A stretch of 64,000 bases of DNA from Octopus vulgaris (taxonomy: Eukaryota), in assembly GCA_951406725.2 (NCBI GenBank), contig OX597815.1:2356001-2420000 (forward strand), written 5' to 3'. Position 1 is the stretch's first letter. Each line of letters starts with the position of its first letter. Shown here one piece after another: positions 1-64,000 of this stretch. A program made the position numbers and the translations under genes. The notes below the pieces were generated by a model. The model worked only from the letters and a program-made list of their open reading frames with translations, was not told the DNA's origin and did no database searches.

Positions 1-337
1 GTGTCCAACAATCTCCGACCTGTGGGCGTATGTCGAACGACTGCTCTACTTCTTGTGCAACGGCTACAAATTGTTGGCGCAGCTGTTTTGAAGTTTCACT
101 CCATCGATACATGGATATCTTTGAAGTCTTCAAGTTTAAATTCCAATGTTTGGAAGCAACTATGTGGCATCCTGATTCCCCTTGACTGTGTCAAGAACCT
201 TCAAGGCCTGCCTCGACACAAATAAATTGAAACTCGAACCTATTAAACGTATCCTTTTAGTAGCAAACTTCAAAACCCAAACTGAATATGTGCCCTGTTT
301 ACAGCAGATACTCGGAGCAATGAAAGATTTTTTTTGT

Positions 338-580
338 TTCCTTCTCGAACCATGCCGGGCTCATGAGGGCCGGTTTCCTGGTTTCCGTGGAGTATAAATT
401 CCCCTTGGGGACGGGACGCCGGTCCATCGCACTGTTACTCATTTTTGACAGCTAAGTGGATTGGAACCACGTGAAATGAAGTGTTTTGCTCAAGAACACA
501 ACGTGTCGCCCGGTCCAGGAATCGAAACCACAATCTTTCGATCATGAGTCCAACATCCTAACCACTAAGCTACGCACCTC
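338..580 (-). mobile_element. tRNA-derived SINE (family D)
   Basis: On the minus strand, an A-box-like GTAGCTTAGTGGTTAG and a B-box-like GGTTTCGATTCC, then TGTGTTCTTGAGCAAAACACTTCATTTCACGT. A related copy lies at 5612-5840. Confidence 0.75.
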
Positions 581-881
581 CATGTAAGGAAAGACTGGAA
601 CCGTAAAATTATGTCGGAATTTTAACTCCTATTGATGTATTATGTTTATTTATTGATGTATGAACAATTTCGGTGGAGTGTATCCAGCTTCTCGGACGCA
701 AAAGTTCTTCTGTGCAGCACGGAAGGCAAAGAGCACCGGGCAACACTCACGAAAAATATCGAAATAAAAAAGAAATTGAGTAACGTCAAACAACGACGTC
801 GTCAGAATAACTGTAAGTCTACTCGACGAAAGAGAACACTTGCTGACCTGCATGGTTTTACACAACGTCTACATGGATACA

Positions 882-984
<103 letters not shown>

Positions 985-1559
985 ATATATATATATATGT
1001 ATGTATTTGGAAAAAGGAAAAGAATGACTGCATTGGCAGTTCTAATCAGTTTTTTTAATAGTATAAATTTTACACTTTAGTTCGTAGGTATATCATCATC
1101 ATCATCATCATCGTTGTCGTCGTCATCATCATCATCATCATTGTTTTACGTCTGCTTTCCATGCTGGCTTGGGTTGGACAGTTTGGCTGCAGCTGGCCAG
1201 AAAGGAGACTACACCAGGAATGAGACCAGCCCCTTTACACTTCGTTCTTTCCACTTTTCTTTCTTTCGTTCGTTCCCCCTCTCTCACATTTCCTGGTTTT
1301 CTCTTCATTCTCACCTTCTCTCCTCTTTCACTTCACTCTCTCCTTTTTCTTTCTCGTCCCTCCCACATTCTTCTCTCCCTCTGCCTCTACCTCGCTTCTC
1401 TCTCCCCACGTGATCGGTGTTCGGCCAAGCCTGACCTTTCTTTGACTACCATCCCTGCAACATCTATATTCCTCCCTATGCCTGTCATCTCTTATGTCCC
1501 TGCCGTAAGGCTTTACTTCCACATATGCCAGCTTAATTTAATTCGTCCTTAGTCGAAAG

Positions 1560-1885
1560 AAACCTGTTGGTATTTCCTGTCATTTGTATTTGTATTTGTG
1601 TACCATTTCTCCGTCCTTCTTTTCGTATACATTCGCTGCTTTCTTTCAAGGAATCTAATGCTGTTAGCTTAATTTTTCCTTGGGGCTGACCAAATTGGAG
1701 CAATCTCGTGTGTAACCAGCCGAAATTGTAAAGATAATCTGCAACTCAGCTGAGGAAAGAAAACTTCGAATGACCCATCAGTGTTTTTTCTTGTCCCTCT
1801 TTTGTATCATCTGTCAGGATGTTTTGTTGTCCCTTTTTCGTATCATCTGTCTGTCTGGATGTTTTGCGTTCTTGTCCCATTTTTT
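1560..1885 (+). mobile_element. (TA)n-anchored non-autonomous repeat with a degenerate hammerhead-like core
   Basis: Related to 50772-51030 (minus) and 61100-61380. It ends GTTTTGCGTTCTTGTCCCAT next to (TA)n and has CTGAGGA...GAATGACCC at about 1750-1778. Confidence 0.55.
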
Positions 1886-1894
1886 GTATTCCTT

Positions 1895-1961
<67 letters not shown>

Positions 1962-2252
1962 CATCTGTTTGTTGTCTACACCACCTGTCTTCGTCTTTTG
2001 TTTTTTTTGTAAATTCTCCCTATATATATAGTAAATCCCCCTCCCCCAAAAAAACAAAGAACAAACAAGAAAAAACAGCAACTCGAGGATGTGGTACATG
2101 TAAAGTATTAGCAGACGATCAGAGAAGGAAAGAAAGATGGTTTAATGTTTCGAGCAAGAGGAACGGGAGACGGAGGAAAGTCCAAGAGAAAAGGAAGACG
2201 GGGAGAGAAATCGCCAACCATCCACATGTGGTTATACAAATACATATCCATT

Positions 2253-2349
<97 letters not shown>

Positions 2350-2408
2350 CTGTCTATCTATATATATATAAATAATGCGGGTGACTTATTAGCAATTTGA
2401 TAACCTAT

Positions 2409-2439
<31 letters not shown>

Positions 2440-2521
2440 TACATATATATACACACACATATACATGTGTATATATATGTATATGTATATATATATATGT
2501 ATGTATATATATATATATATG

Positions 2522-2560
<39 letters not shown>

Positions 2561-2645
2561 GTATATATGGATACACTATCCGGCATTGACACACGCACAC
2601 CTAATATTCCTAGATTTTCATCATATGCGGTCTCTATGTCCGTTT

Positions 2646-2735
<90 letters not shown>

Positions 2736-2895
2736 AATACATTTCCACCACAGCACCGAGCATTTGTAGCTGTACAGAAAGCTTATCTTTATTTACTTTT
2801 GTTGTTTTTACTTCGTAAGTGTCTGATAATCTCATTGTGTTAGGCAACAAGTATAAAAGAAATAAACAAGTTTGTGTTGTGTGTGTGTATGCGTG

Positions 2896-2932
<37 letters not shown>

Positions 2933-3612
2933 GTATGTATGTGTGTATGTATGTATATATATGTGCTTATACATGTACGTTTTGTGTGTGCGTATGTATG
3001 ATTGCACGCATGTGTGTGGGCGTGCGTGGTTACAAATGGATTTGTACTTTTCATAAGCAAACTTGGATAGGCACCAAGCCGAAAGCCTATATCACTCTCC
3101 CTTGAGAACGTACGAAGTCTGGTGTATTTTATAAACAAAACGGCAGTTTGTCGTCCATTTGCAAAAGCTGTTAAACCAAACGAATGTTATTTATGAGGAT
3201 CGTCCATTTTTCTCCGGCACACACCACCAGCCCCACCAACGCATGCGTGTGTCAACTACGTTCATAGCTGCGTTTGTTTGTAACTTGCATATTAATTTCA
3301 TGATTTTGTGCTTCGTTGTGTTGGGCAGATTTTAGAAGTATTTCGGAGAGACGTCAACACTCGCACAAAACGTCACAAGTGTTAAAACATGAATAAATAA
3401 ACGCACATACATACATTTAGCCAACCTACTTCAAAGGAATATACACGAGCCATATGGAGATAGATCAACATTGATATCTATGTGCATATCTATATCCAGA
3501 TATCATCTCTCTCTTTCTCCTTCTCCCTCACTCCCTATCTTTCTCTCTGCCTCTCTGTCTTTCTTTCCCTCTCTCTCTAACTGTAAATGTATTTATGTAT
3601 ATATATATATAA

Positions 3613-3992
3613 CTAGCAGTATCGCCCGGCATTGCTCAGGTTTGTAGGGAAATAACTATAAAGCATTTTTAGAGAGTTATAACCAAAAAATAGCAAAAAA
3701 ATGGAAAACAATTATGGTAAATTTTTTTTGAGAGTAAAAAAAGGTGGAGTTGCGTCCCCTAGACAGTTTGCGGTTTGTGTTTCTAATTCTCGACCCCATG
3801 TCGAATTTATCGATTTTTTTCAGAAGTGGGGGAACTTTTCAAAATTTTCGCTGCATTAGTTTTGAATTATGACATTGGGCTATGTGTGTGTCAAGTTTCA
3901 TCAGAATCGGTTGAAAGCCGTGGTCAGGGTGAGGGTACAAGCAAACAGACACACAGAAACACGCACAGACAAACTGCCGTTTATATAGAGAG
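3613..3992 (-). mobile_element. Non-autonomous Helitron-like element
   Basis: The minus-strand 3' end matches the CCCG-hairpin...GATACTGCTAG end of the copy at 37022-37417. The internal segment is shared with 7390-7520. Confidence 0.7.
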
Positions 3993-4334
3993 AGATATAT
4001 GTATGTGCGCGTATGTATGGGTATTTGTGTATACATGTGTAGGTGCAAACGTGTATTCGTGCACACACCAAGCACTTTCACTCTTCCCCCAAAAGAACCA
4101 AATTCTCACCAGCACCCTACCCCCTAAGCCTACACACACGCGCGGACGCGCAAGTTGACGCTTGTTTTTAGGCAAAAAACCCTCCAAAGAATAACTTTCT
4201 GGTGAAGGATTACTCAATACATTTTTGTACATGTTTAATAAATTGATACAAAGAAAAGGGTGTGAGCGTATGGATGGATGTGTGTCGTGTATATATATAA
4301 ATATCAAAATAAGCAAAAGGATATCAAGGAGTGA

Positions 4335-4420
4335 TGCAGTACGGCCGTTTCAAGCGGCTCCATTTAATTGAACAATGCAATCATTACATCAATTTAAATG
4401 CAGTGCTATCTTCAGCTGCA
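4335..4420 (-). ncRNA. Type I hammerhead ribozyme motif
   Basis: Minus strand reads TGCAG-CTGAAGA-TAGC...GCTT-GAAA-CGGCCG-TA-CTGCA. Stem I is TGCAG/CTGCA, stem III is palindromic, and the cleavage triplet is GUA. Confidence 0.75.
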
Positions 4421-4511
4421 CAATTAAATGGAGCCGTTTGAAACAGTTGTACTGCATCACTCCTTGATATGCTGTTGCTTATTTTGATTTTATTCACCTT
4501 AGTTTGAACTT

Positions 4512-5144
4512 TGCAGATAATACCTATTTCTTTACTACTCAAAAGGGGCTAAACACAAAAGGAACAAACAAGGACAGACAAACGGATTAAGTCGATTACA
4601 TCGACCCCAATGTCTCACTGGTACTTCATTTATCGACCCCGAAAGGATGAAAGGCAAAGTCAACCTCGGCGGAATTTGAACTCACAACGTAACGGCAGAC
4701 GAAATACCTATTTCTTTACTACCCACAAGGGGCTAAACACAGCGAGGACAAACAAAGACAGACAAACGGATTAAGTCGATTATATCGACCCGAGTGCGTA
4801 ACTAGTACTTATTTAATCGACCCCGAAAGGATGAAAGGCAATGTCGACCTCGGCGGAATTTGAACTCACAACGTAACAGCAGACGAAATACCTATTTCTT
4901 TACTACCCACAAGGGGCTAAACACAGCGAGGACAAACAAAGACAGACAAACGGATTAAGTCGATTAGATCGACCCCAGTGCGTAACTGGTACTTATTTAA
5001 TCGACCCCGAAAGGATGAAAGGCAAAGTCGACCTCGGCGGAATATGAACTCAGAACGTAGCGGCAGACGAAATATCGCTAAGCATTTCGACCGGCGTGCT
5101 AACCACTCTGCCAGGCTCGTCGCCTTCTCTGTGCAGATAATACC
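4512..5144 (-). mobile_element. tRNA-derived SINE (family B), one head plus three tandem 184-bp body units, with TSD-like flanks
   Basis: Repeated units join at GAAATACCTATTTC (4701, 4885). A flanking duplication TGCAGATAATACC occurs at 4512-4524 and 5132-5144. Confidence 0.85.
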
Positions 5145-5185
5145 GCACTGACTTGGTGCTTCAACTTATGTACCTAATTCAATTC

Positions 5186-5262
<77 letters not shown>

Positions 5263-5359
5263 GGAGTAAACACATAAATGTGAAACAAGGTGGAAAAAAG
5301 AGTACTCAAATACCAGTGGTAGAGTAATATGCTTTATTTTAAGCAGCAGAAAATTCAAC

Positions 5360-5406
5360 AAAATCTGTTACTCTGAGTTTCTCGTTGCCGTTCATCAGAC
5401 AGTTTT
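5360..5406 (-). ncRNA. Type I hammerhead ribozyme motif
   Basis: Minus strand reads AAAACTGT-CTGATGA-ACG GCAA CGA-GAAA-CTC A GAG-TA-ACAGATTTT. The core is intact, loop II is GNRA, and stem I is CTGT/ACAG. Confidence 0.8.
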
Positions 5407-5475
5407 GCTAGAATGAACGGCAACGAGAAACTCAGAGTAACAGATTTTGTTGAATTTTCTGCTGCTTAAAATAAA

Positions 5476-5577
<102 letters not shown>

Positions 5578-5611
5578 TGTATGTATGTGTGTATGTGTGT
5601 GTGTGTGTTTT

Positions 5612-5840
5612 GGGCGCGTGACTCAGTGGTTAGGGTGTTAGACTCATGATCGTAAAATTGTGGTTTCGATTCCTGGACCAGGTGACAAGTGTTCTTGAGC
5701 AAAACACTTCATTTTACGTTACTGCAGTCCATTCAGCTGGCAAAGTTAGTGATCGATAGACTGGCGTCCGTTCAGGTGGGGGATGCATATGCCACCGAAA
5801 CCGGGGAAACGGCCCTCAAGAAGGCTCAAGAAGGAAACAT
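5612..5840 (+). mobile_element. tRNA-derived SINE (family D)
   Basis: GGCGCGTGACTCAGTGGTTAG...GGTTTCGATTCC head; homologous to 338-580. Confidence 0.7.
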
Positions 5841-6423
5841 TTAGTTTTTATTTATTGATATATATATATATATATCAAAAGGATGTGTTATAATACTATT
5901 CCACATATACAAAAACAGCCACACCAACAATCCAACATAGCTCCATCATCAGCTGCCCCACGGATGTCATTATGGTTTCGACACCTGGGCAGTAGCATTC
6001 AATCCGGCGGTATCAACAGCACTAAAATAAGTGTTGTTTGGGAACAAACAAACCAAAGAAAGCACAACTTTCAAATACGTTTACTCTATTTTCAGCCGTA
6101 TCGGTAAATAAATTCAATAAGTAAATTACAGCCAACTCGTAAATACGTAACTAAACAACGACCAATCCATTAAGTCATGCAAAAATTATAATCCCTACCG
6201 TCTTCCATAGTATAATATAACCGTGAAAGCTTAATAACCACATTCAGTTAATTCATCAATTTATAGGCAGGATTAAACACTGGCTTTAATAAAACTACAT
6301 CATAGAAGCATATAAACCAATGTACATAATATCGGTAAACCTGAAAGTAAACCTGAAGTAACGAAATTATATGCTAAATCGCGAGCAATTTATAAGTTCA
6401 AACAAATAATAATCCCACCAGCC

Positions 6424-6454
<31 letters not shown>

Positions 6455-6652
6455 ATTCTTTTCTCTCTGTCCTATTGCTTCGGTTCTCACCGTTAAAATG
6501 TATGTTTACTAGATAACTCACGTGGGTGGAAGGGGAGAGAACATGAATCTTCGCTCGTACATTTTGAATTTGCTAGTACTGGCAGTCTGAGCGTGTTCGT
6601 CTGAGGGGTATGTTCCTTCTTTTAGTGCTTTCAAATCCAAAATTAAGAAATG

Positions 6653-6714
6653 TTGAGCTGACGAAGGAAATGCTGAGTTTTATTTGGCTAATCTAGAAAC
6701 GTTGACGTTCTCAA
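6653..6714 (+). ncRNA. Type I hammerhead ribozyme motif
   Basis: TTGAG-CTGACGA-AGGA...TCTA-GAAA-CGT TG ACG-TT-CTCAA. Stem I is TTGAG/CTCAA and the cleavage triplet is GUU. Confidence 0.7.
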
Positions 6715-6901
6715 ATGATCTTTGTACTTGTGATATTTTACTGTTTTTCCTCCATATCTTCGTGTGTTATTTTTGAGTAAACATTATCTGAGAGAAATTT
6801 TCTTAAAGTGGTGGAAATGGCTAAAAAAAATTTTTGGCTGCTATTTCTAGAAAGTTCAGTATGTGGCAAAGTACTTTATTCTACTAAGCCCTAATTATAT
6901 A

Positions 6902-6967
<66 letters not shown>

Positions 6968-6970
<3 letters not shown>

Positions 6971-7366
6971 CGTAGGAGTAGCTGTGTGGTAAGTAGCTTG
7001 CTTACCAACCACATGGTTCCGGGTTCAGTCCCACTGCGTGGCACCTTGGGCAAGTGTCTTCTACAATAGTCTTGGGCCGACCAAAGCCTTGTGAGTGGAT
7101 TTGGTAGACGGAAACTGAAAGAAGCCCGTCGTATATATGTGTATATATAAATATGCGTGTGTTTGTTTGTGCGTCTGTGCTTGACAACCGATGCTGGTGT
7201 GTTTATGTCCCCCGTTACTTAGCAGTTTGGCAACAGAGACCGATAGAATAAGTACTGGGCTTACAAAAGAATAAGTCCTGGGGTCGAGTTGCTCGACTAA
7301 AGGCGGTGCTCCAGCATGGCCGCAGTCACATGACTGAAACAAGTAAAAGAGAGTAAAAGAGTAAGA
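6968..7366 (+). mobile_element. tRNA-derived SINE (family A), full length, with internal TA/TG microsatellite
   Basis: GGCGTAGGAGTAGCTGTGTGGTAAG...GGTTCAGTCCC head and a ...GACTGAAACAAGTAAAAGAG tail. More than 10 related copies occur in the window. Confidence 0.85.
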
Positions 7367-8283
7367 GTATATATAGTACCAGCATTGTTGGACTCGATTC
7401 TGATGAAACTTGACACACACACATAGCCCAATGTCATAATTCAAAACTAACGCACCGAAAATTTTGAAAAGTTTCCCCAGTTCTGAAAAAATCGATAAAT
7501 TCGACATGGGGTCGAGAATCTAAGCTTTTTATATGCAACACATTTTCTGTTGTAGTTTTCGCAACTTGCAATCGATTTTCACCAAACTCATGGTGAAGCT
7601 TAATGTTACCCGAAGAAACTTAATTCTGACGTTCGTTTTCCATGCAATACCTTACCATCAGAAAAATTCGATAAAATCTTGCCATTTTGGGAAATCGCGT
7701 TCAAATTCAAGATGACATATTTTCGACAATATCTTTCACAAATTGGCAGGAATTTTTTTAAAAAATTCACAGCGAGTATCATGTCTGGTCCAAGGAGCTA
7801 TATGGCCCTTTTTATTCCAATATGATACTTTATTACTGGAAAAAATCAGTTAATTAAATCATATGTGGCACACATAGCAAACCGATTTGTGTATTAAACA
7901 CAAACCACAGACTGTCTAGGGGACGCAATTGGTTGGGTTGAATTATCGATAGCTGTTTGATAGTTATTTGGGAGTGAAGAGAAGACATTGCAACCTACAC
8001 ATGCGCCTTCGTTCCCTAGAGGGAAAGGACTAGATTGGGATTATTTCCTTATGTGTTTACGGATGGTTGAATTTTGTGTGTGTGTGTGTATACATATATG
8101 TGAGGGTGTGCGTATGTGTGTATATATAGCGGAGGGAGCATGTGCAGGCTTTCATATTACATGCAGCTTACGTCAGTTGTTCATGTATACAAAGTTGCAT
8201 TAAACACACATGTATGTATGCATGGAAAAATGTGTGTGTGAGTATAACATATATGTATGTGTGTGTGTATGTATATATATATA

Positions 8284-8345
<62 letters not shown>

Positions 8346-8433
8346 TTCTAATATTCATACGCATCTTTGAATATATGAATATATATCTATATACACACAT
8401 ATATATATATATATATCTCCATATCTCTCTCTC

Positions 8434-8502
<69 letters not shown>

Positions 8503-8505
<3 letters not shown>

Positions 8506-8712
8506 AAATGTGACCTCGAGTGTACCGTTGGCGATTTTTTCCCTCTGTCTTCCCTCCTCTGGATCTTTCCTTCTCCTATGTTTCCGACGAAGAGCTCCGC
8601 TCGAAACGTTAAACCCTTCTTCTTTCCTTCTTTCCTGAGCGTCCAATAATACTATATTTGCTCCACGTCCTCGCGTTGTTGTGTTTTTTTGTGCTTTCCT
8701 GTTTGGATTAAC

Positions 8713-8713
<1 letters not shown>
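8503..8713 (+). mobile_element. About 210-bp (TA)n-inserted element with a minimal hammerhead-like motif (8580-8614)
   Basis: GTTT-CCGACGA-AGAGC TCC GCTC-GAAAC-GTT-AAAC, flanked on both sides by (TA)n. Related to the elements at 27.4, 27.7 and 40.5 kb. Confidence 0.6.
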
Positions 8714-8771
<58 letters not shown>

Positions 8772-9051
8772 TTACAGATATAGGGTGAAATATAATTAAT
8801 TTAATAAAATCAACAAATTTCACCTAGTAGTATTTCGGTATGGAAGAAGACCATATTCGCTGAAAAACTTATATAATTATAATAATAAGGGTTTTGCAAC
8901 AAGTTGCTTGACCACATACCGAAAATTTTAGAAATAGCAGCCAAAGGGCTACTATATAGTAGTAAGTTTGCATTTTTATTGTCTTCAAAAGTTTGTGTTT
9001 GGATAATATTTTTTATGTAAAAGTTGTGCAACAACTAATAAATACAAAATA

Positions 9052-9265
9052 CATTCGGTTGTGCCAATTCTTTGCACGGGAAACCTGCCTTTGTGTGGCG
9101 TGTTTCCCCATTTTGTAAATTCGTCTTCGGCTTTCCTCGCCATTCTCTGCTTTGAGCATGGCGACTTCAAAGCCATGAAGTCGTTCTTCGAGAAGAACGG
9201 TGGTCTCCTTGGCAACGCTTACGACGTGTGTATTCCCTCCCCTCCCCTTCCCCACAGCTTCACGA
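9052..9265 (+). repeat. About 210-bp direct repeat, copy 1 (copy 2 at about 11866-12080)
   Basis: ACATTCGGTTGTGCCAATTCTTTGCACGGG...CCCCACAGCTTCACGAG is near-identical at both positions. Confidence 0.9.
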
Positions 9266-9384
9266 GAGAGGGAAAGAAGGGGAGGAGAAACACAGGTGCA
9301 GGTGCGAGCATGGACGCCGACACACGAAGAATTGGAAGAACCCAGACGACAGCTTCACAGTCAACCACTTCTATGGACAACTCT

Positions 9385-11632
9385 GCCACGACCACCACCA
9401 CCATCACCACCACCACCACCACCACCATCACCACCACCATCACCACCATGACCACCACCATCGCCGCCACCATCACCACCACCATCGCCGCCACCACCAC
9501 TACCACCATCACCATCACCATCACCACCACCATCGCCGCCACCACCACCACCACCACCATCGCCGCCACCACCACCACCACCATCACCACCACCACCATC
9601 ACCATCACCATCTTCACCACCATCACCAACTCCACCACCACCAACACCACCAACTCCACCACCACCACCATCACCACCGACACCACCACCACCACCACCA
9701 CCACCACCACCACCACCACCACCACCACCACCATCACCACCATCACCAACTCAACTACCACCACCACCATCACCGCCAACTCAACCACCACCACCATCAC
9801 CACTGCCACCATCACCACCACCACCATCATCACCACCATCATCACCACCACCACCACCACCACCATCATCACAACCACCACCACCACCGCCACCACCACC
9901 ACCACCACCACAACCACCACCACCACGACCACCAACACCCCCCACCATCACTACCCCCACCACCGCCACCGCCACCGCTACCACCACCACCACCACCACC
10001 ACCATCACCACCATCAGCACCGCCATCACCACCACCATCACCATCATCACCACCATCACCAACTCCACCACCACCACCACAACCACCACCACCACCACCA
10101 CAACTACCACCACCACCACCACAACCACCAACTCCACCACCACCACCATCACCACCGCCACCACCACCACCACCATCACCACCACCACCATCGCAGCCAC
10201 CACCACCACCACCATCGCCGCCACCACCACCACCACCATCACCATCACCATCATTACCACCATCACCAACTCCACCACCACCAACTCCACCACCAACACC
10301 ACCAACTCCACCATCACCACCGCCACCACCGCCACCACCGCCACCACCACCATCACCACCGCCACCACCGCCATCACCACCACCACCACCACCACCACCA
10401 CCACCACCACAACCATCACCACCATCAGTACCGCCATCACCACCACCATCACGATCATCACCACCACCACCACCAACTCCACCACCACCACCACCACCAC
10501 CACCACCACCACCACCACCACCACCACCACCACCACCATCAGCACCGCCACCATCACCACCACCACCATCACCACCATCACCAACTCCACCACCACCACC
10601 ACCACCAACAACTCAACCACCACCACCACTATCACCATTGCCACCACCACCACCACCATCATCACCACCACCACCACCATCACCAAAACCACCACCACCA
10701 CCACCACCACCATCACCACCATCAGCACCGCCATCACCACCACCACCACCACCACCATCACCACCACCCCACCACCCACCGCCACCGCTAACGCCGGCGC
10801 CACCACCACCACCACCACCACCACCACCACCACCACCACCACCACCACCACCACCACCACCACCACCACCACCATCACCACCGCCACCACCACCACCACC
10901 ATCACTACCACCACCATCGCAGCCACCACCACCACCACCATCGCCACCACCACCACCACCACCATCACCACCACCACCATCACCATCACCATCATCACCA
11001 CCATCACCAACTCCACCACCACCAACTCCACCACCACCACCACCACCAACTCCACCATCACCACCATCACCACCGCCACCACCGCCACCACCCGCCATCA
11101 CCACCACCACCACCACCACCACCACCACCACCACCACCATCAGTACCGCCATCACCACCACCATCACCATCATCACCACCACCACCACCAACTCCACCAC
11201 CACCACCACCACCACCACCACCACCACCATCACCACCACCACCACCACCACCACCACCACCACCATCACCACCATCACCAACTCCACCACCACCACCACC
11301 ACCAACTCAACCACCACCACCATCACCATTGCCACCACCACCACCACCATCATCACCACCACCACCACCACCACCAAAACCACCACCACCACCACCACCA
11401 TCACCACCACCACCACCACCACCATCAGCACCGCCATCACCACCACCATTATCACCACCACCACCACCACCACCACCACCACCATCATCACCACCACCAA
11501 TGCCACCGCCACCACCATAACCACCACCACCACTACGACCCCCCCATCATCACCCCCACCACCACCACCACCACCACCACCACCACCACCACCACCACCA
11601 CCACCACCACCACCACCATAACCAACACCACC
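9385..11632 (+). repeat. Degenerate (ACC)n microsatellite, about 2.2 kb, with higher-order internal duplications
   Basis: ACC units with ATC/GCC/AAC/TCC variants; blocks such as ATCAGCACCGCCATCACC recur. Confidence 0.95.
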
Positions 11633-11865
11633 AATTTCCGTGTGTCGGCGTCCAGGCTCACACCTGCACCTGTGAAGCGTTGTCATGGAGACCACCGTTC
11701 TTCTCAAAAAATTCTAAACTTCGTATTTTTGTAGAATCTGTCAAAATAAAACATTTTTTTCTCTTGGCTTTATTCAGAAAATTCTAGAGTTTCTAAGATA
11801 TTTGCTGTTTTTTCTTCTGCAATTTCAACTAATCAATGACGTCTATTGCGCAACAACCAATAAAC

Positions 11866-12080
11866 ACATTCGGTTGTGCCAATTCTTTGCACGGGAAACC
11901 TGCCTTTGTGTGGCGTGTTTCCCCATTTTCTAAATTCGTCTTCGGCTTTCCTCGCCATTCTCTGCTTTGAGCATGGCGACTTCAAAGCCATGAAGTCGGT
12001 CTTCGAGAAGAACGGTCGTCTCCTTGGCAACGCTTACGACGTGTGATTTCCCTACCCTCCCCTTCCCCACAGCTTCACGA
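11866..12080 (+). repeat. About 210-bp direct repeat, copy 2
   Basis: Matches 9052-9265. Confidence 0.9.
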
Positions 12081-12265
12081 GGCAAAGGGGCCGATGCAGC
12101 TTGGCACCTGTTGACGTCGCAGCTCATTTCTACAGATGAGTGAAGTGAAGTGAAGCAACGTGAAATAAAACGTCTTTTTCAAGAACACAACAGACTCCTG
12201 TCCGAGAATCGTACTCGCTATCTCATGATTATAAGCCTAATGCTTTAACCACTGAGCCATGCGCC
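12080..12265 (-). mobile_element. tRNA-derived SINE (family C), 5' part
   Basis: Minus strand GGCGCATGGCTCAGTGGTTA...; body shared with 28490-28780, 50268-50598 and 56177-56493. Confidence 0.75.
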
Positions 12266-12284
12266 TTTCGTATGTGTGTGTGTT

Positions 12285-12366
<82 letters not shown>

Positions 12367-12543
12367 CATATATATATATACACTGAGGGAGAGGGAGAGA
12401 GGGGGGAAAGATAGAGAGAGAGAGAGAGAGAGAGACATATATTCAGAATGATAAAACACACACACATATACATATACATGTATATATATCAATATATATA
12501 TACATCACTCTCTCTCCCCCCTCTCTCCCTCCCTCACCCTCTT

Positions 12544-12587
<44 letters not shown>

Positions 12588-13397
12588 CATATAGGAGAGT
12601 TCATGAAAAATCAACAAAAGACGAAATATATATATATAATTACACACACATACATACGTATATATACATATATATGTGTGTGTGTGTGCATGTGTGTGTG
12701 CGTGTGTGTGTTTATGTGTGTGTGTGTGTGTGTGTGTTTATGTGTGTGTAATTACATTGAGCATAAAGAATGGAGAATATGTATGTTTTATGTGAGCACA
12801 AATACATCTTAATAGTAACGATTTTGCAAAACTTATTGTTTAAATATATGAACAGCAAAAGTAAAAAAAGGAAAAAAACACCGCAAAACGCCCAGAAACA
12901 CCATTAAAGTGCGGAAAGAGAATACAAAAGAGTCTTTGTGAAAACTTTTAGAATACATATTCCAAAATAGCCTTCAAGAATCCCCAAATAAATCCAGTGA
13001 ATTATTATTTCTGATGGAATATATCGTACGTTCAACTTGGGAATTTCGAAGTACAAAATCATCCGATAATACGAAGGAATACATTGGAATTATTTTGGTA
13101 AATTTTTATGAAAGAAAAATTGCAGATAAACCCCGCCAAACCCAAAAGCCGCAAATACTTTTATAAGCGCTGGCGTTTATATGTTGTTACAATAGAATAT
13201 TATCTCTCTCTGGAATGGATTTAATTTTAAAGAACGTGTGCTAGATAGCGGGTTACTGTCATTCACAATGTCAGAGTAATTCTGAGAAATATGAATGGAA
13301 ATATATTCTGCTTCCATTTAAATCGGTTACCATTTTCATTTGAATTGCATTTATAAGATTTCCAAAAATTGCAACTCAGTTTCTTCGGGTTGTTCCG

Positions 13398-13463
<66 letters not shown>

Positions 13464-13533
13464 CCTACCTATCTGTCTGTCTGTTTATCTAGCTATCTGT
13501 CTGTCTGTCTGTCTATCTATCTATCCCCCTCTC

Positions 13534-13573
<40 letters not shown>

Positions 13574-13605
13574 CCTACCTATCTGTCTGTCTGTTTATCT
13601 AGCTA

Positions 13606-13647
<42 letters not shown>

Positions 13648-13655
13648 CCTCTCTT

Positions 13656-13695
<40 letters not shown>

Positions 13696-13925
13696 ATATG
13701 TATATACGTATATATGTGTGTGTGCCTCTACGTATGTGTGTGTGTGTATTTTAATAAGAATGTATAAATACTCGAAGAGAAGACCATCAATAATACTTCT
13801 AACATGCAGGAAAGGGCAGTCAGAACCCAAACCACGGAAAAAGTCTTAAGGCACGCTGTATAAACATATATTTTACGTCTTATGATTTTACTATAGTGGT
13901 AGTAAATTATTTAATAATTTTTACC

Positions 13926-13959
<34 letters not shown>

Positions 13960-14055
13960 GGTAAAAATTATTAAATAATTTACCACCACTATAGTAAAAT
14001 CATAAGACGTAAAATAGGCGCAGGAGTGGCTGTGTGGTAAGTAGCTCGCTAACCA

Positions 14056-16273
14056 GACATGCGCAGTTAGTCGGTTGCTTCTTGTTGAGCTAGAGTGGAC
14101 GTGAGTCCAACTAAAGAAAAAAGACCAAAAACGGAAAGTTGTCGAGGTAAGTGATTTTGTTTATTGTGAGTTGGGCATAATTTATTGCGTGCCAATTATT
14201 ATTTCAGTAGGTTGTGTCCAACTCTGAGACAATTTCGCCTGCGCTAGGCGGCTGCCGTTTTTGTGTTCATTGAAAAAAAAAAAAAAAAAAAAGAAAAAAC
14301 AGTGGAGGGGCGTATACTCAGAATTCAATACAGTTACTGTTAAAATTACCGTTGGCAGTAACCAGTGCTGTGTTTGAGTTTGCTGAATTTATTCCCTTGT
14401 CAGAGTACTTCGCAAGAAAAGTATAAAAATAAGCCACTATTGGATTACCTTTCGGACCCATTTTTGTGGAGGTTGTGTTGCAGTTGCGGCGTTCCAGGTT
14501 CAACCCAGGCCGGGAGTACCGCAGAATATTTTTGCTGTGTTTTTTCTGTTTATTAACTTTCTTTTGAACTTCATTTACCCCCCCCCCTTTTGTTTTTTCT
14601 TTATTGCGACTTTCCGTTAATTTCTTCCCTTCTGTTGTGCTTTCTCCTTTTTGTTTTCTCAAAAATCTATCAAATTTATTTAGACTTTTGAACTTTTTTC
14701 TTCCTGCTTTTGAGTCTAATTTGAATATATTTTTTAAAAAACATGGCAATGAAAAATAACAAAGTTTTGGAGTGGGAAATCATACCACCCAAAAAGTGGT
14801 TGAAGGACCGTGAAGATAGGACGGTGGTGTTGAGAACCTACTCCAAGGCACTTGACACCATCGCCCTATTCGAAAAGACGGCAATTGAGGAGGAGTTGGA
14901 GGAGTATTTGCCAACAATTAAATTCATTTCCAGGGGTGTCAAATATGGAACGGTGTGGTTGCTGTTTGACACCCCTGAAGAGGCTTGCAAATTTGCTAGC
15001 GAACCCTTGGAGGGTAAGGAAATCTTATTCCTGCCCACTTACAAAAAAAAGAAATTGATAAAAGCTTGGATCTGCGGACTGCCACCCGACATAGAACCCG
15101 AGTGGATAGAGGAGACTATCCGCCGGGGTCTGGGTGACAGCGAAACTAAGCTCCTCAATGTAAAAGTTCTCCCTGCGGCTGCTTGGGTTGGCTCGAATGC
15201 AGTTTTGACCCTGTGGACCCAATCAGCCAATCTGGATTTTCCAGATTTTTTGAAAATGGCCGGGTGCAGGTACCCGGTGATGCTTGAGGGTCGCCCCCCT
15301 AAGTGTCATCGGTGCTTGGAGTCCGGCCACATAAAGAAGAACTGTCCTCGGGAACAAAATAGGATCCCGGAACAGTTAAGTAAAACCCCTCTAGAAGAGG
15401 GAACGATAACGGCCGAGAAAGCAGAGGACTCCTCAAGCAGAGGCCGAAAGAGGAAGGTGAGCAACAATGGGTGCTCACCAAAGGATAATAGGGATGAGGA
15501 GAGGAGGGCGAATCTTCCAGCCACGGAGGAGACGCACCATCCCTCAGTTGAAAAGGGGAAAAAAAAAAAAAAGAAAAAGAGGAAGAAAAACGGGACGTTG
15601 CCGGCTGTCAGTGTGGCACCGGAATGTCGCGGAACTACGTCGGTTGGGGTTGTGCCACCGACAAGAGAAGGAATACCGTTGGCGGAAACTGTGCCGCCAA
15701 CGAAAGAACTGAATGTATTGGTCCTCTTCTATAGAGGAGGAGAAATTGAAAAAGTGATGGAAGAGCACTACAAGGGAGCACCTTTAGCCTTCACACAGGA
15801 CCCCGAATGGCCTCCGCAGGTAGCTGTGGAGGCCGTGGCGTTCGACGTGACGCTAGGGCTAAAGGAGCTCAATGAAGACTATAACTTGGTCCCGGGCGAC
15901 GCGAACTCGGAACTTGACTACGTTCTGAGGGAGGCGTGGTTGATGGTGGAGGGCGCGGGCACAAGCTATTTCGAGGACGATATGTATTATTAGTAATGGA
16001 CTTAAGTCCAAAAATTGAAAAATTGTAAGAGGATTAATACCTCGTTTTGTATTGCTAAAATTGGAAAAATTGTAAGAGGTTTAATACCTCGTTTCGTGTT
16101 AATCTTTTTTAAAAAGAACAATGTTTTAGAGAAGCAAAAGTCGGCGGGCGCTTTCTGTCTTCTCCCATCCTTATCATCTTTCTTTCATTATCATTCACCT
16201 CATTAATGTCCTCGTCCAGCCCGCAAAGCTAACTTAATCTGTGTACTGCTTTTATGGCAAATGTTTTGAAATA
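14056..16273 (+). mobile_element. ORF1-only non-autonomous non-LTR retroelement (Tx1/L1-derived, HAL1-like architecture)
   Basis: 17-bp TSD AAGTAGCT(C/T)GCTAACCA at 14039-14055 and 16274-16290, a terminal AATAAA at 16270-16275, one ORF, and no RT. Confidence 0.8.
14743..15993 (+). CDS. Gag/ORF1p-like nucleic-acid-binding protein (RRM-like N-terminus, CCHC zinc knuckle, basic tract)
   Basis: Uninterrupted 416-aa ORF. EGRPPK-CHRCLESGHIKKNC fits CX2CX4HX4C. ICGLPPDI and YPVMLEG resemble Tx1/L1 ORF1. Confidence 0.85.
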   Translation: MAMKNNKVLEWEIIPPKKWLKDREDRTVVLRTYSKALDTIALFEKTAIEEELEEYLPTIKFISRGVKYGTVWLLFDTPEEACKFASEPLEGKEILFLPTYKKKKLIKAWICGLPPDIEPEWIEETIRRGLGDSETKLLNVKVLPAAAWVGSNAVLTLWTQSANLDFPDFLKMAGCRYPVMLEGRPPKCHRCLESGHIKKNCPREQNRIPEQLSKTPLEEGTITAEKAEDSSSRGRKRKVSNNGCSPKDNRDEERRANLPATEETHHPSVEKGKKKKKKKRKKNGTLPAVSVAPECRGTTSVGVVPPTREGIPLAETVPPTKELNVLVLFYRGGEIEKVMEEHYKGAPLAFTQDPEWPPQVAVEAVAFDVTLGLKELNEDYNLVPGDANSELDYVLREAWLMVEGAGTSYFEDDMYY

Positions 16274-16418
16274 AAGTAGCTTGCTAACCAACCACATGGT
16301 TCCGGGTTCAGTCCCACTGCGTGGCACCTTGGGCAAGTGTCTTCTGCTATAGCCTCGGGCCGACCAATGCCTTGTGAGTGGATTTGGTAGACGGAAACTG
16401 AAAGAAGCCTGTCGAATA

Positions 16419-16459
<41 letters not shown>

Positions 16460-16725
16460 TTGTGTGTCTGTGTTTGTCCCCCTAGCATTGCTTGACAACC
16501 GATGCTGGTGTGTTTACGTCCCCGTCCTTAGCGGTTCGGCAAAAGAGACCGATAGAATAAGTACTGGGCTTACAAAGAATAAGTCCCGGGGTCGATTTGC
16601 TCGACTAAAGGCGGTGCTCCAGCATGGCCGCAGTCAAATGACTGAAACAAGTAAAATAGCAAAAGAGTATATATATATATATAACAAAGTGAAGTTGTAA
16701 GGTACCGCGCGAGTGGAATTATATA

Positions 16726-17185
16726 TGAAAGAAGGTTTGAAAATGCAATTTTAAAGATGTTTATTCACTTGACTGGTTTTCATTTTTTTAGAAAAAGATT
16801 GTCAAAAGTAAAATGTAAAAGCTTTGTTGTGTTAAGTACTGGTTGTCACAAAATACTACAATACATATACACATTCTTTGATAATAATAATAACATGTTA
16901 ACAGTTTACAAAGAAAAATCTTGGAAAAATATAAAAAAGTTCATTAAAAATATTGGGCACAAAAAGTTGCAATACTTATATACATACTTTGATAATAATA
17001 AGCTGTTAAAAACAGTTTACATCTTATTATTATTATCAAAGAATGTATATATGTATTGTAATATTTTGTGACAACCAGTACTTAACGCAACAAAGCTTTT
17101 ACATTTTACTTTCGACAAACTTTTCTAAAAAAGTGAAACCAGTCAAGTGAATAAACATCTTTTAAAATTGCATTTTCAAACCTTC

Positions 17186-17190
<5 letters not shown>
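16726..17190. mobile_element. MITE-like fold-back element with about 170-bp inverted arms in TA context
   Basis: TGAAAGAAGGTTTGAAAATGC... (16726-16898) is the reverse complement of about 17019-17190. Confidence 0.75.
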
Positions 17191-17216
<26 letters not shown>

Positions 17217-17370
17217 ACTTATAAATAAGTACTAAAGAAAATTATTTCTTTGCCAATATGCTGATAACAGACTTTTAAATCGTCAATTTCCACATATTAT
17301 TTACTGGCTACAGAAAATACGTAGAGCTGAATCGAGGAAAGCTAGTCAACAGGATTTTTTAAAATGTCCG

Positions 17371-17424
<54 letters not shown>

Positions 17425-17536
17425 GCCTGCTCGCTTAGCCTGAGGGGTGGCGTCATTTGAAGGCTAAAACAGTGCGAAGCGCATTGTGACCAGCGATGTG
17501 TAGCAACATCTGATGGCCTGGTCGGTCACGGTGACG

Positions 17537-17616
<80 letters not shown>

Positions 17617-17638
17617 TGTATGTATGTATTTATGTATA

Positions 17639-18130
17639 TACAGGGTGCGGTAAATAAATTGTCGTCTAAATTAGGCAAAAATGAAAATAACACTAACATC
17701 TCATTTTAACAGATATATTTACCAAAATTACATAAAAATATCTTGAAATACCAAACAGTAAATTCTATTCAACAAAATCGCCATTGGCTTCAACCACGGC
17801 CTCCAGACGACTTCAGAATCTCCTGCAACTCTTCTGGACAGTCTCCTTGATTAAGTTGGTCAATGTTGCCATGATCCTTGCCTTCAGTTCATCTTTGGTG
17901 TTACAAGGAGCTTTGTCGGCCTCTCGCTCAAGTGTGCCCCTTACATAATAATCAAGGGGATTGTAGTGTGGGTAGTTAGGTAGCCAGAGGTTAGGGGTAA
18001 TGTGGTCGCAGAAATTGTCTGACTGCCATTACTAGGTCCTCCTGCTTTTGTGATATAGTGCAGTCCTGTTGCCAGACATAGGGTCTTCCAGCAGTCACTC
18101 TCTTCAACCAGGGCAGCACTACCTTCTCCG
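17639..18130 (-). pseudogene. Tc1/mariner-superfamily (maT/DD37D-like) transposase C-terminal remnant with one TIR
   Basis: Minus strand VVLPWLKRVTAGRPYVWQQD...DYNPLDYYV...NTKDELKARI...RLEAVVEANGDFVE*. The end TACAGGGTG is at 17639. Confidence 0.8.
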
Positions 18131-18167
18131 GACACATACGCGTGTGTACCAGTATATGTGAGTTCCT

Positions 18168-18282
<115 letters not shown>

Positions 18283-18882
18283 AAATTAAAAAAAGAAAAT
18301 ACGCACACTTACATAGTTTTAATATAATTTTTAATATATCGACCGGTTTCGCTATCGCTATTCATGGTATTATGTTTTACTTATTTGAATATCTATTTTT
18401 CTTAAGAAGAAATTTTGTCCATGTTGTGTGTGTGACGATATTCACGAGCGAATGACTTCACAAGTAGATAAATTAGGTGAGGTAATTGGTTATCGTTATT
18501 ATTGTTATTGTTGTGGGTAAGGGAGATAACTGTTCAGCTTTCGGCAATGGGAGGGGAATATATATGTACAGACAAAAACAAGCTTCGAAAAACTTGTTTA
18601 ATGGGGGGATTTATATACAGTGATGTAATCGTGAATTGAAATATTTAAAGAGATAAAAGTTGGTTATGCGTGCATATTAAGACGTGTTCTGTATTTTTCA
18701 ACGAAAAAAGTTTATTTATTTAAACGTTCTTGTGGAGAAATTGAGTCTTTGCACTGGTAGAAGAGGAAGACTGTGAAATTTGGTTTGATGTTATCTGCAC
18801 ATTTTTCTATATATTCACTGAGAGGAATTTGCCTGTATTGCGCGAAACGGATTTACTCTTTATGTAGAGTGGTTCTCTTTCT

Positions 18883-19218
18883 CTAGGTCATACTCGTTTG
18901 TTCGATATGATTGTGTCCGCAAACCGAGCAGGTTATTACATAAATTAGGTTCTCAGAGGCACAAGTGAAACTAATTTTAATTGTGGACCTCTGTCCTTGT
19001 TTGAAAAGGAAATCCGAGCCTTCAAATAGGTTGGGGCAGGTTCCACAGTTTGGGCGCCCACATTTTTCAACCGTTGGTTTCGTGGTTGTTTTGTAAAGCT
19101 TCGCATTTGTTAGTAGTCTCTTTAGCGATTTGTCTTGTTCTTTGCATTTGATGAGTTTGTGTGTTTTCAGGAGGTCGTTCATTTTTGGATCTCTATTTAG
19201 TAAAGAAAGATTTTGCAC
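18883..19218 (-). pseudogene. Penelope-like Cys linker and GIY-YIG endonuclease fragment
   Basis: CGRPNCGTC...NLIYVITCSVCGHNHIEQT (degenerate xIY...YIG). Confidence 0.8.
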
Positions 19219-19355
19219 AATAGTGTTGAATGCCTCACTGTTTCTGAGGTTTTGTGTTGATATAAATAGTAATTTTTTGAGATGTGGTATGGTGTTATGT
19301 TTTGTTGTTCTTAGTGTTTTTATGTTTAATTCTTTGGTACTTTTAATTCCATCGT

Positions 19356-19970
19356 CTATAAGTGAGGGTGGATATTGTCTTTGAGATCTTGAAGACGAAG
19401 GTCCCGAGTTGTTCTATCAGACACTATTGTGCAGATCCTTTTTGCCAAATTGAAAGGGATATTTACTTTGATGTGTTTCGGGTGGCATGAGTTAAAGAGG
19501 AGATATTGTTTTGAATCAGTTGGTTTACAATAAATGTCAGTTATGATTTCATTGTTAACTTTTTTTATCATGATGTCTAAAAATGGGAGCTGTTCTTTGC
19601 TATATTCCATTGTAAATTGAATGTTATTATTTATATAATTTAGTGTTGATTTGAAATCCAAAAGTTTGTCGATGTTCTCCTTCCAGATGATAAAACAGTC
19701 ATCTAGGTATCTCTTCCAATTTTCTCTTATGGAGAGGTAAAATGGGTAACCATATTTCTGAAGAGATACTTCATATAAGGTGAATTCAAAACAACCCATT
19801 ATTAGGTTCGCAAGAACAGGGGCTGCTTTCGTCCCCATAGCAATTCCGCATTTCTGACGATAGTATGTCTTATCAAATAGGAGATAATTGTTCTGAAGTA
19901 TAAATTTTAAGGATGCAATGATAAAGATCTTGTTTATGCGTTCCAGGAGTACTTCGGGGTACTTTTCCAA
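19356..19970 (-). pseudogene. Penelope-like reverse transcriptase fragment
   Basis: ORF track 204 aa with the YLDD catalytic motif and the PLE thumb motif SCHP. Confidence 0.9.
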
Positions 19971-20173
19971 CCAGAATTTAATTGCTTTTATTCCATAGTC
20001 ATGGGGTATGTTGGTGTAAAGATTGATAACATCGAGGGTATATATATATATTTATATATATATATTTATATATATGTATTCGTCCATACGTGCGCATATG
20101 CGCGTGTACTTAGTTGTATGTATATACCCATATACTTGGATGTGCATGTGTGAGTGCGTATTTATAAATGCAT

Positions 20174-20223
<50 letters not shown>

Positions 20224-20224
20224 G

Positions 20225-20259
<35 letters not shown>

Positions 20260-20782
20260 TGTATGTATGTATGTATGTATGTATGTACGTATCTGTATGT
20301 ATATGTGCGTCTAAGCACGAATGCAAAAGAATTTTTCGTCAAAGTATCATCTTCCTTCCAACTTCTACTTCCTTTTCTTTCTCTTAACAGTTTACAATCA
20401 GCGATGGTTCATTACGCCATTTTTCTCTACACTAGGATTTATAATTTTCAAGTTTGTATTTGAAGTTTTCGTGTTTCAATTTTTCTCTGCTTTTACTCAT
20501 TCCCAAAGTTGAGGCACTTATAGCGGTACGTAAAAACGAATGAGAAAATCTCTAGTGAGACTTTTTACTTTTGTTTATTTACTTATGTACCCGAAGAAAC
20601 CCAGAACGGGTGGAAACGTGTCGTACTCAATAAAATCTTTTATTCCATCTATTTTATCAATACTGTTACCTCAACCGCCACTTGGAAGTTCCTTCAATAA
20701 ATCTACGGATAACAACAGGGAATCGAAACTGTGACCATGCTTTACTCATCATCTATTTATACATTTTGTATAATTTCTCCAT

Positions 20783-20870
<88 letters not shown>

Positions 20871-21500
20871 CTAGCAGCTAAGCCCGGTTTCATTCGGTCG
20901 GTTTTGGATGATGTGACAGTAAAACCTGTTCTGTGTAAACATTCGACTTGTTTGGGCACGCTTACGTCAAAAATCAATTTTGGAAAGACATTTTTCTGTC
21001 AAAACCCTAAATATGATTGACCCTATCCCCTAAAAAAAACAACCAAGATTCAACCAAATCAAAAAATAAACCGAAATACTAAGCGAACAAAGACGAACCA
21101 TCCCACTTCCACTGCGCGCGCACACGCGCACACACCGAGACACACTCACATTCACATACCCCCACCTTTTACATACACACACATATATTCACACAGAGTT
21201 TAAACGCTGTTTGATTTATTTTTTCAGCGTATAATTTCCATCATCCCACTACCAAGTATGACTTCACCCCTTCCTTCTTTATTCCTCTGTCACCCCTTCC
21301 TTTCTCATTCATAAATACAAGAGTATTATTATAGTAGATTATCTCGATAACCATGGGAGCTATGGAAAAAAATACAAAGCCCAGCAACACCACCGGATCA
21401 TTCTACACATGTGTAATTTTTTCTCGCAATTCCACCCATCCATTTCCCCGTGAATCCTAAAACAAAACAGAATCGCCCATATCAAATTTATATGCATAGA
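20871..21500 (-). mobile_element. Helitron-like non-autonomous element
   Basis: CTAG end with a nearby imperfect CCGG hairpin at 20871-20900. Segment 21200-21310 resembles 23108-23215. Confidence 0.5.
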
Positions 21501-21743
21501 TATATGGATGTGTGTGTGTGCATATGCGCATGTGGGTGTCTATTATGTATGTAGGAATAAATTGACGCAGTTGGTTTAGTGGTTAGGGTGTCACACCCAT
21601 GATCGTAAGACTGTGATTTCGAATCCTGTATATAAATATATATAAGATCAGCAACAATTTAGATTCAATTGAATATGATACTTAATTTAGATGCACCAGA
21701 ATTTTGTATGGTGTTACCCATAAAAATATGCAGGGTGATTATA

Positions 21744-22052
21744 ATCAAAAATAAGCAACAAGAATGATTCCGGTAATTTGGTACAATTGTTTCGTACTAC
21801 AACATTTTATTAAAAGCTGTAAATATTACAGCAGATTTAAGATGCTGAGTACTCTTCAGCTAATTTATATAGGTTTTCCAATAATATAAAAGCTTTCAAT
21901 TTGAAAACTTTTATATTATTGGAAAACCTATATAAATTAGCTGAAGAGTACTCAGCATCTTAAATCTGCTGTAATATTTACAGCTTTTAATAAAATGTTG
22001 TAGTACGAAACAATTGTACCAAATTACCGGAATCATTCTTGTTGCTTATTTT

Positions 22053-22056
<4 letters not shown>
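21744..22056. repeat. 313-bp near-perfect palindrome; each 156-bp arm carries a hammerhead core
   Basis: Arms 21744-21899 and 21901-22056. The plus-strand core is CTGAAGA-GTAC...GTAC-GAAA-CAATTG-TA at 21941-22018. Confidence 0.9.
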
Positions 22057-22096
<40 letters not shown>

Positions 22097-22988
22097 TCAC
22101 ACACACATATATATATGAACGTACGTACATACAAACATACATACATACACTCACACACACATATATATAAACGTACATACATACATACATACATACATAC
22201 ATTTGAGTTGTCTTCCTTTTCCATTTCAAACGACATTTAACCAACAGCTATGGCTGCCTATATCCGCTTGCTCCGCCGTTGTCATATCATTTACTAATTC
22301 GTCGCTTTTACGTTTTCGTTTCCTTTCTTCTTTCTGATATCCTGTTCTTTTTCACTTTTCTGTTTTTGTTGTCGGTTCACATCTTTAATAATCTGTTAAT
22401 TTATTGTTGCATAAAATTATATTTGAAAACCTGATTTTCTTTTTGTTGCTATTCAGTAGGAACCGGTTAAAGTGTTTCTCATATCCTGTTTATTTCGTAA
22501 TCGTGTGGTTGTAACTGGCCGAGGTGTTTTGGTTGTTAATGGCGCCGTTCTGGTTATCTGCCCCTTATTTGATTATCGTTCGGCAGTTTCCAGCTTCCAT
22601 CCAGAGGTTTTTAATTATTTCTCGATGTACATACACATGTGCTTTCATATATTGTTACACGTATGTATACGTGCACGTGCACACACAAATATAAACATAC
22701 GTATCTTTGTAATGAGTGCGTATGCATACATACACACGCAAACTTACGCCGGCATGCGTTCGAGAGTATTTACCTAATTTGTCACTCAGTTTATCACTGC
22801 TACCTGGGGTGGAGGATATTTTTTGTGGACCTCACTATGTAGCAATCATTAAGGCCAAGTCTCCAGTTTTCAGGATAACTTCCTGATTGCCTTGAAGGTC
22901 CTTTAGAAATCTATTGGTATCGCCTTCCCGTATCACAAAACGATAAAAAGTGCTTTATATGCATGCGTTAAAATGTTTTATGTAATTA

Positions 22989-23215
22989 CTAGATGACGCC
23001 GTGCCGTCAAAAATGATGGCTAATTGTAGTATTTTATATATAAATATGGATGGTAAATCATATTAATACGTTTGTCAATGTTCATATACGTTCACATACT
23101 TCCAGTTGAAACGCTTGTTTGATTTTCCTTTGCAGCGTTTAATGTTCGCCATCCCACCAGTTTGCTATCACCCTTTCCTTCTTTGTTCATCTATCACCTC
23201 TTCCTTTCTCATACA
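22989..23215 (-). mobile_element. Helitron-like 3' end
   Basis: Minus strand GCCATC ATTTTT GACGGC hairpin followed by ACGGCGTCATCTAGT. Confidence 0.55.
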
Positions 23216-24788
23216 AATTTAAAGGAATGACCATTTAGTGGACAGCCTATATGCTAAGCATAGACGTCAAATCGCCATTACCACGAAGAATGTGTTCTCA
23301 AGTAGTGGTCAGTCCTCTAAATTTTGTATGTAGCACAATATTTAATCTTCGGATTTTTTAAAAATATGCTAAGCCACTGGTTTTTAATTGATTAATATCA
23401 ATTTTTACCCTTATTTAATTTTAGATAAAAAATGTTCTCTAATCAGTAAATTTACTGCTGTAGTTCATTAACTGCAGAGTAGTTTCCAGTCTCAGCGCGC
23501 CAAAGTGAGGGCATTTGAAAGGATACATCTAAATATAAATTGTAGAACTTTATACATGTTGGATTTCGGTTGAGCGTTCTGTGTCTAGTTCTGGAAATTG
23601 TGTTTTGTAAACGACAGACCATGCTGATGATCTTGCAGATGTTTACATATCCATATACGTAAATATTAACAAGTGAAACTAATGGTACATAGGTAATTGT
23701 TTTTTATTTCGTAAATTTTCCTTTGTCTTTCTTATTTTTACATTTTGGTTTATTGCTGAGATTCTTCGTGGTAATGGCGATTTGACGTCTATATTTAGCA
23801 TATAGACTGTCCACTTTTAGTGGTCAGTCCTCTATATTTTGCATGTAGTACAATATCTAATCTTTGGATTTTTTAAAATATGCCAAGCCACTGGTTTTTA
23901 ATTGATTAATATCAATTTCTACCCTTATCTAATTTTATATATATTAGCTATAGGAGAAAACACTTGCCAAAGGTGCCACGCAGTGGGACTGAACCCGGAA
24001 CCATGTGGTTGGAAAGCAAACTACTTACCACACAGCCACTCCTGTAGAATATAGAATACAGCCAAGAAACTCCTGCGCCTATATACGTGTATGTATAATT
24101 ATTTATATACACATATATAAGTATATGTGTACACACACACACACACATACACACAGACCCCCACACACACACATAGAGGCCGGGCTTCGGGTACTGTTCC
24201 TGTTTACCAAATTCCATCTTAATCAGAGGATGTATTAAAAGACTCTCTCCCAAGCTGCCACACGCCTGCACCGAACTAACTTTCTTTCTTTTGTATATAT
24301 CCGTGTTTATTAAAAAAACAGATTATCGATAATCTCACCCAGGCAGATAAATAATACTTTAACATCTCACAAGATTTACAACATTTACAACTTATAAAAC
24401 CGCTTATACTTCCGGTTATCTCTTATTTCCTCACAATCCGTTTTCTTCTACATTCCCTCCTGTGGGTATGCGTGTGAGTGTCTGTGTGTGCGAGTGTGTA
24501 CGCGTGTGTGTCTATGTGTGCGTGTGTGTATGCCGCCTCTGTGCGTATATACTGCGTATTTCTATAACAAAACACCTACACATCACAAATATTGAAAAAT
24601 GTTCAACGCAAAACCGACAGGTGCGTCTATGAACTCGAAACTGCGCAGTCAATTCGAAACCACACCTTGCTGTCCGGGACTAAAGAGTGCATATCTTCCG
24701 ACCCAATACTCTGTATGAATGTACGAATGTCGTTCAGTACAGTGAATATTTCCGAAATGCTCATGTTGTGTTGTGTTTATAAATGAAT

Positions 24789-24951
24789 AGGCGCAGGAGT
24801 GGCTATGTGGTAAGTAGCTTGCTAACCAACCACATGGTTCCGGGTTCAGTCCCACTGCGTAGCATCTTGGGCAAGTGTCTTCTGCTATAGCCCCGGGCCG
24901 ACCAATGCCTTGTGAGTGGATTTGGTAGACGGAAACTGAAAGAAGCCTGTC

Positions 24952-24989
<38 letters not shown>

Positions 24990-25140
24990 GTATATGTATG
25001 TAGTGTATGTGTTTGTGTGTCTGTGTTTGTTTCCCCAACATCGCTTGACAACCGATGCTGGTGTGTTTATGTCCCCGTCACTTAGCGGTTCGGCAAAAGG
25101 GACGATATAATAAGTACTAGGCTTACAAAGAATAAGTCCC
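24789..25140 (+). mobile_element. SINE family A
   Basis: Near-consensus head and body. Further partial copies at 23947-24042 (minus), 25195-25368 (plus) and 25515-25830. Confidence 0.85.
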
Positions 25141-27328
25141 TACAAGAAGCCTACAAGAAGTAACAGTCTATTCTCCCCCAAATACAAGTTATACAGGCGC
25201 ATGGGTGGCTGTGCTGTAAGAATTTGCCTCCCAACCATATGGCTCGAGTTCAGTCCTACTGCATGTCCTACTGCATGTCACCATGGGCAAGTATCTTCTA
25301 CTGTAGCCTCAGGCCGACCAAAGCTCTGTGAGCGGATTCCATAGATGGAAACAGAAAGAAGCCCGTAGTAATGTATACATTCGACATATGCATTGTGACT
25401 GACAAAGAAAGAGAAAGTCTGTCGGGTGGCCATATGTCGGAACCGACGGGAGAGCCCGAAAGAGACACACACAAATACGCGCGCGCGCATGTGTGTATGT
25501 ATGCATGTATGTATTACGACGGGCTTCTTTCAGTTTCCGTCTACCAAATCCATTCACAAGGCTTTGGTCGGCCCGAGGCTATAGTAGAAGACACTTACCC
25601 AAGGTGCCGCAAAGTGGGACTGAACCCGGAACTATGTGGTTGGGAAGCAAACTCCTTTCGTCTCCACAACCTAACGGTTCAGCAAAAGTGATCAATAGAA
25701 TAAGTACAAACTTTACTATAAAGAAAAAAAAAGTACTGGAGTCGATTCGTTTGGCTGAAAGTTCTTGAAGGCGGTGCCCCAGCATGGCCGCAGTCTAATG
25801 TCTGAAACAAGTCAAAGAATAAAAGATAAAAATACTGTGAAACAAAAGGAAGGAATTGTGTTTCTTGGCTGCATTCTACATTGAAGGAAAACCAGTGCCA
25901 ATAAGTTCTTTGGTCTAATGTCTGCTCAATCAGGGTCGATCTGGGGCTAAGCAAAAGGGAACTCTGAAGACGATATATGAATATTGGACATTTAATGTAG
26001 TGGTTGACCCATCACGGTCCTGGCCATCCTGGAGCATCACGTTCAATGTTTAATGCTCTGTTATGTGTTGCGTGTGTAGTCTATGCTGAGGCCGTTATTT
26101 AATCCGAAGTCAGCTGCGATAGAACGGCGAATGGCGTTTGAACACTGACCATCACACTTGTTCCCTTTCTGCAGACAAAAACATTGTATTATTTGTCCTT
26201 TTCTGAGGCGAATAAACTGTTATTTCTAGCATTGTTTTTTTGCATTTTTCTCCTGTTCTTCGATGAGGTATGGAATGTGTCGATAGCAGAAGATTGAGTT
26301 TTATACCAATCAACAATGTCGACGCCGCTATGCCCTCGCTAAAATTAAATATTCTTTGTCGCAGGTCAGACCACTTAGCTCTCTGCAGGTCGCAAACTGC
26401 CTGTTGTTATGTTTAAAGACGCATGTGCCTGTGGACATAGCCCCGGATACTAACGTATCCAGAGCACTGAATTGTCTACCTGCGACATGTACGTACACAA
26501 GCATGCATGCATATATGCGTGTATATGTCGATCACTTCCTGGATTTGCGTTCGACGTTCGAATTCCACCAGGCTTGACCTTGCCTTTCATCCTTTCGGGA
26601 TCGATAAAATAAGTACCAGTTGAGCAATGAGTCGATGCAATCGACTTTCACCCCCACCCCACCTCCGAAATTACTGGCCCTATACCAAAACGCGAAACCA
26701 ATATTTACGTGTAACCATATTTTAGCACACACCTATACTCACACGCGCGCGCACACACACACCCTCTCTCTCTCTCCTACCCGTACACGCACAGAGGTAT
26801 CAAAATTCATTGGAGTTGTATTGAAATATTGATAAACGATTACAGCCAAGAAGATGAAACACTATTAATAGATAAATCCGCCAGTAAAAATAAATCAGTA
26901 AAAATCGATTCAGTTAAATTAGTCCATTGTCGTTTTCATGTGTTGCAGACGTTTTGAGATTTAAATGTGTTATTTTATATAAAGGTATTGCTAAACAATA
27001 TTACTATGTGTGTCGCGTAAAGGTGAGGTCTTTCGCATTTAGTTTCGAGAAAATTTGCGCTGAACATATTACTGTTATTTTTTTTTTACAGGTAATGTTC
27101 ATTGTTCTTTAAAACAGAAATCTGGTGAATTTGATATCCCCCCGATACGTTACATTTAAACTGTTCACTCAATGGAGTTGCCTCATTTGTTGTTTAAGTA
27201 TTCTGACCCATCTACATCACTTGTCACAACTGAATATTCCTCGATTGTGTTTCACCCACAAAGGGATATTATCTGACAGCTGCTTCATTTATTACTGAAC
27301 TGGGCATGAAATTCACACTTAGAAAACG

Positions 27329-27371
<43 letters not shown>

Positions 27372-27439
27372 GTTCGTTGGAAACCTATATATAATCGTAT
27401 ACATATGAGTCGCCATAATTGATCACTAAATCCACAAGT

Positions 27440-27595
27440 TTTTTATTATCTCTCTCTTTATTTCCTCATATTCATTTCTGTTGAAGGGCGTTGGCGCGAA
27501 ACGTAAAAATCTTTCTCACTTTCCCGAGCGTCAAACTAATACACTTGCTTGTTATTCATACACCTGTCTTCGTCTTTTGTTTTTCTATAAATTTC

Positions 27596-27655
<60 letters not shown>

Positions 27656-27840
27656 AGAATTACGAAAAACGCAAAAGACGAAGACAGGTGATGTAGAAAA
27701 CAAACAGATGTATTAGTATAACGCTCGGGAATTGAAAAAGTTTTTAATGTTTCGTGCCTACGCTCTTCCACAGAAAGGAACACAAAAAAACAAGGAGAGA
27801 AAAAATGTGTGTAGTGGCTACCGATCTATCATGGCGAATG
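27440..27840. mobile_element. Two tail-to-tail copies of the CTGTNGA hammerhead-like element around a (TA)n tract
   Basis: Plus copy CTGTTGAAGGGCGTTGGCGCGAAACGTA; minus copy CTGTGGAAGAGCGTAGGCACGAAACATT. Both share the tail CACCTGTCTTCGTCTTTTG. Confidence 0.7.
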
Positions 27841-27876
27841 ATATATATATATACATACAAATCTCTCTCTCTCTCT

Positions 27877-27914
<38 letters not shown>

Positions 27915-27985
27915 AGAGAGAGAAAGAGAGATTTGTATGTATATATATGTATCATTCGCCATATCTCTCTCTCTCTCTCTTTCTC

Positions 27986-28033
<48 letters not shown>

Positions 28034-28098
28034 AAAAATGTGTGTAGTGGCTACCGATCTATCATGGTGAATGATATATATATATACATACATACAAA

Positions 28099-28158
<60 letters not shown>

Positions 28159-28489
28159 CATAATGATATTTAGTCTCCGATTTGAAGCAACGAGTTTTAA
28201 ATAAATGACCGAAAGATGATGAGCTAGCCTCAGGGTGGCTCGAACCCACACATCAACACTTACACGTCCCCTTGCATATCCGATTGGCCACATGCTCACC
28301 CATCAATTTGAGTCAAATTTAGTAAATATATACTTAGACTGTCTAAAGCTATATATAATATTTATGAACAAACCCGAAAGGCTTTGTAAGTTGCGGAGAG
28401 AAAGCTATAATGGAAGACTGTACCTTAATATATCATAATAATATTTAATCACCAAGTTGAAGCGACAGTTTTTAAATGCAGATTCTATG

Positions 28490-28882
<393 letters not shown>

Positions 28883-29802
28883 TAATACATTGTTTATTTT
28901 CGTAAACCTTCCCGTTATATACATACATACATACATACATACAAACATACAAACATACATACAAACATACATACAAACATACATACATACATACATACAT
29001 ACATACATACATACATACATACATACATACATACATACATACATACATACATACATACATACATACATACTAACACTGAGATGTACTTCATCCTATTCTC
29101 AGAGAATCCCCTTGTAAACACGTTTGTAGAACGCGTTTATCGTTGCAAACATTGACAAAAGACATACCTTTAGTTCCTATAAGTGATTTCTACCATTCTA
29201 TGAAATTCCACCTTTGACTGTCTTCTTACATTTCGCTTCCACTAAATATATCTGCTGCCATGCCTTGAAGCTTTATTCTAATTCACTTATCGCTCTATAT
29301 CTCTCCATTATTTCTTTTCTGCCAATTTCTTTCTTTCTTTCCTTCACCTCATTCCCTTTCTATAAAATACCGTCGACGCTGTATCTACTAACGGTTTTTT
29401 TTAGAAAACTTGCTAGCGTTCTCTTCGTTATATACGCAGTTATCATATTCTGTTGAAATGTTTTATTGATGTGTTTGATTTCTTTCTTTCCCTGATGAGA
29501 AGACTGCATTGTTAAACACCAGTGTGTTACACCATTTTATTCCTTCCGGAAAAATACCGATGTTTTTCTCGAGACATATGTCAGAAGCATAGAGACTTGA
29601 ATAACACCTGCGTTTAACTCCATTTATTTATTTATCTATATTATTCAACATTTCACCTAAACCTGGGGTTTCTGCCTTTATAAGTAGGCTGTTACATCCT
29701 TGGTACTTGTATGAATTTGGGCTACCCTGGTAACTATTTATTTATTTTTCCGTGTTATTTGTAAACACTGAAAACACAGACACACACGCACACACACGCA
29801 CA

Positions 29803-29840
<38 letters not shown>

Positions 29841-29860
29841 GTATGTCTGTATGTAGGTAC

Positions 29861-29891
<31 letters not shown>

Positions 29892-29978
29892 TATATACAT
29901 ATATATTATTATCATATACATATACATATACATACAATAATATATATATATATATGTATATATAGTATATATACACAT

Positions 29979-30042
<64 letters not shown>

Positions 30043-30629
30043 ACAGAAAACGCGAACTTAGTGGTTTCGTAGTGTTTTGACTCCCATGTTTAGTTAAGCT
30101 GGTGTCTTTATAAAAAGGCTCCCTTATGTATAATTCCTTTTTTATATATATCTAATAATTTTGCCTATGTATACATACATATATTTAAATACATACATAC
30201 ATACATACATACATACATACATACATACATACATACATACATACATACATACATACATACATACATACATACATTCATACATACATACATACATACATGC
30301 ATACATACATATGAGTATATGTGTGTATATATATGAAGGTATTTTTTATGATTTAGTTAAACCGACAAATAAAAATCGGACTGCAAGTGGAATTGCTCAG
30401 ATAACACTGAAACAAAAAAAAAACTGAAGGGTATAATGAATAGAAGCTCTAATTGGTCACAATTATCATTATAACATTCCCAAATTATCGCAAAACCGAA
30501 CATAAATATTTAAAACATGAGGACATCCAGTGGTAGAACCCAATAATACAAAAATTGGAACGTTTATTCATAATACCATTCAATTATATATATTTATGTA
30601 TTAATTTATTCATATATATGTGTTTGTAA

Positions 30630-30970
30630 TCACTGTGATCACCGTGACCGACCAGGCTATCAGATGCTGCTACACATCGCTGGTCACAATGCACTTTGCA
30701 TTGTTTTAGCCTTCAAATGACACCACCCCGCTGGCTAAGCAAGCAGGCCAACAATAGAAAGAGTAACAGAAAGTTGTGGCCAACAATAGAAAGAGTAAGA
30801 GAAAGTTGTGGCGAAAGAGTACAGCAGGGATCACCACCATCCCTTGCTGGAGCCTCGTGGAGCTTTTAGGTGTTTTCGCTCAATAAACACTCACAATGCC
30901 CGGTCTGGGAATCGAAACCGTGATACTACAACCGAGAGTCCTCTACCCTAACCACTGTGCCATTGCGCCT
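30630..30970 (-). mobile_element. tRNA-derived SINE (family E)
   Basis: Homologous to 58910-59205 and 43750-43910. 3' parts also occur at 17422-17540 and 34580-34685. Confidence 0.75.
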
Positions 30971-31259
30971 CGACGTGTTTGTAATATACGGATGAAATGT
31001 ACAGTTCTCTCTCTCTCTCTCTCTCTCAGTAGAAAGTAACATATTCCTAAGCGGTGCAAAGCTGTTGCAATGTGTGTTGCTCTGTGCTAAGCATTATCTT
31101 GGGTTGACTTGTTGAGACCGAATCAGGCGAGCATCAGTCTTGTTCCTACTCCAAGAAAGGCAGACATATTCAAGTTGCATTATTGTCTATGACTACAGAG
31201 TTGACATGTTCCATAACAGTGAACGCACATAGAAAGCTGATAGTTATAAGAGCTAATAA

Positions 31260-31790
31260 GAGACGGTCGAAGAGAGTCTGGCTACGCTAAATTTCCTGGA
31301 TGCCTCTCATAAACCGAACAAGATATTACCTGAGCCACTCAAGAAGCCAAATAATACATCATTTCTCGTCCACATGTGAACCAGTCGTTCACTGTGTGTC
31401 TTCCAACATGTTTCAATGAACATCTGGAAGCGGTTAAAAGCACGAGTTAACTTTCGAAGAAGAAATCTTGAACATGGCCACAAAGTACAAGTGTAAAACA
31501 AACACTATCGCATAACCGAGACCAATAAAATCAACATTATCAAGCAACCATCGCACTAAAAACTCCTGGAAATGTAACTTTATATGGTATGTCCTACCTT
31601 ACAACATTGACTTGTGAATCACAGTTGCAAATATTTTTCTCTGTCTAATCGGGGAACATTTCCCAAACTGTCCTAAATTACATAAGGTATTTAACACAAA
31701 CAGAAATAAAGTAGGCCAAAACTGCTTTAAAAAGATGCTTAATGACCAATTTTCTTCTTGGGATGCAAAAAGGAACACCTACGATACAAG
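31260..31790 (+). pseudogene. Highly decayed RT C-terminal fragment of a second Penelope-like clade (Naiad/Nematis-like)
   Basis: Hand translation TLNFLDA...KKPNN and FIWYVLPYN...FLCLIGEHFPNCPKLHKVFNTN resembles the PLE motif IIWFNPPY...FL.LIDKHFP...L.KIFNRN. Confidence 0.6.
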
Positions 31791-34146
31791 CTAACAACCA
31801 GCGATCCATACTATCTATATCTCCAGAGTCATCTTGTTAACTTTAAACCCGCAGCCGTTTTAGGCTGACCGACCGACCGACCGACCGACCGATTAATTAC
31901 GTAATCGTCGTGTCGTAAAAGTTAGTACACACATGAATCACATGAATACAAATATATGTGTGCGTGCATGTGTGTATAATAGACACACACATACACGCAT
32001 ACAAATACACATATATTGTATTCCCTAAAGATTTTTTCATGTTTTCTTGATATTTTTCTTTCATTGTCGATGAGTAAGGGATGAGGGAATGCGGAGAAAA
32101 AGAATAGTAGTAGGGAAAGGCGGAGTGAAGGAAAAGAGGAATATGAAGACAAGAAAGAGAATACGAAGAAAGACAGAAAGAAAGAAAGAATGAAAGAAAG
32201 AGAATACGAAGATAAAAAGAAAGAGAATAACAAGTTGGGTTTAGGAAGAAAATTAACCAAATAAAATGCTGGGAGACTGATTGAGAGAAAGAAGGAAATT
32301 TTGAAAGAAATAAGGAAAGAAAAGCTGGAATAAGAAATTAAGTAAAACCGGAAGTAGTAAAGAAAGAAACAAAGAAATACGAAAATTAAAAAAAAAAACG
32401 AAGATGGAATGAATGAGAGCAAGAAAAATGAAAGAGAGCGAATGAAATTAATTAGAAAGATGAAGAGAAAAAGGGAGAAAGGAAGGAAAAAAGATGAAGA
32501 AATTGGTGGAAAACTGAAGAAATTTTTAGCAACAAAAATGGGAAGAATTTTGAAGAAAAAGTATAGCAAAGTAACGGTGCTAAAAGTGTCGAATGGCAAG
32601 AATAACTACAGCAGCAGCAACAGCAGCAGCAACAGTAACAACAAGCGGAGTAGCAGGATTAGCAACAGTAGTAGCAGCAGTAGTTCTTGTATGTCAAGTA
32701 GGTTGTCATGACAACATCTAACTTTATAGAGCGAGGGAGGTGAATGACGTCAATGAAGATTTTAGAACATACACTTTTACACACACACACACACACCCAA
32801 ACACACACACACACCCAAACACACACACACACATGTATATACACAGACACAAATGAACAGACACACGCACGCACACACACACTTAAGATAGTTGTAAGGG
32901 TCGTGGTAAGAGCAGGTGTTTTAGAGGAAAGTACATTTTTCCTCCACTCCATTGCCTCCCACCACATCGAGATTCTGCTCCTGGGTGTTGCTATTGTTTA
33001 GCCCCAGGCCAGTCCTGACTCAGTAGACCTATGATCAATAATGCTCCAGCCGCGCCCATCCCATCTGTTTTCTCTATGCAAGGAACCTCAGCACTATACA
33101 ATCCAATGTTTCAGTTTTCATTGAGACAGCAATATGGGGATTAAGAAAATTTGGCTGTTATTTCTAGCATATTGTGTAATCACCTGAAGCTCTCCACCCT
33201 GTGTCCTAGGGTTTAATATCGCTGCTATTGTTGGCGTTTATCAGCGTTATTGCTGTTCTCGTTGTTGTTGTGGTTGTTACCGATGTTTGTTTTTTTTATC
33301 GGTGTATATTTCTGTACGCTTGTTATTGCTGTTTGACCCTAGGCCAAGTAAGTTGAGACAGCTCGCCAAATCGTCTTTTTTTGTGCAGAATATATCAAGG
33401 ACTTCATTTTCGATTTTCAAGGCGTTAGGGTTGGGCTTGACGGAGTACTGGCTACTATTTCTAGCAGGCTGAGAAACGGCGTCAAATTTTTACTGCTAGC
33501 TTCTATACTTGTTTAAACCTAGGTCAGTCCTGTCTGAGAATATTTATGATCAAAGCTTTCCCGGCATGGCCACCCTACTTATGTTCAGGCAATATGTATC
33601 TAGAATGATATCAACTGTTTTAGACGCAGGCACGGTAGAGCGTTTAAGAGTTCGCTTTTTGATGAAGAGGTACCGGGTTCGATCGTACAGCCTGGTATTT
33701 TGGGGCAGTTGTCTCTTGATCAGAGCTTCGAGCCTATTCAACCCTTGTCAGTACCATACAGTCAACAGAAGCTCAGTCGAATGTAACTTCGAAGTCCAGC
33801 TGTAACACACGTGGTGTTACACAAAATCGGTGTGAGAATCACGTTAGAGGTACACGAGACTGAATATTCCTCAATCACGTGTTCAGTTGATCAATTGACC
33901 GATGCAGTTTCCATCATGCAATGTTGCTTAATTTCTCTTTAGCATCTATGTCTAGCAAGTGAAGAGATCATATAAAGAGCAGGGATAAGAAAACCTTCGG
34001 CTTCATTCAAGTTTATAACCCATTAGTGAAATGTCTAAGAATAGAGAGAATACAACAGTGGAATGTCTAAAGAAGTGTTTGTTTGTCGTTACTCGCATAG
34101 CCACCATAACAATAAATATATATGCATGTATGGATGTAAATATGTA

Positions 34147-34186
<40 letters not shown>

Positions 34187-34359
34187 AGTATGCATGTATA
34201 AGTATGCATAGAAGTATATCCGAGTTTGTATGATTGTGTAGAGAAAAATATATTATTCAATGACATTCCAACCTCGTCTGATTTTCACGTTCTGTTATTT
34301 ACAGTTTTTACAATTTCGCAGTATTATAATAATCGAATATTATATATTTACTACTACAT

Positions 34360-34397
34360 AAACCTGATGATCGCGTAACGCATGAAAGTATTAGTTT
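34360..34397 (+). ncRNA. Minimal type I hammerhead-like motif inside an inverted repeat (34259-34494)
   Basis: AAAC-CTGATGA-TCGCG TAA CGCAT-GAAA-GTAT-TA-GTTT. Confidence 0.6.
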
Positions 34398-34512
34398 TAT
34401 CACAATTAATATATAATATTCTATTATAATATTGTAAAATTGTAAAAACTGTAAATAATAAAACGTGAAAATCAGACTAAGTTGGAATTTCATTAATTAA
34501 TGCATACATACA

Positions 34513-34581
<69 letters not shown>

Positions 34582-34681
34582 CTTAGCCAGCGCCAGCGTG
34601 ACGTCATTTGAATGCTAAAATAATGCGAAGTGCATTGTGACCAGCAATGTGTAGCAACATCTGATAGCCTGGTCGGTCATG

Positions 34682-34727
<46 letters not shown>

Positions 34728-34828
34728 AGTGTGTGTGTTAAGGTATATTAATAAGAAAAATTATATATATATATACATATACATATATATTTCTTATTAA
34801 TATACCTTTACAGGGCATGGCATATAGT

Positions 34829-34868
<40 letters not shown>

Positions 34869-35059
34869 TGTGTGTGTGATGAGTTACTCATTGCGTTTAT
34901 AATAATTATGTGTGTTAATCACATCATAATATAAATGATATTTTTACTCCATTGAAACAGCTGTCGAGAACAATCACGTTACGCATCCTATGAAATTTAT
35001 GCATTTCTGCTTTTGACTATTACCTCTCTCCTTGTATACATTCATTCCTACACACACAC

Positions 35060-35104
35060 GCACATACATACATACATACATACATACATACATACATACA
35101 TACA

Positions 35105-35138
<34 letters not shown>

Positions 35139-35292
35139 CATACATACATACATACATACATACATACATACATACATACATGCATACATACATACATACA
35201 TACATGCATACATACATACATACATACATACATACATACATACATACATACATACATGCATACATACATACATACATACATACATGCATACA

Positions 35293-35326
<34 letters not shown>

Positions 35327-36032
35327 CATACATACATACATACATACAAACATACATACATACATACATACATACATACATACATACATACATACATACA
35401 TACATACATACATACATACAAACATACATACATACATACACACATACATACATACATACATACATACATACATACATACATACATACATACATACATACA
35501 TACATACATACATACATACACACATACATACATACATACATACATACATACATACATACATACATACATACATACATACATACATACATACACACATACA
35601 TACATACATACATACATACATACATACATACATACATACATACATACATACATACATACATACATACAAACATACATACATACATACATACATACATACA
35701 TACATACATACATACATACATACATACAAACATACATGCATACATACACACATACATACATACATACATACAAACATACATGCATACATACACACATACA
35801 TACATACATACATACATACATACATACATACATACATGCATACATACATACATACATACATACATACATACATACATACATGCATGCATACATACATACA
35901 TACATACATACATACATACATACATACATACATACATACATACATACATACATGCATGCATGCATACATACATACATACATACATACATACATACATACA
36001 TACATACATACATACATACATACATACATGCA
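35060..36032. repeat. (TACA)n microsatellite, about 1 kb
   Basis: Direct inspection. Confidence 0.98.
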
Positions 36033-36523
36033 TATATTCTATTCTTTCCTTTTGTTCTCTTATTCGTCTCAGCTATGCAGCTGCGGTCATGCTGGAGCAC
36101 CAGTGTGGTTTTGCTGCTTTCCTGAGGCTGGGGTATTTCACATTACCACTTCTGCCTGTGCCTTGTCCCAGCTGTTGGTCCATTTGGTGTCTGAGGGAGT
36201 TTGATTCCGCTGCCCTGGACTCATGCCCTCATCTTATACCTCGTACCGGGTCGTTGGTACATCTGATATTGGGGAGAGGAAGATGTCTAGTATCTTTTTG
36301 AAGACATCTATGTCCACAATATGTAGATTTCTTAATTTCTGTGGCAGGGGATTGAAGAGCTGTGGGTCTTCCAACCCCAGGCTCTTGCAGAAACTAGTCC
36401 TGAATTTAGATGGAGTGGATGGTACCTTTGGTGCAATACAAAGGCGTCCACTTCTGGCATTTGTATAAGATTCAACGTCGAAATTAGGTACTAACCTTTC
36501 TAGAGTTTCTCATTTGTAGATTA

Positions 36524-36752
36524 TTACATACCTATTTCTTTATTACCCACAAGGGGCTAAACACAGAGGGGACAAACAAGGACAGACATAGGTATTAAGT
36601 CGATTACATCGACCCCAGTGCGTAACTGGTACTTAATTTATTGACCGCGAAAGGATGAAAGGCAAAGTCGACCTCGGCGGAATTTGAACTCACAACGTAA
36701 CGCAGACGAAATACCGCTAAGCATTTCGCCCAGCTCGCCGCCTTACATACCT
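36524..36752 (-). mobile_element. SINE family B with TSD TTACATACCT
   Basis: Duplication at 36524-36533 and 36743-36752. Confidence 0.85.
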
Positions 36753-37021
36753 GTCGCACCTTCGTTCCCTGGAGTAGAATCGTAGTTTTTTTCCGCTTCT
36801 CCTTGTAGCTCATCGTCTTCAGAGTTTCAATATTCTTCGTGGACTGCTTCAGGCTCCGCTGTTAGTTTGGCACTATGTGGTGACCATAGCTGAGAGCAGT
36901 AGTCCAGGTGGCTGAGAACAAAGGCCCTCCACAGTCTCAACATAACTTCTTGGTCTTCTTTTCTTGAAGGACCTTAATAGCCATCCTGCCAGTTGTCTGC
37001 ACTTTGCTACCATCTTGGTAA

Positions 37022-37417
37022 TCTTTATATATAAAAGTGAGGTTGTGTGCTGTCTGTCTCCTACGATTTAGATTCCTAACTACTCCCACATTTTGCGGTG
37101 CAGTTTAACCAAAAGCGGGTATCTTATAGTCGTGATTCATATCGAGCCCTTCTGGGTATTAGCGCGCGTCTACGATGAGTCTACGATTAAAAAAAAAATT
37201 ACAATAAATTTTTCCCATTTTTAATGCATTTTTGGCATATATAAGGGAAGTAACTCTCTGAAAGTTTATTATTAAATCTCAGAACTTAAAAGCTACAGTA
37301 ACCCCCCCCTTCTTTGTGGTTAGCCATATTGAGATGGCTATTATACTTTACATCTCTAAAAATGCTTATATAGTTATTTCCCTTACAAACCCGAGCAACG
37401 CCGGGCGATACTGCTAG
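37022..37417 (+). mobile_element. Non-autonomous Helitron
   Basis: Starts TC, ends CTAG with a subterminal CCCG/CGGG hairpin, and lies between A and T with no TSD. Removing it restores the LINE frame (MHITKMV). Confidence 0.88.
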
Positions 37418-37878
37418 TGTGCATATAAAATGAGGCACCAATGCACATACTGATCCCCAGATCTTTCGCAACCTGTGACTCTCGGATTGCAGTGCCTTCG
37501 AGTCCTGTACATGCAGGCTGCAGGGCATTCATGCGTTTCCCAGTATAAAACTGCATCCTGTTTACCTCAGCTCATTTGTAGTTTGCATTCAGATCCTGCT
37601 ATAGCCTGTGACGTCATCCGGATTTTTTATTACCAGTAGTAATGTTGCATCGTCTGCGTAGCTAGTGACAGTGTGTGTGTGTGTGTGTGTGTGTGTGAGT
37701 AAATATGATATGTGACAATTATTCGGTAGCCATGATAAAACTCGGAGTTTTATCATGGCTACCGAATAATTGTCATATATTACATTTACAGATAAATTCC
37801 TCTATTTACATAATATCGAAGTCTCTTTCATTCCTTGGTTGTCTTACCATTTCTATCAATATATATATATATATGTAT

Positions 37879-39060
37879 ATGTTAGTTAGTTAGTTAATTT
37901 GGCTCAAAAGCAAATAGCAAGGCCATGTAGGGGGACATGGAGTTAAGTACAGGGTGGTGTTCATGTAAAGAGTTCAGGCCACTTGAGGTCCAGGGAGGCT
38001 TTGAACAAAGCGGTCGTCGGCATCTTCACCATCTCGTCTGGCAGCTTGTTCCACGGATCCGCAACCCGGATGGAGAAAGCTCCTCTCCTTCGATTGAGAT
38101 GAAATCGTCGCAGGTAGAGCTTTTCGGAATGACCCCGCAGCCGACGCTCTGGAGCAGGAGTGAAGAACAGCTCTTTCGAGAGGTTACACTTTCCGCTTAT
38201 GATGTTGTGGGCGAGAATGAGATCACCACGGCGGCGGCGTTTTTCAAGAGAATAAATGTCGAGCGTCCTCAGCCTTTCTTCGTAGGACAAATTTTTGAGA
38301 CCATGAACCATGCGGGTAGCCAGCTTCTGGACTCTTTCGAGATGCTGTATGTCTTTGAGGAGATAAGGAGAAGAGGCTTGAATCCCATACTCCAGTATGG
38401 GTCTCACCAACGTGACATAGAGTGGTAGGAATATGGCTGCTGTGAGCATTCCGAATGACCGTCGAATCAAGAACAGAATTCCGCGTGCTTTGTTGGCAGC
38501 ATGGATGCACTGGGCCGAAGGCGAAAAGGAGGAATCCACCAAGATACCCAGGTCCTTTACCTGATCGGTCCTCTCCAGCAGCAGACGACCCGGCTCGAAA
38601 TCAAGTTGAGTTGCAGGAGGAGAGCCAACAGGCAGATGACAGCACTTTGACACGTTCAGACACAGGTCCCAATCGTTAGACCACTTCCAAATTTGGTGGA
38701 GGCATCGACGAAGATCCTCTATATCACCGCGAGGAGCGACCAGTTTGATATCGTTGGCAAATAGAAGGGTGTGTTGCGTGAGGTCGTCGGGCAAGTCATT
38801 TATGAAGACTAAGAACAACAAGGGCCCAAGCACAGAACCTTGAGGCACGCCACTGCTCGCATTGGAGACGTCGGACCGCGAACCATTAACTTGGACTTGG
38901 AAGGAACGATCTGAGAGGAAGGCACCAACCCATCGTACAATATCTGGATGGAAACTATATGCTTGAAGCTTGACAAGTAATAGGCGGTGGTTTACCGAGT
39001 CAAAAGCTTTGGCAAAGTCCAATAAAACGATGTCAACAGCATCACTATCATCGAGGATGC
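37879..39060 (-). mobile_element. 5'-truncated CR1-clade LINE with (TAAC)n tail
   Basis: RT ORF plus a short 3' UTR ending ...CCAAATTAACTAACTAACTAAC. Confidence 0.92.
37961..39022 (-). CDS. CR1-clade reverse transcriptase C-terminal part (truncated; catalytic motif reads FAND)
   Basis: DFAKAFDSVNH, GVPQGSVLGPLLF, KDLGI, LRGH and WNKLP motifs in an open 353-aa frame. Confidence 0.9.
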   Translation of the reverse strand: MDFAKAFDSVNHRLLLVKLQAYSFHPDIVRWVGAFLSDRSFQVQVNGSRSDVSNASSGVPQGSVLGPLLFLVFINDLPDDLTQHTLLFANDIKLVAPRGDIEDLRRCLHQIWKWSNDWDLCLNVSKCCHLPVGSPPATQLDFEPGRLLLERTDQVKDLGILVDSSFSPSAQCIHAANKARGILFLIRRSFGMLTAAIFLPLYVTLVRPILEYGIQASSPYLLKDIQHLERVQKLATRMVHGLKNLSYEERLRTLDIYSLEKRRRRGDLILAHNIISGKCNLSKELFFTPAPERRLRGHSEKLYLRRFHLNRRRGAFSIRVADPWNKLPDEMVKMPTTALFKASLDLKWPELFT

Positions 39061-39575
39061 GCGTATATATTCACACACAGGCACACACACACGCACACAC
39101 ACACGCACACACACACACGCACACACGCACACACACACGCACACACACGCACACACACACACACACATACTTGGAAATGGATGCATGTCGTGTTTTATTC
39201 CTACTGTCCTGTTTTTGTTATCACTTTAACCCTCCACAAAAAATCCCAAATTTTATTTAATTTGTTTGCGGGAAGGATTGTTTTAACGAAGTCGCGTCTT
39301 GTCCCTACCTTCGAACCGCGGAGTAGATAAAACAGGCAACAACTATTGAGGGGATTGTTCTTTATGTTGCCTCGTTTCTCTACTTGTTTCTTTCGTTGTT
39401 CGAAAAAAGTTCGTTTTCCATGCTTTTGCTTTTTATGTTCTCGTTTCTCCCTTTGTTCACGTGTTTTGACGCTCTGTACCCATATATGCATGTATATATA
39501 CATATATATGTAGGCATGTACATGTATGTGTGTATATGCATATATATGTATATCTTATTTATATTATATATATAA

Positions 39576-39608
<33 letters not shown>

Positions 39609-39866
39609 GAAGCTCCTTCTATATAATAAATTAATTTTACTCTGCTATGTATTGAGTACCTTATTTACTGTGGTTAACCCCGAATCAACCCGGGACCTAC
39701 ATATATATATATACGTATATATATATATAAATATATACATATACGCACACATGCTTATAAACATACAAACATATATATATTTGTATATAACTATATATAC
39801 ATACATGTATACATATATACATATATATATGTATACATATATATTCGTACATATATACATATATGC

Positions 39867-39935
<69 letters not shown>

Positions 39936-39936
39936 G

Positions 39937-40420
39937 ACAGGGACGCTGGCAAGTGGGCGAGCCTAAAGTGTTCTTCAACATTGCAGACCTGCATCGGGAA
40001 AAGGCAACCATCGATTGAATTGATTACATAAAAGCGGAAGATGTAATATCGACCATTGATGAGATGAGCTGAAAGTCCGCCCGGATGGAATTCTCCTCTT
40101 TTCTCCTAAAAACAGGCATGAAAGCTGTTGCAAAACCCCTGCAGATCCTTTCTTTACCTTCTGCAGAAATGGTACCCAAGAAATTGTAGCAATGAACTTA
40201 TGCAAAAGCCAAGTTAAACCAATCCGTTTTGGTATTCTCTTGCTATTTAAACATTACCAAGCTTTTTTGCTCGCCATTGCGCTTCTCCTATGCGACTTCC
40301 CGTGCTGTAAACACGAAGACATTTTCAATTATATTCGTCACGTATCTGCCTCGACAGAGCACACTCTACGTCCATCTGTTTAGAACTCTATGTACTTTAT
40401 AGCATTGAAGTACAGGCAGC
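39937..40420. pseudogene. Possible decayed LINE ORF2 fragment
   Basis: Plus strand [11 protein letters not shown]...PDGI...AKPLQIL resembles the pre-RT GPDGI region. Confidence 0.4.
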
Positions 40421-40507
40421 TGGAAAATGGATTCGAATTACTACACACACACACACACACACACACACATCTATACGACATCCTTCTTACTTATTTGCAT
40501 TATATAT

Positions 40508-40733
40508 AGTCGCCATGATACATCGTTAGCCACTACACACATTTTTTTCTCTCCTTTTTTTCTCTCCTTGTTTCTCTCATTTTTTTCTCTCCTTGTTTTT
40601 TTCTGTGTCCCTTTCTGTAGAAAAGTGTAGGCTCGAAACTTAAAAGACTTTTTCTATTCTTGAGCGTTATACTAATACATCTGTTCGTTTTGTACACCAC
40701 CTGTCTTCGTCTTTTGTTTTTTTCGTAAACTCT

Positions 40734-40738
<5 letters not shown>
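40508..40738 (+). mobile_element. CTGTNGA hammerhead-like (TA)n-inserted element, apparently complete copy
   Basis: GTCGCCATGAT...CTTT-CTGTAGA-AAAGTGTAGGCTC-GAAAC-TTA-AAAG...TCTCCCTATATA. Confidence 0.7.
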
Positions 40739-40803
<65 letters not shown>

Positions 40804-40876
40804 ATATATATATATGTAGGTATATATGTGTGTGTATACATACATACAAACATACACACATACACACATAAATGTG

Positions 40877-41550
40877 TTAACGTTCTAGCTCAATTTCTCT
40901 GTTTACAGCAATGCTGGGAAGGAAGGTGTGTAGAGTGTGTTCGTCGCATTGACCATGACAGAGAAAGTTGTCATGATGACACCTGTTCAGAAGCATGCGC
41001 AAAGTTGCAGAAAGTGAATAAAGGGGAGAGTATGAACCACATACAAGCGTACGAGTGGTTCCGACGTTTCAAAGATGGCCGGAAAAAATATCGATGTTGA
41101 TGAACGTTCTGGGAGACCCGCAACCAGCAGGACTGAGAAAAACATCGCAGATGTCCGAGCAGCTGTGAGAGGATATCGTCGAATCACCATCCGTGAGTTA
41201 TCAGGAGATGTGCAGATTAGTTACGGTTCAGTTCAGTTCATTATCACTGAAGTTTCGGGTATGAGACGCGTGTCGGTCAAGTTTGTGCCAAAACTGTTTT
41301 TACCAAAAAGACATCCAGGTTTTTGTTGCACAAGATCTCTGTGAAGGAGTCGTCAATGCGAGGATCACACATTACACACCTTCCTTCCAAGCATTGCTGT
41401 AAACAGCGGGAATGAGCTGCTAGAACGTTAAAACTTAGTGCGCATGTACAGCAGAGTTCAAGGTCAATCTGTGCTGAACAGCTTCAGTCAGCGTGCTTAA
41501 GCTTCGTAACTATAGCAACAGACCGGATACTTATTCATCGGACTACGTAT
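40877..41550 (+). mobile_element. Internally deleted mariner element
   Basis: [10 protein letters not shown] and ERSGRP...RITIREL...VKFVPK (HTH and WVP-like motifs); inverted repeats 40877-40933 and 41373-41431; TA-ended TIR at 41550. Confidence 0.85.
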
Positions 41551-41812
41551 ATTTGCGTAAATAAGGCGGCGAGCTGGCAGAAGTGGTTAGCACGCCGGGC
41601 GAAATGCTTAGCGGTATTTTGTCTGTCGATACGTTCTGAGTTCAAATTCCGCCGAGGTCGTCTTTGCCTTTCATCCTTTCGGGGTCGATAAATTAAGTAC
41701 CATTTTCGTACTGGGGTCGATGTAATCGACTTAATCCGTTTATCTGTCCTTGTTTGTCCTCTCTGTATTTAGCCCCTTGTGGGCAGTAAAGAAATGTATA
41801 TTTGCATAAATA
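41548..41812 (+). mobile_element. SINE family B with TSD GTATATTTGC(G/A)TAAATA
   Basis: Near-consensus copy with duplicated flanks. Confidence 0.85.
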
Positions 41813-42127
41813 CATACACACATACAGTACACACACTCACACGCACGCACGCACGCACACAGACATTTTCCGTACGTATAAATTTACTGTCACGTGGACA
41901 AAAGCAAATTCTCAAAATTTCACTGTCAGTTGGAAGCCAGTTGTTTGTCAGCAAGAATTACGGAAATATCAAAACGGAAGTCATTTATTATGAAACTCTG
42001 GGAGAGACTCGTTCGCAAAGTCACTGCTGCACTTTTAAGTAAACTGCTGGACATTTTAGTAGGAATCTGTACTTTTACGAAAGCAAGAAGAAAAATCCAT
42101 CGAAATATAATGAAGAATGATGATAAG

Positions 42128-42893
42128 ACGGCAAGCTGCCAGAATCGTTAAGCATGCCGGATAAAATGTTTAGCGGTATTTCATCCGTCGTTACGTGCTG
42201 AGTTCAAATTCCGTTGATGTCAACTTTGTTTTATACCTTTCAGGGGTCGATGTAATAAGTACCAGTTAAGCAGTGGGGTCGACCTAATCGAGTTTCCCCC
42301 TGCCCCGTGGTTAGTGGAATGAAGAATACTGATAAGGCGGCGAGCTGGCAGAGTGGTTAGCACGCCGGGCGAAATGCCTAGCGGTATTTCGTCTGCCGTT
42401 ACGTTCTGAGTTAAAATTCCGCCGAGGTCGACTTTACCTTTCATCCTTTCGGGGTCGATTAAATAAGTACCAGTTACACACTGGGGTCGATATAATCGAC
42501 TTAATCCGTTTGTCTGTCCTTGTCTGTCCTCTCTGTGTTTAGCCCCTTGTGGGTAGTAAAGAAATAGGTATTTCATCTGCCGTTACGTTCTGAGTTCAAA
42601 TTCCGCCGAGGTCGACTTTGCCTTTTATCCTTTCGGGGTCGATTAAATAAGTACCAGTTACACACTGGGGTCGATATAATCGACTTAATCCATTTGTCTG
42701 TCCTTGTTTGTCCTCTCTGTGTTTAGCCCCTTGTGGGTAGTAAAGAAATAGGTATTTCGTCTGCCTTTACGTTCTGAGTTCAAATTCCGCCGAGGTCGAC
42801 TTTGTCTTTCACCTTTCAGGGGTCGATGTAATAAGTACCAGTTAAGCACTGGGGTCGATCTAGTCAACTTGCCCTCTGCCCCGTGGTTAGTGG
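42128..42893 (+). mobile_element. SINE family B cluster with 184-bp tandem units
   Basis: Junction GAAATAGGTATTTC at 42561 and 42745. Confidence 0.85.
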
Positions 42894-44572
42894 CCGTTTG
42901 TCAAAATTGGAAACCATTATGAGGAATAATGAAGCGCTATTACTACGGACAGTGGAGATCTCCATAAGTGACACTCCATCACAAAACGGAGCGAGAAATT
43001 TCCACAGGAATTTCTAGTTTCTATCGTTTTTCGTTTGATTTATTTTGCTGCTGTCCTTGATTCTGTTGTTGTTTGTGTTGTCGTCGTTGTTATTATTGCT
43101 GTCATGGCTGTAGTCAGTGTTATTGTGTCCTACTAACTTCGTACCTTTCAAAATACGAAACAAGGCAGATATTCCTTATCCCGTGGTTCTATTGTAGTTT
43201 AGCCCCAGATAAACCCTGATCGTGCAGAACTATAATCAAATGGGAATCCAGCCATTCCGTTTCCGCCATCTTATCTTTCAGTCTGTTTTAAATCTTTTTA
43301 TTCGTACGCCAAACATACGACTAAGAATAAGAAAATATATTCTTAACGGTGTTATTAAATGATATATAACGGTGGAGCAAAGAAACTTAGAACTCACCCC
43401 CATGCGATCCACAAAATTTTGGCATTCCCTGACAGCTTTGGTTGTTGTTGGTGGATCTGCTGGTTCATTTTCTATGCTTCTTGGGTTCTTGTTTGTAAGA
43501 AGTCCTTAGTTAACCCTTACTTTCACAAGCGTAGCAGCTAGGCCTTCTGCCCTACACTATCAATCTCACGGCTATTCCTTCTACATTAGCAACGGAGCAT
43601 TACTGCTGTATACTGCTGAATGATTTTCGGGTGTCATTAATAATTAGATATCCATCTGCTGAACCCACGCAACCACTTGTTGACCCTCGTTATCGGCCTG
43701 CATTGTGCTATGAAGGTGACAGCGACCCGTCGTCAGCATCATCGCCAATGGCGCAATGGCCTAGTGGTTAGGGAAGCGGACTCGCGGTCGGAGGATCACG
43801 GTTTCGATTCCCAGACCGGGCGTTGTGTGTGTTTATTGAGCGAAAACACCTAAAAGATCCACGAGGCTCTGGCAGGGGGATGTTGGCGACCCCTATTGTA
43901 CTCTTTCGCCCCAACTTTCTCTCACACTTTCTTCCTGTTTCTTGTCCCCGACTTCCTACGCAACCGCGGAGCCAGGATGCGCATTCATCCCTCCGTCGAT
44001 GCTCTCGGTGCCGGGGGTTGACCTGCTTTCTCTTCTGCGGGTCTTACGAATAGCAAAGGACCACGTTTCGGACTTCTCCCACTGGTTCGCTCAACAGCAA
44101 CAGCAACAGCATCATCGCCAACATCCTTCACGGTGGAGGATGCAGCTCGGCTTTCGTCCTCGATCCTTCCTAAGTTTTCCAAATTAGGCATAGGATCTCT
44201 TAAACCCACCCCACCCTCCCTGGTAGAGAAGCTATCACTCCACACCTCTACCTTCAGTTATACGTCTGAGGGAATAAAGAAATGAATCCCCGTTCTTGGT
44301 GATACAGAAATGTATTCAACCTTCATTCTCTCTCACTTTCGCCTAAAGAGCACTGACCAAGACTCTTGGTCAGATAATTCTGCCAAGACCATATTTCATT
44401 GGCCCAAGTGACGCAACACCTGAAATTTTCTGCCCTGGTGACATTGCTGACAAAAAACAACAACAAAAAGGTTTCCTTCATTTGTTTAAACTTGTGTGTG
44501 TGTGTGTGTGTATGTGTGTGTTGTGTATGTGTGTGTGTGCTTGTGTGTGTGTGTGCTTGTGTGTGTGTGTGC

Positions 44573-44623
<51 letters not shown>

Positions 44624-44843
44624 TGTTGTGTGTGTGTGTGTGTGTGTGTTGTGTGTGTGTGTTGTGTGTGTGTGTGCTTGTGTGTGTTTGTGTGTGTGTG
44701 CGTGTGTGTGTGTGTGTGTGTGCTTGTGTGTGTGTGTGTGTGTGTGTGCGTGTGTGTGTGTGCTTGTGTGCATGCGCGCGGCTGTGTGTGTTTGAGTGTC
44801 TGTGTCTGTGTCTGTATCGTTCGCATGTTTTTGATGCTGCTGT

Positions 44844-44889
<46 letters not shown>

Positions 44890-45739
44890 GCTGCTGCTAC
44901 TACTGTTGTTGTTATTATTAATCCGTCAACATGTCATTAATAATTTTCTCTACTTTCTCGTTTTGTTTTCCTTGCTGTTGTGTTGATCTTTAATCTGTGT
45001 GGGTGTTGTTTTTCCTGGCCTGTAGCCATCTTATGTTGAATACATGTACAAACGTGGTTATATACAAAAATGTCTCAAACTAAACTTTATGTCTTTCGAA
45101 CTACGACTGAGTGACCTCCAAACGAATCTTGAATAATTCGTAGCGAAAAAAAAAAATGATAAAAATTCTTTTTTTTTTTTCCTGAGACTGCATTTGGTAA
45201 AAAGAAAGGAAGTTCAATTTTACGGAATGTGTAGAAAAACATCAGAACGCGTGAGACAACAAAAATAATAACTGTGATAACATCTCTTTAATTTCCCACC
45301 CTGGGGCCGACTTATTCACACAGCGAACTGCGTGCATATTCTTTTCATCTTTTGCATGTTGCAGTCGTTGGACTACACCCTCTCTGCGGCACCACCTGGA
45401 AGAGATTTAATGGAACAAATCGAATGCTACACGTATTTTTAAAGCCATTTAATTATTCTATCGATGTATTTTGCCAAACCGCAAGGTTACGGTGACGTAA
45501 ATAAACCAACATTGGTTGCCAAGCGGTGATGGTAGAAAAAGGTAAACACAAAGATACACACACATTTACGACGAGCTTCTCAGTAGACTTGGAGGACAGA
45601 AACCAAATTTACTCACCGGGGCTATAGGAGTTGTAGCCGGAGAGACTTGCTCAAGATGCCGCTGAGTGGTCCTAAACTCGAAAGCAGACGGTGGCAAAGT
45701 AACATTCTTCAATGCACAACCATGCTTATACCTTATATA

Positions 45740-46107
45740 CTCTTTTATTTGCTTCAGTCGTTTGACTGCAGCCATACTGGAGCACCGCCTCTAGTCGAAC
45801 AAAACGACTCCAGGACTTATTCTTTGTAAGATTAATACTTATTCTATCGGTCTCTTTTTGCCGAACCGCTAAACTACACAGACGTAAACACACAACATCG
45901 GTTGTCAAGCGATGGTAGTGTGGGACAAACACAGACACACAAACACATCCACACATACATATATACATACGACAGGCCTTCTTTCAGTTTCCGTGTACCA
46001 AATCTACTCACAAAGCTTTGGTCAGTCCAAGGTGCCACGCAGTGGGACTGAACTCAGAACCATGTGGTTAGTAAGCAAGCTACTTACCACACAGCCACCT
46101 CTGCGCC

Positions 46108-46110
<3 letters not shown>
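45740..46110 (-). mobile_element. SINE family A
   Basis: Reverse complement of the consensus. Other minus copies at 49585-49850, 50035-50230, 51033-51175, 51450-51925, 53430-53855 and 61745-62160. Confidence 0.8.
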
Positions 46111-46159
<49 letters not shown>

Positions 46160-46227
46160 GTATATATATAAAAATAATGTGTGTATATATATGCATATAT
46201 ATATACATAATGTGCATATATATATAT

Positions 46228-46290
<63 letters not shown>

Positions 46291-46599
46291 TGTGTGTGTG
46301 TATGTATATATATATATATTTGGGTAAAGACCTTCTTCGGTCATGAACGGGCATGGGATTCCGCTTAAAAAGTTACCCTGCGAGGTCCAAATCCGGACAA
46401 ATTGTTTGTGGAAGACCAGCAGACCTCCATACATACCCCTCCCACTCTCCAAGCCGTCGATGTTATCCAAGGGAAAGGCACCAGTGACGTCGCAGCTCAT
46501 TTCTACAGCTGAGTGAACTGTAGCAACGTGAAATAAAGAGTCTTGCTCAAGAACACAGGAAGATAAATTGATAGACAGAAATGATATACATAAATAATT

Positions 46600-49140
46600 A
46601 TTTAGTGTTATGAAATTACCATAGATGTCGCTTCAGTTGACAGCAAATGATGAGATTAGTGGATATTTTGATAAAGAAGATTAGCTAAGAATTTATTACG
46701 TCACCAAATCGGATTAATGCTACTTTCCGGTCGTTTACTGTGCAAGAATATAAGCGTAGCTTATCCTATCACCATCGGACTTTCTATCTATTTGTAGCAT
46801 TTAGTGCCATTCATGACGACAGAATGTCTGGTGGCGGCTGTGGTGGTGGAGTTGGGTAATGTTTTATCCGCAGAAGAAACATTTGTAAATAGCGTTCTAA
46901 TATAGAACAGCCAAGCGACCGATTTTAGTGACACACTACAGGCTTCCATTGAAATGTGTTCGTGTCAGACATGCCAGGTGTTTGCGGAAGGGAAATTTCA
47001 CGTCAGCCATGAATAAATAGCATTTATCGTCTGCAATTGCAGTGAATTAATTAATCAAACTGATACCAAGTCAATTCACAGCGGGTTTTAGCGTTTGCAG
47101 AAAAAATATCAGTTTTCATTCCGTGTCTTTAGTAACGTAGCACTGAAATCTTTGGTTGACGTCGTTTGTTGTTGATGTGTGATGAGAAGAAGAAGAAGAA
47201 GAAGAAGAAGGAGAAAAAAGGGGCTGCTAGCTTCTGCCGTACGAAGAACTGTTTAAGGATCATTACGTCATCAGTTATCAATCATCCAGTGAACTGGTGA
47301 CAGGTACATCCGAGTCGATACTTCGCTGACGAAACGGTGTCGCTGTCACTCTGTAGGGAGAACAACCTGGATCTCCCATTGATTATTCCATCGTTCGCCA
47401 GTGAAATACTCTTGAGGGTGAGAACAGCCACGACAACTTTCTAAATCATTCGACAACAGCTGGAGTCGTTCTGGCTATATCTTGGATTTGTCTTATAATG
47501 CTTAATGAAATAGTTTCCTAAATTTGATGAAGAAGGGCTCTGCATAAATCATCAACGTATCTTTCCTTTTCCTCACAGCAAAGAAATATCTAGAAAGGTT
47601 TCCACTGCCAAAGGCTTGATCAAAAATCTGTCAGAGAGCGGCTGATGTTTCCTTCTCGGCCTGCCATTGAAACCAGTCCACTCTTTTTCATGAATAGTAT
47701 TTGAAAACTAAATGTAGCTGGTTAATATCATCTCAAACACAAATGGCGTCTACTTTCAACAATGTGTGAGCGCTCAATAGGACCGAAAGGCTTAAGTCAT
47801 TCACTTCAGTATTCTGAGGTGTCATGGCGTAATCAATATACGTTCTTATTCATGGAGAATGTGAAGGCGGCGGCGGCAGGGGTGGCGACCTGGCACAATC
47901 GTTTGTGTTGGACAAAATGCTTAGCGGAATTTCTTCGAGTTCTTTAAGTTTTGAGCCGAAATCCCACTGAGGTTAACTTTGCCTTTCATCGTTTCGGGGT
48001 GGATAAAATGAAGTACCAGTCATGTACTGGGGGTCAATATATTCCTCTCAAAAAGGCGGCGAGCTGGTAGAAACGTTAACACACCGGGCGAAATGCTCAG
48101 CGGTATTTCGTCTACCGTTACGTTGTGAGTTCAAATTCCGCCGAGGTCGACTTTGCCTTTCATCCTTTCGGCATCGATAAATTAAATACCAGTTGCGTTC
48201 TGGGGTTCTATCTAATCGACTGGCCCCCTTCCCCAAAATTTCGGGCCTTGTGCCTAGAGTAGAAAAGTATATAATGCTGAAAAGAATATCTCTTGTAGTG
48301 TTTCGCTACACAACTTAAGGCTGTGAGTTCGAATCCTTTCAGAATTAATTTTGCTTTTCATCCTTCTGGGAGGATCAATACAATACCAATCGAGGCGATC
48401 TTTACAAATTTTCTATAAAATGTAGAGCCAGCACAGCAAGTTACGATGTTTCGTATACGAATATGTCTGTAAACAATGCACTCAAAGATAGAGAAGATAG
48501 GTGATGGATGTATATGCATATTTCAGGAGTTGTTGCTCTTTCTTCCGTCATCCCATCACCTATCCACGAACACATTGCTTAAATATTCACCACATTTAGT
48601 GGTGTGAAGCTATTGAAGAGACCAATTTACATCTTCAACACATTCCTGGCAAATGGTGCGTACATAATAATTGCTGGCACCACTCGAATACTAGGGTTAA
48701 TGGAATCTACTACATCATTTCCATATTCTATAAAGTGTGGCCTTTTGCCGATCTCAGAAATCAATATTAATTGTTGTTCTGAAGGAAGCAGTTGTAACCA
48801 GTTTTTTTTTATTGAAATATCTCCATGTCCGGACACAAACGTTTGTGCTACAATCTAATCTCTGTATATTAGCTTTAATCCAGCCGCATACAAGAACCCA
48901 GAATATTTTGTCGTTGTCATTCTGATCTTGTCTTTTACAATATCTCTCATGCTTTCATGTTCCAGGTTTCTTTGAAATATTGAACTTTTTGTTTCGAACT
49001 TGTTTGCAAAGGAAGAGATTATCTTAATGATTCTCTCCAACCTTACTAAATGTGCTTTTATATCTCAAATAATGTTCTTCATTCTAGTAATTCAACATTT
49101 TATGGAGTTCAAGAGAATTTCTTTCTAAGACTTTCGCTTT
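46600..49140 (-). pseudogene. Candidate endogenous Mononegavirales L (RdRp) gene fossil, interrupted by SINEs at about 47860-48390
   Basis: Ordered minus-strand motifs by hand translation: FVSGHGDI; FNSFTPL; WQAEKETS...IFDQAFG...IYAEP; PAVVE*FRKLSW; SLQSDSDTV; SLKSVAW; LANLLYQNI / PLISSFA / QLKRHL. Confidence 0.65.
48052..48265 (+). mobile_element. SINE family B variant
   Basis: AGGCGGCGAGCTGG...GAGTTCAAATTCCGCCGAGG. An older copy lies at 47865-48035. Confidence 0.8.
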
Positions 49141-50267
49141 TATCAGATATTTCATTCACAATTCAACTTCAAAAGAGAATATTGTAATTTTAGGCTTACG
49201 TGGTTTCTTATTCTGACCGCAGTCACGACCAAGAAATAAGCAGACGATTCATTGTTGAGATCAAAGTCTCTAGTTATCACATTTATATTTGGCCGTTTTG
49301 TACGAAAATTTATTTCTTACAACTGCAAACTTTAGAGAAGTTTAGGGTCAGACTGCACACCGTAGAGGCTTCGGTTTACAATGTCTGTGACCAGCACTCC
49401 ACTGGAAAAACACTCAACTCTCACTTTCTCTCAATCTTTCTCGTTTGCTCCGTCCCTTTCTCCATACCCTATCCTCTTTCTCTTTGTGTAGTTTCATGAT
49501 TGACACGATTCTTTCGCTTACAGTTCTCAATTCAAGCTTTCTTCTGCAGGTCAAGATTGGAGCAGGAGGCGATTTATTCATTTACTTGTTTCAGTCATTT
49601 TACTGCGGCCATGCTGGAGCATCATCTTTAGCCGACCAAATCGACCTCGGGACTTATTCTTTGTAAGCCTAGTACTTATTCTATTGGTCCCTTACGCTGA
49701 ACCGCTAAGTTACGGACTTCTTATCGTTTCCGTCTACCAAATCTACTCAAACGACTTTGGCTCGAGGCTATAGTAGAAGACACTTACCGAAGGTGCCACG
49801 CAGTGGGACTGAACCCGGAACCATGTGGTTGGAAAGCACACTTCTTACCATACAAACATGAGTCACAGCGAAATATTCATCGATTATAACGATAAGAACA
49901 TGGAATACCCACAGGTAACATATTCCTTTATCATTGCTAAACTAATTTTTGGATGTTTTGGGTGCGCCCGGAAAAGCAACTTCGTTGAAAATCTTGCGGA
50001 ACCTCGAAGGTTATCCTTATATGCTTCCATTCTTTTATTTGTTTCAGGCATTTGATTGGTGCCATGCTGGAGAACCACCTTTAGTAGAACAAATCGACCC
50101 CAGGACTTATTCTTCATAAGCCTAGTACTTATTCTATCAAATTCTCTTGCTGAACCACTATGTTACGGGGACGTGAACACACCAACATTGGTTGTCAAGT
50201 GATGGTGGAAGGACAAAAGATAGACAAGCACAGACACACGCACAAATGTGTATATATATATATATAA

Positions 50268-50752
<485 letters not shown>

Positions 50753-51686
50753 CATACATACATATATATATAATGGGACAAGAACGCAAAACAATTAAAC
50801 ATCCAGATAGACGATACAAAGAAAACAAGGACGGGTCATTCAGGTTTTCTTTCCTCAGTCGAGTTCCAGATTATCTTTGCGATTATCTCGGCTGGTTATA
50901 CTCGAGATTCTAGCCAGCCCCAAGGAAAAACTAAGCTAAGAACATTAGGTTCCTTAGAAGAAAGCAGCGAATGTATACGAAAGCAAGGACGAAAAAATAA
51001 AAACGGAGAATGCTACACAAATACAAATAAAAGGTTCTTTCAGTTTCCGTCTACCAAATCCACTCACAAGGTTTTGGTCGGCCCGAGACTACAGTAGAAG
51101 ACACTTGTCCTAGGTGCCACGTAGTGGGACTGAACCCAGAACTATGTGGTTGGTAAGCAAGCTACTTACCACACAATCTCGCCCTAATGAAAGTAAAAAA
51201 AACCCGACAAACGGATGGCTCCAATGGAAAGCAGTGTATTCTGGTATCAAGAAATCCTATGATCACATAATTAATCTCGAATGGTGGCTCTCAACTAGGG
51301 TCCACATGGCTCTTGGGGTCCGTTATTAGATTTCATTAAAATTTCTGTGCAATAAAATCGCTCCAACTTGAATCAAGACACAAAATATTCTAGCAATTTC
51401 TTTCATCCAATTCCCAAGGATATTTAATCCTGAAAATATTATTTTTCTTTTATTTGTTTCAGTCATTTGACTGCGGCCATGCTGGAGCATTACCTTTAGT
51501 CGAACAAATCGACGCTAGGACTTACTCTTTGTAAGCCTAGTACTTATTCTATCGGTCTCTTTGCCGAAACGCTAAGTCACGGGGACGTTGACACGCCACG
51601 CTCGGATGTCAAGCAATAGTGGGGGGATAAACACACACAAACACATAAATACATACATAAATACATAGATACATACATACATACAT

Positions 51687-51747
<61 letters not shown>

Positions 51748-54700
51748 CATTCATATATACGGCGGGCTTCTTTCAGTTTCCGTCTACCAAATCCACTCAG
51801 AAGGCTTTGGTCGGCCCGTGGCTATAGTAGAAGACACTTGTCCAAGGTGCCACGCAGTGGGACTGAACCCGGAACCATGTGGCTGGTAAACAAGCTACTT
51901 ACCACACAGCCACTCCTGCGCCTATATAACATGAATTTTTAGACATCGAATGGTCAAGGGGATCTCCCTCCACCACCACCACACTCCCACTCTGTATAAA
52001 ATAGGAATCAAAGGGGCCTGGAGGAATTAATGGGGGCCTGAATGGTAGAGAACCACTGGATCCAAATACATGCAATATAAGGGATTCTGTTTGGGACATC
52101 GAGAGACCAGGCTGAAGGTGGGGGTAGAGGTTGTTGAAACTTGGTGACAGGTTAGTTCTATCCGCTGAGAATTGGTGTCGTCCATGCTCCAGATTTCTAC
52201 AGAGTGTATCAACTGGATTCCACTCCCAAGACTTGAGTAAGTTATGACAGAAAACGTTGACTGTCATTAATCATCTCTTAATTACGACCGAGTTCTTGCA
52301 TCGCCATCGGATGATCGATGGTCGAAGAGGCGAGGGTGACTTGTAACTTAATACTGTGTGTGTGTGTGTGAGTGTGTGTATGTGTATGTGTGTATGTGTG
52401 TGTATGTTTGTGTATGTGTGTGTATCTGCGTGTGTATGTGTGTATGTATGTGTGTGCGTATGTGTGTTTGTTTGTATGCATGTGTGAGTATCTGTGTGTG
52501 AGTATGTATGTATGTGTGTGTATGTTTGTGTATGTGTGTGTATCTGTGTGCGTATGTGTGTATGTATGTGTGTGCGTATGTGTGTTTGTATATATGTGTG
52601 AGTATCTGTGTGTGAGTATGTATGTATGTATGTGTGTGTATGTTTGTGTATGTGTGTGTATGCGTGTGTATGTGTGTTTGTGTACGGGTGTGTGAGTATG
52701 TGTGAGTATGTGTGTGTATGTTGTGTATGTGTGAATATGTGCGTGTGTATGTGCGTGTGAGTATGCGTATGTGTGAGTATGTGTGTGTGTGTGAATATGT
52801 GTGTATGTTAGTATGTGCGTATGTGTATGTGAGTATGTGTGTGTATGTGTGTATGTGAGTATGTATTTGTGTGTGTGTATGCTTGAGTGTCAATGTGAGG
52901 GTGTATGTGTGTGTGTGTGTGTGTATGCGTGTGTGTGAGAAGGTGTATGTCTGTGAGAGTGTGTGCATGTGCGTGCTCCACTTTCCTGGGTTACGATGTC
53001 TTATTTCATCGATCCCCTCTGCATTCTCCGCTAGGGCCAAATGAATAAAGCAATTGCGTCTGGACGTGTGCTCCTCCCGGGGTTCGACCATGATGATTGT
53101 TTGGGTGATTGTCTGGTCGGAGTGATGTTACCCCTATTTCCTCTCGGAAGGCAATCCTGCCGCTCAAGTCCCCGGGCAAAGCCGGACAGGGTTACTGTCT
53201 GCGGATAAAAGGGGTCATCGCACACACGTGTCCCTCATTCAATTTTCTATGCAGCGAAAGGATTGAGAGTCGTTTATGGCCGAGGAAATTTGCATAATTT
53301 AAACAAAATTGAACAAAGGGAAATAACTCGAAGTGGCCAGTGTCATATATTTGAAATACGCACACAAATACTATACAAAAGATTGTTGAACTTTGGTAGA
53401 CAAAGACGAGGTAAAGGCCATCGTTATTTCTTATCTTTTACTTGTTTCACTCATTTAGACTGCGGCCATGCTGGGGCACCGCCTCGAAGAAGTTTTAGTC
53501 GAATGAACCGACTCCTGCACTCAACCTTTTTTTAAAAGCTGCTACTTATTCTATTGGTTTCTTTTGCTGAACCGCTAAGTTACACACCAAGAGCGGTTGT
53601 CAAGTCGTGTTGGGAGATATACAGACATACAGACACAAAGACACACACAAAGACGCACGCACGCGCACGCACGTACACACACACACACACACACACACAT
53701 GAAGGGTTTCTCTGAGTTTCCGTCCACCAAATCCACTTACAAGGCTTTGGTCGGCTCAAGGCTATAGTGGAAGATACTTGCACAAGTTGCCACGCAATGG
53801 GACTGAACCCAGAAGCATGTAGTTGAGAATCAAACATCTTACCACACAGCCACCCAGCCAGGGAAATGGCTTCTCGGTTTCACCCAGTTTAAGATTTCCA
53901 CCCTGCTGGCGATTGTAAACCTTTACGGGAGTCTACTCTGTTGTAAACATTCTTATTTGGTCACTTGCCTGTGACTAACTTCCTCGATTCGTGACCTCAC
54001 GCTCAAAGTATGAAAGACCTTTTTCTGCCTCGATAAGTGTCATCAGCACAGCAAAAGGCTTTACACCTTATCTTTCTTATTTAAATAAGTCAAAATAAAA
54101 ACATTAAAATAATGATCAGCGATTCTTTTCTAGAAAGCTTTATCGCTACTAGTAAAAGTGCGTAGCTTAGTGATTCGGGTATTCGGCCCATGATCGTGAG
54201 GTCATGAGTACGATTCCGAGGAACATGTTGTGCCCTTGAGCAAAATACTTTGTTTCACGTTGCTCCAGTCAACTCAACCGGCAAAATGTGTTGTACTTGT
54301 GTTTCAAAGGGCCAACCCTGTCACATTCTATGTCACATCGAATCTCTCTGAGATCTACATTAAGGGTACGGGTGCCTGTGGAGTTCTCAGTCATTTGCAC
54401 GTAAAATTTTACGAGCAGGCTGTTGTTCCGTTGATCAGGTCAACTGGTAGACTCGTCGTCGTAACAGTCGGAGATCCAATTTGATATAGCAAATATGTAA
54501 CTGGATGTTTATAATAGTGATACACAATCTATTTGATGAGTGAACATTAATTATCGTCTCGTGATGACGTATGGCGGGCTTAATAACATATCATAGCAGC
54601 TTTGGTTCATCTCATTCGCCATATTCAAACTTGACAGCCGTTTGTTGCTCTGTTTATTTTGATTTTCATTCAATGATTGATGTTTCTTATTATCTACGTG

Positions 54701-55013
54701 CACACACACACACAAACACACACACACACACAAACACACACCCGCGCGCGCACACACACACACACACACACGCACAAATGAGATGGAAATGAAACTAAGA
54801 GAAAAACCCTCGGCATGTCCTGTGGCGTAAATTTGGACAACAAAGACAAAAAAGGATTTTCATAACATACAAGACTTCTAGAGAAGGTAGAACAATTGAT
54901 TGATGGCAGCTGGGACCAATTCCAAATGGAAAAAAGGGAGATAATTTCAAGAATCAAGATTTCTCTAAAACTGACATTAAGGAAAAGACAGTCCCTTCAT
55001 CTGAAGGGACAGA

Positions 55014-55272
55014 CTGCTTTCATGTTTTCTTATTTCTTTATTGCCCACAAGGGGCTAAACATAGAGGGGACAAACAAGGACAGCGGGATTAAGTCGATTA
55101 CATCGACCCCAGTGCGTAACTGGTACTTATTTAATCGACCCCGAAAGGATGAAAGCAAAGTCGACCTGGGCGGAATTTGAACTCAGAGTGTAAAGACAGA
55201 TGAAATACTGCTAAGCATTTCGCCCGGCGTGCTAACGTTTCTGCCAGCTCGTCGATTGCTTTCATGTTTTCT
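55014..55272 (-). mobile_element. SINE family B with TSD TGCTTTCATGTTTTCT
   Basis: Duplicated flanks at about 55015-55030 and 55257-55272. Confidence 0.85.
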
Positions 55273-55624
55273 ACCTCAATAAGCGTCATCAGCTCAGCGA
55301 TAGTCCGACTTTAACCAGATAAGATCCTTGTATATAAATAAAGAAAGAGCAGAACACATTTGTGATCTCAAAAATTTGCCTCACATATGTATACATGTAT
55401 TGGCTCTCATAGATGCAATGAAATGGAAAGCGTCAACTTGAAGTCGCCGTTTTTGCGCGTGTTGTTCACAAAACTATTTTAAACAGGACTTAAGGAGAGG
55501 CATTTCCTTAAAACTTTCACTTCATATACTTCATTATTATTCAGACAGTATATATAGATAGTATTATTAAAATACCATCACAAGTGGTAAGCGAATTATT
55601 AGCTGTACAGGCGAAGTAATAAAA

Positions 55625-55982
55625 TATATACATACAATATTAGATATGTACATATATGCATAAGAGTACTACATGAGTACCATTATCGGTTTCGAAATTT
55701 AGCGCCACCTAGACGCGTGATTTCTCATCATCCAAAGTCCACCAGCGTCTAGGTGGCGCTAAATTTCGAAACCGGTACCGAGTTGACCGGCATTTGCTTG
55801 TTCTGACCCATTTGAGGTAAGACATTATTATTGTTCACTGATATTTATTCCTATCTTGTCTGTAATAGATTTGTGACTTTTCGGTGGTACAGAAGTATTT
55901 TTTGACTGCTATCATTGGCGATATAGGTACTCATGTAGTACCCTTATGTATATATGTACATATATAATATTGTATGTATATA
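55625..55982. repeat. Nested inverted-repeat element with a degenerate hammerhead core
   Basis: Outer arms 55625-55681 and 55926-55982; inner arms 55687-55716 and 55745-55774. Confidence 0.8.
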
Positions 55983-55986
55983 TATG

Positions 55987-56028
<42 letters not shown>

Positions 56029-56495
56029 GACAGTGCATATCTAAAAGTGATCGGAAACGAGGGACTCTGAGTCCTGGGAATTGAAGCTTTACACTAATAA
56101 TGCATTAAAGAATGCTCGGCATTTGTAAAGAGTCCTCTAAGTTATTGCTTCTGGTGAAACAACGGATTTATATATAGTTAGAGCGTCGAGCTTACGATCG
56201 TGAGGTTGTGAGTTCGATTCCTGGACTGGGCTGCGTGTTGTGTTCTTGAGCAAGACACTTTATTTCACGTTGCTCGAGTTCACTCAGCTGTAGAAATGAG
56301 TTGCGACGTCACAGGTGCCAAGCTGTATCGGCCCCTATGCCTTTCCCTTGGATAACATCAATGGTGTAGGGAGGGGAGGCCGGTATGCATGGGCGACTGC
56401 TGGCCTTCCACAAACAACCTTGCCCGGACTTGTGCCTCGGAGGGTAACTTTCTAGGTGCAATCCCATGGTCATTCATAACAGAAGGGGGTCTCTT

Positions 56496-56539
<44 letters not shown>

Positions 56540-56809
56540 TCGTGGCTAATAAACATTTAGGACAAAATAAAGACGACGAGGGTTCCAATTGATCCGATCA
56601 ACGGGACGGCCTGCTCGTGAAATTAATGACACGTATTTTGCTACAGGTGCCATTGTAAGACATGTTTTCATCGACCCCCTAGATACCCGTAACATTCCTC
56701 ATCAGATATAGGGGAAACAGTCAAATCATTCATGGAGATGTTACTGCCTGGTTTGCAGATTTCCTCCTTTTCACAACCATTTAACAACATTTATCCTGAC
56801 CAAACTCCA

Positions 56810-56955
56810 TTGTATGTATGTATGTATGTATGTATGTATGTATGTATGTATGTATGTATGTATGTGTGTATGTATGTATGTGTGTGTGTGTATGTATGTA
56901 TGTATGTACGTACGTACGTACGTATGTATGTATGTATGTATGTATGTATGTATGC

Positions 56956-56987
<32 letters not shown>

Positions 56988-57385
56988 TTGTATGTATGTA
57001 TGTATGTATGTATGTATGTATGCATGTATGTATGCATGTATGTATGTTTGTATGTATGTATGTATGTATGTATGTTATGTATGTATGTATGTATGTATGT
57101 ATGCTATGTATGTATGTATGTATGTATGTATGCATGTATGTATGCATGTATGTATGTATGTATGTATGTATGTTATGTATGTTATGTATGTATGTTATGT
57201 ATGTATGTATGTATGTATGTATGTATGTATGTTATGTATGTATGTATGTATGTTTGTATGTATGTATGTATGAATGTATGTATGTATGTATGTATGTATG
57301 TATGTATGTGTGTATGTATGCATTTATGTATGTATGTATGTATGTATTATGTATGTATGTATGTATATATGTATGTATGCGTGCG
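56810..57385. repeat. (TATG)n microsatellite
   Basis: Direct inspection. Confidence 0.98.
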
Positions 57386-58499
57386 TGTGTATAAAGTATA
57401 TGTATAGATATATTGATAAATATTGTACACACAGACACACACACATGCACAATAACACATACACACACAAAACTCGAGGAAAAGCGGTTCGGTACGTTTT
57501 TCATCAAATTCGTTGTCATCATCATAGACACCAGCAACAATAACACCACCGCCACCACCACTTCTTTCTCCTCCTCCTCCTCCTCCTCCTCCACCATGGA
57601 TATAATTATTGGTGCTAACATGATTTATCGCAGCCATGACGTCAGAGATTCCTGTTCGACTGTAGGATATTTAAATTCTTTAAGCGAAACAGTTGGGCTC
57701 CATTTGCACCGTGCCAGAGATTTCCTGTGAAGGGCGGTGGAATGTGAACGCGTTGTTTATTACTGGTACTAAGCTATCGAACGTAGACAGATATAAAACA
57801 ACAGCTCTTTGGTCGACAAGCACCCTAACCCTAACCCTAACCACTACCAACTCGCCACTACAACCACCAACAATAGCAACTACACCACCACCACTACCAC
57901 CAGCACCAGCACCAGCCGTTCAAGAATTTGGACCTGGAGATCTCCATTTCCAGCGACTTCGAGGGCCACCTCCCAGTGGCGTCGGGCGTCAACGAAGAAC
58001 CCTCGACTACAAGACGACCAAAGTTTTTTCCCAGGGTCTGGGGTCTCCCGCCCCTAAGCCCTAAACCAATACCTAATTACCCTTACCCGTCTTGTTGCTT
58101 AACAACAACAACAACAACAACAACAACATCAACAAGCACCACCACCACCAACAACAACAATGTTACTACCAATACTACCACTGCTAAAAGAGCAGAATGA
58201 ACAACATTGATACTTACTACTCCGACCTTTATCCGAGGGTGATTTTAATTAATGGATTACATTTTTAAAAGCTGTAACAGTGTGATTCATGCGATATTTG
58301 GCTGCTATTTCTAGCAGGTCGAGTGAATGCGTCACGTCCTGGCATTTTACGTTGGCTAATTGACCAGTGTAAAGTGCGTGTGTAAGAGAGAGAGATAATG
58401 AGAGAGAAAGAGAGCGAGAAAGTGAGAGGAGAGAGAGAGAAAGAAAGAAAGGGAGAGAGAGGACAGAAAGTGAGAGACAGAGGAGAGAGAAAGATGGAG

Positions 58500-58535
<36 letters not shown>

Positions 58536-58909
58536 TGAAGATAGGGAAAGCAAGAGAAAACTGGTCCATTCACTAAAGTATTCCTTGGTTAATGCAACTA
58601 GGATGGTCAAGGCTGGAACGCCTAGTTATTGGCTGGTACTTTATTTAATGGCCCCGAAGGGTTAAGAAGCTAAGTTGGCTGCAGTGGAATTCGAACCCAT
58701 GGCGCAAAGGGACGGAATCCCAGTTTGGCGTTCGATTTGTTGAATGAAGCGTGAGATTATCAAGTACGGAATTCTCTGCTCTTCTCAGTTCCGTATATGT
58801 CAAATAACATGACGGGATGGTCACAACTGGATGGTCGATCGGACGATAAAGTTTTGTCACTGCGTGGCGTGGTTATCACATCTTTGATATGTTTATATAA
58901 ATAAATATG

Positions 58910-59205
58910 GAGGCGCAATGGCCCAGTAGTTAGTGCAGCGGATTCGCGTTCGTGGGATCGCGGTTTCGATTCCCAGACCTGACGTTGTGTGTGTTTATTG
59001 AGCAAAAACACCTAAAAAGCTCCACGAGGCTCCGGCAGGGGGTGGTGATCCCTGCTGTACTCTTTCATCACTCACTCTTTCTTCTGTTCGCCTGCTCGCT
59101 TAGCCGGCGGGGTGGCGTCATTTGAAGGCTAAAACAATGCGAACGCATCGTGACCAGCGATATGTTGCAACATCTGATGGTCTGGTCGGTCACGTGATCA
59201 CGTGA
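58910..59205 (+). mobile_element. SINE family E
   Basis: GGAGGCGCAATGGCCCAGTAGTTAG...GGTTTCGATTCCC tRNA-like head. Confidence 0.8.
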
Positions 59206-62200
59206 TATAAATAAATACAAATGAAACGGTTGCAACCAAGAATCGAAACCTTGTCGCATGTGTCGGTATTTTATTTTCTATCAAAAATGAAGCAAAAACA
59301 AAAAGAAAACAAAACAAAACAGAAAACTGGTGCTACGTCAGTTGCGACGATGAGTGTTCCAGTAGTTCCAATCAACGGAACAGGCTGCTTGTGAAATTAA
59401 TGTGCATGTGGCTGAATGCTCCACGGCCATGTGTACCCTTAATGTACTTCCCAGGGAGATTCAGCAGGACATAGAATATAACAAGGTTGCCCCGACCTTT
59501 GAATTACAGATACATCTAATATTTGTGACCCAGAGTAACGCGACATAGGATGTCTCGCTCAAGGACACAACGCACCCTCTGGGCTCGAACTCACGACTTT
59601 ATGATCGTGAGCCGAATACTGTAACCACTACGCTATGTGCCTTCACAAAGTGAGACCTCGATAAGGGACAATGTTAGATGCAGGCATTTCTGGGTCCGCT
59701 TGGCTGGAAATAATCATCGTTGGGTTACGTTAATAATGATCTTACATAGTTTTAATGAATCCGCTTAATGAATATAAATGAAGTTAACTAGTTTTGTATG
59801 AGAGATACTATCTGATAATTACTTACTAATAACACATTGGAATTATAGCGGCTCTTATCGATTTTGCAGCCTTACTGACAGGAGAGGCAAGTCTTGTCTG
59901 AATTATTTACATAAAAAGAACTCATAGGAAAAAAAGAAACTCCCACACTCGTGTCGTTTTGCCAATCTATAGACACACATTAATAACCACACACGCACAC
60001 ACGCACACACACACGCGCACACATACATACACACGTACACACTGGGACATTTGCAAGTACAGACACACATAAATATATAGAAACGAAGATAGTTGTTAAC
60101 CCAGCAGGATATCTAAATGATAAGGTTACGTTCATTTCATCTGATGATATGTGATATATCCCTAATCAGAAATAATTAAGAAGCCTTATAGGATATCTAA
60201 TATGATATAACGATATATTCGCATGAGAGGGGAAAGGTCGTGTTTGTGCTATAACATGTTATATAAATGTAATGCGGCCAACCAGCAGAATGCTCAGCAG
60301 GCCGGAAAAAAATGTTTAGCGGTATTTCGTTCTCAGTTCAAATCCCGCTAAGGTGGGCTTTCCTTTTTATCCTTTCGCGGTCAATGAAATAAGTATCAGC
60401 TGAGTATTGAGGGTCCTTGTGATCGATCTGTCTCCTCTCACGAACTTTCAAGTCTTGTGTCAAAACCTGGAAGCAATGTTATATAAATATGCCTGTGAGT
60501 TCGGAAACGAAACGAAAAAGCCTGTGATGCCGTAAATATAGAAGAAACGAAAAGAATCTAAAGATCACGTTATAGATATTTCATCACTTAATATTTCAAT
60601 GGTTGTAGGGCGCATTTCGCCCGGTGTGCCACATCGCCGGCGTGCCCCATCGCCGGCGGGCCCCATCGCCGGCGTTCCACATCGCCGGCATGCCACACCG
60701 GCACCTTACACTGAACATAGGACTTCGATATCAAAGCGATCTTTTATCCTTTCTTTTGTCTCAGTTTTTAGACTGCGGTCATTCTAGGGCATCGCCTTCA
60801 AGACATTTTAGTGGAATGAATTAATTCCAGTCTGATACATATTGTATCGATCTCCTTTGCAGAACCGCAAACTTACTGAGATGTAAACACACCAACACCG
60901 GTTATAAAATAGTCTCGGGGACTACACACACACACACACACAAAACGCATAAACAGAGAGCCTGAAAAATTACTTTAAGATACATGGCGTATTTTATAGA
61001 CATGCCTGTTCAAGTATCATAAAAGCATGAAACTATTAGCAGCTCTTTCAGTTGTGGATTTAATTTGATATACATATATATAATTAAATTAATAATTATA
61101 TATGTATATAATTTTATTAAGGGAGCAAGGGCGAAAAACGACCCACGTGAAGTTTTATTTGGGAGATTTTCGGTAGTATCCGAGTGCCTCGGAATATTCA
61201 AGTATAGCAGATAGGTCTTATTTCGCCCTTGCCCGAAATAGTCGTTACTTCTGGAACTTGACTGATGAAAGAAAGCCAATAATAACCCGTCTTTTTTTCG
61301 GCTGTCCAAATTGTTGTTTCTCTTGTCCGCCTTTGTATCGTCTGTCTGTCCGAATGTTTTAATGCCCTCTATTCCGTTTATACATACATACATACATACA
61401 TACATACATACATACATACATACATACACACACGCACACACATGTACACACACATGCATACACGCATACATACGCACACGCATCACACACATACATGTAA
61501 TGCGTGTTTGTATCTGTGCATCTTCATCTGCAATTCTTCACAACCGGTACTGGCTCCTGTCCCTCCCTGCAACGTAGCGGTTCGCTTAACGAACCGATAG
61601 AGTGAGCGCCAAATTTAAAAATAAATGCTGAGGGTCTAAATTTTCGAGTAAAACTCCTCTTTAAGGCGGTGCCCCAGTATGGCCGCAGTCCAATGATTGA
61701 AGCGAGTAAAAGATAAAAGACGGCGCTTTTTGCACCGCCACATATTCTCTTTTACTCTTTTACTTGTTTCAGTCATTTGACTGCGGCCATGCTGGAGCAC
61801 CGCCTTTTTTAGTCGAGCAAATCGACCCCGGGACTTATTCTTTTTGTAAGCCCAGTACTTATTCTATCGGTCTCTTTTGCCGAACCGCTAAGTGACAGTG
61901 ACGTAAACACACCAGCATCGGTTGTCAAGCAATGCTAGGGGGACAAACACAGACACACAAACACACACACATACATATATACATATATATATATATACAC
62001 ATATACGACAGGCTTCTTTCAGTTTCCGTCTACCAAATCCACTCACAAGGCTTCGGTCGGCCCGGGGCTATAGCAGAAGACATTTGTCCAAGATGCCACG
62101 CAGTGGGCCTGAACCCGGAACCATGTGGTTGGTTTACTTATCACACAGCCACTCCTGCGCTTATATTATTCACGTTACTTATCGCCCGAAATTCCAGATT

Positions 62201-62439
62201 GAAATATTTTTTATTTAGAGTTTTTACTTTTTAGTAAATTGTTTTCTTACCTGGCGTTATTCCAGGTAATACCTTAACCTTTCATCAAGCGGATATTTTA
62301 TTTTATGTTATTTTAGCGACCGAATGAAAATATTTGCAGTTTACATTTCTTTAATAACAAAAAAAAAAAAAAAACACAGAGAGAACTTAAAATATTCGCC
62401 ACATTGATTGAGTAAATAAGATTAAAAAAAAACACATAA

Positions 62440-62812
62440 ATAAATAAATAAAAGGAATGAAAGGAAGAAAGAAAGAAAGAAAGAATAGGAAGAAAAGAAA
62501 AGAAAGAAAGAAAGAAAGAATAGGAAGAAAAGAAAAGAAAGAAAAGAAAGAAAATAAATAAATAAATAAATAAATAAAAAGAATGAAAGGAAGACTGAAA
62601 GAAAGGAAAGAAGAAAAGAAAAGAAAGAAAATAAATAAATGAATAAATAAAAGAAAGTAAAGAAAGAAAAGAAACAGAAAATAAATAAAGAAAAGAAAGG
62701 AAAGAAAGAAAGAAAGCAAAGAAAGTAAAGAAATGAAAGAAAGAAATGAAAGAAAGAAAAAAGAAAGACATAAATAAAAGAAAAAAAGAAAGAAAGAGAG
62801 GAAAAGAAAGGC
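62440..62812. repeat. GA/AAAG-rich low-complexity tract
   Basis: Direct inspection; a similar tract lies at 32080-32560. Confidence 0.9.
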
Positions 62813-62954
62813 GTAGGTAAATGTCGATGAATTCGTGTTAAATTTTATCGTTGACTTTTTATTTATTTGTGTCATTAGTTTGAGGCCATGCTGGAGCAGC
62901 GCCTTGAACAATGTTGCCGAACTGCTAAGTTACGGAGAGGTAAACACAGAATAA

Positions 62955-63023
<69 letters not shown>

Positions 63024-63336
63024 CATACATACACGCATATATATTTACGCACCTTTGGACACGCACACACACGTATTAAAACATACAAAAAAAATATTTA
63101 AAAAAAATATTTTATCTAGTTTCAGCTCACGAGCTGTGGTCATGCTGGGGCACCGCCATATATGGATAAAACAAAAAATAGATATTTTAAAACCAACGAT
63201 TTTTTTTCTCTGTGGCAAAACAAAAGTCAAAGCAAGTTTAAGATGATTGCAACATTACTACGAAAACCAGAAATTAAATTTTAAAATGAGTTCGAAGCCA
63301 ACGTTTTTACCCGTATCGTTCATAATGTTATAATAC

Positions 63337-63401
<65 letters not shown>

Positions 63402-63654
63402 CATATGGTATTTATGTGTATGTCCATATATGTATGTAAATGTCATCTTTCTGTTATTGGCAAGCTTCTAGTGCCAATTATTAAATTTATTAAATTAATA
63501 AATTTACTCTGCCAAAATTGTTGGGAGATTTTTGGTTCTTACAATTATCGCTAATCCAATTCCGTCGCTTGTTATGTGTCTAAGACAATTGATCCATGCG
63601 AGATGAAACCATTAAAGGAAGAGAATATGGAAATGAGGATAATAATAAAAACAA

Positions 63655-63856
63655 TCCTTTCTACGATAGGTACAACGCCTAAAATTTGGAGGAGGGGGTT
63701 AGTCGGTTACATTGACCCAAGTATTTAACTGGTACTTAATTTATCAACACCAAAAGGATGAAAGCAAAGTCGACCTCGGCGGAATTTGAACTCAGAATGT
63801 AAAGACGGGCGGAATACCGCTAAGCATTTCGTCCAGCTTGTTAACGATTCTACCAG

Positions 63857-63860
<4 letters not shown>
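63655..63860 (-). mobile_element. SINE family B variant followed by a (TAA)n/(GGTGAT)n tract
   Basis: GTCGACCTCGGCGGAATTTGAACTCAG core. Confidence 0.8.
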
Positions 63861-63909
<49 letters not shown>

Positions 63910-64000
63910 TGATAATGGTAATGGTGATGGTGATGGTGATGGTGATGGTGATGGTGATGGTGATGGTGATGATGATGATGGTGGTGGTGGTGGTGGTGGT

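Follow-up and report, generated by a model that had tools for sequence, protein, structure and literature searches.

The window analysed here, a 64,000-nt stretch of Octopus vulgaris DNA (contig OX597815.1, positions 2,356,001 to 2,420,000), contains a SINE whose head is interrupted by a 2218-bp insert with one long open reading frame, ORF1 (Table 1). An exhaustive longest-repeat search at both ends placed the insert between 17-bp direct repeats, AAGTAGCT(C/T)GCTAACCA, identical at 16 of 17 positions, in agreement with a preliminary description that had reported an insert of this length and a 17-bp duplication with one mismatch. Because four uninterrupted SINE copies in the window carry the 17-mer once, with the two halves joined seamlessly, we take the repeat to be a true target-site duplication. 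The terminal AATAAA takes its last two As from the start of the right duplicate, which therefore measures 15–17 bp depending on how the shared As are assigned, and the 3′ terminus of the element reads …GAAATA. Of the earlier claim of a terminal AATAAA without poly(A), the missing tail was borne out, but the hexamer belongs only in part to the element. The repeats listed for the insert include neither LTRs nor terminal inverted repeats; a long target-site duplication without terminal repeats of the element's own is the signature by which we recognised target-primed reverse transcription (TPRT).

The host SINE is well preserved on the 3′ side of the insert, where positions 16274–16412 are 97.8% identical to another copy at 24812–24950. 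The insertion point falls between A-box-like and B-box-like motifs, both read by eye. ARAGORN predicted no tRNAs in the window, Rfam returned no tRNA among its 16 matches to the intact SINE head, and the folded head gave no cloverleaf; a tRNA origin of the SINE is suggested by the two motifs, and tRNA-derived octopus SINEs are cited in the part of PMC4758252 available to us.

Table 1. Features of the interrupted SINE and its insert (positions in the window).
Feature	Position	Strand	Basis
5′ part of host SINE head, A-box-like motif at 14027–14037	14017..14038	+	alignment to four intact copies; motif by eye
Left target-site duplicate, one mismatch to right copy	14039..14055	+	repeat search
ORF1-only retroelement, 2218 bp	14056..16273	+	repeat search; 30/30 bins covered in three DNA runs
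5′ leader, 687 bp: 3-aa uORF, A-run, T-rich distal half	14056..14742	+	sequence
ORF1, 416 aa	14743..15993	+	translation, uninterrupted
First RRM-fold domain, aa ~20–101	14800..15045	+	high-confidence model and fold matches
Second RRM-fold domain, aa ~103–184	15049..15294	+	high-confidence model and fold matches
CCHC zinc knuckle C188-C191-H196-C201	15304..15345	+	weak Pfam match
3′ UTR, 280 bp, with 47-bp-period tandem pair at 16010–16100	15994..16273	+	repeat listing
Right target-site duplicate	16274..16290	+	repeat search
Host SINE remainder: B-box-like motif at 16305–16315, body, internal (TA)n, tail; end approximate	16291..16667	+	alignment

The leader, three base pairs shorter than the 690 bp first reported, holds a single upstream ATG, which opens the uORF, and presumably contains an internal Pol II promoter; the short 3′ UTR was as described. 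The insert has no further stop-to-stop frame longer than 153 aa, which is too short for a reverse transcriptase (RT) or endonuclease, so the earlier account of an uninterrupted 416-aa CCHC protein with neither enzyme stands. A frame scan of the insert found no ORF2 remnant in the 3′ UTR. A 3′ stem-loop was unsupported, since the 3′ end folds no better than shuffled sequences (z +1.05).

The sole Pfam signal in the ORF1 protein was zf-CCHC at aa 187–202 (E 0.0077), which lies under the Pfam cut-off. An AlphaFold2 model built on a 20-sequence alignment was confident over residues ~11–210 and disordered over 225–372. Foldseek matched the model to the tandem-RRM proteins hnRNP A1/A2 and HuD (best E 4e-5), and in VIA-align single RRMs fitted each of the two predicted domains (Z 7–9, rmsd 2–3.5 Å, 67–88 residues). 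The VIA-align Z values were middling yet consistent. Model confidence was low in the C-terminal 99 aa, for which the protein atlas gave no usable match. On the predicted fold, the protein is a Type I LINE ORF1p of RRM-RRM-CCHC architecture. RRM plus CCHC defines Type I ORF1p and is consistent with Tx1 elements of non-mammalian animals, without being confined to them (PMC5203782, in part); the feature is present here and, not being exclusive to Tx1, does not by itself assign the clade. The ‘Gag’ label of the preliminary description was abandoned, and with it a retroviral or LTR-retrotransposon identity, because residues 20–184 form two RRM folds, followed by the CCHC knuckle, rather than a capsid, and LTRs are lacking. 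HAL1 proper, a mammalian-type L1 derivative with a Transposase_22 ORF1p, was also rejected: Transposase_22 matched none of the 20 aligned members (E up to 1) and the fold is Type I.

To place the insert in a family, contigs of four sequencing runs (X1, X2, X12 and X19, 4 of the 24 listed) were aligned to positions 14031–16298, a stretch that adds 25 nt of SINE to either side of the insert. None of the listed runs is recorded as RNA; X2 may be of that type. The three DNA runs X1, X12 and X19 yielded 4354, 4071 and 2215 contigs, respectively, with all 30 bins covered in each. Some singleton pieces look identical in X12 and X19, in length as well as in their differences; the three organism labels therefore stand for closely related material and amount to little over one lineage. 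Single 5′-leader contigs reached depths of 3509 (X12) and 432 (X19), compared with 38–79 and 4–11 for the other listed pieces; contig depth is not equal to copy number, and we drew on it neither for ranking segments of the element nor for inferring a 3′ bias. The coverage suggests at least tens of near-identical full-length copies. In X1 the contigs fell into likeness classes of 950, 1233, 1212 and 959 from 99%+ down to <90%, and because likeness spreads so evenly, several sub-families or layers must exist. The description of the element as young therefore applies to its sub-lineage, which differs by 0.7% from a sister copy, but not to the multilayered family.

That sister copy is a 2083-nt contig of run X2 (record 25), which aligns to 14048–16100 with 14 substitutions (0.7%) and 30 gap letters relative to the window copy and runs through the stop codon into 107 nt of the UTR seen in the window. 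It is one contig of depth 14 that ends at 16100, before its own 3′ end, and it may be an allele of the same locus. Divergent sub-families branch inside ORF1: beyond 15486, 8 and 7 contigs carry loose ends of 216–225 nt. Manual translation of two loose ends stayed in frame and gave sequence resembling a relative 64% identical to ORF1. Further loose ends behind 16226 represent variant 3′ ends.

These data bear on whether the insert arose by deletion from a two-ORF LINE, in which case the high coverage would come from an autonomous family that shares its ORF1 and 3′ end. High coverage alone is silent on whether ORF1 and the 3′ end are joined, no listed contig piece spans the entire element, and the branching within ORF1 would also suit such a family. 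The X2 contig, however, joins the stop codon directly to the UTR, and depth past the stop lies in the thousands at 16002–16017 and 16101–16105 in the DNA runs, with no long loose end among the rows listed; those just past the stop are 10–32-nt variants of the UTR tandem unit. Only 0.01–0.03 of the aligned contig sequence in the DNA runs continues into unlike sequence, and the UTR, as noted, holds no trace of ORF2. We give this explanation a slim chance. A dominant two-ORF form at ≥80% likeness is unlikely, with room for a rarer or more distant partner among 1381 other loose-end rows, and a one-off internal deletion, the case the preliminary description had named against itself, is unlikely given thousands of contigs (2215–4354) per DNA run over the whole length. 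Given that three DNA runs cover its whole length, that ORF1 is followed by this UTR in the X2 copy too, and that it encodes neither RT nor endonuclease, the insert very probably belongs to a multicopy ORF1-only family, as had been proposed for a non-autonomous element.

The comparison of dN/dS among copies that had been suggested was run as synonymous counts. Seventeen of 28 ORF differences (from the best 40 of 255 rows) were synonymous, against an expectation of 22% over all changes (p 1e-5) or 34% for transitions only (p 0.003); the synonymous share was 13 of 19 in residues 1–215 and 4 of 9 beyond, again in the best 40 of 255 rows. Purifying selection on ORF1 during the spread of the family is therefore supported, on those best 40 of 255 rows. 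Changes common to the window and X2 copies numbered 12 synonymous and 6 replacement, whereas those private to the window copy numbered 1 and 4, a split that fits selection in the source lineage followed by neutral drift after insertion, although the contrast falls short of significance (Fisher p 0.13). The changes found in the X2 copy alone (4 synonymous, 1 replacement) sit poorly with simple neutral decay.

An intact ORF with a synonymous bias could also mark a retroposed, domesticated host gene of the ZCCHC3 or L1TD1 kind, the alternative offered in the preliminary description, and the atlas neighbours of the protein include ZCCHC3 RNA-binding-domain clusters (score 0.91). Against this stand the very many diverged copies, which make the alternative unlikely, and the predominance of replacements among the window-private changes (1 of 5 synonymous). 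Moreover, 12 other cephalopod-type relatives share 23–64% identity with ORF1 and include only two pairs above 40%, so that they resemble separate element families and not one orthologue set. We attach scarcely any weight to domestication.

Sequence searches with the ORF1 protein gave 2 and 63 matches. The nearest relative is 64% identical and the majority of the others 23–33%. Those named to species (29 matches looked up, plus P0068) are cephalopod, mostly Octopus: Octopus sinensis, O. vulgaris, O. bimaculoides, Argonauta hians and one cuttlefish, which would by itself point to an Octopus as the likeliest source of the window. Some lie on 1.7–1.9-kb contigs, others are annotated as uncharacterised octopus genes, and one is fused into an integrase-like gene model. 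None of the 29 relatives scanned carries an RT or endonuclease domain (E up to 0.01).

The search for an autonomous partner was extended to gene models in which ORF1 and ORF2 are fused. None was found among 537 candidates (proteins of 729–2080 aa), and a second search over proteins of 1228–3505 aa gave 1 in 7386, a distant, non-cephalopod gene model from a pseudoscorpion. This model carries an endonuclease and an RT nearest L1 ORF2p, and its ORF1-like match (185–331; hhalign probability 91%) lies ~1800 residues from the endonuclease, which makes the link loose. No partner was found in the window, and no O. vulgaris L1-Tx1 family could be linked to the element in the protein searches or the window. 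Candidate partners do exist, since O. vulgaris has 80 L1-Tx1 families, 13 of them recently active, according to the part of PMC13282606 available. P0001 found no relatives among 590 candidate stretches of metagenome contigs, and searches were likewise empty for the 3′-junction pattern in metagenome contigs, the 5′-junction pattern in viral contigs, the SINE pattern in prokaryote genomes, and P0030 (0 of 489) and alignment A2 (0 of 81) in viral contigs. The lone P0001 match in viral contigs (L001, 1 of 21), a 562-aa frame that looked phage-portal-like by eye, was dismissed as chance.

Evidence on target choice came from the flanks of other copies. When at most two mismatches are allowed, 7 of 128,000 window positions match the 17-mer, or ~5 per 100,000, and two of these are the target duplicate pair; there are ~6 target sites per 64 kb in the window. 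The X2 copy starts with 24 letters foreign to the window that end in the target sequence, with one extra T, immediately before the first base of the element. Both of the 5′ flanks that could be read (2/2) thus carry the target, and a second insertion used this site even should the X2 copy prove allelic to the window locus. Of the 14 nt upstream of the X2 target, 10 match the last 14 nt of the element, compared with 2 of 14 for the SINE sequence upstream (shuffle p 0.018; 178 of 127,972 window 14-mers, 0.14%, equal the match). The X2 flank reads like a tandem stack: a related element's 3′ end, the duplicate, then the element.

In the three DNA runs, 125 (X1), 125 (X12) and 86 (X19) contigs reach past the 25-nt SINE ends on the two sides. 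As controls, the X2 contig, with its loose part extending 7 nt beyond the start, was absent from this overreach count, X2 gave no SINE-only contig, and the first bin of X1 was not inflated. Judged from the count rather than from the flanks directly, the overreaching contigs appear to cross real element–SINE junctions. Among the 18 rows listed for the DNA runs, no loose end falls at either terminus of the element, where contigs joining it to unique sites may be too short to register.

The same family might have weak or no target choice, as in an ordinary HAL1-like element, and have struck a SINE because SINEs are ubiquitous. SINE heads are dense in the window (12 matches in 64 kb, the interrupted copy included), and junction contigs at unique sites, overlapping the element only briefly, may escape the rows listed (1381 others). 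We nonetheless think it unlikely, though with some residual weight, that the site is incidental: the X2 copy, too, starts directly after this target, where a 17-mer found ~5 times per 100,000 positions would seldom lie, and 86–125 contigs per DNA run extend over the SINE flanks. Target specificity has been set at more than 20% of flanks in the same repeat (PMC4494074, in part); the junction count here has no denominator, with 1381 loose-end rows outside those listed, and random insertions may be common.

Many element–SINE junction contigs would also arise if the mobile unit were a composite of SINE and insert that had multiplied after one ancestral insertion, through duplication or through read-through retroposition via the SINE tail. 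This has a very slim chance, in our judgement. The X2 copy has the duplicate without the 5′ part of the SINE upstream, 23 runs of ≥4 T in the insert, the first at 14155, would halt Pol III read-through, and the element sub-families have diverged far more than the host SINE has from its empty copies. We consider a preference of the element for this position in the SINE head probable. The earlier suggestion that the element may target the SINE gains from the second copy and the junction-crossing contigs, and this support is indirect.

Our preferred reading, which we hold with reasonable confidence, is that the insert represents a multicopy, protein-coding, non-autonomous octopus LINE, a ‘half-element’ without ORF2 that is mobilised in trans by an L1/Tx1-type partner nicking the SINE between its A- and B-box-like motifs. 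A Tx1-type partner is likely, given the ORF1 type, the length of the duplicate and the targeting of a repeat. A long duplicate, the absence of terminal repeats and a LINE ORF1p point to TPRT by a borrowed ORF2p. In this scheme a full-length copy would be transcribed from its own leader, and ORF1p would coat its own RNA and co-assemble with the ORF1p/ORF2p of the autonomous partner; the protein of ORF1-only elements is thought to multimerise with the partner's proteins (PMC5786205, in part). The target of APE-type LINEs is set by the endonuclease (PMC1919474, in part), and a sequence-selective partner endonuclease would here nick the SINE head at GGT|AAG, on the bottom strand (CTT|AC), at the duplicate's left edge. 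The A-rich RNA end could then pair with the two terminal Ts of the primer to start reverse transcription, which would account for a tail-less AATAAA running into the target. A top-strand nick 17 nt downstream would yield the duplication, and the duplicate, by retaining the site, would allow further copies to stack in tandem. The SINE would serve as a harmless and abundant landing site, each insertion parting its A- and B-box-like motifs by 2.2 kb.

Both ingredients of this system, ORF1-only LINEs and Tx1 elements that target repeats, are known separately; the combination is specific. The non-autonomous LINEs known to retain ORF1 are HAL1 (L1 clade), Ag-Sponge (CR1 clade) and HeT-A (Jockey clade) (PMC5786205, PMC5753468), and ORF1-only LINEs arise repeatedly among Drosophila telomeric elements (PMC13534243); as far as these sources were available to us, their elements and ours share one ORF1, no RT or endonuclease, multiple copies and mobilisation in trans. 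The octopus element differs in its predicted molluscan Type I RRM-RRM-CCHC ORF1p, its lack of poly(A) and its apparently fixed SINE-head target, HeT-A being site-restricted as well, to chromosome ends. In the available part of PMC5786205, the list of ORF1-only LINEs names no Tx1-derived case.

Target-specific LINEs of the Tx1 clade include Tx1L (in Tx1D), Keno (U2), Kibi and Koshi (microsatellites), Dewa (tRNA-Leu spacer) and Tx1-Mar (Mariner-N4), and the targets recorded for the clade comprise Tx1D, U2, U5, 5S, satellites, microsatellites, Mariner, Harbinger and LTR elements and a tRNA spacer (PMC4494074, PMC3706591, in part). They resemble the octopus element in a multicopy-repeat target, a long duplicate, a Type I ORF1p and, it appears, tandem stacking, but they are autonomous with two ORFs, none is named in those parts as having a SINE-head target, and the octopus element has no RT by which to place it in a clade. 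SINEU-3 of crocodilians is non-autonomous, thought to be mobilised by Tx1, flanked by one host transposon in 90% of cases and arranged in tandem around a 16-bp duplicate (PMC4494074, in part). Non-autonomy and, apparently, tandem copies around a duplicate of similar length are common to both, whereas SINEU-3, a short derivative of a non-coding RNA, lies in a DNA transposon and the octopus element, lodged in a SINE, encodes ORF1p. Dada DNA transposons also insert at set positions of tRNA and snRNA genes, in some cases inside the A box (PMC8869645, PMC3706591, in part), but use a DDE transposase, make 6–7-bp duplicates and work by an unrelated mechanism. By analogy, the octopus element would resemble HAL1 and HeT-A in its dependence and Tx1-Mar and SINEU-3 in its siting.

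In a literature search limited mainly to freely available papers, we found no ORF1-only Tx1-type family, no SINE-head target and no account of this octopus family, which is not described in the available parts of PMC9115989, PMC5753468 and PMC8869645 and may already be catalogued in a repeat library such as Repbase or Dfam. With this element, ORF1-only LINEs, of which few are listed, would gain a fourth origin, probably Tx1-type, and sequence-specific LINEs a new target class, the SINE head. Its significance lies in transposon biology, with no new mechanism, and in a caution for annotation, as relatives of the octopus ORF1 are filed as uncharacterised genes. Why a non-autonomous element retains its own ORF1p should be testable here, with element and partner countable at one site, because the family combines a recent sub-lineage that is still intact with a landing site that would be neutral and a target that appears to be fixed.

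A further, tentative and rather doubtful reading is a three-tier system, in which an autonomous Tx1-type LINE would have an endonuclease recognising the promoter region of the commonest SINE, and the half-element, its ORF1p under selection, would ride along. If this is true, most copies should lie at one SINE-head nucleotide, often in tandem and each disabling a SINE promoter, and several deeply diverged octopod ORF1 families, whose members lie on 1.7–1.9-kb contigs, should also be ORF1-only, which would make the half-element a recurring strategy.

Alignment of contigs from DNA sequencing runs to the ORF1-only retroelement showed departures from its 3' UTR at 16226 into a variant terminal segment, in 14 contigs of run X1 and 10 contigs of run X19. 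The X19 consensus of this segment retains the motif ACTGCCTTTATGG at its end. This terminal motif is a candidate for a recognition signal common to the element and its partner, the supposed autonomous LINE that would mobilize it in trans.

Distant relatives of the element's ORF1 protein (P0005, P0009, P0017, and P0018) are borne on contigs of 1.7–1.9 kb, and two clusters of such relatives comprise four similar-sized contigs apiece. These sizes hint weakly at additional ORF1-only families, the hint being weak because contigs of this kind are frequently short anyway. In the Octopus sinensis gene model P0003, about 46 residues of a close ORF1 relative are joined to an integrase-like protein, a fusion that is probably an annotation artefact spanning nested elements.

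A 148-bp palindrome (13869–14016; 74-nt arms, 99% complementary, with a (TA)n center) runs right up to the host SINE at its 5' end, and may be read either as a MITE-like element or as a fold-back duplication. Among the other repeats in the window, the seemingly Penelope-like fragment had no match in a Pfam search, and the long ORFs in the two arrays are spurious products of the tri- and tetranucleotide repeats.

Other repeats in the window
Feature	Position	Strand	Remark
Trinucleotide array, very long	9175–11686		CAC/CAT-type
Retroelement fragment	19356–19838	−	Penelope-like by eye
Tetranucleotide array, very long	34974–36301		CATA-type
Retroelement fragment	37961–39031	−	Weak RT match at 38501–39031

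Within ORF1, eight contigs of run X12 and seven of X19 diverge from the element at 15486 in the same alignments, extending for ∼220 nt. These loose ends represent a divergent sub-family, in frame and resembling the ORF1-related protein P0002, whose branching at this position offers a possible entry point toward the autonomous element.
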